Shown here: positions 1 through 64,000 of the stretch, one piece after another | How the letters are laid out: each line of letters starts with the position of its first letter | Numbering within the stretch: position 1 is the stretch's first letter | Origin: an uncultured SAR86 cluster bacterium | GTDB lineage: Bacteria > Pseudomonadota > Gammaproteobacteria > Magnimaribacterales > D2472 | DNA length: 64,000 nucleotides | Direction: 5' to 3' | Assembly: GCA_902517505.1 (NCBI GenBank) | Contig: CABYCL010000002.1 | Span: 1,941-65,940, forward strand | The notes under the pieces: generated by a model | The model's input: only the letters and a program-made list of their open reading frames with translations | Database searches by the model: none | Told to the model about the DNA's origin: nothing | Program-made: the position numbers and the translations under genes

Positions 1-1
1 T

Positions 2-274
2 ATGGGATTAAAAGATATAGCGGTATCTTCAGGATCAGCATGCACATCTGCAAGTCTTGAGCCATCTTATGTTTTGAGAGCACTTGGAAGAAAAGATGAA
101 TTAGCTCATAGTTCTATTAGGTTTTCCTTCGGAAGATTTACCAATGATGATGATGTTGAGAATACATTAGATATTTTAGGTAATGTTGTTCACAGATTAA
201 GAGAATTATCACCATTATGGGAAATGCACCTCGATGGAATTGATCTTGACACAGTTAAGTGGAATGCACACTAG
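2..274 (+). CDS. iscS: cysteine desulfurase IscS, C-terminal fragment (gene starts upstream of window)
   Basis: ORF is open to the window edge. The tail [21 protein letters not shown]...IRFSFGRFT is the conserved IscS C-terminus. It is followed by iscU-iscA-fdx-iscX. Confidence 0.9.
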
Positions 275-283
275 GAGATTGAA

Positions 284-688
284 ATGGCATACAGTAAAAA
301 AGTAGTTGATAAATTTGAAAATACATTAAATAACCCCGAAGCTTTTAAAGTTGGACGTTTTGATCCGAAAGATTCAAATGTTGGTACAGGAATGGTTGGA
401 GCACCTGCTTGTGGAGATGTAATGAAGCTTCAAATTAAGTGTGAACCTAAAGGAAACACGCATGTTATAAAAGATGTTAAATTTAAAACTTACGGATGCG
501 GTTCTGCAATTGCTTCATCAAGTGAATTGGTTGAGATGTTAATTGGTAAAACACTTGAAGAAGCTAAAGCAATTAAAAATATTGAAATTGTGGAGGCGCT
601 GGAATTACCGCCTATTAAGATTCATTGTTCAGTACTTGCTGAGGACTCAATAAAACAAGCAATAGAAGATTACGAAACAAAACAATAA
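284..688 (+). CDS. iscU: Fe-S cluster assembly scaffold IscU
   Basis: Scaffold Cys motifs are present: GAPACGDVMKL, YGCGSAIASS and LPPIKIHCS. Operon context supports the call. Confidence 0.95.
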   Translation: MAYSKKVVDKFENTLNNPEAFKVGRFDPKDSNVGTGMVGAPACGDVMKLQIKCEPKGNTHVIKDVKFKTYGCGSAIASSSELVEMLIGKTLEEAKAIKNIEIVEALELPPIKIHCSVLAEDSIKQAIEDYETKQ

Positions 689-690
689 TT

Positions 691-1032
691 ATGGAAACTT
701 TTAATTCTTCAGATTTAAATTTTTCAAATAGTGCTATCTCACATTTTAAAAATGTCTTAAAACAAAGGGGAAAAGGCAAAGGTATTAAATTAGGTATTAA
801 AGAGGCTGGCTGCTCCGGTTATGAATATACTTTTGATTTTGTTGATGAAGTTATTGATGATTATAAAATCTTTGAAGTTAGTGGATGTAAGGTCTTTGTT
901 GACTCCAATAGTTTTTCTTTTTTAAAAGGTAGCTTGATCGATTATACTGATGATGGTCTAAATAAAGGGATTAAATTTGTAAATCCTAATGCCAAAGCTG
1001 TATGTGGCTGTGGCGAAAGTTTCACTCTTTAA
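691..1032 (+). CDS. iscA: A-type Fe-S carrier IscA
   Basis: GCSGYEY motif and C-terminal CGCGESF motif, with isc operon context. Confidence 0.9.
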   Translation: METFNSSDLNFSNSAISHFKNVLKQRGKGKGIKLGIKEAGCSGYEYTFDFVDEVIDDYKIFEVSGCKVFVDSNSFSFLKGSLIDYTDDGLNKGIKFVNPNAKAVCGCGESFTL

Positions 1033-1035
1033 ATC

Positions 1036-1377
1036 ATGGCTAATATAAAAATATGGCCTCACGAGGAAATATGTCCCAATGGCGCTGAAATAGAATCTTT
1101 ACCGGAAGAAACTATTTGCGAAGCTGCTTTAAGAAATAATATTAAGATCGAACATGCATGTGAAATGTCTGCTGCGTGTACCACCTGTCATTGCATTGTA
1201 AGAAAGGGTTTTGAGACCTTGGAAGAAGCAAGTGATATTGAGGAGGATTTACTTGATAAGGCATGGGGGCTTGAACAAACATCAAGATTAAGCTGTCAAG
1301 CAATTCCCCCAGAAGATGAAGAAATTGAAATTGAATTACCAAAATATAATATAAATATGGTTTCGGAAGATCACTAA
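1036..1377 (+). CDS. fdx: ISC-type [2Fe-2S] ferredoxin
   Basis: EHACEMSAACTTCHCIV...LDKAWGLEQTSRLSCQ aligns residue-for-residue with the E. coli Fdx pattern. It starts 4 nt after iscA, with no hscBA in between. Confidence 0.9.
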   Translation: MANIKIWPHEEICPNGAEIESLPEETICEAALRNNIKIEHACEMSAACTTCHCIVRKGFETLEEASDIEEDLLDKAWGLEQTSRLSCQAIPPEDEEIEIELPKYNINMVSEDH

Positions 1378-1580
1378 TGAATAATCTCGATTGGCTGGAT
1401 GTATTAGAAATAGCTATTGAGCTCAACGATAAATTTCCAGAAATTGATCCTCAATGGATTAGTTTCCCAGATTTACATAAAAAAGTATGTGAATTAAGCG
1501 ATTTTAGTGGAGATCCTTCTAAATCTAATGAAAAAATACTTGAAGCTATTCAGATGCATTGGATAGAAGAATACCAATAA
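1377..1580 (+). CDS. iscX: Fe-S assembly protein IscX (YfhJ)
   Basis: 67 aa with DPSKSNEKILEAIQMHWIEE, matching the IscX C-terminal signature. TAATG overlap with fdx. Confidence 0.8.
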   Translation: MNNLDWLDVLEIAIELNDKFPEIDPQWISFPDLHKKVCELSDFSGDPSKSNEKILEAIQMHWIEEYQ

Positions 1581-1617
1581 CTCTAATATAATAGCGGCTA
1601 AATTTTGAGATAATACT

Positions 1618-2043
1618 ATGGCTATTGAACAAACACTATCTATTATTAAACCTGATGCAGTTGGTAAAAATGTTATTGGTAAAATAATTTCAAGATTTGA
1701 AGATAATAATCTTAATTTAGTTGCTGGTAAACTAATTCATTTAACCGATGAATTGGCATCTGGCTTTTATGCTGAGCATGATGGTAAGCCATTCTTTAAA
1801 AATTTAAAAAAATTTATGACCTCTGGACCTGTATTTGTTCAAGTTCTTGAGGGAGAAAATGCAGTCCAGAGAAATAGGGATCTCATGGGCAGTACAAATC
1901 CACAAGATGCTGATCCAGGAACAATAAGAGCAGATTTTGCAAAAAGTATTGATGCTAATGCAGTTCATGGATCTGATTCAATAGAAAGTGCTAAAAGGGA
2001 GATTGAATATTTCTTCTCATCTGAAGAAATATTGAATAAGTAA
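1618..2043 (+). CDS. ndk: nucleoside diphosphate kinase
   Basis: [10 protein letters not shown] and NAVHGSDS active-site His motif; 141 aa. Confidence 0.95.
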
Positions 2044-2044
2044 G

Positions 2045-3124
2045 TTGTCTGAAAAAATAAATCTTTTAGGTTGCTCATTAGAGTCACTCGAAGGTTTTTT
2101 TATCAACCTACAAGAACCAAAATTTAGAGCAAAACAATTATTAAAATGGATACATCAAAAAGGCGTATTGGATTTTGATTTAATGACAGATTTCAATAAA
2201 GACTTAAGAAAAAAATTATCTTCCGTTGCATTAATAGAACCACCAAAAATTTATCAAGAATATATATCAGAAGAGGGAACAATTAAATATCTTATTCAAC
2301 TTAGATCTGGATCAATGATAGAGATGGTTGTGATTCCAGAAAAAAATAGAAGAACATTATGTGTATCATCTCAGGCAGGTTGTGCGCTTCAATGTACTTT
2401 CTGCGCTACTGGAGCACAAGGGTTTGATCAAAATCTTGAAAGTCATGAGATAATTGGACAACTTTGGCTGGCTAATTTTTATAAAAACAATTCAAAACCT
2501 ATTACCAATGTAGTTTTTATGGGAATGGGAGAGCCTTTATTAAATTATGATGCTGTTATTGAATCAGCTAAGATAATGAAAGAACAGCTATCATATGGAT
2601 TATCGAGAAAAAGAATAACAATCAGTACTTCAGGTATAGTCCCAAATATAAATAAATTACCAAAGGATATAGATGTTTCTTTAGCTATATCCCTCCATGC
2701 TGCAGAAGACAAACTAAGAAACGAAATAGTTCCTATAAATAATAAATATCCTATTAAATCTTTAATCCAATCATGTAAAGACTACTTAGATTACTTTGAA
2801 AACAAAAGAAATATAACGATTGAATATATATTAATCGATGGGGTAAATGATTCAATTGAGCATGCTTCGAAACTTACAAAACTTTTATCAGATATTTCTT
2901 GCAAGATAAATCTTATACCTTTCAACAGCTTTCCAGGATCAAATTATAAAAGGCCAAGTAATAATAAGATTGGAGCATTTAAAAAATATCTGATGAGCAA
3001 AGGATTAATTGCAACATTAAGAGTCACTAGGGGCGACGGTGTAGATGCAGCTTGTGGTCAACTAGTGGGAAATCTTTCAAGCTCTATAAAAGGAAAAAAT
3101 TTAATTACTCATAAACTAATATAA
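2045..3124 (+). CDS. rlmN: 23S rRNA/tRNA m2A methyltransferase RlmN (radical SAM)
   Basis: CALQCTFCATG radical-SAM motif and MGMGEPL. TTG start. ndk-rlmN synteny. Confidence 0.9.
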   Translation: MSEKINLLGCSLESLEGFFINLQEPKFRAKQLLKWIHQKGVLDFDLMTDFNKDLRKKLSSVALIEPPKIYQEYISEEGTIKYLIQLRSGSMIEMVVIPEKNRRTLCVSSQAGCALQCTFCATGAQGFDQNLESHEIIGQLWLANFYKNNSKPITNVVFMGMGEPLLNYDAVIESAKIMKEQLSYGLSRKRITISTSGIVPNINKLPKDIDVSLAISLHAAEDKLRNEIVPINNKYPIKSLIQSCKDYLDYFENKRNITIEYILIDGVNDSIEHASKLTKLLSDISCKINLIPFNSFPGSNYKRPSNNKIGAFKKYLMSKGLIATLRVTRGDGVDAACGQLVGNLSSSIKGKNLITHKLI

Positions 3125-3888
3125 TGAATAAAGAATTTAAATCAGCTAGTTCTGTAAAGATAGGTAAAAAATTTAAAGAAAGAAGGATTGAATTAGGACA
3201 TTCAATTGAAGAAGTTTCAAAGATATTATTTGTTAATAAGAGTTATTTGGCTTCAATTGAGGAAGGAAATTATGACATTTTTCCAAGTGAAGCATTTGCA
3301 AAAGCTTATTTCAATAAGTATTTAAATTTTCTAGAAATACATTGTGAATTTCCAAGTGTTTTCGAACTAAATGTAGAAAAAAAACATAAAAGAATATTTA
3401 AAGAGTTTTCCTTTGATGACTCATTCAAAAACAATATTAAGTATTATTTATCTATATTTCTTGTATTTTCTGCGATTCTATTAGGAGTATATTTCTTTTC
3501 TAACGAAGAAGTTGTCCCTAAAAATGAAATAAATAATATTGAAGAGATCAAGAAAGAAGAAATTAAATTAGACGATATATTTAAAATTGAAGAAGATGTA
3601 AATCAAATAGAAGATAAATCAAACTTAATAACCAAAGATATACAAAATAATAATTTATTATTAGAGTTTTATGGTGAATGCTGGTTAGAGTTATATGTTA
3701 ATGATGAGCTCATAGAAGCAAAACTATTTTTTGATAACGAAAGATATATAAGAAATATCAAGATGCCATTTAAAATTATTATTGGAAATGCCGATTTTGT
3801 TAAAGGATCATATAATAATACCGAGATTGATTTTATTACCAATGCGAATAGACTAACTGGAGTAAATACTATTATTTTTAATGAGTAA
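3124..3888 (+). CDS. rodZ: RodZ-like cytoskeleton protein (N-terminal HTH, one TM segment, C-terminal DUF4115-like domain)
   Basis: HTH segment [23 protein letters not shown], a central hydrophobic segment, and the conserved position between rlmN and ispG. Confidence 0.6.
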
Positions 3889-4984
3889 CTGGATTAAAAG
3901 AAAAAAAACTAAAACTATTAAAGTTGGTGATGTTTCTGTTGGTGGAGGTAACCCAATATCAGTTCAGTCTATGACTAATACTGATACTTGCGATGTCTTA
4001 TCAACTGTTAAGCAAATAAATGATTTAGAATCTGCTGGCGCTGATATTGTAAGAGTTTCTGTTCCAGGCTTTGATGAGGCTAAAGCTTTTAAAGAAATAA
4101 AAAGTGCTGTAAATATTCCATTAGTAGCCGATATTCATTTTGATTATAAAATTGCTCTAGAAGTTGCAGATACTGCAGATTGCTTAAGAATCAATCCAGG
4201 TAATATTGGTAAAGAAAAAAAAGTTAAAGAAGTTATAAATGCAGCAAAATATAATAATGTACCTATAAGGGTTGGTGTAAACGCTGGTTCTTTGGAAAAA
4301 GATCTCCAGAAAAAATACGGAGAACCAAATGCTGATGCCTTAGTTGAATCGGCATTAAGACATGTAGAAATTCTAGATAAATTTAATTTTGATAATTATA
4401 AAATGAGTTTAAAAGCTTCAAATATAGAAATGACAGTTGATGCATATCGAAAAATATCAAAAATAATTAATCAACCTCTTCATCTTGGTATTACTGAAGC
4501 TGGAAGTTTTAGGGCTGGGACTGTGAAATCTTCTATTGGTGTAGGTATGTTGTTATCAGAGGGGATAGGTGACACCATTAGAATATCTTTAGCATCTGAT
4601 CCAGTGGATGAGATTAAGATTGGATGGGATATTCTTAAGAGTTTAAATATACGAAGTAGAGGAGTTAAGATAATTGCTTGTCCAAGTTGTTCTCGTCAAA
4701 ATTTTAATGTGATAAAAGTTGTTAATGAGCTTGAGCAAAGACTTGAAGATGTTTCTGATGACATAGAAGTAGCAATTATAGGTTGCTATGTTAATGGCCC
4801 TGGTGAAAGTAAAGCTGCAAATATTGGATTAACCGGAGCAAGTCCAAATAATTTGTTATATGTTGATGGTTCACCTAATAAGAAAGTCTCAAATGAAGAT
4901 TTAGTAAATGAATTAGAGGAACAAGTAAGACATAAGATTATTAAAAATAAAACTGAATTAGAAAAGATTATTTTAAGGAGTTAA
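3881..4984 (+). CDS. ispG: HMBPP synthase IspG (GcpE)
   Basis: [15 protein letters not shown] and ACPSCSRQ motifs; 8-nt overlap with rodZ. Confidence 0.95.
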
Positions 4985-4988
4985 TGAA

Positions 4989-6257
4989 GTGGATAAAATT
5001 AACTCTTTAACAGGCATGATGGATTTATTAGCTAGTAAAACCAGTACAGAAGAGCTAGCTAATAAAATTTTTTACACTGAAAAAGTACTCCAAGAAATTT
5101 TTGATAATTTCAAAATATCTCAAATAAGAACTCCATCTCTTGAGCATACAAATCTTTTCAAGAGATCTGTTGGAGACTTATCAGATATTGTAAATAAGGA
5201 GTTATATACATTTTCTGATAAGAATGATAGAAGCATTACCCTTAGACCTGAGGGTACAGCAAGTGTTATTCGATCTTTAATTGAAAAAAAATTAGATGGT
5301 GATTTTCATAAACTATGGTATCTAGGACCAATGTGGAGGTATGAAAGACCTCAAAAGGGAAGATATAGACAATTTAATCAAGCTGGTGTTGAAATTCTTG
5401 GATATAAAGAAGGAATGGCAGAATTTGAAATGATTTCAATGGTATGTTCAATAAATCATAGATTAAAAATTGAGAAACCAACAATCAAGATAAACCATCT
5501 TGGAGATAATGAAACAAAAAAGAATTTTTGTGATGCCTTGATTAAATATTTGAAACCTATCAAATCCCAATTAGATGAAAAAGATTTGTCCAAATTGGAA
5601 AAAAATCCTTTAAGAATCCTTGATTCTAAAAGTCCACAGACCATAGAACTTCTAAAGGATGGACCAAAAATATCTGAATTTCTTCAAGAAAGTTCTCTAA
5701 AAATTATGGATTTGATTGTAGATACATTTTCAGATGAATGTGAAATACAAATAGATCATAATCTAGTAAGAGGTTTGGATTATTACACTGGCTTTGTTTT
5801 TGAAGCGATTTCTTCAAATTTAGGTGCTCAAGACGCTTATTTAGGTGGAGGAAGGTATGATAATCTCTGCAAACAGCTTGGAGGCAAAGATCTACCCGCA
5901 ATAGGTATGGCTATTGGAATCGAAAGACTATCTCTTTTATCAAACGTATTAGAAGAATATAAAACATCTTTATCCTTAATAATTATTTCTAGCAATATGG
6001 AACCAAAAGCATATAAAATAGCGCACAACATAAGATCATTAAATAATAATATCAATGTTGATGTTCAGCTTTCAGATGGAAGTTTGAAATCAAAATTAAG
6101 AAGAGCAAATAAAGATAATTCTTCTTACGCAATTATTATTGGAGATGAAGAATTGGGTTCAGATTCTGTAATAGTTAAATCATTGTCTGACGATGATTCT
6201 GAGCAAACTATTATGAAGATGAATGACTTTAATAATTTTATTAAGAATTTGAAATAG
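4989..6257 (+). CDS. hisS: histidine--tRNA ligase
   Basis: GMMDLL, LRPEGTA and GGGRYD class II motifs. GTG start. Confidence 0.95.
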   Translation: MDKINSLTGMMDLLASKTSTEELANKIFYTEKVLQEIFDNFKISQIRTPSLEHTNLFKRSVGDLSDIVNKELYTFSDKNDRSITLRPEGTASVIRSLIEKKLDGDFHKLWYLGPMWRYERPQKGRYRQFNQAGVEILGYKEGMAEFEMISMVCSINHRLKIEKPTIKINHLGDNETKKNFCDALIKYLKPIKSQLDEKDLSKLEKNPLRILDSKSPQTIELLKDGPKISEFLQESSLKIMDLIVDTFSDECEIQIDHNLVRGLDYYTGFVFEAISSNLGAQDAYLGGGRYDNLCKQLGGKDLPAIGMAIGIERLSLLSNVLEEYKTSLSLIIISSNMEPKAYKIAHNIRSLNNNINVDVQLSDGSLKSKLRRANKDNSSYAIIIGDEELGSDSVIVKSLSDDDSEQTIMKMNDFNNFIKNLK

Positions 6258-6266
6258 GATCCTATT

Positions 6267-6911
6267 ATGAATAATGTTTACGAAAATAATATGAGATTTG
6301 TTCCTTTTTTAAAGTTTTTAGATAAGTACAGAAAAATTATTGTAGCCATTTTTATTTTGGTCATATTAGCCATCACTTTTTTTATTATCTCTAATCAAAT
6401 TGAAAAACAAAATAATGAAGAGGCATCTGTTTTATATAGTGAATGGCTTGAAGAACTTTCTAATGAAAATCCTAATTTGGATAATTTAAATACTATTCTA
6501 AATCAACTTTTAGTAGATTATAAAAATACTGGATACACTAAACTTGCGCTTCTCAGCAAAGCAAATATGGATGCTAAATCAAATGAATTTAATCAAGCAT
6601 TAGAGAATTTTAATATTCTTATTGATCTAACAAATGGATTTGGAGGTAATAAAATTTTTAATAAAATGGCAAGAGTTAGTGCTGCTCGAATATTGCTTAC
6701 ACAAGATCGTTATGAAGAAGCTCTTAAAATGGTTGACACTTATTCTTCCTCTGGCACTAATGGTTATATCCATGAATTAACTGGCGATATTTTGGTTAAA
6801 CAGAATAAGAACAATCTAGCTATTACACAATATGAATTAGCAGCTGCCAAATATTCTGATGAAACATCAAAGTCAATTATATCAATGAAGATTGCAAATA
6901 TTGGGACTTAA
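6267..6911 (+). CDS. yfgM: YfgM-like TPR membrane protein (ancillary SecYEG subunit family)
   Basis: N-terminal TM anchor plus TPR-like helical body, in the conserved hisS-yfgM-bamB-der position. Confidence 0.5.
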   Translation: MNNVYENNMRFVPFLKFLDKYRKIIVAIFILVILAITFFIISNQIEKQNNEEASVLYSEWLEELSNENPNLDNLNTILNQLLVDYKNTGYTKLALLSKANMDAKSNEFNQALENFNILIDLTNGFGGNKIFNKMARVSAARILLTQDRYEEALKMVDTYSSSGTNGYIHELTGDILVKQNKNNLAITQYELAAAKYSDETSKSIISMKIANIGT

Positions 6912-6912
6912 G

Positions 6913-8076
6913 ATGAGATCATTAAGAATCAACTTTTTTGTTCTTCCAATGTTAATTGTTATTAGTTCATGCTCATCTTTAGATGGTTTAAGATTTTGGC
7001 AAAGTGATGAAATTGATCCCGATGAACCCAAAGAACTTATTGCTTTAAATAATCAAGATAATATAAATATTTCAATTATGTGGAAGAAATCCAATAAAGG
7101 CGATAATCAAATGGGTAATTTTCTTCCTGACTTTAGCGCTCAGAATTTATTTTTTAGCAATCCATCAGGTAATGTTTATTCCGTTAATGCAAATAATGGG
7201 AATCAGAACTGGGCTACTGAATTAAATTTTTTAGCTTCTGGAACTGCAGCAGGTTTTGGTATTGTTGTTGTATCAGATATTAAAGGAAACGTAATTGCTC
7301 TTGATCAAAAAGATGGTTCTGAATTATGGTCATCAAATGTAAAGGGTGAGGTTTTAAGTAAAGCTGCAATAGACGCTAAATTAGTTATTATTAAAACAGG
7401 GTCTGGTGAATTATTAGGTTTAAATAAAGAAACTGGTTCAATCCAGTGGTCCTATAGATCTAAATTACCATTATTAACGGTTAGGGGAAGTAGTAGCCCA
7501 GTAATTGTAGATGACAAAATTTATGCTTCTTTTGATAATGGCAGGCTTGGAGTATTTGAATTAAATACTGGATTCCAAGTTTGGGATGGTGCTATATCTT
7601 ATGTAAGAGGTGTCTCAGAACTCGAAAATCTTATTGATTCAGATTCTGATCCAGTTGTTGATGGCCCTTTAATTTATACTACTAATTATCAAGGAAATTT
7701 AAATATTTTTGACACTACACAAAAAAGGTCAGTATGGTCTTATGAAACATCATCTTTTTATTCCCCAATTATTACAAGAGGAATGCTTATGGTTATTGAG
7801 GCTAACTCTGGAATAAGATCCTTCGCAATAAAAACTTTACAAGAATCTTGGATAAATGAGGATTATCTTAATAGAGATTTATCAAATGCTGTTAGTTTCA
7901 AAGGAAACTTAATTGTTGGCGATTTTGAAGGATATCTCCATATTGTAGATCCACTTAATGGAAAAACAATTGCCAGACAAAAAATCTCTAGAAAGCCTAT
8001 TAAAACAGTTTTGAGTAGAAGCAATAGTTTATATGTTATCGATGAAGCATTTAATCTATTTTCAATAAACATATAA
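6913..8076 (+). CDS. bamB: outer membrane protein assembly factor BamB (lipoprotein, beta-propeller)
   Basis: Signal peptide with lipobox LIVISS-C, repeated W-containing propeller blades, and synteny. The ATG at 6913 is preferred over the track start at 6892 because it follows the yfgM stop. Confidence 0.75.
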   Translation: MRSLRINFFVLPMLIVISSCSSLDGLRFWQSDEIDPDEPKELIALNNQDNINISIMWKKSNKGDNQMGNFLPDFSAQNLFFSNPSGNVYSVNANNGNQNWATELNFLASGTAAGFGIVVVSDIKGNVIALDQKDGSELWSSNVKGEVLSKAAIDAKLVIIKTGSGELLGLNKETGSIQWSYRSKLPLLTVRGSSSPVIVDDKIYASFDNGRLGVFELNTGFQVWDGAISYVRGVSELENLIDSDSDPVVDGPLIYTTNYQGNLNIFDTTQKRSVWSYETSSFYSPIITRGMLMVIEANSGIRSFAIKTLQESWINEDYLNRDLSNAVSFKGNLIVGDFEGYLHIVDPLNGKTIARQKISRKPIKTVLSRSNSLYVIDEAFNLFSINI

Positions 8077-8090
8077 AATGAATTTTAGAT

Positions 8091-9476
8091 ATGTTCACTT
8101 CAATAGCAATAATAGGGCGTCCCAACGTAGGTAAATCAACCTTATTTAATAAACTAACTAATTCGAGAGATGCAATAGTCTCTGATTTTCCTGGGCTTAC
8201 AAAAGATAGAAATCATGGCTTTATCAATTTAAAAAATAAAAAAGCATTTTTAATTGATACAGGAGGCATAGTTAACGATAAAGAAGAAATTAAAGAAGCT
8301 ATTTCTAAGCAAGCGTGGAATGCTGTTATGGAATCAAATCTAACAATTCTTTTATTTGATGGTTCCGAAGAATTAAACAATGAAGATTTAAATATAATTT
8401 CTAGACTTAGGAAGCTAAGCAAAGAGTTCGTAACAGTAATTAATAAGATTGATAAAAAATCCACATCCTCAATTAAAGAGGATCTGCATAAGAATGGAAT
8501 TATAAATATGATTGAAATTAGTGCGGAACACTCAACCAATTTAAATATTTTAAAATCTGAATTAGAGAAAGGATTGTCAGAAATATCTATTGATGTACCC
8601 AATGGTAAAAAAGTTGCAATACTTGGAAGACCAAATGCAGGAAAATCTACTTTTATAAATAAATTAATAAATGAAGAAAGATTGATAGTAAGTGAGATTG
8701 CTGGGACAACTATAGATGCTATAAGTATTCCATTTGAATTTAACGATGAAAATTTCATTTTAATTGATACTGCCGGCATTAGGAAAGGATATAAATATAA
8801 TCATAAAGTAGAATATTTTTCATTTGTTAGAAGCATGTACGCTATTGATCAAAGCGATATTGTTATATTAATGTGCGATATTAATGAAGGTCTTGTAGAT
8901 CAAGATATGAAAATATTAAACATGATTATTGAAAATGGAAAGCCAGTACTTTTAGCATTTAACAAAATTGACTTAGTTTCAAAATCTGAATTAGAAAAAA
9001 AATATAATTCTAAAAAAATGCAATCTGAATTCATGAAAAATATGGAACAAGTTGAAATATCTGCTATTAAAAAGAAAGGATTTAAAAAAATATTCAATCT
9101 GACAGATAAACTAATCAAGAAATCCCAAACAAAATTTTCTACATCAATGCTAAATAAGTTGTTAGAAAAATTTGTAAATGCTAGCGCACCTCCAGCAATT
9201 TCTGGAAGACAACTTAAATTTAAGCATGTACATTTTGGTGGAACTCATCCAACAACCTTAATAATTAACTCTAACCAAGATAAGAAGATACCAAAAAACT
9301 ATAAAAAATATTTAGAAAATAGTTTTCGTTCAGAATTAGGTCTTAAAAGCATTCAATTAAAAATTATTTTCAGGAAATCTTTGAATCCATATGAGGGAAA
9401 AAAAAATAAGCTCTCAGAAAGGCAATTGAAAAAAAGACAGCGTCTTATTAAGCACACAAAGAAATCAAAAAAGTGA
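8091..9476 (+). CDS. der: ribosome-associated GTPase Der (EngA)
   Basis: Two tandem GTPase domains (GRPNVGKST...DTGG and GRPNAGKST...DTAG) and a basic KH-like C-terminus. Confidence 0.95.
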   Translation: MFTSIAIIGRPNVGKSTLFNKLTNSRDAIVSDFPGLTKDRNHGFINLKNKKAFLIDTGGIVNDKEEIKEAISKQAWNAVMESNLTILLFDGSEELNNEDLNIISRLRKLSKEFVTVINKIDKKSTSSIKEDLHKNGIINMIEISAEHSTNLNILKSELEKGLSEISIDVPNGKKVAILGRPNAGKSTFINKLINEERLIVSEIAGTTIDAISIPFEFNDENFILIDTAGIRKGYKYNHKVEYFSFVRSMYAIDQSDIVILMCDINEGLVDQDMKILNMIIENGKPVLLAFNKIDLVSKSELEKKYNSKKMQSEFMKNMEQVEISAIKKKGFKKIFNLTDKLIKKSQTKFSTSMLNKLLEKFVNASAPPAISGRQLKFKHVHFGGTHPTTLIINSNQDKKIPKNYKKYLENSFRSELGLKSIQLKIIFRKSLNPYEGKKNKLSERQLKKRQRLIKHTKKSKK

Positions 9477-9571
9477 TGTTTATTAGAAGATATACACTAA
9501 TTTGAATAACAAATCTGCTGTATAATCTCCACTGATAACAATAAATTATTGATATTAATAATAAGCACACA

Positions 9572-9955
9572 ATGCAAGAAAGGCCAGTATATCTTGATCT
9601 GACAAAAATCAGACTTCCTATGTCTGCATTTTCTTCAATTACTCATCGTTTGTCTGGTATGTATGTGTTTTTTATTACATTGCCATTAATGCTATATATC
9701 ATTAATCAATCCACATCCTCTAAATCGAGTTACGAAAAATTATTGATTGATATATCTTCAATATCATTTTTTTCTATTATTGTTTTTATAAGTATTGCAA
9801 TATTTTGGTATCACATACTAACTGGGATAAGACACTTAATAATGGACTTTTTTCATATTGGAGAGTCACTTAACGGTTCTCATTATTCATCTATTTTTAC
9901 AGCAATTTTTTGGATTATGAGTTCTATAATTTTATTTGGATATTTATTCCTATGA
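9572..9955 (+). CDS. sdhC: succinate dehydrogenase cytochrome b556 subunit
   Basis: RPVYLDLTKIRLPMSAFSSITHRLSG signature, three TM segments, sdh operon. Confidence 0.85.
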   Translation: MQERPVYLDLTKIRLPMSAFSSITHRLSGMYVFFITLPLMLYIINQSTSSKSSYEKLLIDISSISFFSIIVFISIAIFWYHILTGIRHLIMDFFHIGESLNGSHYSSIFTAIFWIMSSIILFGYLFL

Positions 9956-10311
9956 AAGGTTCAATTATATGGAATGCCCAACGTTATAGCTCGGTTCTAA
10001 TTCTAGCTTACTTGATTTATATTTTAAGCTTCATATTCTCTAATGATGAGATTAATTTCTTTTCTTGGTCTAATTTTTTCCTTTCTTTTGAAGTTAGGTT
10101 TATAACATCGATTGTTTTTATAATGATAGTTATGCATGCTTTTATTGGACTATGGACGGTAGGAACAGACTATCTAACTGTCAGAACTCTAGGATTTCTT
10201 AATAAATCAATATCGAAAAGGGCAAATTTACTTAGAAACACATATTTCTTTATTTTTGGATCGCTTGGATTAGTTTATTTAATAAGTATTTTGTATATAA
10301 TATGGTTATAA
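9952..10311 (+). CDS. sdhD: succinate dehydrogenase membrane anchor subunit
   Basis: HAFIGLWTVGTDYL heme-ligand motif. The ATG at 9952 (ATGA overlap with sdhC) is preferred over the track start at 9910. Confidence 0.8.
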   Translation: MKGSIIWNAQRYSSVLILAYLIYILSFIFSNDEINFFSWSNFFLSFEVRFITSIVFIMIVMHAFIGLWTVGTDYLTVRTLGFLNKSISKRANLLRNTYFFIFGSLGLVYLISILYIIWL

Positions 10312-10339
10312 AAATTAATGATATATAATTATAAATATT

Positions 10340-12124
10340 ATGAATAATATATTTACTAACAATATAAAAACTATTGAGTTTGATTCCTTAATTATTGGTG
10401 GTGGTGGCTCTGGCATGAGAGCATCTCTTGAGCTAGCTAAATCTGGATTAAATACTGCTGTTGTTTCTAAGGTTTTTCCTACTAGATCACATACAGTTTC
10501 TGCCCAAGGCGGCATAACATGCGCTATTGCGAGCGCTGATCCTAACGATGATTGGAGATGGCATATGTATGATACTGTTAAAGGTGCAGATTTTATTGGT
10601 GATCAAGATGCAATAGAATATTTATGTTCTGAAGGGCCAAAAGCTGTCTTTGAACTAGAGCATATGGGATTACCCTTTTCAAGATTTGAAAATGGAAGAA
10701 TATATCAAAGGCCTTTTGGTGGGCAATCAAAAGATTTTGGTAAGGGAGGACAAGCTGCTAGAACATGTGCGGCTGCTGATAGAACTGGACATGCTCTTCT
10801 TCACACTCTTTATCAGAATAATGTTAAGGAAGGTACAAATTTTCTAAATGAATGGTTCGCAGTTGATTTAGTAAAAAATTCAAAAGACGAAGTGACTGGA
10901 GTTATAGCCTTCTCAATAGAGAGTGGCGAAGTTGCATATTTAAAAGCTCAGGCCACTGTTCTTGCTACGGGAGGCGCTGGAAGAATTTATGCATCAACAA
11001 CTAACGCACTTATTAATACTGGTGATGGGCTAGCCATGGCTTTAAGAGCTGGTTTTCCTGCACAAGACATGGAAATGTGGCAGTTTCATCCTACAGGAAT
11101 ATATGGTGCGGGCTCGCTTGTGACAGAGGGTTGCAGAGGTGAAGGCGGTTATTTAATCAATAAAGATGGCGAACGATTTATGGAAAGGTATGCTCCAAAT
11201 GTTAAAGACTTAGCAGGAAGAGATGTTGTTGCAAGATCTATGGTTCTTGAAATTCTTGAAGGAAGGGGATGTGGCGAAAATAATGATCATATTTTTTTGA
11301 AGCTTGATCATTTAGGGTCTGAAGTTTTAAACTCAAAATTGCCTGGAATTTGTGAACTCTCTAGAACATTTGCCCATGTAGATCCTGTGTATGAGCCTAT
11401 TCCTGTAGTACCAACTTGTCATTATATGATGGGAGGAACACCAACTAATGTTTCAGGCCAAGCTTTCACAAGAACGAACAATGAAGACCATTTAATAAAT
11501 GGTTTATTTTCTGCAGGTGAGGCTGCATGCGTATCAGTTCATGGAGCAAACAGACTAGGCGGAAACTCACTACTTGATCTAGTTGTGTTTGGAAGAGCAA
11601 CAGGCATGCATATTCAAAGCGAATTAAAATCTGGCGGTGGAGTTAGCTCTGCTTCAAAGAGTGACATCGATCAGTCATTAGAAAGATTAAATAAACTAAA
11701 TGAATCTACTAATGGCTTTGATACAGCTGAAGTAAAAAAAGAACTTCAAGAATGCATGCAAAATTATTTTGGTGTTTTTAGAAGAGGAGACTTTATGAAA
11801 AAAGGTTTAGATCAACTAAGCGCTTTAAAGGAAAAAGTTTATAACCTTCATCTCAAAGATAAAAGTGATGCCTTTAATACTAGCAGAGTAGAGGCAATTG
11901 AACTTCAAAATCTTTTTGAGGTTGCTGAATCTACTGCAATTTCTGCATATCAAAGAACAGAAAGCAGAGGCGCTCATGCTAGAGATGATTTTCCAGATAG
12001 AGATGATGAAAACTGGCTGTGCCATACTATTTACGATCCTCAAAATAAAATTGTTAGCAAACGAGAAGTAAATTTTAAACCAGAAAAAGTTGAAGCTTTC
12101 CCTCCAATAGTAAGGACATATTAA
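10340..12124 (+). CDS. sdhA: succinate dehydrogenase flavoprotein subunit
   Basis: [12 protein letters not shown] fold, [10 protein letters not shown] (FAD-linking His) and [11 protein letters not shown]. Confidence 0.97.
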
Positions 12125-12864
12125 TGTTTGGTAATCAACTTAATATTAGCTTATATAGATACAATCCTGAAGAGGATAAATTCCCATATATGAAAAAGTA
12201 TAAAATTGATAAACCAAAAAAAGACATAATGGTTTTAGATTTACTAAATCTTCTTAAGGAAGAAGATCAATCAATTTCTTATAGAAGGTCATGCAGAGAG
12301 GGTGTATGTGGATCTGATGGGATGAATATTAATGGTAAGAATGGTTTGGCATGTATAACTCCAATATCATCTGTAATTAAAAAAAATAAAATAGAATTAA
12401 GGCCACTTCCAGGTTTGCCTGTCATAAGAGATTTGGTTGTAGACATGACTGAGTTTTATAACCAATATGAAAAAATAAAACCATTTTTACAAAATGAAAC
12501 AACTGCTCCAGAACAAGAAAGACTTCAGTCTCCTGAAGAGAGAGATAAGTTAGATGGTTTATATGAATGTATTCTGTGTGCATGTTGTTCGACAAGTTGT
12601 CCGTCCTTTTGGTGGAATCCTGATAAATTTGTTGGCCCAGCTGCCTTACTTCAAGCCTACAGATTTCTTGCAGACTCGAGAGATTTAAAAACTCAGGAAA
12701 GACTCGAATCTTTATCCGATCCGTTCAGCGTTTATAGATGTCATGGAATCATGAATTGTGTAAATGTTTGTCCAAAAGGCCTTAATCCAAACAAAGCAAT
12801 TGGTGAGATAAAATCAATGTTACATAAAAATAAAAAGGATATAATTGTCACTGACGGGGTATAA
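12124..12864 (+). CDS. sdhB: succinate dehydrogenase iron-sulfur subunit
   Basis: CREGVCGSDGMNINGKNGLAC, CILCACCSTSCP and CHGIMNCVNVCP cluster motifs. Confidence 0.97.
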   Translation: MFGNQLNISLYRYNPEEDKFPYMKKYKIDKPKKDIMVLDLLNLLKEEDQSISYRRSCREGVCGSDGMNINGKNGLACITPISSVIKKNKIELRPLPGLPVIRDLVVDMTEFYNQYEKIKPFLQNETTAPEQERLQSPEERDKLDGLYECILCACCSTSCPSFWWNPDKFVGPAALLQAYRFLADSRDLKTQERLESLSDPFSVYRCHGIMNCVNVCPKGLNPNKAIGEIKSMLHKNKKDIIVTDGV

Positions 12865-12879
12865 AATACAGGCAAAAAA

Positions 12880-15681
12880 ATGAGTTTATCTATGAAGGAG
12901 CTTTGGGGCAGCTCGCATATTTCAGCAGGACATGCAGCCTACTTAGAAAATCTTTATGAAACTTTTATAAATAATCCAGAAGATTTATCAAAAGAATGGT
13001 TAGATTTCTTTACTAATCTGCCTAAGCACTCAAATTCAAATGGGGAAATATCTCATAAAGACATTATCAATGAGTTTAAAAGTTTATCTAGAAGCAAGTC
13101 TGTTAAAAAAATATCTATAGATGAAAGACAAGGAAAAGTTATCAGACTTATCAAGTCTTATAGAAACAGAGGTCACCTTCAAGCAACTTTAGATCCTCTC
13201 GGGATGATGGAGCACAAGAGTGTTGAAGATCTTAGTATTGAATTTCATGGTTTGTCACAAGACGATCTCGATGAAGAGTTTTATACAGATACCTTTACTG
13301 ATAAAGATAAATTAACACTTAGAGAGATTGTTGATCAATTAAAAGCTAGTTATTGTGGCAAAATTGCTATTGAGTGCAATCATATTTTTGATTCAAAGGA
13401 AAGAAGATGGTTCCAAAGAAAATTTGAATCAAGATTAAAGGAATATAGTTTTAACAAAGAAGAAAAAATTAATATATATGAAAGGTTAAATTCAGCAGAA
13501 GGATTGGCAAAGTATTTATCTGCTAAATATCCTGGAATGAAGAGATTTGGAATTGATGGAGCCGAATCGCTAGTTCCATTGGTTGAAAGTGTAATTCAAA
13601 ACTGTGGATCCTTAGGCGCAAACCAAATTTGTTTTGGCATGGCGCACAGAGGTAGATTAAATTTATTAGTAAATGTTTTAGGAAAACTTCCATCTGAATT
13701 ATTTTCAGCTTTCGATGAAGAGGATAAATTAGACGGAGCAAATACTGGTGATGTTAAATATCACTTAGGTTTCTCCTCAAACTTTAATACTCCTGGTGGA
13801 GAGGTACATGTGTCTTTGTTTAATAATCCATCACATTTGGAGATAGTAGATCCTGTTGTACTTGGTTCTGTAAGAGCTAGACAAGATAGAATTAAAGATG
13901 AAGATAGATCAAAGGTTGTGCCAGTTTTACTTCATGGTGATGCTTCTTTTTCTGGTCAAGGTGTCGTAATGGAATCGCTTCAAATGTCTCAAACAAGAGG
14001 ATTTGGAGTTGGTGGAACAATCCATATTATTGTTAATAATCAAATAGGTTTTACGACAAGCAATATAGATGACTCCAGATCAACCGATTACTCATCAGAT
14101 GTTGCTAAAATAATTCAGGCTCCAGTTATACACGTCAATGGAGATGACCCTGAGATGGTTCTTAATGCATCTAAAATAGCATGCAAATATCGTAATAAAT
14201 TCAAAAAAGATATTGTAATTGATCTTTTTTGTTACAGAAGAAGGGGACACAATGAAGCTGATGATCCTTCAGCGACACAACCTTTAATGTATCAAAAAAT
14301 TTCAAAACATCCATCAGTTTTAAATCAATATGAAAGTTATTTGAAGGATGAAGAGATAATATCTGACGAAGAATCCAAAAAGATTAAAAAAAATTATAGA
14401 AATTCTTTAGAAGGTGGAAAAAGTGTTGCAAAAAATCTAGCAGATAAACCAAATGATTCTATGTGGTTTGATTGGGAGCCATATCTGGACATCAAATGGT
14501 GGCCAAAAGTTAAAACGAATTTTAATAGAGATAAATTTAAAGAGATTGGAAATTCTATCAATATAGTTCCAAAAACATTTAACTTAGGTACACAAGCCTC
14601 AAAGATTTTTGAAGACAGAACAGCAATGAGTAATGAAGATATTTTAATAAATTGGGGATATGCAGAAATCATGGCTTATGGAACGCTTCTAAGTGAAGGA
14701 TATCCAATTAGAATTTCTGGACAAGACGTAAGAAGAGGAACTTTTTCTCATAGACATGCGTGTGTTTTTGATACAAAAACAGGTATGGGGTTTATTCCCT
14801 TATCAGAAATCGCCAAAACTTATGGTACAAGATTTGATATATACGATTCATTATTATCTGAAGAAGCAGTTTTAGGTTTTGAATATGGATATTCTGCAAC
14901 ATGGCCATCTGGTTTGACAATCTGGGAGGCGCAGTTTGGAGATTTTGCTAATGGAGCACAAGTCGTTATTGATCAATTTATTGTCTCTGCACAACATAAA
15001 TGGGAGAGACTATCTGGATTAGTAATGCTCTTACCTCACGGATATGAAGGACAAGGTCCTGAACATAGTAGCGCAAGAATAGAGAGATTTTTACAATTGT
15101 GTGCATCGGAGAATATTCAGGTTTGCGTTCCAAGTTCACCCAAACAAATATTTCATTTATTAAGACGACAAGCAATAAGAAAAATGAGAACGCCATTAGT
15201 GGTTATTTCACCAAAAAGTCTTCTAAGAAACCCTGAAGCAGTTTCAGGTATTAAAGAATTAACAGATGGTCATTTTGAATGTGTAATTGATGATGAAATT
15301 AAAGATTCTAAAAAAGTTTCAAAAATAATAATGTGTTCTGGAAAGGTGTTTTATGATTTAGTTAAAAAAAGAAATGATAAAAAGCTTAATAATATTGCGA
15401 TAATAAGAATAGAACAATTATATCCTTTTCCTTATGATGACCTTGAAGAAACCTTAACAAAGTATCAAAATGTAGATGAATTCATATGGTGCCAAGAAGA
15501 ACCTTTAAATCAAGGAGCTTGGTTTAGTCATAGGCATAGGATTCAAAGAGTTTTAGATAGGCTTGGTGAGGGATATGAAGTGAATTTAGTTAGCAGGCCA
15601 GCAGCAGCTGCCCCTGCGGTAGGATTAATGAAACTTCATCTTCAGCAGCAAGAAGATTTAATTAACGAGGCAATTTTTTAA
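12880..15681 (+). CDS. sucA: 2-oxoglutarate dehydrogenase E1 component
   Basis: 933 aa with conserved blocks [14 protein letters not shown]-like and HGDA.F.GQGVV; suc operon. Confidence 0.95.
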
Positions 15682-16895
15682 TGAGTATTAAGATAAAAGC
15701 ACCTACATTTCCAGAATCTGTCGCTGACGGGACTATTGCAAATTGGATAAAAAAAGAAGGCGAAGACATAAATCAGGATGAAGTGATAGTTGAAATCGAA
15801 ACTGATAAAGTTGTTCTTGAGGTTCTGGCTCAATCAGATGGAGTAATTTCTAAAATTCATAAAACAGAAGGTGAAACTATTGCAAGTTCAGAAATTATAG
15901 GTGAGTTTGAAGAATCTAATGAACCTTCTGAAATTAAAAATACAGATACTCAAAAAAAATCTAAACTAAAGAAAGAAGAAAAAATAACAGAAGAGCCTCA
16001 AAGCAAAAAAGCAAATATTGATAACAAAAAGATAGCACCAGCTGCTAAAAAAATGATACTAGAAGAGAATTTAGATAGTAATGATATAAATGCATCTGGA
16101 AAAGATAACAGAATTACAAAAGCTGATGTCATTAATCATTTAAGTCATGAAGAAGAAGAAAATAGCTTTACAGAAAGCTCAGTTTCTAGTGGTGGCAGGC
16201 CTGAAAAACGCGTCCCAATGTCTAGACTTAGGTCCACAATTGCGAAAAGGCTGGTATCGGTAAAACAAGAAACAGCAATGTTAACAACTTTTAATGAAGT
16301 GGATATGTTGCCTATTAAAGATTTAAGAAAAAAGTATGGAGCTGAATTTGAAAATGAACATAAAGTAAAACTAGGTTTTATGGGATTTTTTGTTATGGCT
16401 GCAGTTCAAGCTCTTAAAAAATTCCCACTTGTTAATGCATCTATCGACGGAAATGATGTTGTATATCATGGTTTCCAAGATATTGGTGTTGCAGTTTCGA
16501 CTGAGAGAGGATTGGTTGTACCAGTAATCAAGGACGCTGATACACAATCATTACCTGAAATTGAGAAATCTATTCTAGAATATTCTGAGAAAGCAAGAAA
16601 TGGAAAATTATCTATTGAAGAAATGCAGGGAGGAACTTTTACCATATCAAATGGTGGTATTTTTGGATCTTTACTTTCTACCCCTATACTAAATGCACCT
16701 CAAACTGCAATATTGGGTATGCATGCAATTCAAGACAGGCCTATTGCTATTAATGGAGATATTACTATTAGACCTATGATGTATCTTGCCATGAGTTATG
16801 ATCATAGATTACTTGACGGCAAGGAGGCTGTTACTTTTTTAGTTTCAATTAAAGAACAACTTGAATCACCTGAGAGATTATTACTAAATTTATAA
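15681..16895 (+). CDS. sucB: dihydrolipoyllysine succinyltransferase E2
   Basis: Single lipoyl domain (ETDKV), E/K-rich linker, and catalytic YDHRLLDG motif. Confidence 0.95.
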
Positions 16896-16908
16896 TATTT
16901 TAATAAAG

Positions 16909-18327
16909 ATGTTTGATGTAGTCGTTATAGGAAGTGGACCAGCTGGATATGTTTCAGCTATTAGAGCTTCACAATTGGGTTTAAAAACTTTGTGTGTAGA
17001 ACAATCAGTTGATGAAAAAGGCAAAGCAAACCTTGGCGGCACATGTTTAAATATTGGATGCATTCCATCTAAAGCACTTTTAGATTCATCACAGAGATAC
17101 TATGAGGCTAGTAAAAATCTTGGTGATCACGGTATCGTGGTTGGCGACTTAAAATTAGATCTTAAATCTATGATGAAACGGAAAGATGACATAGTTTCTA
17201 AGCTTACTGGAGGAATTAACGGTCTATTTGCTGCAAATAAGGTTCAATCAATTTCAGGAAAAGGGAAAGTAGTATCAAATAATATTGTCGAAGTCACAAA
17301 AACAGATGGATCAATTGAAAATATAGAGACAAAAAATATTATTTTAGCAACTGGTTCTAAACCAATAGAAATACCTTCAGCAAGTTTTAGCAGGAATATT
17401 GTTGATAGCACAGGAGCGTTATCATTTAAGAACTTACCAAAAACTGTTGGTATAGTGGGTGCTGGAATAATAGGATTAGAGTTAGGTAGTGTATGGTCAA
17501 GACTTGGATCAGAAGTAACTCTTATAGAGGCATTGGATGATTTCCTTCCTATGGCAGATCCTGATATCTCAAAGGAATCATATAGAGAATTTATAAATCA
17601 AGGCCTAGATATTAAATTAGGCTCAAAAGTTATAGATACAAAAGAACTCAAAAATTCTGTGAAAGTAACTTATGAGCAAAAAGGCAAGAAACATGAAATG
17701 GAGTTTGAAAAGTTAATTGTAGCTGTTGGAAGGATTCCAAATTCTGAAGAAATTTTATCTGAAGATATAAATATCAAAATTGATAAAGGGTTCATTGAAG
17801 TAAACGAATTTTGTCAAACTAGCATTCAGAATATTTGGGCCATAGGAGACTTAGTAAGAGGACCGATGTTGGCACATAAAGGAAGTGAAGAGGGAATTAT
17901 GGTTGCTGAAAAAATTGCAAATAATCATATGCAAGTCAACTATGATCTAGTTCCATCTGTAATATATACCCATCCTGAAATTGCCTGGGTTGGTTTAAAT
18001 GAAAATGAATTAAAAGCAAAAGGCATTAAATTTAAAATAGGTAAGTTTCCTTTTGCTGCAAGTGGAAGGGCGTTAGCAGTTGACCAGTCTGAGGGTTTTG
18101 TAAAAGTTTTAACAGATATTAAAACTGATACAATTCTTGGTGCTCATGTCTTTGGCCCAGCTGCCGCAGAAATAGTTCAACAGGCATTAATTTCAATGGA
18201 ATTTGGTTCAAGTGCTGAAGATATTGGCCTTACAATGTTTAGTCATCCAACAGTATCTGAAGCATTTCATGAAGCCGCTTTGGCTTCAAATAATCAAGCT
18301 ATTCATATTGGAAATAAAAGAAAATGA
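16909..18327 (+). CDS. lpdA: dihydrolipoyl dehydrogenase E3
   Basis: GSGPAGY, redox-active [13 protein letters not shown] and C-terminal HPTVSE. Located between sucB and sucC, as in Pseudomonas. Confidence 0.95.
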
Positions 18328-19484
18328 ATTTACATGAGTATCAGGGCAAAGCTCTCTTTGCTGAGTACAATTTACCTGTTTCAAAAGGGAAAATTATTTT
18401 TAAAGCTGAAGATGTAATAGAAGCTTGTAATGAGATAGGTGGATCAAAATGGGTTGTAAAAGCTCAAGTTCACGCTGGCGGAAGAGGAAAGGCAGGCGGA
18501 GTTGAGTTAATAGATGATCCCAATGAGGGAGTTAAGTTTGCTAAAAAATGGCTTGGCAAAAATTTAATTACATATCAAACCGATAAAGACGGACAACCAG
18601 TGAATTCAATTCTTATAGAAGAATGTACTGAAATTGTAAAAGAACTATATCTAAGTGCTGTCATTGACAGAGAATCACAAAAAATAGTTTTTATTGGTTC
18701 TTGTGAGGGTGGAGTCAATATTGAAGAAGTGGCTAAGAATGCACCAGAGAAAATTATTTATCAGGGTGTCACTTATGGAGATAAATCATTACTTGAAAAT
18801 GCTACCAATATTGCAAAAGTTTTAAAACTAGATGAAAAACAAACTAATCAATTTTTGCCGATGATAGAAAATCTCCTGAGGCTTTTTATTGAAAAAGATC
18901 TTAGTTTATTAGAAATAAACCCATTAGTAATTAATGAGAAAGGAGATTTACATTGTTTAGATGCAAAAATAAACATAGACTCAAATGCTTTATATAGACA
19001 ACCAGAACTTCAAGATATGTATGATGAGTCTCAAGAAGATCCTCAAGAAGCAGAAGCTGCAAAAAGTGATTTAAGTTATGTTTCTCTTGATGGAAATATT
19101 GGATGCATGGTTAATGGAGCTGGATTAGCTATGGGGACAATGGATACTATTAAATTTTTTGGTGGTAACCCTGCTAACTTTTTAGATGTTGGAGGTACAG
19201 CAACCCAACAAAGAGTTGCAAAAGCTTTTAAAATAATTTTAAAAGATCCTGAAGTAAAAGTAGTTTTAGTAAATATTTTTGGAGGCATTGTAAGGTGTGA
19301 TTTGATTGCAGAGGGAATAATTGCTGCAATAAAAGAGGAAGATATAAGCATACCCGTTGTTGTAAGGCTTGAAGGAAATAATGCTGAAAAAGGAGCTAAA
19401 ATTTTATCAAAAGCTAATATAAAAATTGAAAGTATTAATAATTTATCTGATGCAGCTAAAAAAGTAGTTGAGCTAGCGAAATGA
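18324..19484 (+). CDS. sucC: succinate--CoA ligase beta subunit
   Basis: [10 protein letters not shown]-terminus and ATP-grasp fold; ATGA overlap with lpdA. Confidence 0.95.
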
Positions 19485-20353
19485 GTATTTTAGTAAATAA
19501 AGATACAAGATTAATAGTTCAAGGTTTTACTGGATCGCAGGGTACTCTTCATTCTCAACAATCAATAGAGTATGGAACTAATATAGTAGGCGGTGTAACT
19601 CCTGGTAAAGGCGGTCAAATACATTTAGAAAAACCAGTTTTTAATTCAGTTGAAGAAGCTATAAATGGAGTTGAACCAAATGCATCTATTATTTTTGTTC
19701 CAGCAAAATTCTGCAAAAGCTCGATTATTGAAGCTGCACAAGCTGGCATTAAATTAATAATTTGTATTACAGAAGGTATTCCTACCTTAGATATGCTTGA
19801 TGTAAAAAAACAAATAGACGAACTGGGAGTAAGATTGATAGGACCAAATTGTCCTGGAGTGATTACACCTGGAGAAGCTAAGCTGGGGATAATGCCTGGC
19901 AATATTCATAAACCTGGATCTATTGGAATTATATCTCGATCAGGAACTCTTACTTATGAAGCAGTAAAACAAACTACTGATTTAGGATTTGGACAAAGTA
20001 GTTGTGTTGGGATAGGTGGAGATCCTATTCCAGGTTCTTCTTTTATAGACATGCTTAAATTATTTGAGGAAGATGATCAAACTGAAGCTATTGTAATGGT
20101 TGGCGAAATTGGCGGTAATGCTGAGGAATCTGCTGCTGAATTCATTAAAAATAATATAACAAAACCAGTTATATCATACATTGCAGGTAAAACCGCACCA
20201 GCAGGCAAGCGAATGGGTCATGCTGGAGCTATTATTGCTGGTGGCAAGGGTACTGCAGAAGATAAAATAAAAAAATTAACAGAGTGCGGAGTTCACGTAG
20301 CAGATAATTTAGTTTCTATTGGTTCAAAAGTTGATGAGATTCTGAAATCTTAA
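19481..20353 (+). CDS. sucD: succinate--CoA ligase alpha subunit
   Basis: [18 protein letters not shown] and phospho-His GHAGAII motifs. Confidence 0.95.
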
Positions 20354-21698
20354 ACTTGAGAGTTTTTTTTATGATCCACCTAAGCCTGGATATAACTAAG
20401 ATAGAAAAAATGCTTAAGCCTATAATCATTCCATACCACATTCCTTTTGCTTCGAGAGGGTCGTTAAAACCATAATTTGTTAGAAAGTATCCAATTGGCA
20501 TAGCAAAAATCCAGAAAGATATAAATAATAACACCATTGGTGCAAATGTATCTTTGTAACCTCTAAGGCTCCCTAAAGCACCCATTTGAACTCCATCAGG
20601 TAATTGAAATATTGCCGCAAATAAAGTTAAAGCGATAGCAAGTTCTTTAACTGGAATCTCTGTTGTATATAAGCTAACAATATATGAACCAAATACTAAT
20701 ATTATTATGCTGTTTACTAATGCTGTAAAAGAACATAGATATATCGCAGAATATGCAGCAAATTGAGCTTGAAATGGATTTTCTTCACCTATAAGGTTTC
20801 CAACTCTTGTTGCGGCAGCTAATCCAATTGAAAGAGGCACCATAAAAAATAAACTTGCAATATTAATTGCAACGGTATGTCCAGCTACAACTACCTCACC
20901 AAAAACACTCAAAATTATTGCAGCTCCAGAAAACATACTTAGTTCAAAAAATATTCCCATGCCAATTGGTAAACCTAGTTTGAAAACTTCTTTAGTTGTT
21001 TCAAATGAAAATGGGGTGAACTCTGAAAATGGTTTAGTATGCTTATAATTTTTAGAAAAATTAATATAAATGATCAAAACTATCATCATTAAAAAACCAA
21101 TAATTGAAGTAGCTATTCCGCAACCAACACCTCCAAGTGCAGGCATTCCAAAAAGCCCATATACAAAAATTATGTCTAATGGAATATTTAATATCATTCC
21201 AAAAAAGGCAATTACAAATATTGGCCTTGTCAGCGTCATTCCTTCGCTATAACATCTCAAGCATGTATAAATAGTAAAGCAGGCTGTTCCAATTGAAACT
21301 GCTTTAAGATAGTCACCTGATATTTTTGTGATTCCTTTGTTGGTAGGTAGTTGGTCTAATATCAAATCTAGATTTGTAAATATTAAGACAATTACAATAC
21401 ACAAGAAAAGAGCAATCCATAGTACTTCTCTTAATTTTTTACCTATTTCTATAAACTTTTTAGCGCCATATAACTGTGCAATTATTGGCGTTACAGAAAA
21501 AATGACTCCTGAAATAAAAAACCAAATAGCATTACCAAATGCGGTGCCTAATGCTAAACCCGCTAGATCATTTGCACTGGCTCTTCCAGCAACAATAACA
21601 TCTGTTGCTCCCATAAGCATATACGACATTTGAGAACCAAAAATTGGTACACCTATCTTTATAAGCTGTTTAAATTCTATAATATATTTGTTATTCAA
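20316..21698 (-). CDS. MATE family multidrug efflux transporter (NorM-like)
   Basis: 460 aa with about 12 TM segments and an N-terminal [11 protein letters not shown]...ATDVIVAGR MatE pattern. Its 3' end overlaps the sucD 3' end by 38 nt. Confidence 0.8.
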
Positions 21699-21817
21699 TT
21701 TTAATTAGAAATATTTTTTGCTACTTTATCATAGTAAAAAAATTATTTTGGAGAATTTTTATTAGGAAAGATAATCGACCATATTGGCTTAAGAAATATG
21801 CTACTAAATTAAATAAA

Positions 21818-22480
21818 TTGTATGTTACGCATTTCTTAAAGCCTCAGTTTAAGTATCTGGGAAAGGGTGGTGCATACTTTAAACCTAGATATATAAAAGT
21901 GTTTGGCTATAACGTAAGTGTAGGTGATTACCCAACTATTATTGGAGCAAGAGATGCTGAGGTTCAATTAACTTCTTGGAACATTGGTGAGCATAAAGGG
22001 GAAATAATTATTGGAAAATATTCGTTAATTACTCCTGGTGTAAGAATCATGGCTGCAGAGAAAATTAAAATTGGTGATGCTTGCATGATTGCACATGGTG
22101 TATATATTTCTGATGCAGATTGGCATGGAATCTATGATAGAGCAGAGCCAGTTGGTCAAACAAAACCAGTTATTCTCGAAGACAATGTTTGGATCGGTGA
22201 TAGTGCAATAATATGCAAGGGTGTTACTGTCGGGAAAAATAGTATTATTGGTGCTGGAGCTATTGTTACAAAAGACGTACCACAGAACTCAATCTTTGCT
22301 GGAAACCCAGCTAAACTAGTTAAAGAACTTAATAACGATGAATTTAATACAAGAAAAGATTTTTTTAAAGACCCAAAAAAATTAGCACATGATTTTGATA
22401 TGCTAGATAAATACACCTTAAAAAATAATACTTTTTTAAATTGGCTAAAAAGTATTATTTATCCTGATAATTCACAGTAA
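21818..22480 (+). CDS. left-handed beta-helix (hexapeptide-repeat) acyl/acetyltransferase
   Basis: Hexapeptide repeats VWIGDSAIICKGVTVGKNSIIGAGAIVTKDVP...AGNPAK. The track start is TTG at 21818. The frame is open from 21683, and an in-frame ATT at 21761 has a GGAG 7 nt upstream (see findings). Confidence 0.75.
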   Translation: MYVTHFLKPQFKYLGKGGAYFKPRYIKVFGYNVSVGDYPTIIGARDAEVQLTSWNIGEHKGEIIIGKYSLITPGVRIMAAEKIKIGDACMIAHGVYISDADWHGIYDRAEPVGQTKPVILEDNVWIGDSAIICKGVTVGKNSIIGAGAIVTKDVPQNSIFAGNPAKLVKELNNDEFNTRKDFFKDPKKLAHDFDMLDKYTLKNNTFLNWLKSIIYPDNSQ

Positions 22481-22643
22481 TTAAAACTCACAATCCTACA
22501 TAGAAAGTTTTTCTAAGTTGACTAGAATGAAACAATAATATGTATTAATATTTCAAATATAAATTATGTATTTAATATTTACTTAATTTGGCACACAGAT
22601 TGCATGTATTAAATAAAGGTAACCACTAAACTGTAGGAAAATT

Positions 22644-23036
22644 TTGAATTATACTGAAATACAATCCATATCTAATGCTAAAAGTGTTATTCAAACTATT
22701 TTAAAACAAACATTAGATAACCCAAAGAATCCAGAGTCACTAAACTTCTTTCAGGCAGACACCTATAGATTTTATTTTTTAATGAGTTTTATGTGGGAGC
22801 ATTTAGAAGAAAATGAAATGTCCCAAGAATATGCTATCTCGCTAGTCCCAAAAAAGTATGCATCTAGAATCAAGCGTTTGCAAATATTAAAACAGGCAGT
22901 TGCTCTTGGATATATTGACGAAAAAGCTTCGTCTACTGATAAAAGAAGAAGAATTTATAAACCTACTGAAACGCTCATTCAAGATTTTTTAAAATATACG
23001 AATTCTTTATATAATCAAAATACATCTTCTGCTTAA
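22644..23036 (+). CDS. hypothetical small protein, possibly a winged-helix (MarR-like) DNA-binding protein
   Basis: The C-terminal half LQILKQAVALGYIDEKASSTDKRRRIYKPTE resembles a recognition helix plus wing. TTG start with GGA upstream. No firm family assignment is possible without a search. Confidence 0.4.
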   Translation: MNYTEIQSISNAKSVIQTILKQTLDNPKNPESLNFFQADTYRFYFLMSFMWEHLEENEMSQEYAISLVPKKYASRIKRLQILKQAVALGYIDEKASSTDKRRRIYKPTETLIQDFLKYTNSLYNQNTSSA

Positions 23037-23091
23037 CATCAATAGATATTCATTTCCTACCTAATTAGTATCTTTTTAATTACAATTAGGT

Positions 23092-23484
23092 ATGTCAGAC
23101 CATATTAAAAGTGATAAAGAATGGAAAAAGCTCTTAGATCATGAAAGTTATAGAGTTGCTAGACAATCAGGAACTGAGAGACCATTTAGTGGTAAATATT
23201 GGAATTTCAACAAAGATGGAATTTATAAATGCGTTTGTTGTGGCCAAACTCTTTTTGAATCTGATACTAAATTCGATGCTGGTTGTGGCTGGCCTAGCTT
23301 CTTCGTGCCTTTTAATTCTAATTCTATAAGTGAATTTGAAGATAACTCATTTGGGATGAAAAGAACCGAGGTTAAATGCTCAAACTGTGATGCACACCTT
23401 GGACACGTTTTTAATGATGGGCCTCAACCAACTGGTTTAAGATATTGTATTAATTCTGTTTCCTTAGATTTTGAACAAAAATAA
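23092..23484 (+). CDS. msrB: peptide-methionine (R)-S-oxide reductase
   Basis: Two CxxC zinc motifs (CVCCGQ and [12 protein letters not shown]) and the catalytic RYCINS. Confidence 0.95.
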
Positions 23485-25039
23485 TAAATTAATTTCAGAA
23501 TCCTCTGAGGGGTTATTTTCTAGCCTTAGAAAAGTTATTTCTGGAACAGGACTGTCTAGATTTTTTGGTTTAATAAGAGATATATCAACAACAAATCTTC
23601 TTGGAGCATCAATATTTCATGATATTTTTGTAATTTGTTTGAAGATACCAAATTTATTTAGAAGATTTTTTGCAGAAGGAGCATTCAACCAAGCATTTAT
23701 TCCAATATATAGCGATTTTGAGAAAGCTAACAATAAAAATGATACATATGAATTTTTAAACTCCCTTGCAGGCATTTTAATCAGTTCATTATTTATTTTT
23801 ACTTTATTGGTTTTAATTTTTGCTCCAATGTTTATCTTTATTTTTGCTCCTGGTTTTTATTTTGATCCTGTAAAAAAAGATTTGGCAATTAATGTTTTGA
23901 GAATAATGTTTCCATATCTTGCTTTAATTTCACTTGTAGCCTTTGCAGGTGGGATTCAAAATACTCATAAGAGATTTTCAATTCCAGCATATACACCTGT
24001 TTTTTTTAATTTATCCCTAATAATTGCTGCAGTGGCAATTGCGCCAAAGTACGAAATGCCTATTTATGTTCTGGCGTGGGGAGTATTTTTAGCAGGTATA
24101 GTACAGCTGCTAATTCAAATTTTACCTTTATGGAGAATAAATAGATTACCAATTCCAAAGCTTAATTTTAATAACTCTGGCATAAAAAAGTTTTTTAGAC
24201 TTATTGTTCCTGCAGTTTTAGCTGGTGGAATCATTCAAATTAATTTGCTGATAGACACAATTTTTGCATCTTTACTAGAAACAGGTAGCCCAACTTGGCT
24301 ATATGTTTCTGACAGATTAATTCAGTTTCCAATGGGAATTTTTGCGATTGCAATTGGCACAGTTTTACTGCCAACACTATCAAAATTTGATCTTATTCAT
24401 GAAAAAGATAAATTTATTTCAGGAATACAAAAGGGTCAAAAATTTGTTTTATATATTGGATTACCATCTTTAATAGGTTTGTTTTTCTGTGCAGAAGACT
24501 TGATAAGTACAATTTTTTATAGAGGCGCTTTTACATCAATGGATGTTATAAATTCATCGTATAGCCTTATGGCATTTTCATTTGGATTGCCTTTTTTTAT
24601 GCTCTTGAAAGTTTTAACTCCAGCATTTTTTGCAAGAAAGGATACCAAAACACCAATGTACGTTGCTTTAGTATCATTATTTTTGAATGTTATATTTAAT
24701 TATTATCTAGCATTTGTTTTAGATTATGGACACGTAGGCATTGCAATTGGTAGTTCTTTAGCAGCTATAATTAGCGTATTCACTTTAGAAATTGTTTTGT
24801 ATAGAGATGGGTTTATTAAATCAAAGAGTATTGTAAGTAAATTTAGTTTTAACATATTTATTTCAAGCTTATTTTTGATAATTTTTTTATATTTTTATAC
24901 TTCAGAGATAGATTTTATGAAATTAACCGAAGTTGAAAGGATATTTTATTTATCAATTGAAGTCTTAGCTTCTGTAATTATTTATTTTTCAATTTCAAGA
25001 TTAATGTTAAATAAACCATTCAAATTTTTATTTGATTAA
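23471..25039 (+). CDS. murJ: lipid II flippase MurJ (MviN)
   Basis: 522 aa polytopic protein. N-terminal [20 protein letters not shown] matches the MurJ signature. TTG start overlaps msrB. Confidence 0.85.
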
Positions 25040-26003
25040 AATGTATTTAATAAGAGGACAAAACAACTTAAAGTTATTCAAATCAAGATATCCCGATGTT
25101 CTTTTATCAGGCACAATAGGAAATTTTGACGGATTGCACTTAGGACATCAGGCAATTTTAGGAAAAATAAAAAATAATGCACAAAAATATAATGCAAAAA
25201 CAATAGTTTTTTTTACTGAGCCTCATGCTGCAGAGTATTTCTCAAAAGTAAGAGATAGGAATCAAATCCCACCTCCAAGAATATGTCCATGGAGAGAAAA
25301 AGTTCAACTTCTAAAAAAAAGTAAAATAGATTTTGCTTGCTTTTTAAAATTTAATAACAAACTGAGAACAATGTCACCCGATGACTTCATTTCTCAAATT
25401 TTAGATTCAATAAATTTAGTAAGTTTTACCGTAGGGGATGATTTTCGATTTGGAGCTGGCAGAAAAGGGGATACTGATTTATTAAAAAATTGGGGAGAGA
25501 AAAAAGGAATTTTGGTAGAAAATACCGAAACAATAACTTTAGACGGCCAAAGAGTAAGCAGCACAAGAATAAGAGAGGAACTCTTAAATAATAATTTTAA
25601 TAATGCAGAAAAATTACTTGGAAGACCATATACATTTTCTGGAAAAATCGTTCATGGTCAACATTTAGGAAGAACGATTAACATTCCAACTGCAAATATA
25701 TGGCTACCTAATCAAAGATTGCCAATTAAGGGGGTTTATGCAGTTAAATGTAAATTAAATAATCTAAGTTTAAATGGAATAGCTAATATGGGTGTTAGAC
25801 CAACTGTAGGTGGTGAAAAACCAGTATTAGAAGTTCACTTATTTGAATTTAATGAGAACATTTATTCCCAGAGAATACGTGTCAAATTTGTAGAAAAAAT
25901 AAGAGATGAAAAGAAATTTGATAATTTAGACATGTTAAAATCTCAAATCCAAGAGGATATATCGATAGCAAAAAATATTTTACGAAATTCCAATGACAGT
26001 TAA
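25032..26003 (+). CDS. ribF: bifunctional riboflavin kinase / FMN adenylyltransferase
   Basis: GNFDGLHLGHQ, PTANI and LEVHLFEF motifs; ribF-ileS-lspA-ispH synteny. Confidence 0.95.
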   Translation: MIKMYLIRGQNNLKLFKSRYPDVLLSGTIGNFDGLHLGHQAILGKIKNNAQKYNAKTIVFFTEPHAAEYFSKVRDRNQIPPPRICPWREKVQLLKKSKIDFACFLKFNNKLRTMSPDDFISQILDSINLVSFTVGDDFRFGAGRKGDTDLLKNWGEKKGILVENTETITLDGQRVSSTRIREELLNNNFNNAEKLLGRPYTFSGKIVHGQHLGRTINIPTANIWLPNQRLPIKGVYAVKCKLNNLSLNGIANMGVRPTVGGEKPVLEVHLFEFNENIYSQRIRVKFVEKIRDEKKFDNLDMLKSQIQEDISIAKNILRNSNDS

Positions 26004-28764
26004 CTATAGAGATACATTAAATCTTCCAGATACTGATTTTTCAATGAAAGCTGGATTGCCCAGAAAAGAGCCAGAGATACTGGATTTATGGTCCAAACAA
26101 GACTTATATGGAAAGATTAGAAAGAAATATGAGAATAAAGAACTATTTCTTTTACACGATGGACCTCCTTATGCAAACGGGGATATACACCTAGGACACT
26201 CAGTTAATAAAATCCTTAAGGATATAACTATCAAATATAAAACTCTTAGTGGTTTTAATGCCCCTTATGTGCCCGGCTGGGATTGTCATGGTTTACCAAT
26301 CGAACTAAATGTTGAAAAGAAACATGGAAAAAATAGTGAATTAGTAAAAAATAAAGAAAGTTTTCAAAAAGCTTGCAAAGAATATGCTGAAACTCAAATT
26401 AATAAACAATTAGATGATTTTAAAAGATTGGGAGTATTTGGTGATTGGGAAAATTCATATAAATCACTAGATCCAAAATTTGAAGCAGATATAGTTAGAT
26501 CTTTAGGCATCATATATAAAGAAGGTCATTTAGAGAAAGGTGAAAAACCTGTTCATTGGTGCCAAGATTGTGGATCATCCTTGGCAGAGGCTGAGGTGGA
26601 ATACATTGATAAGACATCAAAATCAATTGATGTTGCATTCAAGTTAGATGAAACATCTTTAAATAAGGTTAAGGACTTATTTAATACCAAAGAAGCAGAT
26701 GAAATTTCATTTGTGATATGGACTACAACACCGTGGACAATTCCTTCAAATGTGGCAGTTTGTATTAATCCTGAATATAAATACTCACTTATAAAAATGA
26801 ATAACAAATTCTATGTGATCGCATTTGAAATGGCTGATCATTGTAAAGAAAGATGGAAACAAAAATTTGAAGTTATATCCACAATTGAGGGTAAAAAATT
26901 AAGTGATATTTATCTCATTCATCCATTTTTAGAAAGAAAGTCAGTCCTTCTTCATGGAGACCATGTTACAACTGAAACAGGAACAGGATGCGTTCATACT
27001 GCTCCAGCTCACGGTATGGATGATCATTTAATATGTAAAAAAAATAATATTGACACAATAAATTCTCTCAATAATAAAGCTTTCTTTAAAGATGAGTTAG
27101 ATTTTATTGCGGGGCTTCCTGCCATAAAAGCAGATCCACTCATTGTTGAAAAATTACAAGAGCATAATGCACTCGTTAATATTGAAGATTATCATCATTC
27201 ATATCCCCATTGTTGGAGACATAAAACGCCTCTAATTTTCACATCAACTCCTCAATGGTTTATTTCAATGAAAAAAAACAATCTTATTAAAGATGCCTTG
27301 AATGATATTAAGAATGTAAACTGGGAACCTTCGTGGGGCTTTCAAAGAATTGAATCTATGCTTTCTGATAGACCTGATTGGTGTATTTCAAGACAAAGAA
27401 ATTGGGGAGTTCCAATAACTTTGGTTGTTCATAAGGATACTGGTGAAATCCATCCTGATCAAAAAGACTTATTTGAAAAATTTGCACAAGTTATTGAAAA
27501 AGATGGAATTTCAGCTTGGGATAAGTTGAATTTAGAAGATTTTATCGATGACCATGAAGAATATATTAAAACTTCTGACTCTTTGGATGTTTGGTTTGAC
27601 TCTGGTGTAACTCATTATGCAGTTTCATCAAAAAGATTTGGTAATGAAGTTATCTCAGATCTTTATCTAGAGGGTTCAGATCAACATAGAGGATGGTTTC
27701 AATCTTCATTATTAACTAGTATAGCTATGAATAATTCTGCACCATATAAAACAGTCCTTACTCATGGGTTTGTTGTAGATGAACAAGGAAGAAAACAATC
27801 AAAATCACTTGGAAATGTTGTTTCTCCTCAAAAAGTATGGGACAGCTTAGGAGCAGATATTTTAAGACTATGGGTGGCTTCAACTGATTTCAGAAGTGAA
27901 ATGGTTGCATCTGATGAAATATTGAAACGAACTTCTGATCAATACAGACGAATCAGGAATACATTTAGATTTATCTTGGGCAACTTAAGTGATTTTAATG
28001 ATAAAAATAAAGTTGAGTTCAATGACCAAGTTGAATTAGATAAATGGATCATCAATGAAACAAAAATCCTTCAAAAAGAAATTACAGAATTGTATCAATC
28101 ATATTCTTATCATAAGGCAACTCAAAAAATACATAATTTTTGTGTTAACGAATTGGGAGGAATATATCTCGATATTGTTAAAGACAGGCTTTATACATGC
28201 AAAAATGATTCTTTAGCAAGAAGATCATGTCAAACAAGCCTTGATTTTATACTAAATGTATTAGTAAGGCTTATTGCTCCAATACTTTCTTATACAGCAG
28301 AAGAAATTTGGCAAACTAGCGACAGATTAAATGATCAGGAGAAATCTGTTTTTCTATCAAATTTTGATACTTTTGAAATTGTATCGGAATCCAGTATCAA
28401 CCAGTCTGAATGGAAAAGAATTTTTGAAATTAAGGATGCTGTCAATCAGTCTATTGAAGAAATGAGAAATGATAATAAGTTAAAAGGGTCTCTTGATTCA
28501 GTAGTAAACATTCAAGCTACCTCAAATGACTTTAAAATTCTAAATAAGCTTGGAGACGAACTTCATTTTTTATTTATTTCTTCAGAGGCAAAAGTTAAAG
28601 AGGGAAAAACTTTTAAAATTAAAATCACTACTTCAAAAAATGCGAAATGTGTTAGATGTTGGCACAGGGATTTATCAGTAGGATCTATACAGGAACATCC
28701 AGAATTGTGTAATAGATGTATTGATAATATAGAAAATGATGGCGAGCAAAGAAAATCTGTATAA
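25993..28764 (+). CDS. ileS: isoleucine--tRNA ligase
   Basis: HLGH and KQSKS class I motifs, with a C-terminal Zn finger CVRCWH...CNRC. Confidence 0.97.
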   Translation: MTVNYRDTLNLPDTDFSMKAGLPRKEPEILDLWSKQDLYGKIRKKYENKELFLLHDGPPYANGDIHLGHSVNKILKDITIKYKTLSGFNAPYVPGWDCHGLPIELNVEKKHGKNSELVKNKESFQKACKEYAETQINKQLDDFKRLGVFGDWENSYKSLDPKFEADIVRSLGIIYKEGHLEKGEKPVHWCQDCGSSLAEAEVEYIDKTSKSIDVAFKLDETSLNKVKDLFNTKEADEISFVIWTTTPWTIPSNVAVCINPEYKYSLIKMNNKFYVIAFEMADHCKERWKQKFEVISTIEGKKLSDIYLIHPFLERKSVLLHGDHVTTETGTGCVHTAPAHGMDDHLICKKNNIDTINSLNNKAFFKDELDFIAGLPAIKADPLIVEKLQEHNALVNIEDYHHSYPHCWRHKTPLIFTSTPQWFISMKKNNLIKDALNDIKNVNWEPSWGFQRIESMLSDRPDWCISRQRNWGVPITLVVHKDTGEIHPDQKDLFEKFAQVIEKDGISAWDKLNLEDFIDDHEEYIKTSDSLDVWFDSGVTHYAVSSKRFGNEVISDLYLEGSDQHRGWFQSSLLTSIAMNNSAPYKTVLTHGFVVDEQGRKQSKSLGNVVSPQKVWDSLGADILRLWVASTDFRSEMVASDEILKRTSDQYRRIRNTFRFILGNLSDFNDKNKVEFNDQVELDKWIINETKILQKEITELYQSYSYHKATQKIHNFCVNELGGIYLDIVKDRLYTCKNDSLARRSCQTSLDFILNVLVRLIAPILSYTAEEIWQTSDRLNDQEKSVFLSNFDTFEIVSESSINQSEWKRIFEIKDAVNQSIEEMRNDNKLKGSLDSVVNIQATSNDFKILNKLGDELHFLFISSEAKVKEGKTFKIKITTSKNAKCVRCWHRDLSVGSIQEHPELCNRCIDNIENDGEQRKSV

Positions 28765-29221
28765 CTATAGATTTATATTAATTATCTTTCTATTAGTATG
28801 TTTGGATATATTCTCTAAAGTTATTGCAAATAATAACTTGTTATTTGGTCAGTCAGTAGACACTGTTTTTCCTCTCATTGAATTATTGCTAATCTTTAAC
28901 TCAGGAATTGCTTTTGGAATTTTTGATAATAATGGTGAGTTGGCTTCAAATTTATTATTGATATTAACTATATTGATTACTCTTTATCTTTTGTGGATGA
29001 TTATTAATGAAACTAAAGATAGAAATAAAATTGCTTTGTCATTTATAACTGGTGGCGCGATTGGAAATATCCTTGACAGAATTAATGACGGGAGCGTAAC
29101 AGACTTTCTTCATTTGAAAATATATAATTACTCGCTTTTTGTATTTAATTTAGCTGATGCATTTATAACGATAGGTGCGATATTAATTATATACTTTGAA
29201 TTTAAAGATTATTTGAAATGA
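28736..29221 (+). CDS. lspA: lipoprotein signal peptidase II
   Basis: 161 aa with four TM segments and GGAIGNILDR / FNLAD catalytic Asp motifs. Confidence 0.9.
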   Translation: MMASKENLYNYRFILIIFLLVCLDIFSKVIANNNLLFGQSVDTVFPLIELLLIFNSGIAFGIFDNNGELASNLLLILTILITLYLLWMIINETKDRNKIALSFITGGAIGNILDRINDGSVTDFLHLKIYNYSLFVFNLADAFITIGAILIIYFEFKDYLK

Positions 29222-30156
29222 CTACTGAAATAAAATTAGCCAATCCAAGAGGCTTTTGTGCTGGTGTTGATAGAGCTATAGACATTGTTAATAAAGCTCT
29301 TGATATATATGGGGCTCCTGTGTATGTGAAACATGAAGTTGTTCATAATAAAGTAGTTGTGGATGATTTAAGAAATAGGGGTGCAGTATTTGTAGAGGAA
29401 ATTGATGAGATTCCTGATGATTCATTAGTAATCTTTAGTGCCCATGGAGTATCTAGTGAAGTAGAGGAGACTACTAAGGCAAGAAATCTTAATTTTTTTG
29501 ATGCCACATGTCCTTTAGTTACCAAAGTTCACATGGAAGTAAGAAAACATGCTAAAGCAAATAGAGATATTATTTTAATTGGTCATGAAGGCCATCCCGA
29601 AGTTGAGGGTACGATGGGCCGTCATATAAACTCTGAAAATAGTTCAATATATTTAGTTCAAGATGAGAATGATGCATTAAATATTAATGTAAATAATAGT
29701 GAAAGTCTTGCCCTTGTTACTCAGACAACACTTAGCGTTGATGAGACAATTGTGATAATAGATATACTAAGAAAAAGATTTCCAAATATTGAAGTTCCAA
29801 AAAAAGATGATATTTGTTATGCAACACAAAACAGGCAGGATGCTGTAAAACAGCTAGCCCTTGAATCTGATTATATTATTGTAGTTGGATCAAAAAATAG
29901 CTCAAACTCGAATAGACTTAAAGAGCTTGCTGAAAAATGTGGTTGCAAATCAACTTTAATAGATGAATTTTCAGACTTAGATCTTGAGGATATTAAAAAA
30001 TTTAAAAATATTGCTATTACAGCTGGAGCATCTGCTCCAGAATCAAGAGTTATAGAGATCGCAAAATCTCTTGAAGATTATTTTGGAGCAAAGCTTATTG
30101 AGGATGGCGAAGATACCGAGAATGTTTATTTTAAAATGCCTCCTGGATTGAGATAA
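29218..30156 (+). CDS. ispH: HMBPP reductase IspH (LytB)
   Basis: PRGFCAGVDRA, DATCPLVTKVH and ICYATQNRQ motifs. Confidence 0.95.
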   Translation: MTTEIKLANPRGFCAGVDRAIDIVNKALDIYGAPVYVKHEVVHNKVVVDDLRNRGAVFVEEIDEIPDDSLVIFSAHGVSSEVEETTKARNLNFFDATCPLVTKVHMEVRKHAKANRDIILIGHEGHPEVEGTMGRHINSENSSIYLVQDENDALNINVNNSESLALVTQTTLSVDETIVIIDILRKRFPNIEVPKKDDICYATQNRQDAVKQLALESDYIIVVGSKNSSNSNRLKELAEKCGCKSTLIDEFSDLDLEDIKKFKNIAITAGASAPESRVIEIAKSLEDYFGAKLIEDGEDTENVYFKMPPGLR

Positions 30157-30696
30157 ATGGAAATTGAAAACCATATTTTTAAAAATATAAAATTCGTCAA
30201 TTCTCCAAATTCTAATGAAAGACCTGAAAACACAAAAATAAGCTTAATAGTAATTCACTCAATTAGCCTTCCTCCAAATGTTTATGGAAACAATTATGTA
30301 GAAGATTTTTTTATGAATAAACCCATCATTTCTGATCATGATTATTTTCAAGAGATTCAAGATATGAGAGTATCATCTCACCTTTATATAAAGAGAACTG
30401 GCGAAATTATTCAATTTGTACCTTTAAACATGCGAGCATGGCATGCTGGCGAATCATCCTATAAAGGCATTAAAGATTGTAATAACTATTCAATTGGAAT
30501 TGAACTCGAAGGAACAGACTGTGATGTTTATTCAAACGAACAATACGAATCATTGATTAAAATTTCAAGATTGATTATTAAAAATTATCCAGTAATTAAT
30601 AAGGATAATATTGTAGGCCATTCTGATATTTCACCTGGAAGGAAAACAGATCCTGGTAATAAATTTGAATGGGGAAGATATTTAGATGCACTATGA
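30157..30696 (+). CDS. ampD: 1,6-anhydro-N-acetylmuramyl-L-alanine amidase AmpD
   Basis: SPNSNERP...LIVIHSISLPP, AWHAG and GHSDISPGRKTDPG amidase_2 motifs. Confidence 0.85.
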   Translation: MEIENHIFKNIKFVNSPNSNERPENTKISLIVIHSISLPPNVYGNNYVEDFFMNKPIISDHDYFQEIQDMRVSSHLYIKRTGEIIQFVPLNMRAWHAGESSYKGIKDCNNYSIGIELEGTDCDVYSNEQYESLIKISRLIIKNYPVINKDNIVGHSDISPGRKTDPGNKFEWGRYLDAL

Positions 30697-31949
30697 TTAA
30701 GAATGACTTTTTAAAAATAATCTCATTCACGGGCTTTGGATTTTCCTCTGGTTTGCCTTATGTATTAATTCTAATAACACTCACTGCATGGTTAAGGGAT
30801 GTAGGCATAGATTTGAGTCTTATTGGTTTTATAAGTTGGATTAGCTTAGCGTATTCAATTAAATTTCTTTGGGCGCCATTTATCGATAGATTCTCGATAC
30901 CTTTTTTAAATATTTTTGGTTCACGAAGAAGTTGGATTGTTTTGATGCAAATAATAATAATTATTTCTTTATATATACTCTCAACTATAAATCCAATAAC
31001 AAATCTTTCTTTTTTTACATTTATTGCTCTAATTATTGCTTTGGCTGGTTCAATACAAGATATTGCAATAGATGCTTATAGAATTGAAAGTGCTAAGCTA
31101 GAAGATCAAGGAAATTTAGCAGCTGGTTATCAGTTCGGATACAGAATCGCAATTTTAGTAGGGTCCTCTTTAGCATTAATAATTGCAGCTAATTTCTCTT
31201 GGTCATTTGCTTATCAATTGATGGCTTTAATATTTATTGTGAACATAGTCTTATCAATGCTCATTTCAAGTGAATCACAAAATCATGATCTACAGAAGTT
31301 AAATCATATCAATTCAATAATTGAACCATTAAAGGATTTCTTTTCTAGATTTGGTATTAAGATGGCTTCAATTCTTCTCCTAATTGTAGCCACATACAGA
31401 TTAACTGACATTGTAATGGGCCCAATGGCAAATCCTTTTTATATTGATATGGGTTATACACTTGAGGAAATTGGTTATATTGTGAAAGTAGTTGCATTAA
31501 TTGCAACAATTTTTGGAGTTTTTCTTGGCGGCATATTAATAAAAAGAATTGGTTTGTATAAATCGTTAATAATTGGTGGAATTTTAGTAATGTTTACTAA
31601 TTTATTTTTTTCTTATGCAGCCTTAAGTGAAAAGAATTTGACTCTTTTAGCTTCAATAGTAGCTTCTGATAGCATTGCAGCAGGAATTGTTGGTACTGTA
31701 AATATAACTTTTTTAACTAGCTTGGTTTCCCAAAAATATACAGGATTTCAGTATGCATTATTAACCTCATTAATGGCATTTTTAGGAAAAATATTTGCCG
31801 GATTTTCGGGTTTGATAGTTGAAAATTTTCAAAGTTTATATGGTTTTTCCATCGGATGGATGTCTTTTTATATATTTACATCGATCTTGGCTTTACCAGC
31901 AATACTTATGATCTATCAAAACAGAAGTCACTTTTCATCAACTAAATAG
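30693..31949 (+). CDS. ampG: muropeptide permease AmpG (MFS)
   Basis: Polytopic MFS protein with KFLWAPFIDR motif. ATG at 30693 makes an ATGA overlap with ampD and is preferred over the track start at 30669. Confidence 0.8.
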   Translation: MIKNDFLKIISFTGFGFSSGLPYVLILITLTAWLRDVGIDLSLIGFISWISLAYSIKFLWAPFIDRFSIPFLNIFGSRRSWIVLMQIIIIISLYILSTINPITNLSFFTFIALIIALAGSIQDIAIDAYRIESAKLEDQGNLAAGYQFGYRIAILVGSSLALIIAANFSWSFAYQLMALIFIVNIVLSMLISSESQNHDLQKLNHINSIIEPLKDFFSRFGIKMASILLLIVATYRLTDIVMGPMANPFYIDMGYTLEEIGYIVKVVALIATIFGVFLGGILIKRIGLYKSLIIGGILVMFTNLFFSYAALSEKNLTLLASIVASDSIAAGIVGTVNITFLTSLVSQKYTGFQYALLTSLMAFLGKIFAGFSGLIVENFQSLYGFSIGWMSFYIFTSILALPAILMIYQNRSHFSSTK

Positions 31950-32293
31950 TGCAACTTAGTAGATTAATATTTTTTTCTTCACTTGTTGTGGTATTTATAT
32001 TAAGCACTATAAATGCGAGCGAGATTCCAAGATTTAATTCATTATCTATGTTGTCTGACAAATTAGTACATATATTAATTTATACATACTTAAGCTATGT
32101 TGGATCTATATGTAAGTTTAAGATTTCTAATCTGACTTTAGTTTTTTACATTTTTTTATTTGGAGCATTTATTGAATTGATACATTATTATCATCCATAT
32201 AGATATTTTGAGTATTTTGACTTACTTGCAAACCTAATTGGGGTTACAATTGCGCTGCTAATAATTAGGTTAAAAAATAATTTAATCTATTGA
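31949..32293 (+). CDS. VanZ-like small membrane protein
   Basis: 114 aa with four hydrophobic segments; DKLVH..., FIELIHY and DLLANLIGV patterns typical of the VanZ family. GTG start. Confidence 0.5.
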   Translation: MQLSRLIFFSSLVVVFILSTINASEIPRFNSLSMLSDKLVHILIYTYLSYVGSICKFKISNLTLVFYIFLFGAFIELIHYYHPYRYFEYFDLLANLIGVTIALLIIRLKNNLIY

Positions 32294-32316
32294 TTTATAA
32301 TTTTTAGCCCATAACT
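32288..32316 (+). promoter_or_regulatory. candidate sigma-32 heat-shock promoter of groESL
   Basis: TTGATT (32290-32295), then 12 nt, then CCCATAAC (32308-32315). The E. coli groE arrangement is CTTGAA-N13-CCCCATTT. The -10 lacks one C and the spacing is off by about 1 nt. Confidence 0.35.
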
Positions 32317-32357
32317 ACTGTCTAAGATAGATTTTAGTTATTTAAATGGAGAGATAA

Positions 32358-32645
32358 ATGAAGTTAAGACCTTTACATGATAATGTTCTTGTTAAAAGAA
32401 CAGAAGAAGAGGAAACATCTACTGGTGGCATTATTCTTTCTGGTTCTGCAAAAGAAAAGCCATCTCAAGGTGAGGTAGTTGCAGTCGGACCTGGAAAAGT
32501 TTCTGAATCAGGCGACTCAGTTTCTATGAATGTTTCAGTTGGAGATACAGTTATTTTTGGCCAATACGGCGGCAATGAAATCAAATTAGACGGTGAAGAT
32601 TATCTTATTCTAAGTGAAAGAGATATTTTTGGTGTCGTAGAATAA
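32358..32645 (+). CDS. groES: co-chaperonin GroES
   Basis: [14 protein letters not shown]...GGIIL mobile loop; GGAG RBS. Confidence 0.97.
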
Positions 32646-32664
32646 ATTTTTAATAGGGAGATAA

Positions 32665-34311
<1,647 letters not shown>

Positions 34312-34335
34312 ATCTTTGATACTATTTAAAAATTT

Positions 34336-34359
34336 GGGGCATTTTGCCCCATTTTTTTT
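34336..34359 (+). terminator. Rho-independent terminator after groEL
   Basis: GGGGC-attttt-GCCCC hairpin (34336-34350) followed by a run of 8 T; an A-run lies upstream. Confidence 0.8.
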
Positions 34360-34400
34360 GTATAATTAACTTTAATAATAATATTTTTGGAGCTGCTTAA

Positions 34401-34577
34401 ATGAAAGCTATATATTTTTTACCAGTTTTTTCAATAAATTTATTTGCTCATATAAACAATACTATTCATTCTCATATGATTGATTTTTTTGTTAATTCGA
34501 TTATTTTATTTGCTTATGTTTCTTTAGGCTTAACAATGGCCCTAATTATTAGAGCAATTTATAGGAGGTTTGTATGA
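34401..34577 (+). CDS. unannotated 58-aa His-rich small membrane protein, translationally coupled to sodN
   Basis: Below the ORF-track size cutoff. ATG at 34401 is preceded by GGAG 8 nt upstream. Translation: MKAIYFLPVFSINLFAHINNTIHSHMIDFFVNSIILFAYVSLGLTMALIIRAIYRRFV. Its TGA overlaps the sodN ATG (ATGA). Confidence 0.45.
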   Translation: MKAIYFLPVFSINLFAHINNTIHSHMIDFFVNSIILFAYVSLGLTMALIIRAIYRRFV

Positions 34578-35038
34578 AAATTAAAGATGCAAGTGCACAT
34601 TGTGATATACCATGTGCTGTTTATGATCCAGGAGTAGCTCAATATGCTGCATTAAGTGTAATTAGATTTTTAGATTTAATTGGTGAGATGCCTGAAAAAA
34701 TAGAATCTAAGAAAGATCTAGCTCATTTATCTAGACTAGTTCAACAAAAAGAGGAACATGCCGTTGAAGTTAAGGATGCTGTAAAAACTATATGGGGTGA
34801 TTATTTTAAAGAGCCCCAAATGGAAAAATTTCCAGAAATTCATGATCTAACTCACTCAATCATGATGACAGCTTCTAAGTGTAAGCAAGACATTGATCGC
34901 CAGAATGGTGAAGATTTGATTGAAAAAGTTAACAGGTTTGCTGAGATATTTTGGGCAACAAAAGATGTTAAAACAGTAACTAAAAAATCTTTAAATCCAC
35001 CACATATGGATATTATCGTTCCAGTTTTAAGTGATTAA
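34574..35038 (+). CDS. sodN: nickel-containing superoxide dismutase (Ni-SOD) precursor
   Basis: An 8-aa leader (MKIKDASA) is followed by the nickel-hook HCDIPCAVYDP. AGGAGG RBS. sodX protease lies downstream. Confidence 0.9.
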   Translation: MKIKDASAHCDIPCAVYDPGVAQYAALSVIRFLDLIGEMPEKIESKKDLAHLSRLVQQKEEHAVEVKDAVKTIWGDYFKEPQMEKFPEIHDLTHSIMMTASKCKQDIDRQNGEDLIEKVNRFAEIFWATKDVKTVTKKSLNPPHMDIIVPVLSD

Positions 35039-35303
35039 TCTTCATAGAGTTAGGGGCCAAAGTATGATCCCTAATTTTAACGAAAATGATTTAGTTCTTA
35101 GCTTAAAGTATTTTCGCTCTTTAAGAGTCGATGATGTGATATTGCTTGATATCCCAAAGATTGGAACAGTATTAAAAAGAATTAAATCAATTAATGGAAC
35201 AGATATAATTATCGATGGTGATAACAAAGAGTACCCATCAGAAATTTATAATAAAAAATATAAAACCAATGATGTTATTGGTAAAGTCTTTTTTAAATTT
35301 TAA
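35031..35303 (+). CDS. sodX: Ni-SOD maturation protease SodX (S26 signal-peptidase-like)
   Basis: GQSMIPN catalytic Ser motif and LKRIK Lys motif. 90 aa, GTG start, 8-nt overlap with sodN. Confidence 0.75.
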   Translation: MINLHRVRGQSMIPNFNENDLVLSLKYFRSLRVDDVILLDIPKIGTVLKRIKSINGTDIIIDGDNKEYPSEIYNKKYKTNDVIGKVFFKF

Positions 35304-36549
35304 CGATTTTAATTTTTGATATTAAATTCTCATCTAATTCCAAAACCTCAAACCGATAATTCTCTATTTGGATACACAAGTTAGCTTGAGGAATTTGATC
35401 AAGATATTCAGTAATTAATCCATTAATAGTTTTAGCATTATCTTCAGGAATTGCCCAGCTTAAATAATTATTAAGTTCTCTAATTTTTGAATTACCATCA
35501 GTTAATATTGATCCATCTTTTAATTTAATAAATTCTTTTTCTAACTCATCCCTATCCCCACCAAATGTTCCAGTTATTTCCTTAAAAATATCCTCAACAG
35601 ATATTAAACCCTCTATTTCTCCATATTCATCTACAACCAAACCTAAACTTTGATTACTTGAGAGAAACTCTCTAAGTTGCTTCATTAGAAGGGTAGATTG
35701 AGATACAAAATATGTTTTTTGGAGTATTTTTTTATAATCCTGATTTTTTTTGCTAAAACTTTCTAAGAATGAATGAGAGTCCTTTAAATGAAGAACACCA
35801 ATCATATTATCTATTGTGTCTTTATAAACAGGCAATCTAGTATATTCAGTAGATTCAATAATTTTTGTTGCATTTCCATAGTCTTCATTAATATTTATAC
35901 CAATTATTTCAGAAGTTGGAATCATGATATCTTCTACTACAAGCTCTTCCATGCCTAAAACAGAGGAAAGCATTTTCCTATATTGTTTTGGGATTAATTC
36001 ACCAGATTCTTCAAGAAGTGTTTTAAGTTCCTCGGTATTTAAATTTTCATTTAACGAGGCATCTCTCGCATTTAATTTAAATAATTTAAGTATCAACCTG
36101 CTTAGAAAATTAGTGAAAAATATTATTGGTTTAAAGATATAAATAAGAATATTTAGAATAAAAGATGATCTTGTTGCAAAACTTTCAGGCTTTATTGTAG
36201 CCATTGTTTTTGGAGTAATTTCTGAAAAAATCAGAATCACTATAGTTAATATGACTGAACCTAATAAAACATTACCACCAAAATAATCAATCATAATTAT
36301 TGTCACAATCGCTGAGGCTAAAATATTTGCAAAATTATTTCCTACTAAGATTGCTGATAGCAACTGATCGGGTCTTTTTAAAAGGTCTAAAGCTCTTTTT
36401 GCACTTGTTTTTGATTTTTTAGATAAATTCCTAAGTTTAATTTTATTAGCAGCCATCATCCCTGTTTCAGAACCAGAAAAGAAACCACTCAAAATTAATA
36501 AGAGTATAAGTGATGAAAATAAAAATATTAAAGAGGGGTCTTCTAACAT
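35293..36549 (-). CDS. CNNM/DUF21-CBS-CorC_HlyC family transporter (YfjD/CorB-like)
   Basis: N-terminal four-TM DUF21 (GFFSGSETGMMA), a CBS pair and a C-terminal CorC-type domain. The internal ATG at 36549 (TAATG junction with the upstream gene) is preferred over the track start at 36600. Confidence 0.8.
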   Translation of the reverse strand: MLEDPSLIFLFSSLILLLILSGFFSGSETGMMAANKIKLRNLSKKSKTSAKRALDLLKRPDQLLSAILVGNNFANILASAIVTIIMIDYFGGNVLLGSVILTIVILIFSEITPKTMATIKPESFATRSSFILNILIYIFKPIIFFTNFLSRLILKLFKLNARDASLNENLNTEELKTLLEESGELIPKQYRKMLSSVLGMEELVVEDIMIPTSEIIGININEDYGNATKIIESTEYTRLPVYKDTIDNMIGVLHLKDSHSFLESFSKKNQDYKKILQKTYFVSQSTLLMKQLREFLSSNQSLGLVVDEYGEIEGLISVEDIFKEITGTFGGDRDELEKEFIKLKDGSILTDGNSKIRELNNYLSWAIPEDNAKTINGLITEYLDQIPQANLCIQIENYRFEVLELDENLISKIKIVKI

Positions 36550-37115
36550 TATGATCCAGCTATATATGAATTCATAAAATATGCTCCCAAGACAGCCCAC
36601 ATAGCAATAAAAAGACTCCTTGTAGCGTACTTAATGGGAAAATTAAAATATTTCACACCAGTCACAGTTACAACAAAGATTAACCAAGCAATAAAGGTAA
36701 AAATAGCTTTAAAAATTAAATTTGAGGTAAAAATAGATTGCATGCTAAGGCCAGAAATTAAAGAAAGTGATAGAAATAAAAGCCCAATTCCCAATAGTTT
36801 AAATACTATTTTATAGCTTCTTTCGACTGAAAATGGTTCTAGGCCCATCAAGCTACCCATTTTGATTTTTTTAACTTTTCTTTCAAGAATTAAGATTTCA
36901 TTATAAGCAATAAAAATGAACAGCAAGCTAAGTCCAGTTACCATGAAATGAATTGTCGGCAAGATAGATATAACCTCATAAGTTAACAAATATATTAAAA
37001 TGTATGATAAAGCTGACATGGTTATTGAAATAAAAAGAGAGCTTTCCTTTTGGTAGAAGACTCTAATAATAAAATAGATAACTATGCTTATAGTTACTTG
37101 GGTAATAAAACTCAT
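36549..37115 (-). CDS. YpjD-like / cytochrome c assembly (CcsA-like) family inner membrane protein
   Basis: 188 aa polytopic protein. It sits immediately upstream of the yfjD-like gene and divergent from rpsP, matching the E. coli ypjD-yfjD neighbourhood. It is shorter than E. coli YpjD. Confidence 0.5.
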   Translation of the reverse strand: MSFITQVTISIVIYFIIRVFYQKESSLFISITMSALSYILIYLLTYEVISILPTIHFMVTGLSLLFIFIAYNEILILERKVKKIKMGSLMGLEPFSVERSYKIVFKLLGIGLLFLSLSLISGLSMQSIFTSNLIFKAIFTFIAWLIFVVTVTGVKYFNFPIKYATRSLFIAMWAVLGAYFMNSYIAGS

Positions 37116-37217
37116 TAAATATAAAGATTAATTAAAACTTTGCATAATAATACTATCAATATTAGCAAGGTTACCCTAAAATACACATCTTTTTAAACAA
37201 ATTTAAATATTTTTACT

Positions 37218-37898
37218 ATGGTAATTATTAGATTGGCTAGAAGTGGTTCAAAAAAGAATCCATATTATTTTATTACTGTTGCAGATGAAAGACGTCCAAG
37301 AGACGGTTCATTCATAGAGAGACTTGGTTTTTTTAATCCTTCAGCCAAAGGTCAAGAAGAAAGATTAAGAATAGATTTAAATAAGATAGAAGAGTGGAAA
37401 TCAAAAGGTGCTCAGGTTAGTGATAGAGTAGGTGCTTTAGTAAAAGAAGCTAATTTAACACCAGAAGAATTTGCGGCAAAGGTTGAAGCAAAAAAAGCAA
37501 AAGCTAATGCAAAAAAAGCTGTTTTAGCAGAAAAATTAGCAAAAGAAGCTGAGGAACAAGCTGCTAGTGAGGCTCAAGCAGAAGAAGAATCTCCAGCCGA
37601 AGAGGAAGCACCTGCTGAAGAAGAAGCACCTGCTGAAGAAGAAGCTCCAGCCGAAGAGGAAGCACCAGCTGAAGAAGAAGCTCCAGCCGAAGAGGAAGCA
37701 CCAGCTGAAGAAGAAGCTCCTGCTGAAGAGGAAGCACCAGCTGAAGAAGAAGCTCCTGCTGAAGAGGAAGCACCTGCAGAAGAAGAAGCTCCTGCTGAAG
37801 AGGAAGCACCAGCTGAAGAAGAAGCTCCTGCTGAAGAAGAAGCTCCTGCTGAAGAAGAGTCTGAAGAAAAAGATTCTTCAGAAGATGAAAAAAAGTAA
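37218..37898 (+). CDS. rpsP: 30S ribosomal protein bS16 with ~145-aa C-terminal extension (A/K-rich helix plus acidic EEEAPA array)
   Basis: The first ~80 aa ([41 protein letters not shown]...) are canonical S16. The remainder is the extension. rpsP-rimM-trmD-rplS synteny. Confidence 0.9.
37581..37850 (+). repeat. tandem 18-nt (6-codon) repeat array, about 15 units, encoding EEE(A/S)PA inside rpsP
   Basis: Counted directly: units of gaa-ga[ag]-gaa-gc[at]-cc[atg]-gc[cta]. Two subtypes alternate (36-nt super-period). The array is GC-rich relative to its surroundings. Confidence 0.95.
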
Positions 37899-38403
37899 AC
37901 TAGTTTGCATTGGAACCATTGGAAAACCTAGAGGTTTAAAGGGAGAATTTTTTCTAAATTCTTTTTGTAATCCAAGAGAAAATATTCTTAAATACATTGA
38001 TAACATCCAGACTAAGGATATAAAGCTTAGCTTTGAGTATATTAAAAAAAGCAATACTAAATTTCATGCAAAAATCAAAGATGTAAATGATTTAGATGGA
38101 ATTAAAGAATATACAAATATTAAACTCTACATTTTATCGAATGATTTACCTGTACTGTCTTCAAATGAGACCTATTGGCATGATCTTGTTGGAATGCTTG
38201 TTGTAAATATAAATAAAAATGAGATATTAGGCATAATTGAAGGATTAAATAACTTTGGTTCAAATGATTGTTTAATAGTAAAACCTTCAACTGAATCAAT
38301 AGATAACAAAGAAAGATTAATTCCTTTTATAAAACAAACTTTTATAACATCAATTGATAAAGAAAAGAGATTAGTAAAAGTAGACTGGGAAAGTGATTAC
38401 TAA
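37885..38403 (+). CDS. rimM: 16S rRNA processing protein RimM
   Basis: [23 protein letters not shown] matches the RimM N-terminus. This ATG overlaps the rpsP 3' end by 14 nt. The track ORF from 37567 is the same frame read back through the repeat. Confidence 0.85.
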
Positions 38404-38404
38404 A

Positions 38405-39136
38405 ATGAATATTAATATATTAACTATATTTCCTGAGATATTTAATGTTTTAGAATCTGGTGTCGTTTCAAAACCAATTAAGAATAAATTACTTTCTATT
38501 CAAGCTTTAGATATAAGAAAGAATTCTGTAAATAAACATAATCACATAGATTCAAAACCCTATGGTGGTGGTGAAGGAATGGTTATGATGGCTGAACCAA
38601 TTGTTAAAACATTAAAAGAAGTAGATAAAAAAAAACGTGGTCGAGTAATCTTTATGTCACCTCAAGGCAAGAGACTAAACCAACAAAAAATTATTTCTTT
38701 ATCTAAATTAAAAAATATAACTTTAATTTGTGGAAGATATGAGGGTATAGATCAAAGAATAATTGATAAATATGTAGATGAAGAAATATCTATAGGTGAT
38801 TTTATTTTAAGTGGTGGCGAGTATGCAGCAATATGTCTAGTAGATGCTATATCTAGATACTTGCCAGGGACTTTAGGAAACAAAAACTCATATCTAAATG
38901 ATACTTTTTCAAATGGTTTATTAAAAGGAGATGTTTTCACAAAACCTGAAATATTTGAATCGATGAAGGTTCCAGATGTGCTTTTATCAGGAAATCATAA
39001 AAAAATTGAAACTTGGAGATCTGAAATATCTTTTATAAGAACTTTAATGAAAAGGCCAGATTTACTAGATGGTCTAAAATTAACAAAAAAACAAAAAAAA
39101 CTCTTGGAAGAATGGAGATCTAAGGCTATCCTATAG
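38405..39136 (+). CDS. trmD: tRNA (guanine37-N1)-methyltransferase TrmD
   Basis: MNINILTIFPEIF, YGGGEGMVM and GRYEGIDQR motifs. ATG at 38405 is preferred over GTG at 38393. Confidence 0.93.
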   Translation: MNINILTIFPEIFNVLESGVVSKPIKNKLLSIQALDIRKNSVNKHNHIDSKPYGGGEGMVMMAEPIVKTLKEVDKKKRGRVIFMSPQGKRLNQQKIISLSKLKNITLICGRYEGIDQRIIDKYVDEEISIGDFILSGGEYAAICLVDAISRYLPGTLGNKNSYLNDTFSNGLLKGDVFTKPEIFESMKVPDVLLSGNHKKIETWRSEISFIRTLMKRPDLLDGLKLTKKQKKLLEEWRSKAIL

Positions 39137-39155
39137 CCCTTTTTAGGCGAATATT

Positions 39156-40049
39156 ATGAGTGATAGTAAAGACAACAAGAAAAAAGGCTTTTTTTCCCGT
39201 TTATTTGGAGGATTAAGTGCGCCTAAAGAAACAGAAAATAAAGTAACTAAATCTCAAGATTCTGTTGAATTACCAACAAAATCCGCTTTAAACAAAATGA
39301 AAAAAGCAGATATAGTAGATGTTGCTAAAGAAAATGGACTTGATTTAGACATAAATTTAACTAAAGCAAAGTTATTAGAAGCTTTGGAACTCCATTTTAA
39401 TCAGTCATCTCCTCCAAGTGCAGTAGATGATGCGGCTACAGCTATGGCTGAGGCAGCAGAAGAAGCACCAGCTGAGGAAGAAGCACCTGCAGAAGAAGAA
39501 GCTCCTGCAGAAGAAGCACCAGCTGAGGAAGAAGCACCTGCTGAAGTAGAAGCTCCAGCCGAAGAGGAAGCACCTGCTGAAGTAGAAGCTCCAGCCGAAG
39601 AGGAAGCACCAGCTGAGGAAGAAGCACCTGCTGAAGTAGAAGCACCTGCAGAAGAAGAAGCACCAGCTGAAGAAGTAAAAGTTTCTTTAGATGAGAAATC
39701 TCCATCACAGATAATTAATAACTTTGAATCAAAACAACTTAAATCAGATCTTCCTGAATTTAGACCTGGTGATACAGTCGTTGTTTCAGTAAAAGTTAAA
39801 GAAGGTGACAGAACAAGACTTCAGGCTTTTGAAGGTGTAGTAATGGGTGTAAAGAAAGGAGGTTTAAACTCATCTTTTATAGTAAGGAAAATTTCCAGTG
39901 GAATTGGAGTTGAGAGAACTTTTCAAACTCATAGCCCTATTATTGATTCTATAAAAGTAAAAAGAAAGGGTGATGTACGCCAAGCTAAATTATTTTTTCT
40001 AAGAGAAAGATCTGGAAAATCTGCAAGAATTAAAGAACGTCTAGAATAA
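39156..40049 (+). CDS. rplS: 50S ribosomal protein bL19 with ~182-aa N-terminal extension
   Basis: The C-terminal 114 aa ([25 protein letters not shown]...RLQAFEGVV...[19 protein letters not shown]...IKERLE) are canonical L19. There is no in-frame ATG/GTG/TTG between Met97 (nt 39444) and the L19 core. Confidence 0.85.
39459..39668 (+). repeat. tandem acidic repeat array ([17 protein letters not shown] units) inside the rplS N-terminal extension
   Basis: Read directly. The unit family and codon usage match the rpsP array, and an exact 33-nt match links the two arrays. Confidence 0.9.
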
Positions 40050-40054
40050 TAAAA

Positions 40055-40945
40055 ATGCAAAATCTAAATAAAGAAGATGCTAATCTTAGGTCTTTTTTAG
40101 ATCATTTATATATTGAAAAAGGATTATCACAAAACACTGTGAAAGCTTATGAAGCTGATATATCAGCCTTTATAAATTGGATAAAAGAAAATACAAAACT
40201 AAAACTTAAAGATATAAAAGAGGAGAATATCAATAAATATATTTCATATTTATTTGAATTAAATTTAAAAAGCTCATCAGTTAATAGAAAAATTTCATCG
40301 ATAAAATCACTTTATATGTTTTTAGTTAAGAAAAATATTTTAAAAAATTCACCTGTTAATGAAATTATATCTCCTAAACAAGAGAAATATTTGCCATTTT
40401 CAATGTCAGAGGATGAAGTAGATAAATTACTCAATAGCCCTAAACTCTCAAACAAAATTGAGAAAAGAGATAAGGCTATGATAGAAATGCTTTATGCAAC
40501 AGGAATGAGAATATCAGAGTTAGTTAATTTAAAAATAACAGATGTTGATACACAAAGATGTGTCGTAAAGGTATTAGGAAAAGGTTCAAAAGAGAGATTA
40601 ATACCATTTGGTGAAGCAGCACTTGAGTCTTTAAACGCATATTTATCTGATAGAGAAGAATCTTCATCAAAAGAAATATTTTTATCAAATAGACGAACAA
40701 AAATATCAAGAATTGCTTTTTGGCACAGAATTAAATTGTACCTTTCTAGAGAAAATCTAAAAAATTCTATATCACCTCACACCTTAAGACATGCTTTTGC
40801 AACACATTTACTTAACAGAGGTGCTGATTTAAGATCTGTACAGCTTTTATTAGGCCATAGTGACTTATCAACTACTCAAATATATACTCATATTGCAAAA
40901 CAAAGATTAAGTGATGTCTTAAAAAAACATCATCCCAGAGGATAA
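40055..40945 (+). CDS. xerD: site-specific tyrosine recombinase XerD
   Basis: C-terminal HTLRHAFATHLL...GHSDLSTTQIYTH catalytic motifs; xerD-dsbC synteny. Confidence 0.9.
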   Translation: MQNLNKEDANLRSFLDHLYIEKGLSQNTVKAYEADISAFINWIKENTKLKLKDIKEENINKYISYLFELNLKSSSVNRKISSIKSLYMFLVKKNILKNSPVNEIISPKQEKYLPFSMSEDEVDKLLNSPKLSNKIEKRDKAMIEMLYATGMRISELVNLKITDVDTQRCVVKVLGKGSKERLIPFGEAALESLNAYLSDREESSSKEIFLSNRRTKISRIAFWHRIKLYLSRENLKNSISPHTLRHAFATHLLNRGADLRSVQLLLGHSDLSTTQIYTHIAKQRLSDVLKKHHPRG

Positions 40946-40949
40946 AGTA

Positions 40950-41762
40950 ATGAAAAAATATTTCTTATTTTCAATTTTAGTTATTTCAATAAATCTTATT
41001 TCACAAAATGCTATCTCAGAAGAATTTTTAGATAGATGTAAGCATGATAATTGTTACATGGATAGAATTGAAAAAATGATATCAATAGTTCTTCCAGAAG
41101 GTTCAAAAGTTGAGTCGATTGAAAAATCTGAATTTCCAGGAATTTATAAAGTATATTTTGGGGATCTTCAGCCTCTATATGTGTCCAAAGATGGAAAATA
41201 TTTTATCTATGGACAAATGTTTAAAATAAATTGGGATTCAGCTGGAGTGGGAGCTTATGCGGGTGAAACTTATAAAAGTCTAACACCAAACGTAGATAAT
41301 TTGACAGATCTAGATATCCTAGAAAAAAGGGTATCTTTGATGCAAGAAATCGAATCAAGTGAATTAATTAGTTTTCAATCAAAAGAACAGTTATACGAAT
41401 TAACTGTTTTTACAGATGTAGATTGTGGTTATTGCAGAAAATTACATAAGGAAATTAAAGAATACAATGATTTGGGTATAACAATTAGGTATGCTGCATT
41501 TCCTAGATCTGGTCTAGGAACAGATGCTTTCACAAAAATGGTTGGCGCATGGTGTTCATCAGATTCAAAAAAAGCAATTACAAATCTAAAAAACGGAAAA
41601 AATCCATCTTTAACTTTCTGTGATTCTCAACCAGTTTCAAAACATTATGCAATTGGAAAAAAAATAGGAATCACTGGAACGCCTGCAATAATTACAGAGA
41701 AGGGAGAATTATTACCTGGATATTATTCGCCAAAAGATTTGTTGAAAAAATTAAAGAGTTAA
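40950..41762 (+). CDS. dsbC: thiol:disulfide interchange protein DsbC
   Basis: Signal peptide, active site DCGYCRKLH and GTPA cis-Pro loop. Confidence 0.85.
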   Translation: MKKYFLFSILVISINLISQNAISEEFLDRCKHDNCYMDRIEKMISIVLPEGSKVESIEKSEFPGIYKVYFGDLQPLYVSKDGKYFIYGQMFKINWDSAGVGAYAGETYKSLTPNVDNLTDLDILEKRVSLMQEIESSELISFQSKEQLYELTVFTDVDCGYCRKLHKEIKEYNDLGITIRYAAFPRSGLGTDAFTKMVGAWCSSDSKKAITNLKNGKNPSLTFCDSQPVSKHYAIGKKIGITGTPAIITEKGELLPGYYSPKDLLKKLKS

Positions 41763-41765
41763 GCT

Positions 41766-43025
41766 ATGAAAAGTTTAAAAATAGGAATTTGTGGATGGGG
41801 AAATGTTGCAACCGGACTCTTTAACACCATTAATCAAAATAAAGAATTAATTAAGTCAAAAGGTAGACTTGATATCGAAATCTCAGTCATTGGAGCAAGA
41901 AGAGATAATCCAAAATGTAATCCAGGAAATACTGAAATCGTTAGAGATATTTTTGATGTTCTTGATAAAGAAATTGATGTAGTTGTTGAGCTCATAGGTG
42001 GAGTAGAGGTTGCAAGAGAATTAATTTTAAAAGCAATTAAAAATAAAAAACATGTTGTAACAGCAAACAAAGCAGTCATTTTTAACCATGGTGATGAAAT
42101 TATAAAAGAAGCTAATGATAATGGAGTAATGTTTCTTTATGAATCATCTGTTTGTGCTGGCACACCAATTATTAAACTCCTTAATGAAGAGTTAGCAGCT
42201 AGCAATATTACTAAGATTGCTGGAATGCTTAACGGTACATCAAACTTTATACTTTCAAATATGGAGGATGGAGCTGATTTTAAATCAACCTTAGAGCTTG
42301 CTCAAAAAGAGGGATATGCAGAACCAGATCCAACTTTTGACATTGATGGAATGGATGCGGCTCACAAAATTGGCATATTGTCTTCTCTTGCTTTTGGAAC
42401 AAATTTACCGCCAGATGATTTTTATATTGAGGGAATTTCAAAGATTGAAAAAGATGATTTTAAATATGCATCAGAAATGGGTTACACGGTCAAACATCTA
42501 GCAGTTTCGAAAATCAATAATAAAGAAATTGAATTGAGAGCTCATCCCGCTTTAATTAGAAGTAATTCATATTTAGCTAACTTAAAGGGAGTAAGAAATG
42601 GAATTGAATTAGAGACTGATCTTTTAGGCACACTTCATATAGCAGGATCTGGAGCTGGACAAGAATCAACTGCGTCTGGATTAATTTCAGATCTTGTTTT
42701 TCTTGCAAATTCAAATATAAATCCTTCATCAATTGAAAAAAAAGAAAAAAATGGTTTAATAGATTTCCAAAGTTTAAGTTTCCAGTATTATTTTTATATA
42801 GAAGCAGAAGATATACCAGGTGTTATGGCATCAATAACATCAATATTTGCTAAAAAGAACATAGGAATTGAATCGATAGTTCAAAAAGAAGATCTTAAAG
42901 AAAAGACAGTTCCAATTGTGCTAATAACAGACTTATTTTTAGAAAGTAATCACATAGAATTATTAGACAATATTCTAAAATTAGATTCTGTTAATTCAGT
43001 CAGGTCAATAAGAATTGAATCATAG
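41766..43025 (+). CDS. hom: homoserine dehydrogenase (with C-terminal ACT domain)
   Basis: N-terminal Rossmann IGICGWGNVA, central AQKEGYAEPDPTFDIDGMDAAHK motif; hom-thrC pair. Confidence 0.92.
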   Translation: MKSLKIGICGWGNVATGLFNTINQNKELIKSKGRLDIEISVIGARRDNPKCNPGNTEIVRDIFDVLDKEIDVVVELIGGVEVARELILKAIKNKKHVVTANKAVIFNHGDEIIKEANDNGVMFLYESSVCAGTPIIKLLNEELAASNITKIAGMLNGTSNFILSNMEDGADFKSTLELAQKEGYAEPDPTFDIDGMDAAHKIGILSSLAFGTNLPPDDFYIEGISKIEKDDFKYASEMGYTVKHLAVSKINNKEIELRAHPALIRSNSYLANLKGVRNGIELETDLLGTLHIAGSGAGQESTASGLISDLVFLANSNINPSSIEKKEKNGLIDFQSLSFQYYFYIEAEDIPGVMASITSIFAKKNIGIESIVQKEDLKEKTVPIVLITDLFLESNHIELLDNILKLDSVNSVRSIRIES

Positions 43026-43030
43026 TAAAA

Positions 43031-44416
43031 ATGTTTTTTCATAGCACTAGAGGTAAAGATAAAGATAAGACCTTTGAACAAGTTCTAATGCAAGGACTTG
43101 CAGATGACGGAGGTTTGTTTATTCCAGATTCCTGGCCAAAAGTTGATATAGAAAAATTAAAAAAATTAGATACATTTTTAGATGTTGCTAAATATATAGT
43201 ACCAATGTTTACTTATTCATCTTTCACCGATCATGAGGTTGAGGAAGTGCTTAATAATACATGGCATGATTTTTCTCAAAAAGATTTTATTAAGATCTTT
43301 GACATTGATGAATCTACTTCAGTTTTAGAATTATTCCATGGTCCTACAGCTGCATTTAAGGATTTTGGTTTACAGTTAGCTGCAGCTTTTTTTAACAAGT
43401 CTCTTCAAGCTCAAAACAAAACAGCAGTTGTCTTTGGTGCAACTTCTGGTGATACAGGTTCTGCTGCTATTGATGCCTGTAAAGAATTTGAATCAATTAA
43501 AAGTTTTATTTTAATTCCTGATGGCAATATGTCTGAAATACAAAGAAAACAGATGACAACTGTAAATAAAAAAAATGTTTTTCCTATATTAGTTAGTGGA
43601 ACTTTTGATGATTGTCAGGATATTGTTAAAAAGGGGTTTAAAGAAAGAAATTTCTTAAGAGATGATCAATATCTCTTAGCAGTTAATTCTATAAACTGGG
43701 TGAGAATAATTGGTCAAATCTGTTATTATTTTTATGCATCGCTAAAAATTAATGCGTTATCAAACCCCTTAAATTTTTCAGTTCCAACAGGTAATTTTGG
43801 AAACGTATTTGCTTGTTATGCAGCTTCAAAAATGGGCATGCCCATAGGAAAGATCATTGTTGCAGTTAATAGCAATGATATCCTAGATCGATTTTTTAAA
43901 AAAAATGATTATTCAAAGAAAATTGTTTCTGAAACAATTTCTCCAAGTATGGATATAAGTGTTGCAAGTAATTTTGAAAGATTAATATATGATTTTTATT
44001 TAAACCGAAACAGTGAAGATTGTTCAAATCTATATAAACAATTTCCTAATCAAGGCATTAAAATTAATGATGCAATGTGGCAAAAATCAAGAGATTTATT
44101 TATGAGCTTTAGTATTGATGATGATTCAACTTTTGAATCTATGAAATTTTATAACAACAAACATCGCTACGTGATGGATCCTCATACAGCTGTTGCTGCA
44201 AAAGCTATAAACATCCTTAAAGACAAATTAAAAAATCAAACTGTCATTCTTTCAACAGCTCATCCAGCAAAATTTCCTAACGCTTTAAAAAAAGCTGACA
44301 TAAGCATTGATGAAATTCCAAATAATTTAAGAGAGGTCATTTCAAAGAAAGAAGTTGCAGTCCATTTAAGCGCCTCAGATGATTCAATTTTTAATTATAT
44401 TAAAGAAAATAATTAA
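43031..44416 (+). CDS. thrC: threonine synthase (long form)
   Basis: MFFHSTRG N-terminus and PLP-lysine motif HGPTAAFKDFG; 461 aa. Confidence 0.92.
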   Translation: MFFHSTRGKDKDKTFEQVLMQGLADDGGLFIPDSWPKVDIEKLKKLDTFLDVAKYIVPMFTYSSFTDHEVEEVLNNTWHDFSQKDFIKIFDIDESTSVLELFHGPTAAFKDFGLQLAAAFFNKSLQAQNKTAVVFGATSGDTGSAAIDACKEFESIKSFILIPDGNMSEIQRKQMTTVNKKNVFPILVSGTFDDCQDIVKKGFKERNFLRDDQYLLAVNSINWVRIIGQICYYFYASLKINALSNPLNFSVPTGNFGNVFACYAASKMGMPIGKIIVAVNSNDILDRFFKKNDYSKKIVSETISPSMDISVASNFERLIYDFYLNRNSEDCSNLYKQFPNQGIKINDAMWQKSRDLFMSFSIDDDSTFESMKFYNNKHRYVMDPHTAVAAKAINILKDKLKNQTVILSTAHPAKFPNALKKADISIDEIPNNLREVISKKEVAVHLSASDDSIFNYIKENN

Positions 44417-44418
44417 AT

Positions 44419-45516
44419 ATGGATATTAATGAACTAAAATCAAATTTATCTGATTTGGAAATTAGATTAAAAGATATTAAAGATAATGTTCTTTTGGTTG
44501 ATTCTAAAAAAGATAGACTAAATCAAATTGAAAGCGATCTTTCGGAAGAAGAGGTCTGGTCAGATTTAGAGCTTTCTCAAAAACTCAGCAAGGAAAAAAC
44601 TAGTATTGAAAAGGCACTAAATTCTTTTAATGAAGTTTCTAACAAATTATCTGACTCAATAGTCCTATTAGATGTTTCTATTGAAGAGAATGATGATTCT
44701 TCTTTAGAAGAAATCTTTAATGAAGTTAAAGATATAACATCATCTATTGAAGAACTTGAATTTAGTAGAATGTTTTCAAACAAAATGGATTCATCATCAG
44801 CATATATAGAGATTCAGTCTGGCTCAGGCGGAACTGAGGCGCAAGATTGGGCAGAAATGTTATTGCGAATGTACACGAAGTGGTCTGAGAATAGAGGCTT
44901 CTCCTCAGAATTAGTAGAAATATCTCATGGTGATGTTGCAGGAATAAAATCAGCATCATTGCACGTAGATGGAGACCATGCCTATGGATGGTTAAGGACT
45001 GAAACAGGTATACATAGATTGGTAAGAAAATCTCCTTTCGATTCTGGTAATAGAAGACATACTTCGTTCGCATCTGTTTTTATATCACCTGAGATTGATG
45101 AATCAATTGAAATAAATATTAATAAAGCTGATATAAGAACAGATACATATAGAGCTTCGGGGGCAGGAGGCCAGCATGTTAATAAAACAGATTCTGCCGT
45201 TAGACTGACTCACATACCATCAGGTGTAGTAGCTCAATCACAAAGCGATAGATCACAACATAAAAATAAAGAAAATGCATTAAAACAATTAAAATCCAAG
45301 CTTTACGAGTTAGAATTACAAAAACAGAATGAAGAACAACAAATTCTTGAGGATAGTAAGTCTGATATAGGATGGGGAAGTCAAATTAGATCTTACGTAT
45401 TAGATCAATCAAGAATTAAAGACTTAAGAACAAATTATGAAACAGGTAATACAACAGCAGTTTTAAATGGAGACTTAGATGATTTTATGAAATCATCATT
45501 AAAAGCAGGCGTATAA
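44419..45516 (+). CDS. prfB: peptide chain release factor 2, encoded without programmed +1 frameshift
   Basis: Uninterrupted 365-aa ORF with SPF tripeptide (RKSPFDS) and GGQ (SGAGGQHVN). The N-terminus aligns with E. coli RF2 across the usual frameshift position. Confidence 0.93.
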   Translation: MDINELKSNLSDLEIRLKDIKDNVLLVDSKKDRLNQIESDLSEEEVWSDLELSQKLSKEKTSIEKALNSFNEVSNKLSDSIVLLDVSIEENDDSSLEEIFNEVKDITSSIEELEFSRMFSNKMDSSSAYIEIQSGSGGTEAQDWAEMLLRMYTKWSENRGFSSELVEISHGDVAGIKSASLHVDGDHAYGWLRTETGIHRLVRKSPFDSGNRRHTSFASVFISPEIDESIEININKADIRTDTYRASGAGGQHVNKTDSAVRLTHIPSGVVAQSQSDRSQHKNKENALKQLKSKLYELELQKQNEEQQILEDSKSDIGWGSQIRSYVLDQSRIKDLRTNYETGNTTAVLNGDLDDFMKSSLKAGV

Positions 45517-47007
45517 ATGGATAAAGATAATTTCAGCGGTGAAAAAGCGCTAATTGACGAAAGAAGGAAAAAACTAGAACAGCTTAGGAATAAGGGTAAT
45601 GCTTATGGTAATTCTTTTAAGCCTGAGAACAATGCTAAAGATCTTCATGAGAAGTATGGTGAATTTTCCAAAGAGGAGCTGGTTGAGAAAAAAATAAAAG
45701 ATATTTCAGTTGCTGGCCGTATTGTTTTAAAAAGAGTTATGGGAAATGCTAGCTTTGCAACTTTAAGAGATTCTTCTGGCGATATTCAAATATATGTTAC
45801 TAAAAACAATGTAGAAGAAAGTGTATATGAGGATTTTAAAACCTGGGATCTTGGAGACATTGTTGGAGTTTCAGGTACTCTTTTCAGAACTAAAACTGAT
45901 GAACTGACAATAGATGTTTGGGATTTAGAGATGATTACAAAATCATTAAGACCAATGCCAGAAAAATTTAAAGGATTAACTGATATTGAAGCAAGATATA
46001 GACAAAGATATCTTGATCTTATGACTAATAATGATACAAAAGAAGTTTTTATTAAAAGAACAAAAATTATAGATTCTATGAGAAAAAAAATGAATGATTG
46101 TGGTTATCTTGAGGTTGAAACGCCCATGATGCATCCTTTAGCAGGAGGGGCAGTCGCGAGACCATTTATAACTCAACATAATGCTTTAGGCCAAGATCTT
46201 TACCTAAGAATAGCTCCGGAGCTTTATTTAAAAAGACTTTTGGTAGGTGGATTTGAGAGAGTTTTTGAGATTAATAGAAGTTTCAGAAATGAAGGCTTAT
46301 CAACTAAACATAATCCTGAATTTACTATGATGGAATGGTATGAAGCATATGCTAGCATGCAAGATCAAATGGATTTAACTAAAGATATCATCTTAAGTGC
46401 TGCTGCAGCTGCTGGGTGTGACTCAAAAATTGAGTGGGGCGATACAAATATTAATCTAAGCAACTTTAAACAAGCTACATTATCAGAATTAGTTATAGAG
46501 TATAACAAAGATATTTCTAGAAATGATTTAGACAATAAAAAGAAATTAGAAGAATTTCTAAAAAATAAAAAAATTAAAATAGAAAAAAATTGGGGTACTG
46601 GAAGGATGATCCTAGAAGTTTTTGAAGAAACCGTTGAGGATAAACTAATAGATCCAACTTTTGTTACAGAGTATCCTGTCGAGGTCTCACCATTATCAAG
46701 AAGAAATACAGAAAATCCTGATTATGCAGATAGATTTGAGTTATTTATTGGTGGAAAAGAATTTGCTAACGGATTTTGTGAACTTAATGATCCTGATGAT
46801 CAAGCCTCAAGATTTGAAGATCAGGTTGCTGCCAAAGATTCTGGCGATAAAGAGGCAATGGATTATGATCATGATTACATAACTGCATTGGAGCATGGCA
46901 TGCCTCCAGCTGTAGGTGTGGGTATGGGAGTAGATAGGTTGGTTATGTTATTAACTAATCAATCATCAATAAGAGATGTTTTATTATTTCCACAATTAAA
47001 GTCTTAG
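45517..47007 (+). CDS. lysS: lysine--tRNA ligase (class II)
   Basis: OB-fold N-terminal domain, FRNEG motif 2, and GMGVDRLVMLLT motif 3; prfB-lysS synteny. Confidence 0.95.
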   Translation: MDKDNFSGEKALIDERRKKLEQLRNKGNAYGNSFKPENNAKDLHEKYGEFSKEELVEKKIKDISVAGRIVLKRVMGNASFATLRDSSGDIQIYVTKNNVEESVYEDFKTWDLGDIVGVSGTLFRTKTDELTIDVWDLEMITKSLRPMPEKFKGLTDIEARYRQRYLDLMTNNDTKEVFIKRTKIIDSMRKKMNDCGYLEVETPMMHPLAGGAVARPFITQHNALGQDLYLRIAPELYLKRLLVGGFERVFEINRSFRNEGLSTKHNPEFTMMEWYEAYASMQDQMDLTKDIILSAAAAAGCDSKIEWGDTNINLSNFKQATLSELVIEYNKDISRNDLDNKKKLEEFLKNKKIKIEKNWGTGRMILEVFEETVEDKLIDPTFVTEYPVEVSPLSRRNTENPDYADRFELFIGGKEFANGFCELNDPDDQASRFEDQVAAKDSGDKEAMDYDHDYITALEHGMPPAVGVGMGVDRLVMLLTNQSSIRDVLLFPQLKS

Positions 47008-47013
47008 AAACAA

Positions 47014-47475
47014 TCACCATCTAAATTTATCAAAATTTTCTGGATTGGCCCAACCTTTAGGATTATTCCAAGCTCTTTTGTTGTTGTATGTCTTTAAATT
47101 ATAGGAATAGCATTTTAGCTTATTAGTTTTATCTCTTAATTCAGTTTGAAGACCTAGCTTTAACATAGTTTCGTCTATTATTTTATCGTTTATAAAATCA
47201 GTGAAAATTACAATTTTTTGACTGATAAGATTTTTTACAGTGCCTATGTCAGCTTCTGAGAATTCCACATCATCTAAGATTATAAATAAATCAAAATTTT
47301 CAGTTGATATGTTTTTGGTATCAGGACCAATTGATAAAGTCTCAATATCTAATTTTTCAATTCTCTTTAAAAGTTTTGAAATATCAAGTTTTGTTTGAAT
47401 AAAAACATGACGTGGTTTTTCATCTTCAATAATATTTGCTATATAACTAAAGAGAATTTTTTCTTTTTTTATCAT
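47014..47475 (-). CDS. hypothetical protein (153 aa) with Trp/Asn-rich C-terminal tail
   Basis: Clean ORF whose ATG forms an ATGA overlap with the mdh stop. The C-terminus is KRAWNNPKGWANPENFDKFRW. I do not recognise a family with confidence. Confidence 0.55.
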   Translation of the reverse strand: MIKKEKILFSYIANIIEDEKPRHVFIQTKLDISKLLKRIEKLDIETLSIGPDTKNISTENFDLFIILDDVEFSEADIGTVKNLISQKIVIFTDFINDKIIDETMLKLGLQTELRDKTNKLKCYSYNLKTYNNKRAWNNPKGWANPENFDKFRW

Positions 47476-48470
47476 TTCATTAGATGTTTTACAGCCTCTC
47501 TTTCAGAGATTAACTCATCTATTGATATTTTGAATTTTGACTTTGCAAAGTCTGAAAGAGATATATCTCTTTTAATTTCAATAGTACCATCATCTAGAGT
47601 TATTAAAGGATAACCACAAATGAGGCCTTCTGGGACATCATATGAGCCATCACTTGCAATTGCTGCGCTGAAACATTCTCCAGATACTGCAGGACTTTCA
47701 GAGGCAATTACCGTATCAATAGCTGCCTTGGCAGCAGAAGTGGCTGAAGATGCGCCCCTTGCATCTATCACTGCCTTACCTCGTTGTTGAACAGTTGGAA
47801 TGAAATCAGACTCTATCCATTCCATATCATTGATTATAGAACTTCCTAGTTCACCGTTGATAACTACATTTTCTGCATCTGGATACATTGTTGGGCTATG
47901 ATTACCCCAAATAATCATATTAGAGACATCTGAAATATTATTATTAGTTTTCTTTGCAATAACTGATTTTGCCCTATTTGAATCTAGCATAGTCATTGCC
48001 AACCAAGTTTGAGAGTTATTATTTGCAGCATCTTTTCCAATTAAAGCATTTGTATTAGCAGGATTTCCAACCACAAGTATTTTTGCATTCTCTTTTCCAT
48101 AAGCGCCAATTGCTTTACCCTGATCAACAAAAATTCCACCATTAATACTCAAAAGATCTGATCTTTCTTCTATTTTTTTACCGTTGTAAACTATTCCTCT
48201 TGGAATGCTTCCAACCAGGAGAAACCAGTCCGCATCTTTTGATGCTTCTTCAAAGTTGTCTGTATAAGTAACGTCCCCCATATTTGGAAAGTATGAATCT
48301 TCTAATTCCATTACTAGTCCCTCAAGTTTGCTTACAACTTGAGGAATTTCAACCAATGACAAATCAACTTTTTTATTTCCAAATGTTTTCCCATCAACCA
48401 GTCTTGGAATTAATGAATATGCGATTTGACCAGCTGCTCCTGTAACTACAACTTTTACTGATGAACTCAT
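47472..48470 (-). CDS. mdh: malate dehydrogenase (LDH-like / Thermus-cytosolic type)
   Basis: VKVVVTGAAGQIAYSL N-terminus, VGNPANTNA, and IWGNHS catalytic His region. Confidence 0.9.
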   Translation of the reverse strand: MSSSVKVVVTGAAGQIAYSLIPRLVDGKTFGNKKVDLSLVEIPQVVSKLEGLVMELEDSYFPNMGDVTYTDNFEEASKDADWFLLVGSIPRGIVYNGKKIEERSDLLSINGGIFVDQGKAIGAYGKENAKILVVGNPANTNALIGKDAANNNSQTWLAMTMLDSNRAKSVIAKKTNNNISDVSNMIIWGNHSPTMYPDAENVVINGELGSSIINDMEWIESDFIPTVQQRGKAVIDARGASSATSAAKAAIDTVIASESPAVSGECFSAAIASDGSYDVPEGLICGYPLITLDDGTIEIKRDISLSDFAKSKFKISIDELISEREAVKHLMK

Positions 48471-48621
48471 TTATATCCTCTTAAAAAATATATTAATTGA
48501 TAATTATATTCCTAAATTAATATCTAAACCTTATTTTTGTTTCATAGTAAATATATTTTTTTTTGATTAAAATATATTTTGTTTCTATAGATAATTTCAA
48601 ACCAAATTCGGAGAAAAAGAT

Positions 48622-49521
48622 ATGGGTATTAGATTTGATGACAAAGTGGCAATTGTTACCGGTGCAGGAGGTGGTATCGGCAAAGAACATGCTCTAGAAC
48701 TTGCTAAAAGAGGTGCTAAGGTAGTAGTGAATGATCTTGGTAGTAATGTTGATGGCAGCGGGGCCAGTGATGCAGCAAATGAAGTTGTAGAACTTATCAA
48801 ATCAGAAGGAGGAGAAGCTATTTCTAATGGAGCTAGCGTAACAGACTTAGTTGCAGTGAAGGCTATGGTCAATAAGACTATGGAGGAGTGGGGAAGAATA
48901 GATATCTTAGTAAATAATGCTGGAATCCTCAGAGACAAAAGTTTTCACAAGGTCACTTTAGAGGATTTTAAACTAGTAATGGATGTTCATTTTCAGGGCA
49001 GCTTAAATTGTACTCATACCATTTATCCCATAATGCGGGAGCAAGAATATGGACGTATTATTTTTACTAGCTCTGCAAGTGGTGTATATGGGAACTTTGG
49101 ACAAACTAATTATGGCTCTGCAAAAATGGCTATGATTGGCCTAATGAATACACTTAAGCTTGAAGGACAAAATAAAAATATATTTACTAACTCAATTACT
49201 CCTGTTGCCTACACAAGGATGACAGAAGGATTAATACCTGAAGATTTTGGAAAAAACTTAAGTTCTGAATTTATTACGCCTGCTGTAATTTATCTAGCCA
49301 GTGAAGAAGCTCCTAACGGAGTAACAATAGCAGCGGGTGCAGGCGTATTTTCAAGAATTTTTATACATGAAACTATGGGAGTTTCTCTAGGAATGGGTGA
49401 AGACATGACACCTGAAAATATACATGCAAATTGGGATAAGATCTCTGATATGAATGAAGCTAGAGCTCTTCAAAATGGAGGAGAGCAAACCCTAAAGTTT
49501 TTTGAGCTTATTAATAAATAG
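48622..49521 (+). CDS. short-chain dehydrogenase/reductase (MFE-2 / 3-hydroxyacyl-CoA dehydrogenase-like)
   Basis: TGAGGGIG cofactor motif, NNAGI, and the catalytic YGSAK. Confidence 0.8.
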   Translation: MGIRFDDKVAIVTGAGGGIGKEHALELAKRGAKVVVNDLGSNVDGSGASDAANEVVELIKSEGGEAISNGASVTDLVAVKAMVNKTMEEWGRIDILVNNAGILRDKSFHKVTLEDFKLVMDVHFQGSLNCTHTIYPIMREQEYGRIIFTSSASGVYGNFGQTNYGSAKMAMIGLMNTLKLEGQNKNIFTNSITPVAYTRMTEGLIPEDFGKNLSSEFITPAVIYLASEEAPNGVTIAAGAGVFSRIFIHETMGVSLGMGEDMTPENIHANWDKISDMNEARALQNGGEQTLKFFELINK

Positions 49522-49528
49522 CTTATGT

Positions 49529-50140
49529 TTAGGCAGAAAAGCTTGGCCTAGAAGTTATATTATTTATATATGCTGAAAGATTCTGATAATCATTAATATC
49601 AATTCTATTTAAACGAACTAGAAACTGAAGAGAAACAGCAGCTTGTATGTCAGCATATGAAAATTTATTACACGCTATAAATTCTTTATTTAATATTAGT
49701 TTGTCAAAATATTGCAAAGATTTAACAGCTAGTTCTCTTTGAGCTAAGCCAAAATCATTATTTTGATTTTCAAGGGCGCTCATATGAGGGTGAGTATGAC
49801 GAAAGCCATGCATCAGAGGCATCATTAATTCAAATGAAATTCTTGAATACCACATTTCAATTTGTGCAATTTCTTCCGGATTTTCTCCAAACATATTTGG
49901 ATCAGGGTGCAAACATTCTAGATATCTACATATAGCAGTAGTTTCTAAAATTACATTATCATTATCTAATACTAATGCTGGTATTCTTGAGTTTGGAGCA
50001 ATTCTCTTATATTCATCTGTCTTATGCTCCATCTTCCCAATATCAAGGTCTTTAACCTCAATATCTTTAATACCTTTTTCTGATATAAAGACAAGAACCT
50101 TTTTAGGACTCGGAGCAACTGGACTTGAATATAACTTCAA
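49529..50140 (-). CDS. glutathione S-transferase family protein
   Basis: Thioredoxin-like N-domain with RIPALVLDN...ILETTAICRYLE, and a helical C-domain. Confidence 0.75.
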   Translation of the reverse strand: MKLYSSPVAPSPKKVLVFISEKGIKDIEVKDLDIGKMEHKTDEYKRIAPNSRIPALVLDNDNVILETTAICRYLECLHPDPNMFGENPEEIAQIEMWYSRISFELMMPLMHGFRHTHPHMSALENQNNDFGLAQRELAVKSLQYFDKLILNKEFIACNKFSYADIQAAVSLQFLVRLNRIDINDYQNLSAYINNITSRPSFSA

Positions 50141-50143
50141 GTT

Positions 50144-51412
50144 TTATTCCCAGTTAAGTGCGCCACCAACTTGATATTCAGTAACTCTTGTTTCAAAGAA
50201 ATTTTTCTCTTTTCTTAAATCAATAATTTCTGACATCCAAGGGAAGGGGTTTGTTACTCCTGTGAATTCTTCATCAAGGCCTAATTGAGTAAGTCTTCTG
50301 TTAGCAATAAACTTAAGATATTCTTCCATCATTGATGCATTCATACCAAGAACACCTCTAGGCATAGTGTCTCTTGCATATTGGATTTCAAGCTCAGTGC
50401 CTTCTAATATCATTTGAGCAGCATCAGCTTTCATTTGGTCATCCCAAAGATGGGGGTTTTCAATCTTAATTTGGTTGATAACATCGATTCCAAAATTAAC
50501 ATGCATCGACTCATCTCGAAGAATATATTGAAATTGTTCCGCGGTACCAGTCATTTTATTCCTTCTTCCCATAGAGAGTATTTGTGTAAAACCACAATAA
50601 AAGAAAATTCCTTCTAATACACAATAAAAGGCAATAAGATTTTTTAACAGTTGTTTATCTGTTTCTTCTGTTCCTGTTTTAAAATCAGGATCAGAGATTT
50701 CTTGAGTATATTTAAGGCCCCATGAAGCTTTTCTGGCAACACAAGGTATTTCTCTATACATGTTGAAGATTTCTCCCTCATCCATTCCTAATGACTCTAT
50801 ACAATATTGATAAGCATGGGTATGAATTGCTTCTTCTAAGCTTTGTCTTAATATATATTGTCTGCATTCTGGATTTGTAATCAATCTATATAATGCAAGA
50901 ACAAGATTGTTTGCTACAAGAGAATCGGCTGTTGAAAAGAAACCAAGATTTCTTTTTACAATTACTCTTTCATCTTCAGTTAACCCATCTTCTGACTTCC
51001 ACAACACAATATCATTTGTCATATTGATTTCTTGAGGCATCCAATGATTAGCACTACCGTCAAGATATTTTTGCCATGCCCAGTCATATTTGAATGGAAC
51101 CAGCTGATTAAGGTCAGCTTTGCAATTAATCATCATTTTTTGATCAACTTGGACTCGACCAGCATTTGCCATCATTTCATCAAGCTCTTCATTGCCTGCC
51201 TTTTCATCTATTGCATTTACAGCTTTTCTTGCAGCTTCTGCTCTTGAACCTTCTCCAATGTTAGATGATTCACTAGATGCTGTTGGCTCAGACTGTTGCG
51301 GAGGTTCTGGTTGTTGTGCCTCTGTTGAAGGTGCTAACGTTTCTTCTTTTACTTTTGAAGTAACAGGAGGGCTCACAGCCTCTTCTTTTCCATATTCATC
51401 CCAATTTAACAT
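50144..51412 (-). CDS. nrdB: class Ia ribonucleotide reductase beta subunit
   Basis: Diiron/tyrosyl ligand blocks ([22 protein letters not shown]). The N-terminal disordered extension resembles that of Pseudomonas-type NrdB. Confidence 0.93.
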
Positions 51413-51429
51413 TTCTTTCTCCTTTTAAA

Positions 51430-54297
51430 TTATTGACATGCTTCACAATCTGGATCGTCCAGAGAGCATGCTTCAGGAATTGGAGCTGGCGCACCAAGTT
51501 CCTGTGTTGAGGTCTGATTTGCATCAGAACTCACCGCGTTAAGTTTTCCTTGTTGAACAGTTGATTTTTCTGTGGAAGTGGCAGCAATCGATCTCAAGTA
51601 ATAGGTTGTTTTTAAACCAGAATACCAAGCCATTCTATATGTAATGTCTAATTTTTTACCGTCTGCATTACCTATATATAAATTTAACGATTGAGCTTGA
51701 TCAATCCACTTTTGTCTTCTACTTGCTGACTCAACAATATATCTAGGCTCAACCTCAAAAGCTGTTGAAAATAGTTTTTTAATATCATCTGGTATTCTTG
51801 ATATTTCTGACAGACTACCTTCAAAATATTTAAGATCGTTTATCATTACATCATCCCATAAGTCTAGATCTTTTAATTTTCTTACAAGATGGGGGTTCAC
51901 AATTGTAAACTCTCCTGAAAGATTAGATTTTACATATAGGTTTTGATATGTAGGCTCAATTGATTGAGTAACTCCAGTTATATTTGAAATTGTTGCAGTT
52001 GGTGCAATTGCCATAACGTTAGAGTTTCTCATACCATCTTTAACTACTTTTTTTCTTAGTGAATCCCAATCCAAAGTCTCAGATTTATCAACTTTCAAGT
52101 ACTCACTTCCTCTATTTTCTTCAAGAATCTCCAGAGAGTCTTTTGGAAGAATTCCTTTGCTCCATAAAGACCCATTAAATGACTCATATGCACCTCTTTC
52201 TTTCGCGAGTTCGGTCGATGCATAAATTGCGTTATAACTTATCAATTCCATGCTTTTATCGGCAAATGCAACAGCCTCGTCACTACAATAAGGAATATCT
52301 TGAAGATATAAAGCATCTTGGAAGCCCATAAGACCAAGTCCAATCGGTCTATGTTTTAAATTAGAATTCTTTGCAGTATCAACAGAATAGTAATTAATAT
52401 TAATTACGTTATCCAACATTCTTATAGCCGTAGAGACTGTTCGTTTAATTTTTTCTTCATCCAATTTTCCATCATTCATATGATTTGCGAGATTAACAGA
52501 ACCTAAGTTACATACAGCTATTTCATTATTTGCACTTGTATTAAGAGTAATTTCTGTACACAAGTTTGATGAGTGAACAACACCAGCATGTTGTTGCGGA
52601 GATCTTAAATTACAAGAATCTTTAAATGTTATCCATGGATGTCCTGTTTCAAATAGCATTGTTAACATCTTTCTCCAAAGTTCTTTTGCAGGTATAGATT
52701 TAAACTGATCTATCTCTCCGTTCTTAGCTTTTTCTTCGTATTCTTCATACTTTTCTTCAAATGCTTTTCCTATAAGATCATGAAGCTCTGGAGCCTCTCC
52801 TGGAGAAAATAATGTCCAATTTTTATCTTGTTCAACTCTTTTCATGAATAAGTCAGGAACCCAGTTTGCAGTATTCATATCGTGGGTTCTTCTTCTCTCA
52901 TCACCTGTATTTTTTCTCAAATCAAGGAATTCTTCTATATCTAGGTGCCAGGTTTCAAGATATCCACACATAGCTCCTTTTCTTTTTCCACCTTGATTTA
53001 CTGCTACAGCAGTATCATTTGCTACCTTTAAGAATGGAACAACGCCTTGACTCTTGCCATTTGTTCCCTTTATGTAGGAATTCATTGCTCTAACAGGCGT
53101 CCAATCATTTCCTAATCCACCTGCCCATTTCGATAGGAGAGCATTATCTTTCATTGCAGAAAAAATTCCATCTAGATCGTCAGGTATTGTAGTTAGATAA
53201 CATGAAGATAATTGAGGTCTTTTGGTGCCTGAGTTAAAAAGAGTTGGAGTTGAGCTCATATAATCAAAACTGGAGAGAAGGTTATAGAACTCTATTGCTC
53301 TCTCTTCTCTATTCTCTTCTTCTATTGCTAATCCCATTGAGACCCTCATGAAAAAAACTTGAGGAAGTTCATATCTTGTATCATCGCAGTGAATAAAATA
53401 TCTATCGTACAATGTTTGCAAACCTAAGTAAGTAAACTGATTGTCCCTTGTGAAGTCTATTGCCTTACCAAGCTTCTTTAAATCAAAGGTTTTTAATTCA
53501 GGGTTTAAAATATCTAATTCAATCCCTTTATCAATGTATGCTTCAAATGCTTTTGGATAATTTTTTTCCATTTCTAGATAGGTTGACTCTTCTGCAATAC
53601 CCAGAAAGCCCAATGCTTCTCCTCTAATTTGATCCATAAGGATTCTTGCAGTAACAAAAGAATAATTTGGTTCTTTTTCAACCTTTGTTCTTGCTGACAT
53701 AACCAAACTTGTTCTCATATCAGAAATAGAAACACCATCGTATAGATTTTTTAGCGCTTCATCCAAAACCTCATTAACAGATACCTCTTCTAAATCCTGG
53801 CAAGCATCATTTATTAATCCTGCAACTTTTCCAACATCAAGAGGAACTAAACTCCCATCATTTTTTGTCACATTGATTTTTGGAACATTAGGTATATCAA
53901 CTTCTATTGTTTCTTTTTGTCTTTCTTGAGATCTTTCTGCTCTATAGAGTATGTAACTTTTTGCCACGTCTAATTCATCTGATCTCATCAACTGAAGTTC
54001 CACCTGATCTTGGATTTCTTCAATGTGCAGCGTCCCACCTGAAGGCATTCTTCTTTTAAATACCTCAACAACACTTTCAGTGAGCTGATTTACTTTTTTG
54101 TGTATTCTTTCACTTGCAGCAGCATTACCTGACTCAATTGCTAAAAAGGCTTTTGTAATAGCAACCTTTATTTTGTCATCTTCAAATGCAACAACTTTTC
54201 CATTTCTTTTGATAACTCTTAGTTTGCCTGGTGCAGTTGTCTCTATGTCTGTTAATGGTTTGTTAATGTTGTTTTGTTTTTGTTCTTGTACTTCCAT
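51430..54297 (-). CDS. nrdA: class Ia ribonucleotide reductase alpha subunit (two N-terminal ATP-cone-like segments)
   Basis: 955 aa. VIKRNGKVVAF and VTKNDGSLVPL are ATP-cone starts. Active-site NLCTEI is present, and the C-terminal redox tail is CSLDDPDCEACQ. Confidence 0.95.
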   Translation of the reverse strand: MEVQEQKQNNINKPLTDIETTAPGKLRVIKRNGKVVAFEDDKIKVAITKAFLAIESGNAAASERIHKKVNQLTESVVEVFKRRMPSGGTLHIEEIQDQVELQLMRSDELDVAKSYILYRAERSQERQKETIEVDIPNVPKINVTKNDGSLVPLDVGKVAGLINDACQDLEEVSVNEVLDEALKNLYDGVSISDMRTSLVMSARTKVEKEPNYSFVTARILMDQIRGEALGFLGIAEESTYLEMEKNYPKAFEAYIDKGIELDILNPELKTFDLKKLGKAIDFTRDNQFTYLGLQTLYDRYFIHCDDTRYELPQVFFMRVSMGLAIEEENREERAIEFYNLLSSFDYMSSTPTLFNSGTKRPQLSSCYLTTIPDDLDGIFSAMKDNALLSKWAGGLGNDWTPVRAMNSYIKGTNGKSQGVVPFLKVANDTAVAVNQGGKRKGAMCGYLETWHLDIEEFLDLRKNTGDERRRTHDMNTANWVPDLFMKRVEQDKNWTLFSPGEAPELHDLIGKAFEEKYEEYEEKAKNGEIDQFKSIPAKELWRKMLTMLFETGHPWITFKDSCNLRSPQQHAGVVHSSNLCTEITLNTSANNEIAVCNLGSVNLANHMNDGKLDEEKIKRTVSTAIRMLDNVININYYSVDTAKNSNLKHRPIGLGLMGFQDALYLQDIPYCSDEAVAFADKSMELISYNAIYASTELAKERGAYESFNGSLWSKGILPKDSLEILEENRGSEYLKVDKSETLDWDSLRKKVVKDGMRNSNVMAIAPTATISNITGVTQSIEPTYQNLYVKSNLSGEFTIVNPHLVRKLKDLDLWDDVMINDLKYFEGSLSEISRIPDDIKKLFSTAFEVEPRYIVESASRRQKWIDQAQSLNLYIGNADGKKLDITYRMAWYSGLKTTYYLRSIAATSTEKSTVQQGKLNAVSSDANQTSTQELGAPAPIPEACSLDDPDCEACQ

Positions 54298-54443
54298 TTT
54301 TATTATTTCCGCCCAATATTTAAACTCCTTTGAGTTTTCTTTTATATTCGTTTGTTTGAAAAATCTATGTGTATCTGCAGTAACGTAAATTTTTTCTCTC
54401 AGTCACTAATATACTTATTGTTGACAAAGAATCAAGTAAAAAA

Positions 54444-54490
54444 ACACAATATATTGTGACAATTTCATATTTTTACACAATATAGTGTAT
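54444..54490. promoter_or_regulatory. NrdR-box-like operators upstream of nrdAB
   Basis: ACACAATATATTGTGA (54444-54459) contains a perfect 14-bp palindrome and fits the published NrdR consensus acaCwAtATaTwGtgt at 15 of 16 positions. A second, shorter ACACAATATAGTGT lies at 54475-54488, about 30 bp centre to centre. Confidence 0.5.
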
Positions 54491-54529
54491 ATATGGTGTT
54501 TTTTTCTTGTTGGTAATAAGTTAATAAAT

Positions 54530-54538
54530 TGTGGATAA
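54530..54538. promoter_or_regulatory. consensus DnaA box in the nrdA-glpK divergent intergenic region
   Basis: Exact TGTGGATAA, about 230 bp upstream of the nrdA start. DnaA boxes are known upstream of E. coli nrdAB. Confidence 0.4.
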
Positions 54539-54558
54539 TTAACCCTGGAGCATTAATT

Positions 54559-56010
54559 ATGAAAAACTTTTTATCTATAGACCAAGGAACTACAAGCTCG
54601 AGATCTATAATTTTTGACTCTAATCTAAAATTAGTTAAAGACTCACAAAAAGAATACTACCTTGAGTATCCAAATGATGGATGGGTTGAGCTGAAACCAG
54701 AAAATGTAATAGAGACAGTCTTAGAGACTCTAGAAGAGGTTTTAAGTGGCAATCATGATATAGAAGCATGTGGTATAACAAATCAAAGAGAAACGACTAT
54801 CGTTTGGTCAAAACTATCTGGCGAGCCTATCTACCCAGGAATTGTTTGGCAGGATAGACGTACTCATGATTTATGTACTAAATTAAAAGCTGAAGGCCAT
54901 GAGGAAGTCATTAAAGAAAAAACAGGATTAGTTCTTGATCCATATTTCTCAGCTTCTAAAATAAAATGGATTTTAGATAATGTAGAAGGAGCAAGGAAAA
55001 AAGCCAGCAATGGCGAATTGCTATTTGGCACCATCGATTCATATTTGATTTACAAGTTATCAAAAGAGAAGAATCATTTTACAGATGTGACAAATGCTTC
55101 AAGGACACTTCTTTTTAATATAAAGACCATGGATTGGGATGATCAGCTATTGGATTTATTTGATATACCTAGAACTATGATGCCTAGAGTATTAGGTTGT
55201 GATGGCAATTTCGGACATTTGAATATTAATAATAAAGAAATCCCAATTAGAGGTGTCATAGGAGATCAGCAAGCTGCACTTGTAGGGCAAGGGTGTTTTA
55301 AAAATGGAGACATGAAATCAACATTTGGTACAGGATGTTTTTTAATGGTGAATACCAAAGAAAAACCTGTTCATATTGAAGAAGGATTGCTAACAACTAT
55401 TGCATATAGCCTTAATGGCGAGGTGAACTATGCAATAGAAGGGAGCATATACTCTTGTGGGAATATTATTAAATGGTTGAGAGATAAGATGAAATTCTTT
55501 AAAACAGCCAAAGATAGTGAAAAATTTCTAAATAATAATGGAGAAACTAACAATGTACTGTTTTTACCTGCATTTAATGGCTTAGGAGCACCATTTTGGG
55601 ATTCAGATATTCGAGGTGGTTTCTATGGCATTACTCAAGATTCTTCTATTGAGGATATCGTAACAGCAGCTTTTCAGGCAATTACATTTCAAACAAAGGA
55701 AATAACTTCAATCCTTGAAAAATATGACATAGAAATTAATAATTTATTAGTTGATGGAGGTATGGTCGGGAATGATTCTTTTTGCCAAGCATTAGCTGAC
55801 ACCTTAGATAAAGAGATATTTCAACCAGAAAACATTGAATCTACTGCAATTGGTGCCTGTAAGGTTTGCATGATGTCATCAGGATTAGATATAGAAAAAA
55901 TAAATAACTCAAAAATTAAGCCTTTCAAACCAAATAAGGGTTTAACTGAAAAGTATTCTAAGAATTATACGAAGTGGAAATCTTATATATTAAATTCTCT
56001 TATTAATTAA
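54559..56010 (+). CDS. glpK: glycerol kinase
   Basis: MKNFLSIDQGTTSSR N-terminus and FGGY kinase blocks. ATG at 54559 is preferred over the TTG track start at 54529. Confidence 0.93.
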   Translation: MKNFLSIDQGTTSSRSIIFDSNLKLVKDSQKEYYLEYPNDGWVELKPENVIETVLETLEEVLSGNHDIEACGITNQRETTIVWSKLSGEPIYPGIVWQDRRTHDLCTKLKAEGHEEVIKEKTGLVLDPYFSASKIKWILDNVEGARKKASNGELLFGTIDSYLIYKLSKEKNHFTDVTNASRTLLFNIKTMDWDDQLLDLFDIPRTMMPRVLGCDGNFGHLNINNKEIPIRGVIGDQQAALVGQGCFKNGDMKSTFGTGCFLMVNTKEKPVHIEEGLLTTIAYSLNGEVNYAIEGSIYSCGNIIKWLRDKMKFFKTAKDSEKFLNNNGETNNVLFLPAFNGLGAPFWDSDIRGGFYGITQDSSIEDIVTAAFQAITFQTKEITSILEKYDIEINNLLVDGGMVGNDSFCQALADTLDKEIFQPENIESTAIGACKVCMMSSGLDIEKINNSKIKPFKPNKGLTEKYSKNYTKWKSYILNSLIN

Positions 56011-56651
56011 CCAATAGTAATTTCATTTGTGATTGATAAACTTTCTAATTGGTTGGAGTTATGCGAGACTAATAAACAAGGTATTTTAAATTCATTTAAA
56101 ATATTTTTTATTAAATTCTGAGCAATAGTTATATTTTTCTGATCTAAATTAGAGAAAGGCTCATCTAACAATAATAAATTTGGTTTCATTAATATAGCTC
56201 TTGCCAGTGCAACTCTTTGCTGTTGACCGCCAGAGAGCTCATATGGCATCTTAGTGAGATGATTAGATAAGCTTAGTTTACTAGATAATCTATCAAATAA
56301 AACATTCTCACTAATTGACATAGCATATTTAATATTTTTTTCAGCGTTTATGTGAGGAAATAAAGCAAAGTCTTGAAAAACATAACCTATGTTCCTTTTC
56401 TCTGGATTAATGAATTTGTTTTCGCTATTAAGTACATTATTATTAAGGATAATGTTTCCATTATCAGGTTTCTTTAAACCAGAAATAATATTTAAAAGTG
56501 TTGACTTTCCAGAACCGCTAGCTCCTTTTAATAAACATACTTCATTTTGCGCAATTTTAAAGCTCAAATTTTCTATATGAAAACTATTATTAAAAGAAAA
56601 AGATAAATTATTTACTTCAAAGGCCATATTTATATGGTTAATATATGTCAA
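56007..56651 (-). CDS. orphan ABC transporter ATP-binding protein (importer-type, no regulatory C-domain)
   Basis: Walker A GASGSGKST, Q-loop YVFQDFALFPH, signature LSGGQQQR, Walker B LLLLDEP, and H-loop VSHN. No permease or binding protein is adjacent. Confidence 0.85.
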   Translation of the reverse strand: MTYINHINMAFEVNNLSFSFNNSFHIENLSFKIAQNEVCLLKGASGSGKSTLLNIISGLKKPDNGNIILNNNVLNSENKFINPEKRNIGYVFQDFALFPHINAEKNIKYAMSISENVLFDRLSSKLSLSNHLTKMPYELSGGQQQRVALARAILMKPNLLLLDEPFSNLDQKNITIAQNLIKNILNEFKIPCLLVSHNSNQLESLSITNEITIG

Positions 56652-56707
56652 ATTTATATATAATGCTTCTGTTTTTCAATATAAGTTTGAATTAACCTAA
56701 CCACAAA

Positions 56708-57880
56708 ATGTCTACATATAAACTTTATAACAACATTGCTGAAGAAGGTATTAAATGTCTTTCTGATAGCGGATTTAAAGAAGATACAAGTAATCCAGAG
56801 GCTATGTTGATAAGAAGTCATACTCTAGATGAGTCTGACTTTAATGAATCATTGAGATGTATATGTAGAGCTGGAGCTGGCGTGAATCATATTCCTATAA
56901 ATATGGCCACTGAAAGGGGTGTAGTTGTCTTTAACACTCCAGGTGGAAATGCTAATGCAGTTAAGGAGCTAGTAATATGCGGTTTATTGTTATCATCAAG
57001 AGGAATAATACAAGGTCATAAATTTACACAAGGTCTTTATAGTAAAAATTCAAACGATTTAACTAATTTAGTTGAAAATAATAAAAAAAGATTTAAAGGT
57101 AGTGAGTTAAAAGGAAAAACAATTGGAATAATTGGACTAGGTTCTATAGGTTCATTATTGGCACAAGCAGTTGAAAGTATGGGTATGAAAATAATCGGCT
57201 ATGATCCAAATATTTCAATAGACTCTGCTTGGCAACTTCCAAAAGATGTCGAAAAGGCAGAAGACTTAAAATACTTACTGTCAAATTCTGATTATATTTC
57301 TATTCATGTCCCTTTGGTTGAAGAAACAAAAAATTTAATTTCAAAAGATAATATTAAATATATTAAAAAAGGGTCAAAATTAATCAATTTATCCAGAGAG
57401 TCGATTGTAAATAATTTAGACATATTATCTGCTCTTGAAAGTAAAAAAATTAGTTCTTTTGTGACTGATTTTCCAACGCCAGAATTAGTAAATAGATCAA
57501 TAGATTATTCAGATGTAATTCTTCTTCCTCATTTGGGAGCAAGCACAAAAGAAGCAGAAATAAATTGTGCAATCATGGCTGCAGAGCAAGCTAATAATTT
57601 TATAATCAATGGAGAGATAATTAACTCTGTTAATTTTCCGAGAGTAAGACTTAGAAGAACTACAAAAAATAGATTAGTGATCGTTCATAAAGATGAGCCT
57701 GGCTTAATTGGAAGTATTACTGGAGAGTTAGCATCACAAAACATTAATATTTCCGATATGATAAACAAAAGCAGGAACGAGATAGCAATAACCTTAATCG
57801 ACATTGAAATAGAACCATCTGTAAACTTATTAAATAATATAAATAAAATTGATAAAGTATTGAGTGTCCGTTGTTGCTAA
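56708..57880 (+). CDS. serA: D-3-phosphoglycerate dehydrogenase-like 2-hydroxyacid dehydrogenase with C-terminal ACT domain
   Basis: GIIGLGSIGS NAD motif, the catalytic region around LPHLGAST, and a C-terminal ACT-like segment RLVIVHKDEPGLIGSITGELA. Confidence 0.75.
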   Translation: MSTYKLYNNIAEEGIKCLSDSGFKEDTSNPEAMLIRSHTLDESDFNESLRCICRAGAGVNHIPINMATERGVVVFNTPGGNANAVKELVICGLLLSSRGIIQGHKFTQGLYSKNSNDLTNLVENNKKRFKGSELKGKTIGIIGLGSIGSLLAQAVESMGMKIIGYDPNISIDSAWQLPKDVEKAEDLKYLLSNSDYISIHVPLVEETKNLISKDNIKYIKKGSKLINLSRESIVNNLDILSALESKKISSFVTDFPTPELVNRSIDYSDVILLPHLGASTKEAEINCAIMAAEQANNFIINGEIINSVNFPRVRLRRTTKNRLVIVHKDEPGLIGSITGELASQNINISDMINKSRNEIAITLIDIEIEPSVNLLNNINKIDKVLSVRCC

Positions 57881-58136
57881 TTCTTAGCAGAATTCCTTCA
57901 ATTTCTTAAGAACATCTGTCTATAAATATTTTTTATAAATTAAATTAAAAAATAACTTGTCAACAGAAAAAATAAGTGTTAAAAGCAAGCACCATTTTTC
58001 ATGTTGAGTTTTTTCTAATAATTGTAAAAAATTAATTAAATTACTGATATGCGGTTATTTTTACTATTATTGTATAATTTTTATACAACTTATAGAAAAA
58101 GCTTATTTTAAGCCACATATTGTGGTATAAATAAAG

Positions 58137-58171
58137 TTATCCATAACTTTATCCACAGTTTCTGTGGATAA
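58137..58171. promoter_or_regulatory. cluster of three DnaA-box motifs (two of them forming a perfect palindrome) 13 bp upstream of ung
   Basis: TTATCCATA (58137-58145), TTATCCACA (58149-58157) and TGTGGATAA (58163-58171). TTATCCACAG-ttt-CTGTGGATAA is a perfect 10-bp inverted repeat. Confidence 0.6.
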
Positions 58172-58183
58172 AAATTTATAAAA

Positions 58184-58861
58184 ATGAACAAAAATTTTTT
58201 TAATTTTACTCTATCAAAATCTTGGGAATATGAACTAAAAAAAATCTCTGATTTATCTTCTCTTAAAAAACCAGTGGGCTATATCTCTAAAGAAATTTCT
58301 AAAAATAAAGAAATATCTCCAGATATAAAAGATATCTTTAAAGCATTCGAATACTGTTCTTTTTCTTCAACAAAAGTAGTGATTTTTGGACAAGATCCAT
58401 ACTTTCAAAAAGGTGTTGCGAATGGATTAGCCTTCTCTGTTAAATCGAATGAAACTTTACCGGCATCTTTAAGAAATATTTATAAAGAAATAGAAAATGA
58501 TATTGGCATGACATCTAACATTGATGGATGTCTAAAGTCTTGGGCAATCCAGGGAGTATTATTGTTGAATTCCTCTTTGACTGTTGAAGTTGGAAAACCT
58601 GGCTCTCATTCAAATATAGGCTGGCAAGATTTTATTTATGATGTAGTTAAAGTCATAAATCAAAAAGAGAATATTGTATTTATTTTATGGGGTAATGATG
58701 CAAAAAAGTATGACAAACATATAGATCAAAATAAGAATCTAGTTTTATCATCTGCTCACCCATCTCCACTGTCCTCTTATAGAGGATTTTTTGGCTGTAA
58801 GCATTTTTCTAAGTGCAATAAATATCTTAAAAGTAAAAATATTAGTGAAATTAAATGGTAG
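58184..58861 (+). CDS. ung: uracil-DNA glycosylase
   Basis: GQDPYF water-activating loop, LLLNSSLTV and the HPSPLS motif. Confidence 0.93.
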   Translation: MNKNFFNFTLSKSWEYELKKISDLSSLKKPVGYISKEISKNKEISPDIKDIFKAFEYCSFSSTKVVIFGQDPYFQKGVANGLAFSVKSNETLPASLRNIYKEIENDIGMTSNIDGCLKSWAIQGVLLLNSSLTVEVGKPGSHSNIGWQDFIYDVVKVINQKENIVFILWGNDAKKYDKHIDQNKNLVLSSAHPSPLSSYRGFFGCKHFSKCNKYLKSKNISEIKW

Positions 58862-58863
58862 TT

Positions 58864-59652
58864 TTAATAAATATCAATAATGCCCGATAATTTTTTTATT
58901 TGATCGAGTTTGTCTCTTTTCACAATAGCATTAAATATTTGTTTTTCTTTAAGTTTAATTGTTTCACCTAAAATTTTGATATTTGAAAATTCATTGAAAT
59001 CACTTTCTGTTGTAAAAGTACAAAATTTTCTTCTATTGATTCCCAGGTATTTCATTCTTGCAACTATTTCTTGTCCTCTATAACAACCTTTTTCAAAAGA
59101 AACTCTTAAATTGTCAAAATTTATCTCCAAAGGTCTATATTTTCCAGAATCTTCTTTATTAAGAAACAAAATACCCAATAACTTATGCGCAACAATCCAA
59201 TTTTCGTAACTTATTGAATTTTCTATACTTAAATCTTTGTTATTTACTTCTATTGATGTCTGAAATAGGTCATTTGAGCTATAGCAAGGCATAGAATTAT
59301 CTTTTTTTGATACTTTACCAATGATTTTCTTGTCTGATAATTCAAATGTTGTAAAAAAAAACTTTGCAAATGGAGCTAATTCTTCTTTAAAGAGTTCTAC
59401 ACAGTTCTTATTAATTATTATTTTAAATTTATTGTCTTGTTTGTATATTATAAAATCAGCTATAACCTGACCCTTCTGATTACAGATAGATGATAGCTGA
59501 GAGGTATTATTAGTCATTACACTGATATCAGAAGTAAGTTGACCTTGAAGAAACTCTTCCACTTTTATTAAATCACCAACAACATCTAATGCACACCAAT
59601 CTTTGATATGATGTGTTCCAAATTCTATTAAATTATAAATATCTGTTTTCAA
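58864..59652 (-). CDS. ygfZ: folate-binding tRNA-modification/Fe-S repair protein YgfZ
   Basis: Signature KGCYRGQEIVARMKYLG; adjacent and divergent to sdhE, as in E. coli. Confidence 0.85.
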   Translation of the reverse strand: MKTDIYNLIEFGTHHIKDWCALDVVGDLIKVEEFLQGQLTSDISVMTNNTSQLSSICNQKGQVIADFIIYKQDNKFKIIINKNCVELFKEELAPFAKFFFTTFELSDKKIIGKVSKKDNSMPCYSSNDLFQTSIEVNNKDLSIENSISYENWIVAHKLLGILFLNKEDSGKYRPLEINFDNLRVSFEKGCYRGQEIVARMKYLGINRRKFCTFTTESDFNEFSNIKILGETIKLKEKQIFNAIVKRDKLDQIKKLSGIIDIY

Positions 59653-59686
59653 GTAAAATTAATGATGTAAAACTTTATTTTAACCA

Positions 59687-59944
59687 ATGAATGATGAAAT
59701 AAACAGAATTAACTGGAAGTGCAGAAGAGGCATGAGAGAGATTGATCTTTTGTTAAGGGAGTTTTCTTCGACTTCTATTAAAAAATTAAACAGTAATGAC
59801 TTGTCGGTATTTGACGAAATATTAAACTATGATGATCAAAAGTTGTATGATTTTATATTTAAAAACGAATCCCTAGGAAATAAAGAGCACGAAGACTTTA
59901 TTAATAAAAATTTAAAAACATTTTCAAAACAAGGAAACTTTTAA
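59687..59944 (+). CDS. sdhE: FAD assembly factor SdhE (YgfY)
   Basis: 85 aa with the WKCRRGMREIDLLL (RGxxE) motif. Confidence 0.85.
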   Translation: MNDEINRINWKCRRGMREIDLLLREFSSTSIKKLNSNDLSVFDEILNYDDQKLYDFIFKNESLGNKEHEDFINKNLKTFSKQGNF

Positions 59945-59961
59945 GTATATTTCTTGTCAGA
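59934..59961 (+). promoter_or_regulatory. candidate sigma-E (AlgU/RpoE)-dependent autoregulatory promoter of rpoE
   Basis: GAAACTT (59934-59940), a 16-nt spacer, then TCAGA (59957-59961). The consensus is GAACTT-N16-TCTGA/TCAAA. It lies 22 nt upstream of the rpoE ATG, inside the sdhE 3' end. Confidence 0.45.
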
Positions 59962-59982
59962 AGGCATAGGAAACATAATTAT

Positions 59983-60558
59983 ATGAAAAAAAATTCAGAT
60001 GATATTGATTCCGTTTTGATAGAAAAAGCAAAAAATGGTAACAAAGGAGCATTTAGCATACTAGTGAATAAATACTATCCGAGAGTATATGCAACATTAT
60101 TTTCTTTTACAAAATCAAAAGAAGATTCTGAAGATTTATCTCAACAAACCTTTATAAAAGTATGGCAACAACTAGATTCATTTAGGGGTGATAGTGCATT
60201 CTTTACATGGGTTTACAGGATTGCAATAAATTTAGCCAAGAATTTTGTAGCTAGTTCTGGATTTAAAAAGCAAAAAATAAATACTTCTATTGAGCAAGCT
60301 GAAATTGATATTAGCTCATTTGAGGACATAGAATCTGCTGTAATTCATAAACAATCTTTAAAAGAAATAAAAAATTTTATTAATACGTTGCCAGAATCTC
60401 TTAAAACAGCATTTACTTTAAGAGAGGCCGAAGGAAGAAGTTATGAAGATATAAGCGTTATAACAGATACTCCAATTGGAACTGTTCGTTCAAGAATATT
60501 TAGAGCAAGAGAGTCGATTATAGATTTTATGCAAAAGGAGCTTATTACAAATGAATGA
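59983..60558 (+). CDS. rpoE: ECF sigma factor RpoE/AlgU
   Basis: Region 2 (FSILVNKYYPRVY...FFTWVYRIAIN) and region 4 (REAEGRSYEDISVITDTPIGTVRSRIFRARE). Confidence 0.93.
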   Translation: MKKNSDDIDSVLIEKAKNGNKGAFSILVNKYYPRVYATLFSFTKSKEDSEDLSQQTFIKVWQQLDSFRGDSAFFTWVYRIAINLAKNFVASSGFKKQKINTSIEQAEIDISSFEDIESAVIHKQSLKEIKNFINTLPESLKTAFTLREAEGRSYEDISVITDTPIGTVRSRIFRARESIIDFMQKELITNE

Positions 60559-61234
60559 AATAAATGAAAAACTTTCAGCTCTATATGATGGTGAGCTAAA
60601 TGATGCTGAGGTTGATGAGTTAATTGATATTATTAATGAAGAAAAAAGCTTACAGAAACGAATTTCAATGTATACCCTTATAGGGGCTGCTGTAAGTCAG
60701 CAATCTAGTAATGTTACTGCGTTAGATACTAGGAAGAATATCAAGAATGCTTTTTCAAACATATGGTTCTCAAATGCATTAACCGCTGCAGCATCTGTAT
60801 TGTTAACCTTAACATTTGTAAATAATGTTGATTTTTCCAGAATGGATATAAATATCAATTCATCAAAGCAGATTTCGTCGGCAATAAATAGCAAAGAAGC
60901 CAAGAATACCGCTGAAAAATCTAATGAATATCTTGCAGACCATATAATGAATATTATTAATGATCCAAATTACATGTCATCAAAGAACTCACTAGACCTC
61001 CAAAATGTTGGTTATAAAAGTAACTCAGATAATGGTTATATTCATTCTAAAGGAAATGAGAGCTTCCAATTGCGTATTGAAAATAAGAATCTTGGTATTA
61101 AACAAATAAGATATTGGAAACACGGAAATAAGATGATTTATTTAGTTCCGTTAAATGATGGAAGAGTTTTAACGCTCTATGGTAATATTTCACTTTCATC
61201 AGCTTTAAGCATAGCTGAATCAGCAAATAAGTAA
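60551..61234 (+). CDS. rseA: anti-sigma-E factor (RseA/MucA-like)
   Basis: N-terminal LSALYDGEL motif, one central TM segment, a periplasmic C-domain, and an 8-nt overlap with rpoE. Confidence 0.75.
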   Translation: MNEINEKLSALYDGELNDAEVDELIDIINEEKSLQKRISMYTLIGAAVSQQSSNVTALDTRKNIKNAFSNIWFSNALTAAASVLLTLTFVNNVDFSRMDININSSKQISSAINSKEAKNTAEKSNEYLADHIMNIINDPNYMSSKNSLDLQNVGYKSNSDNGYIHSKGNESFQLRIENKNLGIKQIRYWKHGNKMIYLVPLNDGRVLTLYGNISLSSALSIAESANK

Positions 61235-61240
61235 TTAAAA

Positions 61241-62644
61241 ATGTATAAAATTTTAAATAAAGGCTTAATAATTCTGTTGTTTGCAATTTCATCATCTAAT
61301 TATGTCTTTGGAAATTTACCAGAAAACATATCAGAACTAGTTGATAGTTCTGCACCTGCAGTTGTAAATATAACTGCAAAGAAAGAAGTATCTCAAAGAT
61401 CTTCATACGGATATGGCGGAATACCAGATGAAATGTTAGAGAGATTTGGTATACCAAGAGAATTTAGGGATGCACCTCAACAGAAAAGAGAAGCGGTCTC
61501 ATATGGATCTGGTTTTATTCTAAAAGATAACTATATTATGACTAATTTTCATGTAGTTGAAGACGCTTCAGAAGTTGTTGTATCTTTATCAGATAGAAGA
61601 GAATATATTGCTGAGATAATTGGAGTTGATCAATTGTCTGATCTTGCTGTTTTAGAAGTAAAAGGAAAGAATTTACCAACCGTTGATGTTGGTAATAGTG
61701 ATGAATTAAAGGTAGGTGATTGGGTAATTGCAATTGGATCGCCATTTAGTTTTGATTTCTCAGTAACCGCTGGAATAGTCAGTGCCAAGGGAAGAAGTAT
61801 CCAAAATAATAATATTGGTAATTATGTTCCTTTTCTTCAAACTGATGTAGCTATCAATCCTGGTAACTCTGGAGGACCGTTATTTAATTTAGAAGGGAAA
61901 GTTGTAGGTATAAACTCACAAATTTATTCAAGAAGTGGTGGATATCAGGGCTTGGCATTTGCTATACCTATAAATGTCGCCATAGATGTAGCTGATCAAA
62001 TCATCAACAGTGGTGAAGTTTCAAGAGGATATCTTGGTGTTCGAATGAGTGAAGTAGATAGTGATTTAGCTGACGCTCTGGGTATGAAGAAACCCTATGG
62101 AGCACTAATCAATGACGTTGAAGAAGGTGAATCTGCTGACATGGCTGGATTAGTTCCTGGCGATGTCATTATTGAATTTGATAACAAAGAAATTAAATTT
62201 AGTTCCGATCTTCCTCATGTTGTTGGTCAGATTAAACCTGATTCAAGAGCATCTGCAAAAGTTATCAGAGATGGAAAAGAAATCTCGCTTGATTTTGTCC
62301 TTGGCGAACTTCCTATAAACAACGAAACATTTATTCCTGCCAAGACTCAGTCTTCATCAGATCCAATTGGATTAAAAGTTGTAGATATTGATCGTGATAA
62401 TCCATCTATGGCAAATATGCCAGATGGTGTAATTGTTTCAAGGGTAAATCCTAACTCAGCTGCTTCAGGAAAGATAAATAGAGCCGATATAATTACAATG
62501 ATTCAGTATAAGGGCAAAAAGTTCGATGTTAATGGCGTTGATTCATTTAATGAAGCACTAGATAATTTTTCATCTGGAAATAAGATAGCAATTCATTTAA
62601 TTAGAAATGGAAGTAGACTAATTACTTCAATAACCCTTAATTAG
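61241..62644 (+). CDS. degP: periplasmic HtrA-family serine endoprotease (DegP/DegQ/MucD) with two PDZ domains
   Basis: Signal peptide, TNFHVV (His), DLAVL (Asp), GNSGGPL (Ser), and two PDZ-like segments. Confidence 0.9.
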   Translation: MYKILNKGLIILLFAISSSNYVFGNLPENISELVDSSAPAVVNITAKKEVSQRSSYGYGGIPDEMLERFGIPREFRDAPQQKREAVSYGSGFILKDNYIMTNFHVVEDASEVVVSLSDRREYIAEIIGVDQLSDLAVLEVKGKNLPTVDVGNSDELKVGDWVIAIGSPFSFDFSVTAGIVSAKGRSIQNNNIGNYVPFLQTDVAINPGNSGGPLFNLEGKVVGINSQIYSRSGGYQGLAFAIPINVAIDVADQIINSGEVSRGYLGVRMSEVDSDLADALGMKKPYGALINDVEEGESADMAGLVPGDVIIEFDNKEIKFSSDLPHVVGQIKPDSRASAKVIRDGKEISLDFVLGELPINNETFIPAKTQSSSDPIGLKVVDIDRDNPSMANMPDGVIVSRVNPNSAASGKINRADIITMIQYKGKKFDVNGVDSFNEALDNFSSGNKIAIHLIRNGSRLITSITLN

Positions 62645-62697
62645 TAAAAACTATATTTACTTATTTTCATGGTTTGCTTGTAAAATAGCTGCGAATT

Positions 62698-64000
62698 ATG
62701 AAGAACATTAGAAACTTTTCTGTGATAGCTCATATTGATCATGGGAAATCAACCCTGTCTGATAGGTTGATAGAATTTTGCGGTGGACTTTCATCAAGGG
62801 AGATGGAGGATCAGATATTAGATTCTATGGACATTGAAAGAGAGAGAGGGATTACAATCAAAGCTCAAGCAGTATCACTAAACTACGAAAAAGACGGCGT
62901 TAAATACCTTTTGAATTTTATAGATACTCCTGGTCATGTAGATTTCTCATATGAAGTTTCTAGATCTTTGTCAGCTTGTGAAGGGGCGTTATTAGTTGTC
63001 GATGGTTCTCAAGGAGTAGAAGCTCAAACCTTGGCAAATTGTTATACAGCAGTGGAGGAAGGCTTAGAGGTCGTACCAGTTATTAATAAAATTGATCTTC
63101 CTCAAGCTGAGCCTGATAGGGTTAAGGATGAAATAGAAGAAATGGTTGGTATTAATGCAAATGAGGCTCCATTAGTAAGTGCCAAAACAGGCGAAGGAGT
63201 AGAGATATTATTAGATAAATTAATTTCTGATATACCATGTCCAGAAGGCGAATCTAATTCTAAATTACAAGCTTTAATAGTCGATTCATGGTTTGACTCT
63301 TATCTTGGTGTTGTTTCATTAATAAGAATTAAAAATGGAAAAATAAAAAAAGGACAAAAGTTTAAAATCCATTCAAATAATCAATCTCACATTGTTGATG
63401 ATATTGGAATTTTTTCTCCCAAAAAGGTTTCTAAAGGTGAGTTATTTGCCGGTGAGGTAGGATATCTAGTTGCAGGCATTAAAGATATTAAAGGCGCACC
63501 GGTCGGAGATACTCTTATAGATGCAAATGATGAAGGCACAGATGCATTACCTGGCTTTAAGAGAGTCAACCCTAAAGTTTTCGCTTCTATATTTACTTTA
63601 AATTCTGATGATTATGAAAAATTTCGAGATGCTCTTTCAAAACTAGTATTAAATGATAGTTCATTGGTTTATGAACCCGAAGTATCAGATGCACTAGGTT
63701 TTGGCTTTAGGTGTGGCTTTTTAGGCACACTTCATATGGAGGTTGTCAGAGAGAGGCTTGAAAGAGAATATGATCTTGATTTAATTTCTACGGCTCCTTC
63801 AGTTGAATATGAGGTATTAAAAACAGATGGCGAAATTCTTAAGTGTGATAATCCATCACAATTACCAACCCCAAATGAAATTGATGAAATTAGAGAACCG
63901 ATAGTTAATACTACAATTATTTCTCCAAATGAGTATGTGGGAAACATTATTACACTTTGTACTTCAAAAAGAGGAATTCAAAAAGACATGAAATATTTTG
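62698..64000 (+). CDS. lepA: elongation factor 4 (LepA), N-terminal ~434 codons; continues past the window end
   Basis: Not in the supplied ORF track because it runs off the window. ATG at 62698 gives [24 protein letters not shown]...DTPGHVDF...NKIDL. It sits downstream of the rpoE operon, as in E. coli and Pseudomonas. Confidence 0.93.

What the first reader, a model, noticed from the sequence alone, without database searches (positions are those of the whole stretch)
34401..34577. Unannotated His-rich 58-aa membrane ORF translationally coupled (ATGA) to the Ni-SOD gene
A 58-codon ORF lies between the groEL terminator and sodN. It falls below the size cutoff of the supplied ORF track.

The following support it as a real gene:
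- GGAG sits 8 nt upstream of its ATG.
- Its TGA (34575-34577) overlaps the sodN ATG (34574-34576).
- The sodN AGGAGG RBS lies inside its 3' end.

The product is MKAIYFLPVFSINLFAHINNTIHSHMIDFFVNSIILFAYVSLGLTMALIIRAIYRRFV. It has an N-terminal hydrophobic segment (signal peptide or TM1) and a short loop with three His plus Met and Asp (H-x5-H-x-H-M-x-D). A second TM segment and a basic C-terminus follow.

A metal-ligand-rich loop in a tiny membrane protein, co-translated with a nickel enzyme and its maturation protease, suggests a role in Ni acquisition or hand-off, or in membrane localisation of SodN maturation. I know of sodN-sodX pairs but not of such a third component.
Basis: partly seen in the sequence, partly recalled or inferred. 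Interest (0 to 1): 0.6.

Follow-up and report, generated by a model that had tools for sequence, protein, structure and literature searches.

The report
Small His-tipped membrane protein before Ni-SOD
A real, conserved 58-codon gene sits directly in front of the nickel superoxide dismutase gene in the abundant marine bacterium SAR86 and its relatives. It encodes a tiny membrane peptide with a histidine-rich tip that most likely captures nickel outside the cytoplasm for the enzyme, but no experiment has tested this.

Summary
The ORF at 34401-34577 has GGAG 8 nt upstream, an ATGA overlap with sodN, and the sodN AGGAGG inside its 3' end.

It is a genuine gene:
- A homologous or same-architecture small ORF lies immediately 5' of sodN-sodX in all 25 SAR86-type genome loci.
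- It is found in 80 of 112 assessable sodN loci overall, many with unrelated flanking genes.
- The same architecture fits only 1 of 2411 other small ORFs in those loci.
- dN/dS is 0.16-0.6, and length changes are whole codons.

The family has no Pfam or NCBIfam model, and I found no publication on it.

Its invariant features are a short signal peptide ending in A/S, a His right after that junction, then x5-7-H-x-H-x2-D/E, one TM helix and a basic tail. Part of that tail is the sodN Shine-Dalgarno read as codons.

Best reading (about 0.5): signal peptidase exposes an N-terminal His. A periplasm-facing His3/carboxylate tip, anchored by one helix, then captures Ni(II) for Ni-SOD. This parallels SodT, CbtB and the "anglerase" domains on HupE/UreJ permeases.

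The main rival is a CutF-like nascent-chain metal sensor. It lacks the defining PP motif (0 of 80) and any stable stem-loop. Function remains inference.

The parts
34335..34351 (+). groEL intrinsic terminator hairpin, followed by a T-run
   Evidence: Terminator scan. The hairpin is conserved with compensatory changes in SAR86 loci.
34361..34366 (+). Conserved TATAAT (-10-like) hexamer directly after the terminator; candidate promoter of the small ORF-sodN-sodX operon
   Evidence: Identical 'TTTTTTTTGTATAAT' appears in the window and 13 SAR86 loci. The 52-aa-type loci carry a conserved TATTAAT...TAATATAG instead. No -35 was detected. The promoter role is inferred.
34389..34392 (+). GGAG Shine-Dalgarno of the small ORF, 8 nt before the ATG
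   Evidence: Sequence. (T)GGAG lies 7-10 nt before the ATG in 21 of the 22 aligned genome loci, all except L022, while the surrounding bases vary.
34401..34577 (+). Small ORF, 58 codons plus TGA: the conserved sodN-linked small membrane protein
34401..34448 (+). Residues 1-16, MKAIYFLPVFSINLFA: predicted Sec signal peptide (K2, hydrophobic core, L at -3 and A at -1)
   Evidence: The -1 residue is A in 72 and S in 8 members. The -3 residue is L/V/I/A/S/M/T in 79 of 80. Hydropathy. AF2 helix 3-16. Cleavage was not tested.
34449..34484 (+). Residues 17-28, HINNTIHSHMID: His1-x5-His7-x-His9-x2-Asp12 of the predicted mature peptide; candidate periplasmic metal site
   Evidence: H17 and H25 are invariant, H23 and A16 are at least 90% conserved. 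An acidic residue follows H-x-H by x2 in most members. At least 3 His occur in the first 16 mature residues in 80 of 80.
34485..34550 (+). Residues 29-50: transmembrane helix
   Evidence: Hydropathy 1.5-2.4. AF2 helix 21-57 with pLDDT 95-97 for residues 31-50. Six- or seven-codon deletions in relatives fall here.
34551..34574 (+). Residues 51-58, RAIYRRFV: basic cytoplasmic tail, dual-coded with the sodN ribosome-binding site
   Evidence: Sequence. In relatives the tail codons likewise spell GGAG-type SDs, for example KRRDV, KKEK and KGDINV.
34563..34568 (+). AGGAGG Shine-Dalgarno of sodN, inside the small ORF (codons Arg55-Arg56)
34574..35038 (+). sodN (Ni-SOD precursor; leader MKIKDASA then HCDIPC); its ATG overlaps the small-ORF TGA (ATGA)
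   Evidence: Pfam Sod_Ni 4.3e-44. 97% identical to a SAR86 single-cell genome.
35031..35303 (+). sodX (S24/S26-type maturation peptidase, GQSMIP motif); its GTG start overlaps the sodN stop (GTGATTAA)
   Evidence: Pfam Peptidase_S24 1.3e-8 and S26 5.8e-4. The G.SM.P motif lies downstream of sodN in 108 of 109 loci.

Best explanation
The ORF encodes a member of an uncharacterised family of very small bitopic inner-membrane proteins. The family forms the first gene of a small ORF-sodN-sodX operon.

Proposed mechanism, with inferred steps marked:
1. The 16-residue N-terminus acts as a Sec/YidC signal peptide. Signal peptidase I cuts at the invariant A16|H17 junction (inferred from sequence rules).
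2. The mature peptide of about 42 residues is held by one TM helix, with its basic tail in the cytoplasm. Its first 12 residues face the periplasm at the membrane surface. These are His1, His7, His9 and Asp/Glu12, plus the free alpha-amine of His1 (topology inferred from the positive-inside rule).
3. This N-terminal-His site binds Ni(II). It raises the nickel supply for cytoplasmic Ni-SOD, either by handing Ni to an unidentified permease or by self-association into a minimal conduit (inferred).
4. Tight translational coupling (ATGA, then GTGATTAA) makes the peptide, the SodN precursor and the SodX protease in fixed proportion from one mRNA (shown from sequence).
For: Real gene:
- 25 protein clusters at 64-100% identity, and more with profiles.
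- Only 24 representative clusters in 1.84 billion proteins, all 52-79 aa with the same layout.
- dN/dS 0.16-0.62, and a codon-position pattern of 36/25/50 variable columns.
- Indels are whole codons.

Linkage to sodN:
- The ORF is directly 5' of sodN in 25 of 25 SAR86-type genome loci. It is also there in non-SAR86 loci L026 (by architecture only; HMM E 0.18), L027 and L029, and in metagenome loci L037-L041, where the flanking genes differ.
- 80 of 112 assessable loci are HMM-positive.
- The architecture filter hits 73 of 112 loci next to sodN, against 1 of 2411 small ORFs elsewhere.

Motif:
- The A|H junction and three His are invariant or nearly so.
- The -1 residue is A or S in 80 of 80, and -3 is aliphatic or small in 79 of 80.

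The same slot holds nickel-permease-type genes elsewhere:
- A 141-aa HupE/UreJ-like gene with signal-A|H sits upstream of sodN in L115 (Pfam 22.0 bits against a cut-off of 23).
- The cyanobacterial sodT permease sits next to sodN and sodX (PMC4284471).
- The AH[PST]GHDH subfamily aligns to the HupE N-terminus with 81% hhalign probability.

Precedents:
- An N-terminal His exposed by signal-peptide cleavage is a general metal chelator. It tips the 'anglerase' domains tethered to HupE/UreJ-2 permeases (PMC12537917).
- CbtB is a 1-TM His-rich partner of the cobalt transporter CbtA (PMC3596284).
Against: - No experiment, transcript or peptide data exist.
- One TM helix is not a recognised transporter, and no partner permease lies in the locus or in the 64-kb window (crude motif scan only).
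- The window protein shows no detectable similarity to HupE/UreJ.
- About 30% of sampled sodN loci lack the gene, including alphaproteobacterial-type and Chloroflexota loci, so Ni-SOD does not need it in general.
- The His/carboxylate site would also bind Cu(II) or Zn(II). Metal specificity is unknown.
- One weak family member, P0068, is not followed by sodN.
Confidence: 0.5

Rival explanations
1. It is a CutF-like regulatory upstream ORF. The nascent exported peptide senses periplasmic Ni through its His motif while still on the ribosome. It thereby tunes translation of the coupled sodN. The peptide itself would have no lasting function.
For: - Layout resembles CutF-like proteins: under 150 aa, a signal peptide, a metal motif, and a same-strand downstream metal-enzyme gene. 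His-only CutF-like clusters sit upstream of HupE/UreJ genes (PMC9973294, read).
- The sodN SD lies inside the ORF and the stop overlaps the sodN start. sodN translation is therefore probably coupled to translation of the small ORF.
Against: - The defining C-terminal proline-rich stalling motif is absent in 80 of 80 members.
- No stable mRNA structure covers the sodN SD (z = 0.41 and -1.0).
- A conserved TM helix is unnecessary for a nascent-chain sensor, and CutF-like proteins are exported rather than anchored.
- In distant members the gap to sodN grows to tens of nucleotides, so coupling is not universal.
Confidence: 0.17
2. It is a membrane tether or partner for SodN maturation. The peptide would recruit SodX and/or pre-SodN to the membrane. 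Alternatively it is itself a SodX substrate or competitor, because both carry an A|H cleavage site.
For: - SodN precursors and the small protein share the A|H junction with small or aliphatic -3 residues.
- All three genes are translationally coupled.
- sodX accompanies sodN in 108 of 109 loci.
Against: - The predicted cytoplasmic part is only about 8 residues and is largely dictated by the sodN SD.
- The conserved residues are on the predicted periplasmic side, whereas SodX here has no TM segment or signal peptide and SodN has only an 8-residue leader.
- sodN-sodX pairs work without it in about 30% of loci and in cyanobacteria, where sodT is the associated third gene (PMC4284471).
Confidence: 0.1
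3. It is a periplasmic metal buffer or sensor for a metal other than nickel, such as Cu or Zn. It would protect Ni-SOD metallation from competing metals, or serve an unrelated function that merely travels with sodN.
For: N-terminal-His ('histidine brace') sites characterised so far bind Cu(II) well; the Ang-1 crystal and EPR data are for Cu (PMC12537917). The motif here contains no residue specific for Ni.
Against: - The linkage is specific to sodN across different genomic backgrounds.
- No copper- or zinc-homeostasis gene was seen in the loci whose neighbours were examined.
Confidence: 0.1
4. It is not a functional gene. The ORF would be a by-product of conserved regulatory DNA, namely the sodN promoter, 5'UTR and SD.
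For: - The ORF is short, and a chance ORF this long occurs in 1.6% of shuffles.
- Its 3' end is constrained by the sodN SD.
- dN/dS is higher than for sodN.
Against: - The reading frame, start, stop, signal-peptide rules, three His and TM hydrophobicity persist down to about 20% identity and across unrelated flanks.
- Indels come in whole codons.
- The third codon position is the most variable.
Confidence: 0.03

Closest known systems
SodT (UreH-family putative Ni permease next to sodN-sodX in Prochlorococcus and marine Synechococcus; PMC4284471)
   Same: It is a third gene co-localised with sodN and sodX, and it is proposed to supply nickel to Ni-SOD.
   Different: SodT has six TM helices and belongs to the UreH family. 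The SAR86 protein has one TM helix after a signal peptide, is 51-80 aa long and has no detectable sequence relation to SodT.
HupE/UreJ nickel permeases (PF04955), N-terminal region
   Same: - Both have a signal peptide ending in A|H, so the mature protein starts with His. Further His and Asp residues sit at the start of the first TM helix.
- A HupE-like 141-aa gene occupies the same slot upstream of sodN in L115.
- The AH[PST]GHDH subfamily aligns to the HupE N-terminus at 81% hhalign probability.
   Different: - HupE has six TM helices and the HPxxGxDH signature.
- The window protein has neither, and gives no hit to the Pfam model or to a HupE profile.
- Only 1 of 17 distant members reaches 18.8 bits, against a cut-off of 23.
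'Anglerase' Ang-1/Ang-2 domains on HupE/UreJ-2 permeases, and the signal-strapping principle (PMC12537917)
   Same: An N-terminal His created by signal-peptide cleavage, tethered at the periplasmic face of the inner membrane, is proposed to capture metal ions.
   Different: Anglerases are folded domains whose flexible linker to a multi-helix permease starts around residue 175 (PMC12537917). Here the 'domain' is a roughly 12-residue tail on a single helix, with no permease fused.
CbtB (small subunit of the putative cobalt transporter CbtAB; PMC3596284)
   Same: It is a protein with one TM segment and a His-rich metal-binding end, linked by gene order to a cofactor pathway that needs Co or Ni.
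   Different: - The CbtB His-rich segment is C-terminal, and its gene is always next to the 5-TM cbtA.
- Here the His segment is N-terminal after a signal peptide, and no cbtA-like gene is adjacent.
- No Pfam hit.
CutF-like exported uORF metal sensors (PMC9973294)
   Same: A small signal-peptide protein with a metal motif lies immediately upstream of, and is translationally linked to, a metalloenzyme gene. His-only clusters sit next to HupE/UreJ genes.
   Different: No C-terminal PP stalling motif (0 of 80). No stem-loop over the downstream RBS. A conserved TM anchor is present.

Membership tests
Protein-coding gene under selection | Reading frame, start and stop conserved in orthologous positions; indels in whole codons | tested here: met
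   The ORF is intact in 25 of 25 SAR86-type loci and in 80 of 112 loci overall. Lengths are 50-80 aa with whole-codon indels.
Protein-coding gene under selection | Purifying selection (dN/dS < 1; third codon position most variable) | tested here: met
   dN/dS is 0.16-0.62 in 55 pairs. Variable columns by codon position are 36/25/50.
Sec-type cleavable signal peptide (signal peptidase I substrate) | Positive n-region, hydrophobic h-region, and small or aliphatic residues at -3 and -1 | tested here: met
   K or R occupies position 2 or 3. There is a hydrophobic core of 10-14 residues. The -1 residue is A (72) or S (8). The -3 residue is L/V/I/A/S/M/T in 79 of 80. This is a heuristic; no trained predictor was available.
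Sec-type cleavable signal peptide (signal peptidase I substrate) | Actual cleavage and export of the following segment | not testable with these tools
   Needs N-terminal sequencing or mass spectrometry, plus topology reporters.
HupE/UreJ nickel permease (PF04955) | Score above the Pfam gathering threshold | tested here: not met
   The window ORF gives no hit at E<=1. The best distant member scores 18.8 bits against 23, and only 1 of 17 members hits at all. hhalign of A2 against a HupE profile gives 0.8% probability.
HupE/UreJ nickel permease (PF04955) | Six TM helices with the HPxxGxDH signature in TM1 | tested here: not met
   There is one TM helix after the signal peptide. The motif is H-x5-H-x-H-x2-D/E instead.
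HupE/UreJ nickel permease (PF04955) | Precursor with a signal peptide; mature N-terminus starts with His | tested here: met
   The A|H junction is seen in real HupE sequences and is invariant in the small family.
CutF-like exported uORF sensors | Under 150 aa, N-terminal signal peptide, metal-binding motif, same-strand downstream gene | tested here: met
   The criteria are those listed in PMC9973294.
CutF-like exported uORF sensors | [quoted passage not shown] | tested here: not met
   0 of 80 members.
CutF-like exported uORF sensors | mRNA stem-loop shielding the RBS of the downstream gene | tested here: not met
   The folds of 34500-34620 and 34368-34640 are no more stable than shuffles (z = 0.41 and -1.0).
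CbtB (PF09489) | One TM segment, a His-rich C-terminus, and a gene adjacent to cbtA | tested here: not met
   No Pfam hit. The His-rich end is N-terminal. The neighbours are groEL and sodN.
SodT / UreH family | Six TM helices, with a His-rich cytoplasmic loop between TM III and TM IV | tested here: not met
   The protein is 58 aa with one TM helix after the signal peptide.
Nickel-binding or nickel-supply protein (functional class) | Binds Ni(II) and raises Ni-SOD activity or cellular Ni | not testable with these tools
   Only indirect evidence exists: gene order, the His3/carboxylate motif and analogies.

The most novel reading that the evidence does not exclude
The mature peptide of about 42 residues is itself a minimal nickel-uptake device. 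Several copies would associate through their single TM helices, with the N-terminal His triads forming a ring that captures Ni(II) and passes it across the inner membrane. This would be a 'one-helix HupE' that lets genome-streamlined SAR86 feed Ni-SOD without any conventional nickel permease.
Probability: 0.12. Interest if true: 0.85.

Novelty: new variant of a known kind. Interest (0 to 1): 0.65.

Why it matters
Ni-SOD lets marine bacteria avoid using iron for superoxide defence. How heterotrophs such as SAR86 deliver nickel to it is unknown.

A conserved, operon-linked third gene gives that question a concrete candidate that is easy to test. The candidate is a 42-residue peptide that can be synthesised, and a three-gene cassette that can be moved into E. 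coli.

The finding also adds a minimal example to the emerging rule that an N-terminal His made by signal-peptide cleavage marks extracytoplasmic metal-capture proteins. It further shows that a functionally linked gene family is missed or left nameless because it falls under gene-calling size cut-offs.

Tried and rejected
- Pfam and NCBIfam scans of the window protein and 11 relatives found no family. There were only scattered sub-threshold hits: DUF6732 in 5 of 17 members (best 18.8 bits against a cut-off of 27), HupE_UreJ in 1 of 17, and TrbC. A literature search for DUF6732 found nothing.
- Rfam scan of 34000-35400 gave only terminator-like sub-threshold noise.
- Homology of the window protein to HupE was rejected. 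Similarity between A2 and A6 is limited to the signal peptide plus AH, so calling the two subfamilies one family rests on HMM hits, intermediates and position, not on profile-profile alignment.
- tblastn of the L115 HupE-like protein against plasmids found no match.
- The CutF-type stem-loop was not found.
- The AF2 model is two helices. A fold search would be meaningless and was not run.
- A crude scan of the 64-kb window for Ni-transporter motifs found nothing. This is not a proper census.
- The context of P0068 could not be read because the sample files were too large.
- Literature searches for a sodN-linked small protein, or for SAR86 with sodN or nickel, found no description.

Full report
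**1. Observation**

- groEL ends at 34311, and its terminator hairpin lies at 34335-34351.
- GGAG lies at 34389-34392.
- An ATG at 34401 follows an in-frame TAA directly.
- The ORF has 58 codons, and its TGA is at 34575-34577.
- That TGA overlaps the ATG of sodN at 34574-34576.
- The sodN AGGAGG at 34563-34568 forms codons Arg55-Arg56 of the small ORF.

sodN matches Pfam Sod_Ni at 4e-44. The next gene is an S24/S26-type peptidase, sodX. Its GTG start at 35031 overlaps the sodN stop, so all three genes are translationally coupled. No ORF of 30 aa or more lies on the opposite strand of the small ORF.

Taken alone the ORF is only mildly unusual. In 1.6% of shuffles, the 262-nt gap contains an ATG-ORF of 58 codons or more.

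**2. It is a real, conserved gene**

The window comes from a SAR86 bacterium. Its SodN is 97% identical to that of a SAR86 single-cell genome.

A protein search found 25 clusters of 51-63 aa at 64-100% identity. Profile searches added more. Some of these are named 'hypothetical protein' or 'Uncharacterized protein' in NCBI and UniRef.

An exhaustive profile search of 1.84 billion representatives found only 24 clusters. All are 52-79 aa and have the same layout.

In 36 genome loci fetched through SodN, a homologous ORF lies directly 5' of sodN in all 25 SAR86-type loci and in L027 and L029. L026 carries a same-architecture ORF there, but the family HMM matches it only weakly (E 0.18). It occurs exactly once per locus.

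The flanks of L026 and L029 are unrelated to the SAR86 flanks and have no groEL, yet the order small ORF-sodN-sodX is kept. Divergent members looked up by exact sequence again sit before Sod_Ni and Peptidase_S24 genes, with yet other neighbours.

A metagenome scan with a SodN alignment gave 80 more loci. Over all 121 loci:
- 80 of 112 assessable loci are HMM-positive.
- A sequence-independent architecture filter is met by 73 loci next to sodN. It requires a signal-like N-terminus, [A/S/G]-H, a further His and a TM stretch.
- The same filter is met by only 1 of 2411 small ORFs elsewhere in those loci.

Among the 58-codon orthologues, dN/dS is 0.16-0.62 in all 55 pairs. The third codon position is the most variable, at 36/25/50 variable columns. 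Length differences are whole-codon deletions within the TM segment.

Upstream of the ORF, GGAG lies 7-10 nt before the ATG in all aligned SAR86 loci except L022. A TATAAT at 34361-34366, right after the terminator, is conserved in the window's subgroup. This is consistent with a transcript that starts upstream of the ORF, but that is inferred.

**3. Anatomy**

Alignments show that H17 and H25 are invariant, and that A16 and H23 are at least 90% conserved. An acidic residue usually follows the H-x-H by two positions.

The residue before the first His is A in 72 members and S in 8. The -3 residue is aliphatic or small in 79 of 80. A Lys or Arg sits at position 2-3, and a hydrophobic core of 10-14 residues precedes the junction.

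This is the signal-peptidase I pattern. It is hard to explain if the first segment were a permanent TM helix.

AF2 with the family alignment gives helix 3-16, a break at 17-20 and one long helix 21-57 (pLDDT 82).

I therefore read the product as follows:
- a cleaved signal peptide;
- a mature peptide of about 42 residues that begins with His (H1-x5-H7-x-H9-x2-D12);
- a single TM helix;
- a short basic tail.

By the positive-inside rule the His tip faces the periplasm, whether or not the signal peptide is cleaved.

The basic tail is partly an artefact of dual coding. In the window and its relatives the last codons spell the sodN Shine-Dalgarno, for example AGGAGG = RR and AAGGAG = KE.

A more distant subfamily occupies the same slot upstream of sodN. 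Its layout is signal-A|H[PST]GHDH-x6-9-[IL]H..W[IL]AP-TM-basic tail.

**4. Mechanism**

The gene order, coupling, conservation and motif are shown. That the peptide handles nickel is inferred.

The inference rests on five points:
- a. The linkage to sodN-sodX is exclusive across changing genomic backgrounds.
- b. The site combines a free N-terminal His with two further His and a carboxylate, placed at the outer face of the inner membrane.
- c. In locus L115 the same slot holds a 141-aa protein with a signal-A|H start. It resembles HupE/UreJ nickel permeases (Pfam 22.0 bits against a cut-off of 23; hhalign 48%).
- d. In cyanobacteria the gene co-localised with sodN and sodX is sodT, a UreH-type permease thought to feed Ni-SOD (PMC4284471).
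- e. There are published precedents. An N-terminal His exposed by signal-peptide cleavage is a general metal chelator, and it forms 'anglerase' domains tethered to HupE/UreJ-2 permeases (PMC12537917). CbtB is a one-TM His-rich partner of a cobalt transporter (PMC3596284).

I therefore favour a periplasmic Ni(II)-capture and supply role at about 0.5. Whether the peptide feeds an unidentified permease or self-associates is open.

**5. Rivals**

*CutF-like sensor.* This is the most serious rival (PMC9973294). A small exported upstream ORF would bind metal as a nascent chain and control translation of the coupled downstream gene. Three results argue against it.
- The family lacks the defining C-terminal PP motif (0 of 80).
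- No stable structure covers the sodN SD (z = 0.41 and -1.0).
- The family keeps a TM anchor.

The ATGA coupling still means that sodN translation probably depends on translation of the small ORF.

*SodX/SodN tether or SodX substrate.* The shared A|H site suggests this. However, the conserved residues lie on the predicted periplasmic side, and the cytoplasmic tail is only about 8 residues.

*Another metal.* Specificity for Cu or Zn cannot be excluded from sequence.

*Non-coding by-product.* This is effectively refuted by the conservation pattern.

**6. Comparison and novelty**

No Pfam or NCBIfam model covers the family. Literature searches found no description of it.

It is not a member of HupE/UreJ, CbtB, SodT/UreH or the CutF-like set. 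In each case a defining feature was tested and not met.

Only the distant AH[PST]GHDH subfamily shows a suggestive similarity to the HupE N-terminus, at 81% hhalign probability over 42 columns. Signal-peptide and TM composition could inflate that figure. The window's own subfamily shows none. I treat common origin with HupE as a lead only.

The principle is known, namely metal capture by an N-terminal His and a third, nickel-supplying gene alongside sodN-sodX. This minimal one-helix family and its linkage to sodN appear to be undescribed. I therefore rate it a new variant of a known kind.

**7. Limits**

- About 30% of the sampled sodN loci lack the gene, so it is lineage-specific. Those loci include AT-rich alphaproteobacterial types, high-GC Alpha- and Gammaproteobacteria, and Chloroflexota.
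- The sampling was biased toward SodN sequences similar to the query.
- One weak family member, P0068, is not followed by sodN, and its context could not be read.
- Signal-peptide cleavage, topology, metal binding and expression are all untested.

Noticed in passing
window 37218-37898 (+): The ribosomal protein S16-like ORF is 226 aa long because of a C-terminal acidic tandem repeat, about 14 copies of (EEAPAE). A typical S16 is about 80-90 aa.
   Followed up: no
window 35031-35038: sodX starts at a GTG that overlaps the sodN stop (GTGATTAA). Small ORF, sodN and sodX therefore form a chain of overlapping, translationally coupled genes.
   Followed up: partly
window 34335-34366; L001-L022 equivalent positions: The groEL terminator hairpin is conserved with compensatory stem changes across SAR86. 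In the window's subgroup an invariant TTTTTTTTGTATAAT follows it immediately. This looks like a terminator and promoter packed back to back.
   Followed up: partly
L115:964-1389 (+): A 141-aa protein directly upstream of sodN has a signal-A|H start and a 'SHVLLSLDHILAFLVIG' segment. It resembles the HupE/UreJ N-terminal half (Pfam 22.0 bits against a cut-off of 23). It may be a short HupE-like Ni permease dedicated to Ni-SOD.
   Followed up: partly
L092, L097, L098 and L104 (upstream of sodN); L106:707-1168: A conserved protein of about 150 aa lies upstream of sodN in another lineage. It has weak TPR similarity and a C-terminal Cys motif, (P)ICDCCKASLEASW. In L106 it precedes the small His-tipped ORF. 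It may be another sodN-linked metal-binding or regulatory protein.
   Followed up: partly
L040:3917-4396 (-): A DtxR/MntR-type metal-dependent repressor gene (Fe_dep_repress) lies immediately after sodX in this SAR86-like contig.
   Followed up: no
window 35293-36600 (-): A CNNM/CorC-family gene (CNNM, CBS and CorC_HlyC domains; family associated with Mg/Co transport) is convergent with sodX. It is conserved at this position only within SAR86 loci L001-L022, so this is probably inherited synteny rather than functional linkage.
   Followed up: partly
P0068 contigs (Logan SRR26421362, SRR26421369 and SRR26421370): A 54-aa family-like protein (…AASA|HGEPNVHVHSE…, E 2.7e-4) is not followed by sodN. 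It is preceded, with a 4-nt overlap, by an unidentified gene of at least 151 aa that is cut by the contig end. The DNA could not be fetched.
   Followed up: partly
window 31949-32293 (+): A 114-aa hydrophobic ORF starts at a GTG that overlaps the stop of the upstream 426-aa membrane protein, and it lies just before groES. It was not examined.
   Followed up: no

Follow-up and report, generated by a model that had tools for sequence, protein, structure and literature searches.

The ribosomal protein bS16 encoded by an uncultured SAR86 cluster bacterium consists of a canonical core followed by a long, acidic C-terminal tail, most of which is made of 15 tandem copies of a six-residue unit. The tail belongs to a known and widespread class of Ala/Glu-rich S16 tails, within which it is long, strictly periodic and hypervariable. 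It had been described in a sequence-only reading of the window, by which we mean the whole stretch of 64,000 nucleotides analysed here. The observation is confirmed, and the factual statements made in that reading are all correct. A tail is present in every SAR86 representative that we surveyed, and its length differs between strains with nearly identical flanking DNA.

Anatomy of S16 and its repeat array

The Pfam profile Ribosomal_S16 (cut-off 27 bits) matched residues 8-68 of the predicted protein with a score of 76.5 bits and was covered over its whole length (profile positions 1-62). A sequence search against the chains of the PDB matched 67 distinct sequences. The E. coli bS16 chain, of 82 residues, aligned over residues 1-80 with an E-value of 9e-25, and the core as a whole aligns over residues 1-79 or 1-80 with the 82-aa bS16 chains of solved ribosomes. 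Pfam and the PDB alignments thus bear out the earlier placement of the S16 core in approximately the first 80 residues, by comparison with the 82 residues of the E. coli protein. The C-terminal extension, previously put at about 145 residues, comes to about 146 and is translated in frame.

Cutting the DNA into 18-nt units from position 37581 reproduced the earlier count exactly, giving one EEESPA unit and 14 EEEAPA units up to position 37850, after which come the 15-residue end and the stop codon. The Ala/Lys-rich helical segment in front of the array and the C-terminal end behind it also read as originally given. Tandem Repeats Finder reported the array at 37581..37858 both with a period of 18 nt (15.4 copies, 85% matches, score 381) and with a period of 36 nt (7.7 copies, 92% matches, score 437). 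The longer period is the better fit, showing that the proposed 36-nt super-period is real, and identical 36-nt blocks are present within the array. The repeat score is far beyond chance. When the tail was analysed alone, Pfam assigned it to no family, and the PDB search returned no bS16 chain at E <= 1 but compositional matches only (a chloroplast L19 and a cytochrome subunit). Long open reading frames in other frames (37567..38403 on the forward strand and 37564..37809 on the reverse strand) arise because the repeat contains no stop codons.

The GC content is 0.53-0.55 within the array and 0.23-0.33 in its flanks. The sharp GC-rich island noted in the sequence-only reading is therefore a real contrast, but its cause is purely the amino acid content of the array, acting through codon positions 1 and 2. 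The GC fractions of the array at the three codon positions are 0.99, 0.49 and 0.10, compared with third-position values of 0.14 for the core of S16 and 0.15 for trmD. The array is GC-rich because Glu (GAR), Ala (GCN) and Pro (CCN) are encoded using the A/T-ending codons that are usual in this genome. Foreign DNA as the source of the island is ruled out by the third-position value of 0.10, which is as low as in the remainder of the genome. Between the 15 units, four of the six third-codon positions are variable. Only one of the 12 first and second positions varies, in a single unit, where it changes Ala to Ser, and the differences between units are otherwise all synonymous. Such near-wholly synonymous variation is the pattern of a translated sequence under selection at the peptide level.

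AlphaFold2 was run on S16 together with 41 SAR86 homologues. The core was modelled with pLDDT values of about 78-94, and was followed by a single long helix spanning residues 82-121 (pLDDT about 76-81), a segment in which many positions are invariant in the 41 homologues. The predicted helix provides an ordered segment directly after the core, as in extended bS16 proteins. Residues 121-226 were modelled with no secondary structure and with pLDDT values of about 38-48, and the array is accordingly predicted to be intrinsically disordered, which answers the disorder check proposed earlier. By computation the core has a net charge of +5 and the helix one of 0, the array contributes -45 and the end -6, which sums to -46 for the whole protein. 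Neither Lys nor Arg occurs in the array for about 100 residues. Complete S16 has a pI of 4.2, compared with 9.9 for the core alone, and an expected mass of about 24 kDa, which would drop to about 9 kDa in a truncated protein. The expected influence of an acidic tail on electrostatics is thus, by calculation, a large one.

Pfam searches of the open reading frames gave the gene order rpsP-rimM-trmD-rplS, with rpsP in first place, which is the classical rpsP operon arrangement. As read from the sequence, rpsP and rimM overlap by 14 nt, with the rimM ATG falling within the final codons of rpsP. An Rfam scan and a tRNA scan of the window gave no match. The features of the operon are listed in Table 1.

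Table 1. Features of the rpsP operon in the window (all coordinates are positions in the window)
Feature	Position	Strand	Basis or remark
rpsP (bS16)	37218..37898	+	226 aa plus stop; ORF list, Pfam PF00886
bS16 core, canonical, aa 1-80	37218..37457	+	alignment to solved bS16 chains, AlphaFold2, charge
Lys/Ala/Glu-rich helix, aa 82-121, conserved proximal extension	37461..37580	+	AlphaFold2, SAR86 conservation
Tandem array, 15 units of 18 nt (1 EEESPA + 14 EEEAPA), aa 122-211	37581..37850	+	
C-terminal end, 15 residues, aa 212-226	37851..37895	+	conserved across SAR86; overlaps rimM start
Putative 9-bp RNA hairpin UCUGAAGAA-AAAGA-UUCUUCAGA (inverted repeat TCTGAAGAA/TTCTTCAGA)	37860..37882	+	prediction only
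rimM	37885..38403	+	Pfam RimM and PRC_RimM domains
trmD	38393..39136	+	Pfam tRNA_m1G_MT, 185 bits
rplS (bL19), 297 aa	39156..40049	+	Pfam PF01245, 155.5 bits, residues 185-295
L19 polybasic-hydrophobic start motif	39177..39215	+	sequence
L19 helix-loop-helix, aa 41-84 (44 residues)	39276..39407	+	predicted, pLDDT 87-94
Sister array in rplS, 12.3 copies, 18-nt unit type EEEAPA / EVEAPA / EEAPA	39458..39675	+	Tandem Repeats Finder

Distribution and length of the tail in SAR86

Relatives of the window were found using TrmD as the anchor. The search gave 80 loci, of which approximately the first 60 were from the SAR86 cluster or from unclassified Gammaproteobacteria, with one or two mis-binned. 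TrmD identity was 96% for the best two relatives, which places the window in SAR86, and went down to about 55% across the SAR86 representatives. The S16 tail was then compared across the SAR86 species representatives whose rpsP is readable (n = 48). It is present in all 48 of them and has a length of 46-219 aa with a median of 118 aa, providing the comparison of rpsP lengths across relatives that had been suggested as a check. The architecture is constant, and consists of a conserved helix, which is found in every SAR86 locus, then a variable acidic array and then an end of conserved type. The types of repeat unit differ between SAR86 clades. The pooled composition of the arrays is 43% Glu, 33% Ala, 15% Pro, 4% Val and 0.8% Lys. 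A literature search for SAR86 with ribosomal protein S16 found no paper.

The end motif is in frame in 41 of the 48 representatives, whatever the length of the array. A frameshift is found inside the array in seven (L006, L027, L035, L043, L045, L050 and L054), where the array carries on in another frame after the stop codon. At least two of these seven sequences come from pilon-polished assemblies. The frameshifts are either assembly errors or real truncations, and indel errors are a plausible cause.

Two single-cell genomes have 13-14 mismatches to the window in the 363 nt before the array (about 96% identity). In these relatives the array consists of 11 EEEAPA units or of 13 alternating mixed units, and the codon variants differ. 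Metagenome contigs were also scanned with a 32-nt anchor, which gave 16 loci. Contigs L083 and L088 are identical over 345 nt upstream and 348 nt downstream of the array, and their S16 proteins measure 225 and 220 aa. L083 and L095, with 2 and 0 mismatches in the two flanks, encode proteins of 225 and 180 aa, and L082 and L085, with 1 and 0 mismatches, encode proteins of 208 and 221 aa. Contigs with near-identical flanks (0-2 mismatches in about 700 nt) thus differ by 5-45 aa in the length of S16, always by whole codons. L084, the closest relative of the window (12 mismatches in 363 nt), has more than 20 repeat units before the contig ends. The array length is therefore polymorphic, as the sequence-only reading had thought likely, and, to judge from these contigs, the rpsP array is hypervariable in length.

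Slippage or unequal recombination, which had been put forward as the origin of the array, is supported by the identical 36-nt blocks and by the 11-unit and 13-unit relatives at about 96% identity. The associated claim of a recent expansion holds for the current arrangement of the units but not for the tail itself, which is clade-wide in SAR86. The unit length is a multiple of three throughout, being 18 nt in the window and 15 or 18 nt in the relatives. Assignment of the array to the class of phase-variable contingency repeats was rejected on the basis of this unit length and of the 41 in-frame alleles among 48.

The sister array in rplS

A second array of the same type of unit is present in rplS, 1.6 kb downstream of rpsP; the sequence-only reading did not mention it. 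L19 of the window has an N-terminal extension of 184 aa before the L19 domain (aa 185-295), and the net charge of the extension is -34. An acidic N-terminal extension of L19 is found in all SAR86 loci with an intact rplS except L048, and is absent from the sister lineage represented by L063 and L064.

The rplS and rpsP arrays of the window have sequence in common, with 58% of the 12-mers of the rplS array also occurring in the rpsP array. Across 33 genomes the sharing of L19-array 12-mers was 0.198 with the S16 array of the same genome and 0.077 with the S16 arrays of other genomes (permutation p < 1e-4). The excess of own-genome sharing was absent in L088 and in contig L090 (AACY020553843.1, which from its accession series we take to be a Sanger-read Global Ocean Sampling (GOS) record). 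The absence of the excess in these two indicates that exchange between the S16 and L19 arrays is lineage-specific or is partly an assembly effect.

Ahead of its array, L19 of the window has a short polybasic-hydrophobic motif followed by a predicted helix-loop-helix. This N-terminal module is restricted to a SAR86A-like subclade and about 117 protein clusters. A Foldseek search with the helix-loop-helix gave no significant match (best E-value 0.69). The top of the list was dominated by SAP/HeH domains, namely those of 3'hExo, MKL1, FAN1 and the Rho N-terminus, none of them significant, and the model is suggestive of a SAP-like fold. FtsY-like membrane targeting by the L19 N-terminus was considered and is not supported. 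A search with 40 residues returned two fragments and no FtsY, and the helical hydrophobic moment was no higher than that of shuffled sequences.

It is conceivable that the S16 and L19 arrays form one system, comprising two polyanionic tethers on the two ribosomal subunits that are encoded by direct repeats bracketing rimM-trmD and exchanging sequence. In the SAR86A-like subclade the L19 tether would end in the polybasic-hydrophobic motif and a SAP/HeH-like nucleic-acid-binding fold, and the pair would fix or arrange ribosomes in these very small cells, with the membrane, nucleic acid or other ribosomes as the support. We regard this idea as speculative and improbable.

Known tails, the conserved end and the possible function of the array

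Low-complexity regions with more than 70% Ala+Glu account for 157 of 187 such regions in S16 and for 24 of 32 in L19, with each orthologue from a different genus (Ntountoumi et al. 2019, PMC6821194). The same authors take the energetic cost of low-complexity regions as a sign of an important function that calls for investigation (PMC6821194). Because Ala/Glu-rich S16 tails are documented and widespread, the tail described here is less unusual than the sequence-only reading implied. The EEEAPA unit has 83% Ala+Glu and the pooled SAR86 arrays have 43% Glu and 33% Ala, so both exceed the 70% threshold. The SAR86 tail resembles the regions previously described in the protein that carries it and in composition class. 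What it adds is a strict 18-nt periodicity with a 36-nt super-period, a regular spacing of prolines, large length differences between near-identical strains and a sister array in the same operon. In a search of 1.84 billion cluster representatives we found many S16 proteins of 150-260 aa with helix-plus-acidic tails.

A search of the PDB showed that bS16 chains of 137, 147, 156, 162, 188 and 192 residues are present in solved ribosomes. Extended proteins are those of Mycobacterium smegmatis (156 aa), M. tuberculosis (162 aa) and Cutibacterium acnes (147 aa) and, in the Bacteroidota, of Flavobacterium johnsoniae (188 aa) and Porphyromonas gingivalis (192 aa). The 65-residue extension of C. acnes bS16 binds uS4 near the mRNA entry side, its distal end not being seen (PMC10085706). 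In M. smegmatis 30 of the 74 residues of the extension were modelled, reaching uS4 (PMC6133939), and the approximately 100 additional residues of the P. gingivalis protein are peripheral and connect 16S rRNA with uS4 (PMC12123416). The extension reaches uS4 and h17 in all three ribosomes (PMC10085706, PMC6133939, PMC12123416). SAR86 S16 is likewise extended, with 146 residues beyond the 80-aa core against a threshold of at least 60. The proteins of the Actinobacteria and Bacteroidota have C-terminal extensions of 65-100 residues after an 80-aa core, with an ordered proximal part, and these have not been reported as tandem DNA repeats or as strongly acidic. In contrast, the extension in SAR86 reaches 146 aa, exceeding theirs, and polyanionic repeat makes up two thirds of it. 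Its likeness to the Actinobacteria/Bacteroidota type is one of position.

The closest solved sequence is the 137-aa bS16 in PDB entries 9t0z, 9t61 and 9tze, which aligns over query residues 1-132 with an E-value of 1.7e-30. The alignment with chain 9t0z_P covers the Lys/Ala-rich stretch and then a EEPKAEEAKEAPPAE-like acidic end, with low posterior probability in the tail part. The tail of this protein is only about 55 residues long and lacks a repeat array. Spinach chloroplast bL19c (PDB 4v61 and 5mlc) has an acidic Glu/Ala/Pro-rich N-terminal extension, of which the first 40 or so mature residues are not modelled, suggesting that they are flexible. This example concerns L19 and not S16, and its likeness to the SAR86 tail is compositional only (E-value 0.018).

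The C-terminal end of S16 is conserved across SAR86 clades at both the protein and the nucleotide level (GATTCTTCAGA[AT]GATGAA). The conservation covers synonymous sites of rpsP and includes the rimM ATG at 37885. A 9-bp inverted repeat stops 2 nt before the rimM AUG, and the 18 nt around it are conserved across SAR86, synonymous sites included. The single-sequence minimum-free-energy fold of this region of the window contains a related hairpin (-11.8 kcal/mol), and such folds gave a comparable hairpin in most SAR86 loci (-6 to -14 kcal/mol). The rpsP end also has a U/C-rich stretch that is complementary to the GAA-rich array. RNAalifold applied to the SAR86 loci detected no consensus structure and no covariation; the lack of a consensus is explained by the pairing of the 5' arm with the GAA-rich array in several registers. 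The hairpin may be a translation-control element for rimM that is located within the 3' end of rpsP. In the trmD operon of E. coli, mRNA folding at the rimM and trmD starts has been reported to lower the translation of these two genes relative to S16 and L19. Folding of this kind would fit our reading of the conserved end, which on sequence grounds seems to reflect a nucleotide-level constraint from rimM initiation and not a peptide motif.

In the picture that we propose, S16 of the window comprises four parts, namely an rRNA-binding core, a conserved helix, an array predicted to be disordered and an end that holds the rimM start codon. By analogy with other long bS16 proteins, the helix (aa 82-121) would lie on the solvent face of the 30S body and run towards uS4, a contact that is extrapolated to SAR86 from distant phyla. 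The array, a proline-punctuated polyglutamate segment of 90 residues, would project from there into the solvent. Slippage or unequal recombination, acting on single 18-nt units and on 36-nt double units, probably creates the array and changes its length in frame, and in the lineage of the window the array shares units with the sister rplS array. Selection would keep its composition (Glu/Ala/Pro with almost no basic residues) and not its length. The array would then most likely act as a flexible polyanionic brush on the ribosome surface. It would shift the protein from basic (pI 9.9) to acidic (pI 4.2) and could shield free basic S16 or the 30S surface from non-specific contacts with RNA and protein. 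In our opinion the array is not a specific binding domain. The anatomy of S16 and the dynamics of its repeats are well supported, and the brush function, which we infer, is the weak step. We consider the proposal as a whole, comprising anatomy, repeat dynamics and function, to be probable on balance.

The array might instead be neutral low-complexity growth, that is, a harmless and functionless by-product of slippage at a solvent-exposed terminus. Growth of this kind is favored by the spread of tail lengths from 46 to 219 aa, by the different unit types of different clades and by near-identical strains that are up to 45 aa apart. No correlation exists between the net charge of the S16 tail and that of the L19 extension (Spearman -0.13, p 0.53), and there is no sign of compensation between the two proteins. 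Such a result, together with the five-fold range of tail length in SAR86, is in keeping with an amount of charge that is under weak selection or none. Nevertheless, a tail is kept in every SAR86 representative examined, at TrmD identities down to about 55%, the variation inside the array is synonymous and basic residues are almost excluded (0.8% Lys). Furthermore, S16 proteins of many genera carry a low-complexity region of the same Ala/Glu type. Clade-wide retention and the exclusion of basic residues weaken the neutral alternative, which we think rather unlikely. Making 100-200 additional residues on each of two abundant proteins, S16 and L19, adds to the cost of synthesis, yet the tails are kept in every SAR86 lineage examined. 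A different role, in which the array is a flexible tether offering a conserved C-terminal peptide to a partner in the manner of the SSB tail or the C-terminus of a stalk protein, would agree with an end motif that is conserved across SAR86 clades behind a variable array. However, the conservation reaches synonymous positions and the motif covers the rimM ATG, in a region that is complementary to the array through its U/C-rich stretch and has the predicted hairpin at 37860-37882. Because of the synonymous sites, the rimM ATG and the hairpin, a nucleotide-level constraint explains the conservation of the end at least as well as a peptide motif would. The C-terminal peptide was set aside as a binding motif in view of the synonymous-site conservation and the rimM start, and a tether of this kind is very improbable.

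The frameshifts within the array in seven of 48 representatives, and the overlap of the rimM start with the rpsP end, could be taken to indicate a phase-variable switch in which slippage truncates S16 or alters the translation of the coupled rimM. We give this reading hardly any credence, since slippage by whole units of 18 or 15 nt keeps the frame, and among the frameshifted cases are MAG assemblies, some of them pilon-polished, in which indel error is plausible. The same frameshifts also bear on whether assembly has given the window a wrong copy number, as distinct from a spurious array, in which case the true gene would have more or fewer than 15 units. As judged from contig-end positions, many contigs of single-cell genomes end at a distance of a few hundred bases from trmD, at the expected rpsP or rplS array (L001, L002, L004, L006, L008 and others). 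Chimeric sequences point in the same direction: P0184, in public protein clusters, joins the L19 N-terminal module to the S16 end, P0238 joins the S16 core and array to the L19 core with rimM-trmD missing, and P0059 joins S16 and its array to a SAP domain. In addition, an exact-sequence look-up showed that the 226-aa S16 is absent from records elsewhere. On the other hand, the open reading frame of the window is intact and closes with the conserved motif, its units alternate in an orderly 36-nt pattern, and arrays of equal or greater length are found in other assemblies. The GOS contig encodes an S16 of 265 aa and an L19 with a 242-aa extension, and MAG contigs of 1.30 and 1.26 Mb encode S16 tails of 150 and 186 aa. 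Because these contigs carry long arrays, the array cannot be explained as a short-read artefact, and the concern about assembly raised in the sequence-only reading is answered to that extent. The copy number of 15 is that of the assembly, and an error in it is unlikely.

SAR86 assemblies seem to break at the rpsP and rplS arrays, which also appear to give rise to mis-called genes, and the chimeric or frameshifted S16 and L19 calls in public sets affect the use of both genes as markers. SAR86 also offers a natural length series, with near-identical strains tens of residues apart, that could be used to probe whether the length of the tail matters.

The genes around the rpsP operon are ordinary core genes. 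Upstream are groEL, a Ni-superoxide dismutase gene and a CNNM/CorC gene, and downstream are xerD-like and dsbC-like genes, hom, thrC, prfB and lysS. A hydrophobic open reading frame of 188 aa on the reverse strand (36549..37115) is divergent from rpsP, overlaps the end of the CNNM/CorC gene and has no Pfam match at E <= 1e-5. The release-factor gene at 44419..45516, which has PCRF and RF-1 domains, is a single uninterrupted open reading frame of 365 aa. If this gene is prfB, there is no sign in it of the programmed +1 frameshift found in many bacteria. Three copies of ATGGGCGGC are located at 34276..34305, at the 3' end of the groEL-like open reading frame (32668..34311), and are presumably the usual Gly-Gly-Met C-terminal repeat of GroEL.

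What the first reader, a model, noticed from the sequence alone, without database searches (positions are those of the whole stretch)
37581..39668. The same acidic repeat DNA occurs in two ribosomal genes and brackets rimM-trmD as direct repeats
The rpsP array (37581-37850) and the rplS array (39459-39668) encode the same peptide family. They also share codon-level identity. The 33-mer agaagctccagccgaagaggaagcaccagctga occurs exactly at 37640-37672 and 37676-37708 in rpsP, and at 39584-39616 in rplS.

Identical synonymous choices argue for common descent or ongoing gene conversion rather than convergent selection on the peptide. The two arrays are direct repeats about 1.9 kb apart flanking the essential rimM and trmD. 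Homologous recombination between them would delete those genes and create an in-frame S16-L19 fusion. That outcome should be strongly counter-selected, which makes persistence of the shared sequence notable.

The coordinated decoration of one 30S and one 50S protein from the same operon suggests a shared function. Possibilities include interaction with a common basic partner, phase-separation or crowding behaviour, or cation buffering.
Basis: partly seen in the sequence, partly recalled or inferred. Interest (0 to 1): 0.65.

Follow-up and report, generated by a model that had tools for sequence, protein, structure and literature searches.

The report
Acidic repeat tails on S16 and L19
Two ribosomal protein genes of a marine SAR86 bacterium each carry an in-frame 18-base tandem repeat encoding a floppy, highly acidic tail; such tails are already known, the shared 33-mer is mostly a by-product of codon bias, and only a ~110-base tract suggests real copying between the genes.

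Summary
The rpsP array (37581-37858) and the rplS array (39458-39675) are in-frame 18-nt tandem repeats encoding EEEAPA-type peptide. The 33-mer occurs exactly three times, and both arrays share one reading frame and phase.

The key inference is only partly right. With the peptides fixed, synonymous-codon shuffles give a shared exact word of 26-31 nt on average, and P(>=33) is 0.07-0.33. A longer tract does exceed these nulls: 37620-37727 versus 39528-39635 is 103/108 identical (P~0.002).

Across 13 SAR86 lineages, the two arrays of one genome resemble each other more than arrays of different genomes (permutation P~1e-4). However, 9 of 13 lineages show no synonymous excess, and several have unlike arrays.

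A/E-rich low-complexity tails on S16 and L19 are already documented (PMC6821194). The arrays are hypervariable and predicted to be disordered. They sit between the ribosomal core and conserved distal elements.

In L19 the distal element is unexpected: a MinD/RocS-like membrane-targeting motif ([12 protein letters not shown]) plus a SAP/Rho_N-like domain.

The predicted S16-L19 fusion ORFs do occur in public assemblies. They are most likely assembly shortcuts.

The parts
37218..37898 (+). rpsP (ribosomal protein S16, 226 aa). It has the S16 core, a long K/A-rich helix (residues 82-120), an acidic array and a conserved C-terminal end.
   Evidence: ORF list. Pfam PF00886 on residues 8-68, E=1.5e-21. 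AF2 model: core pLDDT ~90, helix 82-120, residues 121-226 at pLDDT 38-52.
37581..37858 (+). rpsP coding minisatellite. 15.4 x 18 nt, with a 36-nt higher-order unit, encoding (EEEAPA)n. Net charge -47, GC 53%.
   Evidence: TRF scores 381 and 437. Unit haplotypes listed. Composition E 51%, A 32%, P 16%.
37857..37895 (+). Conserved S16 C-terminal end, [13 protein letters not shown] (motif DSS[DE]DE.K), distal to the variable array.
   Evidence: Conserved across SAR86 S16 homologues while the array length varies.
37885..38403 (+). rimM. Its start overlaps the rpsP stop codon.
   Evidence: Pfam RimM and PRC_RimM.
38405..39136 (+). trmD (tRNA m1G37 methyltransferase).
   Evidence: Pfam PF01746, E=1.2e-54.
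39156..40049 (+). rplS (ribosomal protein L19, 297 aa) with a 184-residue N-terminal extension.
   Evidence: Pfam PF01245 on residues 185-295, E=5.6e-46.
39177..39212 (+). L19 residues 8-19, [12 protein letters not shown]. This is a MinD/RocS/FtsY-like amphipathic membrane-targeting-sequence-like motif.
   Evidence: Invariant G11-R15 in homologues. RocS MTS is KKGFFARLFGGK (PMC13042908). MinD MTS is KGFLKRLFGG (PMC5471200). Weak profile hits to a BamC segment (E=0.004) and to the FtsY N-terminus (E~3.4).
39276..39404 (+). L19 residues 41-83: a SAP/Rho_N-like helix-extended-helix module.
   Evidence: AF2 pLDDT 87-93, with helices 42-46, 50-59 and 70-83. Foldseek top hits are SAP domains of FAN1, 3'hExo and MKL1 and the Rho N-terminal domain, all at E~1. 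Pfam SAP E=0.055, below the cut-off. The extension profile hits proteins carrying Pfam Rho_N/SAP.
39458..39675 (+). rplS coding minisatellite. 12.3 x 18 nt (one 15-nt unit), encoding [12 protein letters not shown] units. Net charge -33, GC 53%.
   Evidence: TRF score 268. Haplotypes. Composition.
37620..37727 (+). rpsP side of the shared tract (six units). It is 103/108 identical to 39528-39635.
   Evidence: Best-window scan and diagonal alignment. P=0.002-0.003 against synonymous shuffles and against a haplotype-preserving redraw.
39528..39635 (+). rplS side of the shared tract. It is flanked by rplS-private unit haplotypes (GAG GAA GAA GCA CCT GCx) that are absent from rpsP.

Best explanation
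Each array is a protein-coding minisatellite of 18-nt units, partly organised as 36-nt double units. It encodes an intrinsically disordered, strongly polyanionic Glu/Ala/Pro segment that projects from the ribosome. The window's organism belongs to the SAR86 cluster (Gammaproteobacteria, about 32% GC).

What is selected is composition and disorder, not exact sequence or length. Unit number and unit variants turn over quickly, presumably by replication slippage or unequal exchange. The flanks are conserved.

In S16 the array links the core and a K/A helix to a conserved DSSEDEKK end. In L19 it links a conserved N-terminal module to the L19 core. That module is a MinD/RocS-like amphipathic motif followed by a SAP/Rho_N-like domain. 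The arrays therefore act as acidic spacers or 'bristles', adding about -80 charges per 70S ribosome.

Most of the DNA resemblance between the two genes follows from encoding the same peptide with two favoured codons per residue. On top of that, sequence has occasionally been copied between the arrays, either by gene conversion or by template switching. In the window this shows as a ~108-nt tract.

rpsP is the likelier donor. S16 arrays are universal in SAR86 and occur well beyond it, whereas EAP-type L19 arrays are confined to sublineages.

Shown: the anatomy, the hypervariability, the predicted disorder, the statistics and the published class. Inferred: the slippage mechanism, the direction of copying and the spacer/bristle function.
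For: - Anatomy and frame.
- Composition: A+E is 83% of the S16 array and 79% of the L19 array. Charges are -47 and -33.
- AF2: S16 residues 121-226 have pLDDT 38-52.
- Hypervariable array length between conserved flanks. L19 homologues span 249-374 aa with near-invariant N-module and core. S16 homologues span 129-226 aa with a conserved C-end.
- Codon-bias null: the longest shared word averages 26-31 nt.
- Extended tract of 103/108 identity, P~0.002 under two nulls.
- Same-genome versus cross-genome array similarity, P~1e-4 for DNA and 5e-5 to 9e-4 for peptide.
- Lineage-private variants shared by both genes. L046 has EEAATEEEAP, L101/L104/L126 have EEVVAEEAP, L107 has [11 protein letters not shown] and L108 has EEAPVEEEAPV.
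- L134 has AEEAAAEETPTEEAPVEEA with a 45-nt exact match.
- Nominal synonymous excess in L107 and L108.
- S16 arrays also occur in HIMB1674, SAR11, other Alphaproteobacteria and Planctomycetota.
- Published survey: S16 is among the most LCR-rich bacterial proteins. S16 LCRs (157/187) and L19 LCRs (24/32) are mostly Ala+Glu (PMC6821194).
Against: - In 9 of 13 lineages, synonymous sharing between the two arrays is no greater than expected. The combined Fisher test is not significant.
- The window tract P-values are post hoc over several window sizes.
- Shared lineage-specific peptide variants could reflect lineage-specific compositional selection rather than copying.
- SAR86 lineages lacking the MTS/SAP module still keep a shorter acidic L19 extension (L002-L004, L007, L023, L101, L117). 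The array is therefore not merely a linker to that module.
- Array sequences in short-read assemblies may be collapsed or chimeric. How the window itself was assembled is unknown.
- No functional data exist.
Confidence: 0.55

Rival explanations
1. Pure convergence. The two arrays arose and evolve independently. Identical peptides plus strong codon bias, together with internal amplification of a few units, produce all the shared DNA, with no copying between the genes.
For: The exact 33-mer is not significant: P is 0.07-0.33 and 0.18. The best 36-nt window match is also not significant. Nine of 13 lineages show no synonymous excess. EEAPAEEE-type arrays recur in S16 of unrelated phyla. A/E-rich LCRs are common in many ribosomal proteins.
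Against: The 72-108-nt tract exceeds both the synonymous-shuffle null and the haplotype-preserving null (P 0.002-0.025). Same-genome pairing is significant at both peptide and DNA level. Long lineage-private peptides are shared, such as the 19-aa AEEAAAEETPTEEAPVEEA with a 45-nt identical core in L134. L107 and L108 show nominal excess.
Confidence: 0.25
2. Assembly artefact. Part of the similarity, including the shared tract, was created when short reads from the two arrays were mixed during assembly. The true arrays would then be less alike, or different in length.
For: Many metagenome contigs end at the rpsP array, or consist only of the ~1.6-1.7-kb inter-array segment. Public assemblies contain S16-L19 fusion ORFs lacking rimM-trmD (P0223, P0245, P0271, P0294, P0318). 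They also contain reciprocal junctions joining the L19 N-module, an array and the S16 C-end (L056, L058). Some ORFs end in adapter-like or frameshifted sequence (P0271, P0218, P0313).
Against: The window carries both arrays in the normal operon order, in frame, with array-private haplotypes on either side of the tract. Mixing by an assembler requires real shared k-mers in the first place. The same pattern appears in single-cell genomes and in many independent metagenomes.
Confidence: 0.12
3. Functional matching. S16 and L19 tails must carry the same peptide because they engage a common partner or co-condense. Selection, rather than recombination, would keep them alike.
For: Within-genome similarity at the peptide level. 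Both proteins come from one operon. Acidic tails are retained in a streamlined genome.
Against: Many SAR86 lineages have clearly different arrays in the two proteins, or no repeats in L19 at all (L002, L003, L023, L117/L124, HIMB1674). Array length varies several-fold among near-identical proteins. No partner is known.
Confidence: 0.08

Closest known systems
Ala/Glu-rich low-complexity regions of bacterial ribosomal proteins S16 and L19 (Ntountoumi et al. 2019, NAR; PMC6821194)
   Same: Both are terminal extensions outside the conserved domain, with more than 70% Ala+Glu. They occur in S16 (more than 100 genera) and in L19. The function is unknown but is presumed to be selected.
   Different: Here both tails are encoded by clean 18/36-nt tandem repeats in one operon and contain regular Pro. 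They share a ~108-nt tract. In L19 the tail is capped by a conserved MTS-like plus SAP-like module, which that survey does not describe.
Flexible acidic or Ala-rich tethers of ribosomal stalk proteins (bL12 hinge; archaeal/eukaryotic P1/P2 tails ending in a conserved peptide). Recalled from general knowledge and not tested here.
   Same: A disordered Ala/Glu/Pro-rich spacer projects from the ribosome and ends in a short conserved element. Compare the S16 DSSEDEKK end and the L19 N-module.
   Different: The proteins and ribosomal sites are different. No factor-binding role is known, there is no homology, and the length is far more variable.
FtsY A-domain and MinD/RocS membrane-targeting sequences (RocS MTS KKGFFARLFGGK, PMC13042908; MinD MTS KGFLKRLFGG, PMC5471200)
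   Same: L19 residues 8-19, [12 protein letters not shown], match the RocS MTS at 10 of 11 positions. As in FtsY, the motif is N-terminal and is followed by an acidic region.
   Different: Here the motif is attached to a ribosomal protein. Membrane binding is untested. The HMM hit to the FtsY N-terminus is not significant (E~3.4).
Concerted evolution of duplicated bacterial sequences by gene conversion (for example tufA/tufB and rRNA operons). Recalled from general knowledge.
   Same: Non-allelic sequences in one genome stay more alike than expected, with discrete identical tracts.
   Different: The substrates here are short, imperfect, low-complexity arrays in non-homologous genes. Homogenisation is partial and lineage-dependent, and most of the identity is explained by codon bias.

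Membership tests
A/E-rich low-complexity extension of a bacterial ribosomal protein (PMC6821194) | The low-complexity segment lies outside the conserved ribosomal domain. | tested here: met
   The S16 domain covers residues 8-68 and the array covers 122-213. The L19 domain covers 185-295 and the array covers 102-173.
A/E-rich low-complexity extension of a bacterial ribosomal protein (PMC6821194) | More than 70% Ala+Glu within the region. | tested here: met
   The S16 array is E 51% + A 32%. The L19 array is E 46% + A 33%.
A/E-rich low-complexity extension of a bacterial ribosomal protein (PMC6821194) | Intrinsic disorder. | tested here: met
   In the AF2 model, S16 residues 121-226 are coil with pLDDT 38-52. 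This is a prediction only, and the L19 array was not modelled.
Protein-coding minisatellite evolving by slippage | Head-to-tail units whose length is a multiple of 3 nt, in frame. | tested here: met
   TRF periods of 18 and 36 nt. Units are listed.
Protein-coding minisatellite evolving by slippage | Copy-number polymorphism among close relatives with conserved flanks. | tested here: met
   L19 is 249-374 aa and S16 is 129-226 aa among hits whose flanks are 85-100% identical. Strain pairs L101/L104 and L069-L071 differ by whole units. Caveat: short-read assemblies may collapse arrays.
Gene conversion / concerted evolution between the two arrays | Same-genome arrays are more alike than cross-genome pairings. 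| tested here: met
   Permutation over 13 lineages gives P~1e-4 for DNA (k=12/15) and 5e-5 to 9e-4 for peptide. The signal is driven by the window, L107, L108, L126 and L046.
Gene conversion / concerted evolution between the two arrays | Synonymous-site identity beyond what the peptide and codon bias give, in a discrete tract. | tested here: inconclusive
   The window 108-nt tract is 103/108 identical, P~0.002. L107, L108 and L134 reach P 0.003-0.03. The 33-mer is not significant, 9 of 13 lineages are not significant and the Fisher combination is not significant.
MinD/RocS/FtsY-type amphipathic membrane-targeting sequence | A short terminal motif: basic residues, then G-F-[FL]-x-R-L-F-G-G. | tested here: met
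   L19 residues 8-19 are [12 protein letters not shown], against RocS KKGFFARLFGG and MinD KGFLKRLFGG. The motif is invariant in homologues. It is near the N-terminus, as in FtsY, not at the C-terminus as in MinD and RocS.
MinD/RocS/FtsY-type amphipathic membrane-targeting sequence | Binds the membrane. | not testable with these tools
   This needs a GFP fusion or a liposome assay.
SAP / Rho_N helix-extended-helix domain | A two-helix fold of about 35-45 residues separated by an extended loop. | tested here: met
   AF2 residues 41-83 have pLDDT ~90, with helices 50-59 and 70-83. RMSD is 1.2-1.4 A over 43 columns to the Rho N-terminal domain and to T4 endonuclease VII.
SAP / Rho_N helix-extended-helix domain | Significant sequence or structure match to the family model. 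| tested here: not met
   Pfam SAP scores 13.6 bits against a cut-off of 23.9. Foldseek E-values are about 1. Indirect support only: the extension profile hits proteins that carry Pfam Rho_N/SAP. It is therefore described as 'SAP-like' and is not filed as a member.

The most novel reading that the evidence does not exclude
In a large SAR86 subclade, ribosomal protein L19 carries at its N-terminus a MinD/RocS-type membrane-targeting amphipathic motif and a SAP/Rho_N-like nucleic-acid-binding module. Both are held 70-130 residues from the 50S subunit by the acidic repeat. If the motif binds lipid in vivo, these streamlined, transporter-rich cells would tether ribosomes, or free L19, directly to the inner membrane. 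The SAP-like domain might also tether them to DNA or RNA. The repeat array would set the tether length. Stray architectures hint that this acidic-linker-plus-SAP design is used on several ribosomal proteins: S16-array-SAP (P0302) and L31-SAP-like-array (P0147).
Probability: 0.2. Interest if true: 0.75.

Novelty: new variant of a known kind. Interest (0 to 1): 0.42.

Why it matters
Acidic Ala/Glu tails on S16 and L19 are widespread, costly, and still without a known function. SAR86 offers an extreme, repeat-encoded and rapidly evolving example in a very abundant ocean bacterium.

The analysis gives three practical points:
- Exact shared words between low-complexity coding repeats are poor evidence of gene conversion unless they are tested against codon-constrained nulls.
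- The two arrays break or short-circuit short-read assemblies. This produces spurious S16-L19 fusion proteins in public databases and truncated marker genes in SAR86 MAGs.
- The L19 extension carries a membrane-targeting-like motif and a SAP-like domain. This is a testable lead to ribosome localisation in streamlined marine bacteria.

Tried and rejected
- Protein search with the repeat peptide alone returned nothing because of HMMER's bias filter. The 'generic linker across the proteome' test could therefore not be made that way.
- Contigs of the closest L19 relatives (P0001, P0002, P0006) stop before rpsP. No very close strain with both arrays was obtained.
- Exact-word (LCS) statistics were abandoned as evidence after the codon-shuffle nulls.
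- Rfam found no RNA family anywhere in the window. Promoter and terminator scans gave nothing above background relevant to the arrays.
- The long antisense and alternate-frame ORFs over the arrays (37564-37809 minus strand, 39442-39708 minus strand, and the 37567 frame) are by-products of the repeat, being Leu/Gln- or Lys-rich.
- Foldseek and Pfam could not place the L19 helix-extended-helix module significantly in SAP or Rho_N.
- Scanning 733 kb of fetched loci for other acidic E/A/P arrays found only S16 and L19 genes, fragments of them, or chimeras. These loci are all the same neighbourhood, so this is not a genome-wide test.
- Literature searches found no report of SAR86 ribosomal extensions or of a ribosomal protein carrying an MTS.
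Full report
**What is there.** The region is a canonical trmD operon.
- rpsP is 37218-37898 and encodes S16 (226 aa).
- rimM is 37885-38403.
- trmD is 38405-39136.
- rplS is 39156-40049 and encodes L19 (297 aa).
- xerD and dsbC follow downstream.

The window has 31.7% GC. Its closest genomic relatives are SAR86-cluster single-cell genomes and MAGs. The best TrmD match in ocean metagenomes is 97% identical.

**The arrays.** Tandem Repeats Finder reports two arrays, and they are the only ones of this kind in the 64 kb.
- 37581-37858: period 18 nt x15.4, or period 36 nt x7.7 with 92% matches.
- 39458-39675: period 18 nt x12.3.

The quoted 33-mer is exact at 37640, 37676 and 39584. Both genes are in the same frame. 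The match offsets of 1908 and 1944 are multiples of 3, so the predicted crossover product would be an in-frame S16-L19 fusion. No other ORF in the window carries such a peptide.

**Is the shared 33-mer evidence of common descent?** Not by itself.

I kept both peptide sequences fixed and redrew synonymous codons in three ways. The table gives the longest exact word shared by the two arrays.

| Null model | Mean shared word (nt) | P(>=33) |
|---|---|---|
| Window's codon usage | 26.1 | 0.07 |
| Pooled array usage | 31.3 | 0.33 |
| Shuffling within each array | 30.4 | 0.24 |

With about 15 x 12 unit comparisons and essentially two codons per residue, a 33-nt identity is ordinary.

A longer statistic does stand out. 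Along the diagonal at offset 1908, six consecutive units (37620-37727 against 39528-39635) are 103/108 identical.
- Against synonymous shuffles, P is 0.003 for 108 nt and 0.013 for 72 nt.
- A stricter null redraws each distinct unit haplotype once, so each array's internal duplication is preserved. It gives P=0.002 for 108 nt and 0.002-0.025 for 72 nt.

The tract is flanked in rplS by private haplotypes (GAG GAA GAA GCA CCT GCx) that never occur in rpsP. This is what a copied tract would look like. These P-values are post hoc over several window sizes and should be read as moderate evidence.

**Comparative evidence.** I assembled 13 SAR86 lineages in which both genes lie on one contig.

Pairing each S16 tail with the L19 extension of its own genome gives more shared k-mers than pairing across genomes. 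Permutation P is about 1e-4 for DNA k=12/15 and 5e-5 to 9e-4 for peptide k=5-8.

Some lineage-private variants occur in both genes.

| Locus | Variant shared by S16 and L19 |
|---|---|
| L046 | EEAATEEEAP |
| L101/L104/L126 | EEVVAEEAP |
| L107 | [11 protein letters not shown] |
| L108 | EEAPVEEEAPV |
| L134 | AEEAAAEETPTEEAPVEEA, with a 45-nt exact DNA match (P=0.03 given the peptides) |

The signal is patchy.
- Per-lineage synonymous tests are nominally significant only in L107 and L108. The Fisher combination over 13 lineages is not significant.
- Several lineages have unlike arrays in the two genes (L002, L003).
- Several have a non-repetitive acidic L19 extension (L004, L007, L023, L117/L118/L124).
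- The isolate HIMB1674 has a long S16 array but no L19 extension at all.

S16 arrays of this type also occur in SAR11, other Alphaproteobacteria, Balneolaceae and a Planctomycetota MAG. The S16 tail is therefore old and widespread. The EAP-type L19 array is a sublineage feature, which makes rpsP the more likely donor whenever copying occurred. That direction is an inference.

**What the arrays are.**
- They are 79-83% Ala+Glu with a Pro every sixth residue.
- They carry -47 (S16) and -33 (L19) net charge. This turns two normally basic proteins into proteins with pI 4.2 and 4.7.
- AlphaFold models S16 as core, then a long K/A helix (residues 82-120), then about 105 residues of low-confidence coil with pLDDT 38-52.
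- Among homologues the arrays vary several-fold in length and in unit variants, while the flanks are nearly invariant.
  - L19 is 249-374 aa with a conserved N-module and core.
  - S16 is 129-226 aa with a conserved C-terminal DSS[DE]DE.K end.

This is the behaviour of a compositionally selected, disordered spacer encoded by a slippage-prone minisatellite.

It is also a published class. Ntountoumi et al. 2019 list S16 among the bacterial proteins with the most low-complexity regions. They report that S16 LCRs (157/187) and L19 LCRs (24/32) are mostly Ala+Glu, with function unknown (PMC6821194).

**What the L19 array is attached to.** The first 100 residues of L19 are a conserved module.

Residues 8-19, [12 protein letters not shown], are almost identical to the experimentally characterised membrane-targeting sequence of S. 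pneumoniae RocS (KKGFFARLFGGK; PMC13042908). They are also close to the E. coli MinD MTS (KGFLKRLFGG; PMC5471200). A profile of the module weakly hits the FtsY N-terminus.

Residues 41-83 are predicted with pLDDT ~90 as a helix-extended-helix. Several weak lines of evidence point towards SAP/Rho_N.
- The best structural neighbours are SAP domains (FAN1, 3'hExo, MKL1) and the Rho N-terminal domain, all at non-significant E-values.
- Pfam SAP is sub-threshold.
- A profile search of 1.84 billion representative proteins finds the module in proteins that carry Pfam Rho_N/SAP.

That search turned up three further items.
- The [11 protein letters not shown] motif is repeated 5-14 times, with acidic spacers, in long Sel1-repeat proteins.
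- A single L31 protein carries a SAP-like module and acidic repeats (P0147).
- A single S16 ends in a canonical SAP domain after its array (P0302).

I describe the L19 module as MTS-like plus SAP-like. Membrane or nucleic-acid binding is untested.

SAR86 lineages lacking the module still keep a shorter acidic L19 extension. The acidity therefore has value of its own and is not only a linker.

**The deletion argument.** The arithmetic is right, and trmD is essential by general knowledge.

The substrate is at most 33 nt of perfect identity inside ~220 nt of ~85% identity, 1.9 kb apart. From general knowledge of recombination requirements, lethal deletions should be rare and simply purged. Persistence needs no special explanation.

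The predicted product does exist in public data.
- Five of the top 120 S16 homologues are S16-array-L19 fusion ORFs (P0223, P0245, P0271, P0294, P0318).
- The 4.2-kb contig L133 is collinear at ~97% with a normal operon (L134), except that rimM, trmD and the adjoining gene ends are missing. The junction lies inside the arrays.
- Reciprocal junctions occur in L056 and L058. They run L19 N-module, array, S16 C-end, rimM, trmD.
- Many contigs end at the rpsP array or consist only of the inter-array segment.

All the fusions are singletons on short contigs, and one ends in adapter-like sequence. I read them as de Bruijn-graph shortcuts and cycles. Real tandem duplications, which would be viable, cannot be excluded without reads. 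The same data warn that array sequences in short-read assemblies, possibly including this window, may be imperfect.

**Verdict.** The finding is real but largely ordinary in kind. It is a repeat-encoded instance of the known acidic A/E tails of S16 and L19. The codon-level argument does not hold as stated. A longer tract and the cross-genome comparisons give moderate support for occasional copying between the two arrays.

Noticed in passing
window 39177-39404 (L19 residues 8-83): The L19 N-terminal extension carries a conserved [12 protein letters not shown] motif that is almost identical to the RocS and MinD membrane-targeting sequences. It is followed by a confidently predicted SAP/Rho_N-like helix-extended-helix module. 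I found no report of a bacterial ribosomal protein with such a cap.
   Followed up: partly
P0223, P0245, P0271, P0294, P0318; locus L133 1830-2801 versus L134: Public metagenome assemblies contain in-frame S16-array-L19 fusion ORFs that lack rimM and trmD. They are most likely assembly shortcuts through the shared repeats.
   Followed up: partly
loci L056 (ORF from 1277) and L058 (ORF from 20): These are reciprocal chimeric junctions. The L19 N-module and an array run into the S16 C-terminal end (…DSSKNEEK), followed by rimM-trmD. This is what an assembly-graph cycle, or a real tandem duplication between the arrays, would produce.
   Followed up: no
loci L050-L129: Many SAR86 metagenome contigs begin about 600 nt upstream of trmD, at the rpsP array. 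Others are only ~1.6-1.8 kb long, which is the segment between the arrays. The repeats systematically break short-read assemblies at two phylogenetic marker genes.
   Followed up: partly
P0141, P0151, P0165 (Sel1-repeat proteins) and P0134: Long proteins of 500-1400 aa carry 5-14 copies of a KKGFF[SAK]RLFGK motif, each followed by an acidic spacer. The L19 N-terminus looks like one copy of this 'amphipathic motif plus acidic stretch' module. The function is unknown to me.
   Followed up: no
P0147 / locus L136 285-1079: A ribosomal protein L31 (Pfam PF01197 on residues 1-65) has a C-terminal extension. The extension contains the same SAP-like module, EPVAEE-type acidic repeats and an S16-like acidic end. 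It rests on a single 1.1-kb contig, so it may be a chimera.
   Followed up: partly
P0302 (184 aa, 743-nt contig): An S16 whose acidic array is followed by a canonical SAP domain (PF02037: MKVAELKELLKAAGKPVSGKKADLIARL). It is a single short contig and is unverified.
   Followed up: no
window 37857-37895: The S16 C-terminus, [13 protein letters not shown] (motif DSS[DE]DE.K), is conserved across SAR86 although the array before it is hypervariable. It could be a short linear motif displayed on the acidic tether.
   Followed up: partly
window 39124-39147: A small GC-rich hairpin (GGCTATCCTATAGCC) followed by CTTTTT overlaps the trmD stop, just upstream of rplS. It is a terminator- or attenuator-like site inside the operon.
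   Followed up: no
window 34276-34305 (ORF 32668-34311): A 9-nt repeat, ATGGGCGGC x3.3, encodes the C-terminal [11 protein letters not shown] tail of GroEL. This is another known low-complexity tail encoded by a short tandem repeat.
   Followed up: yes
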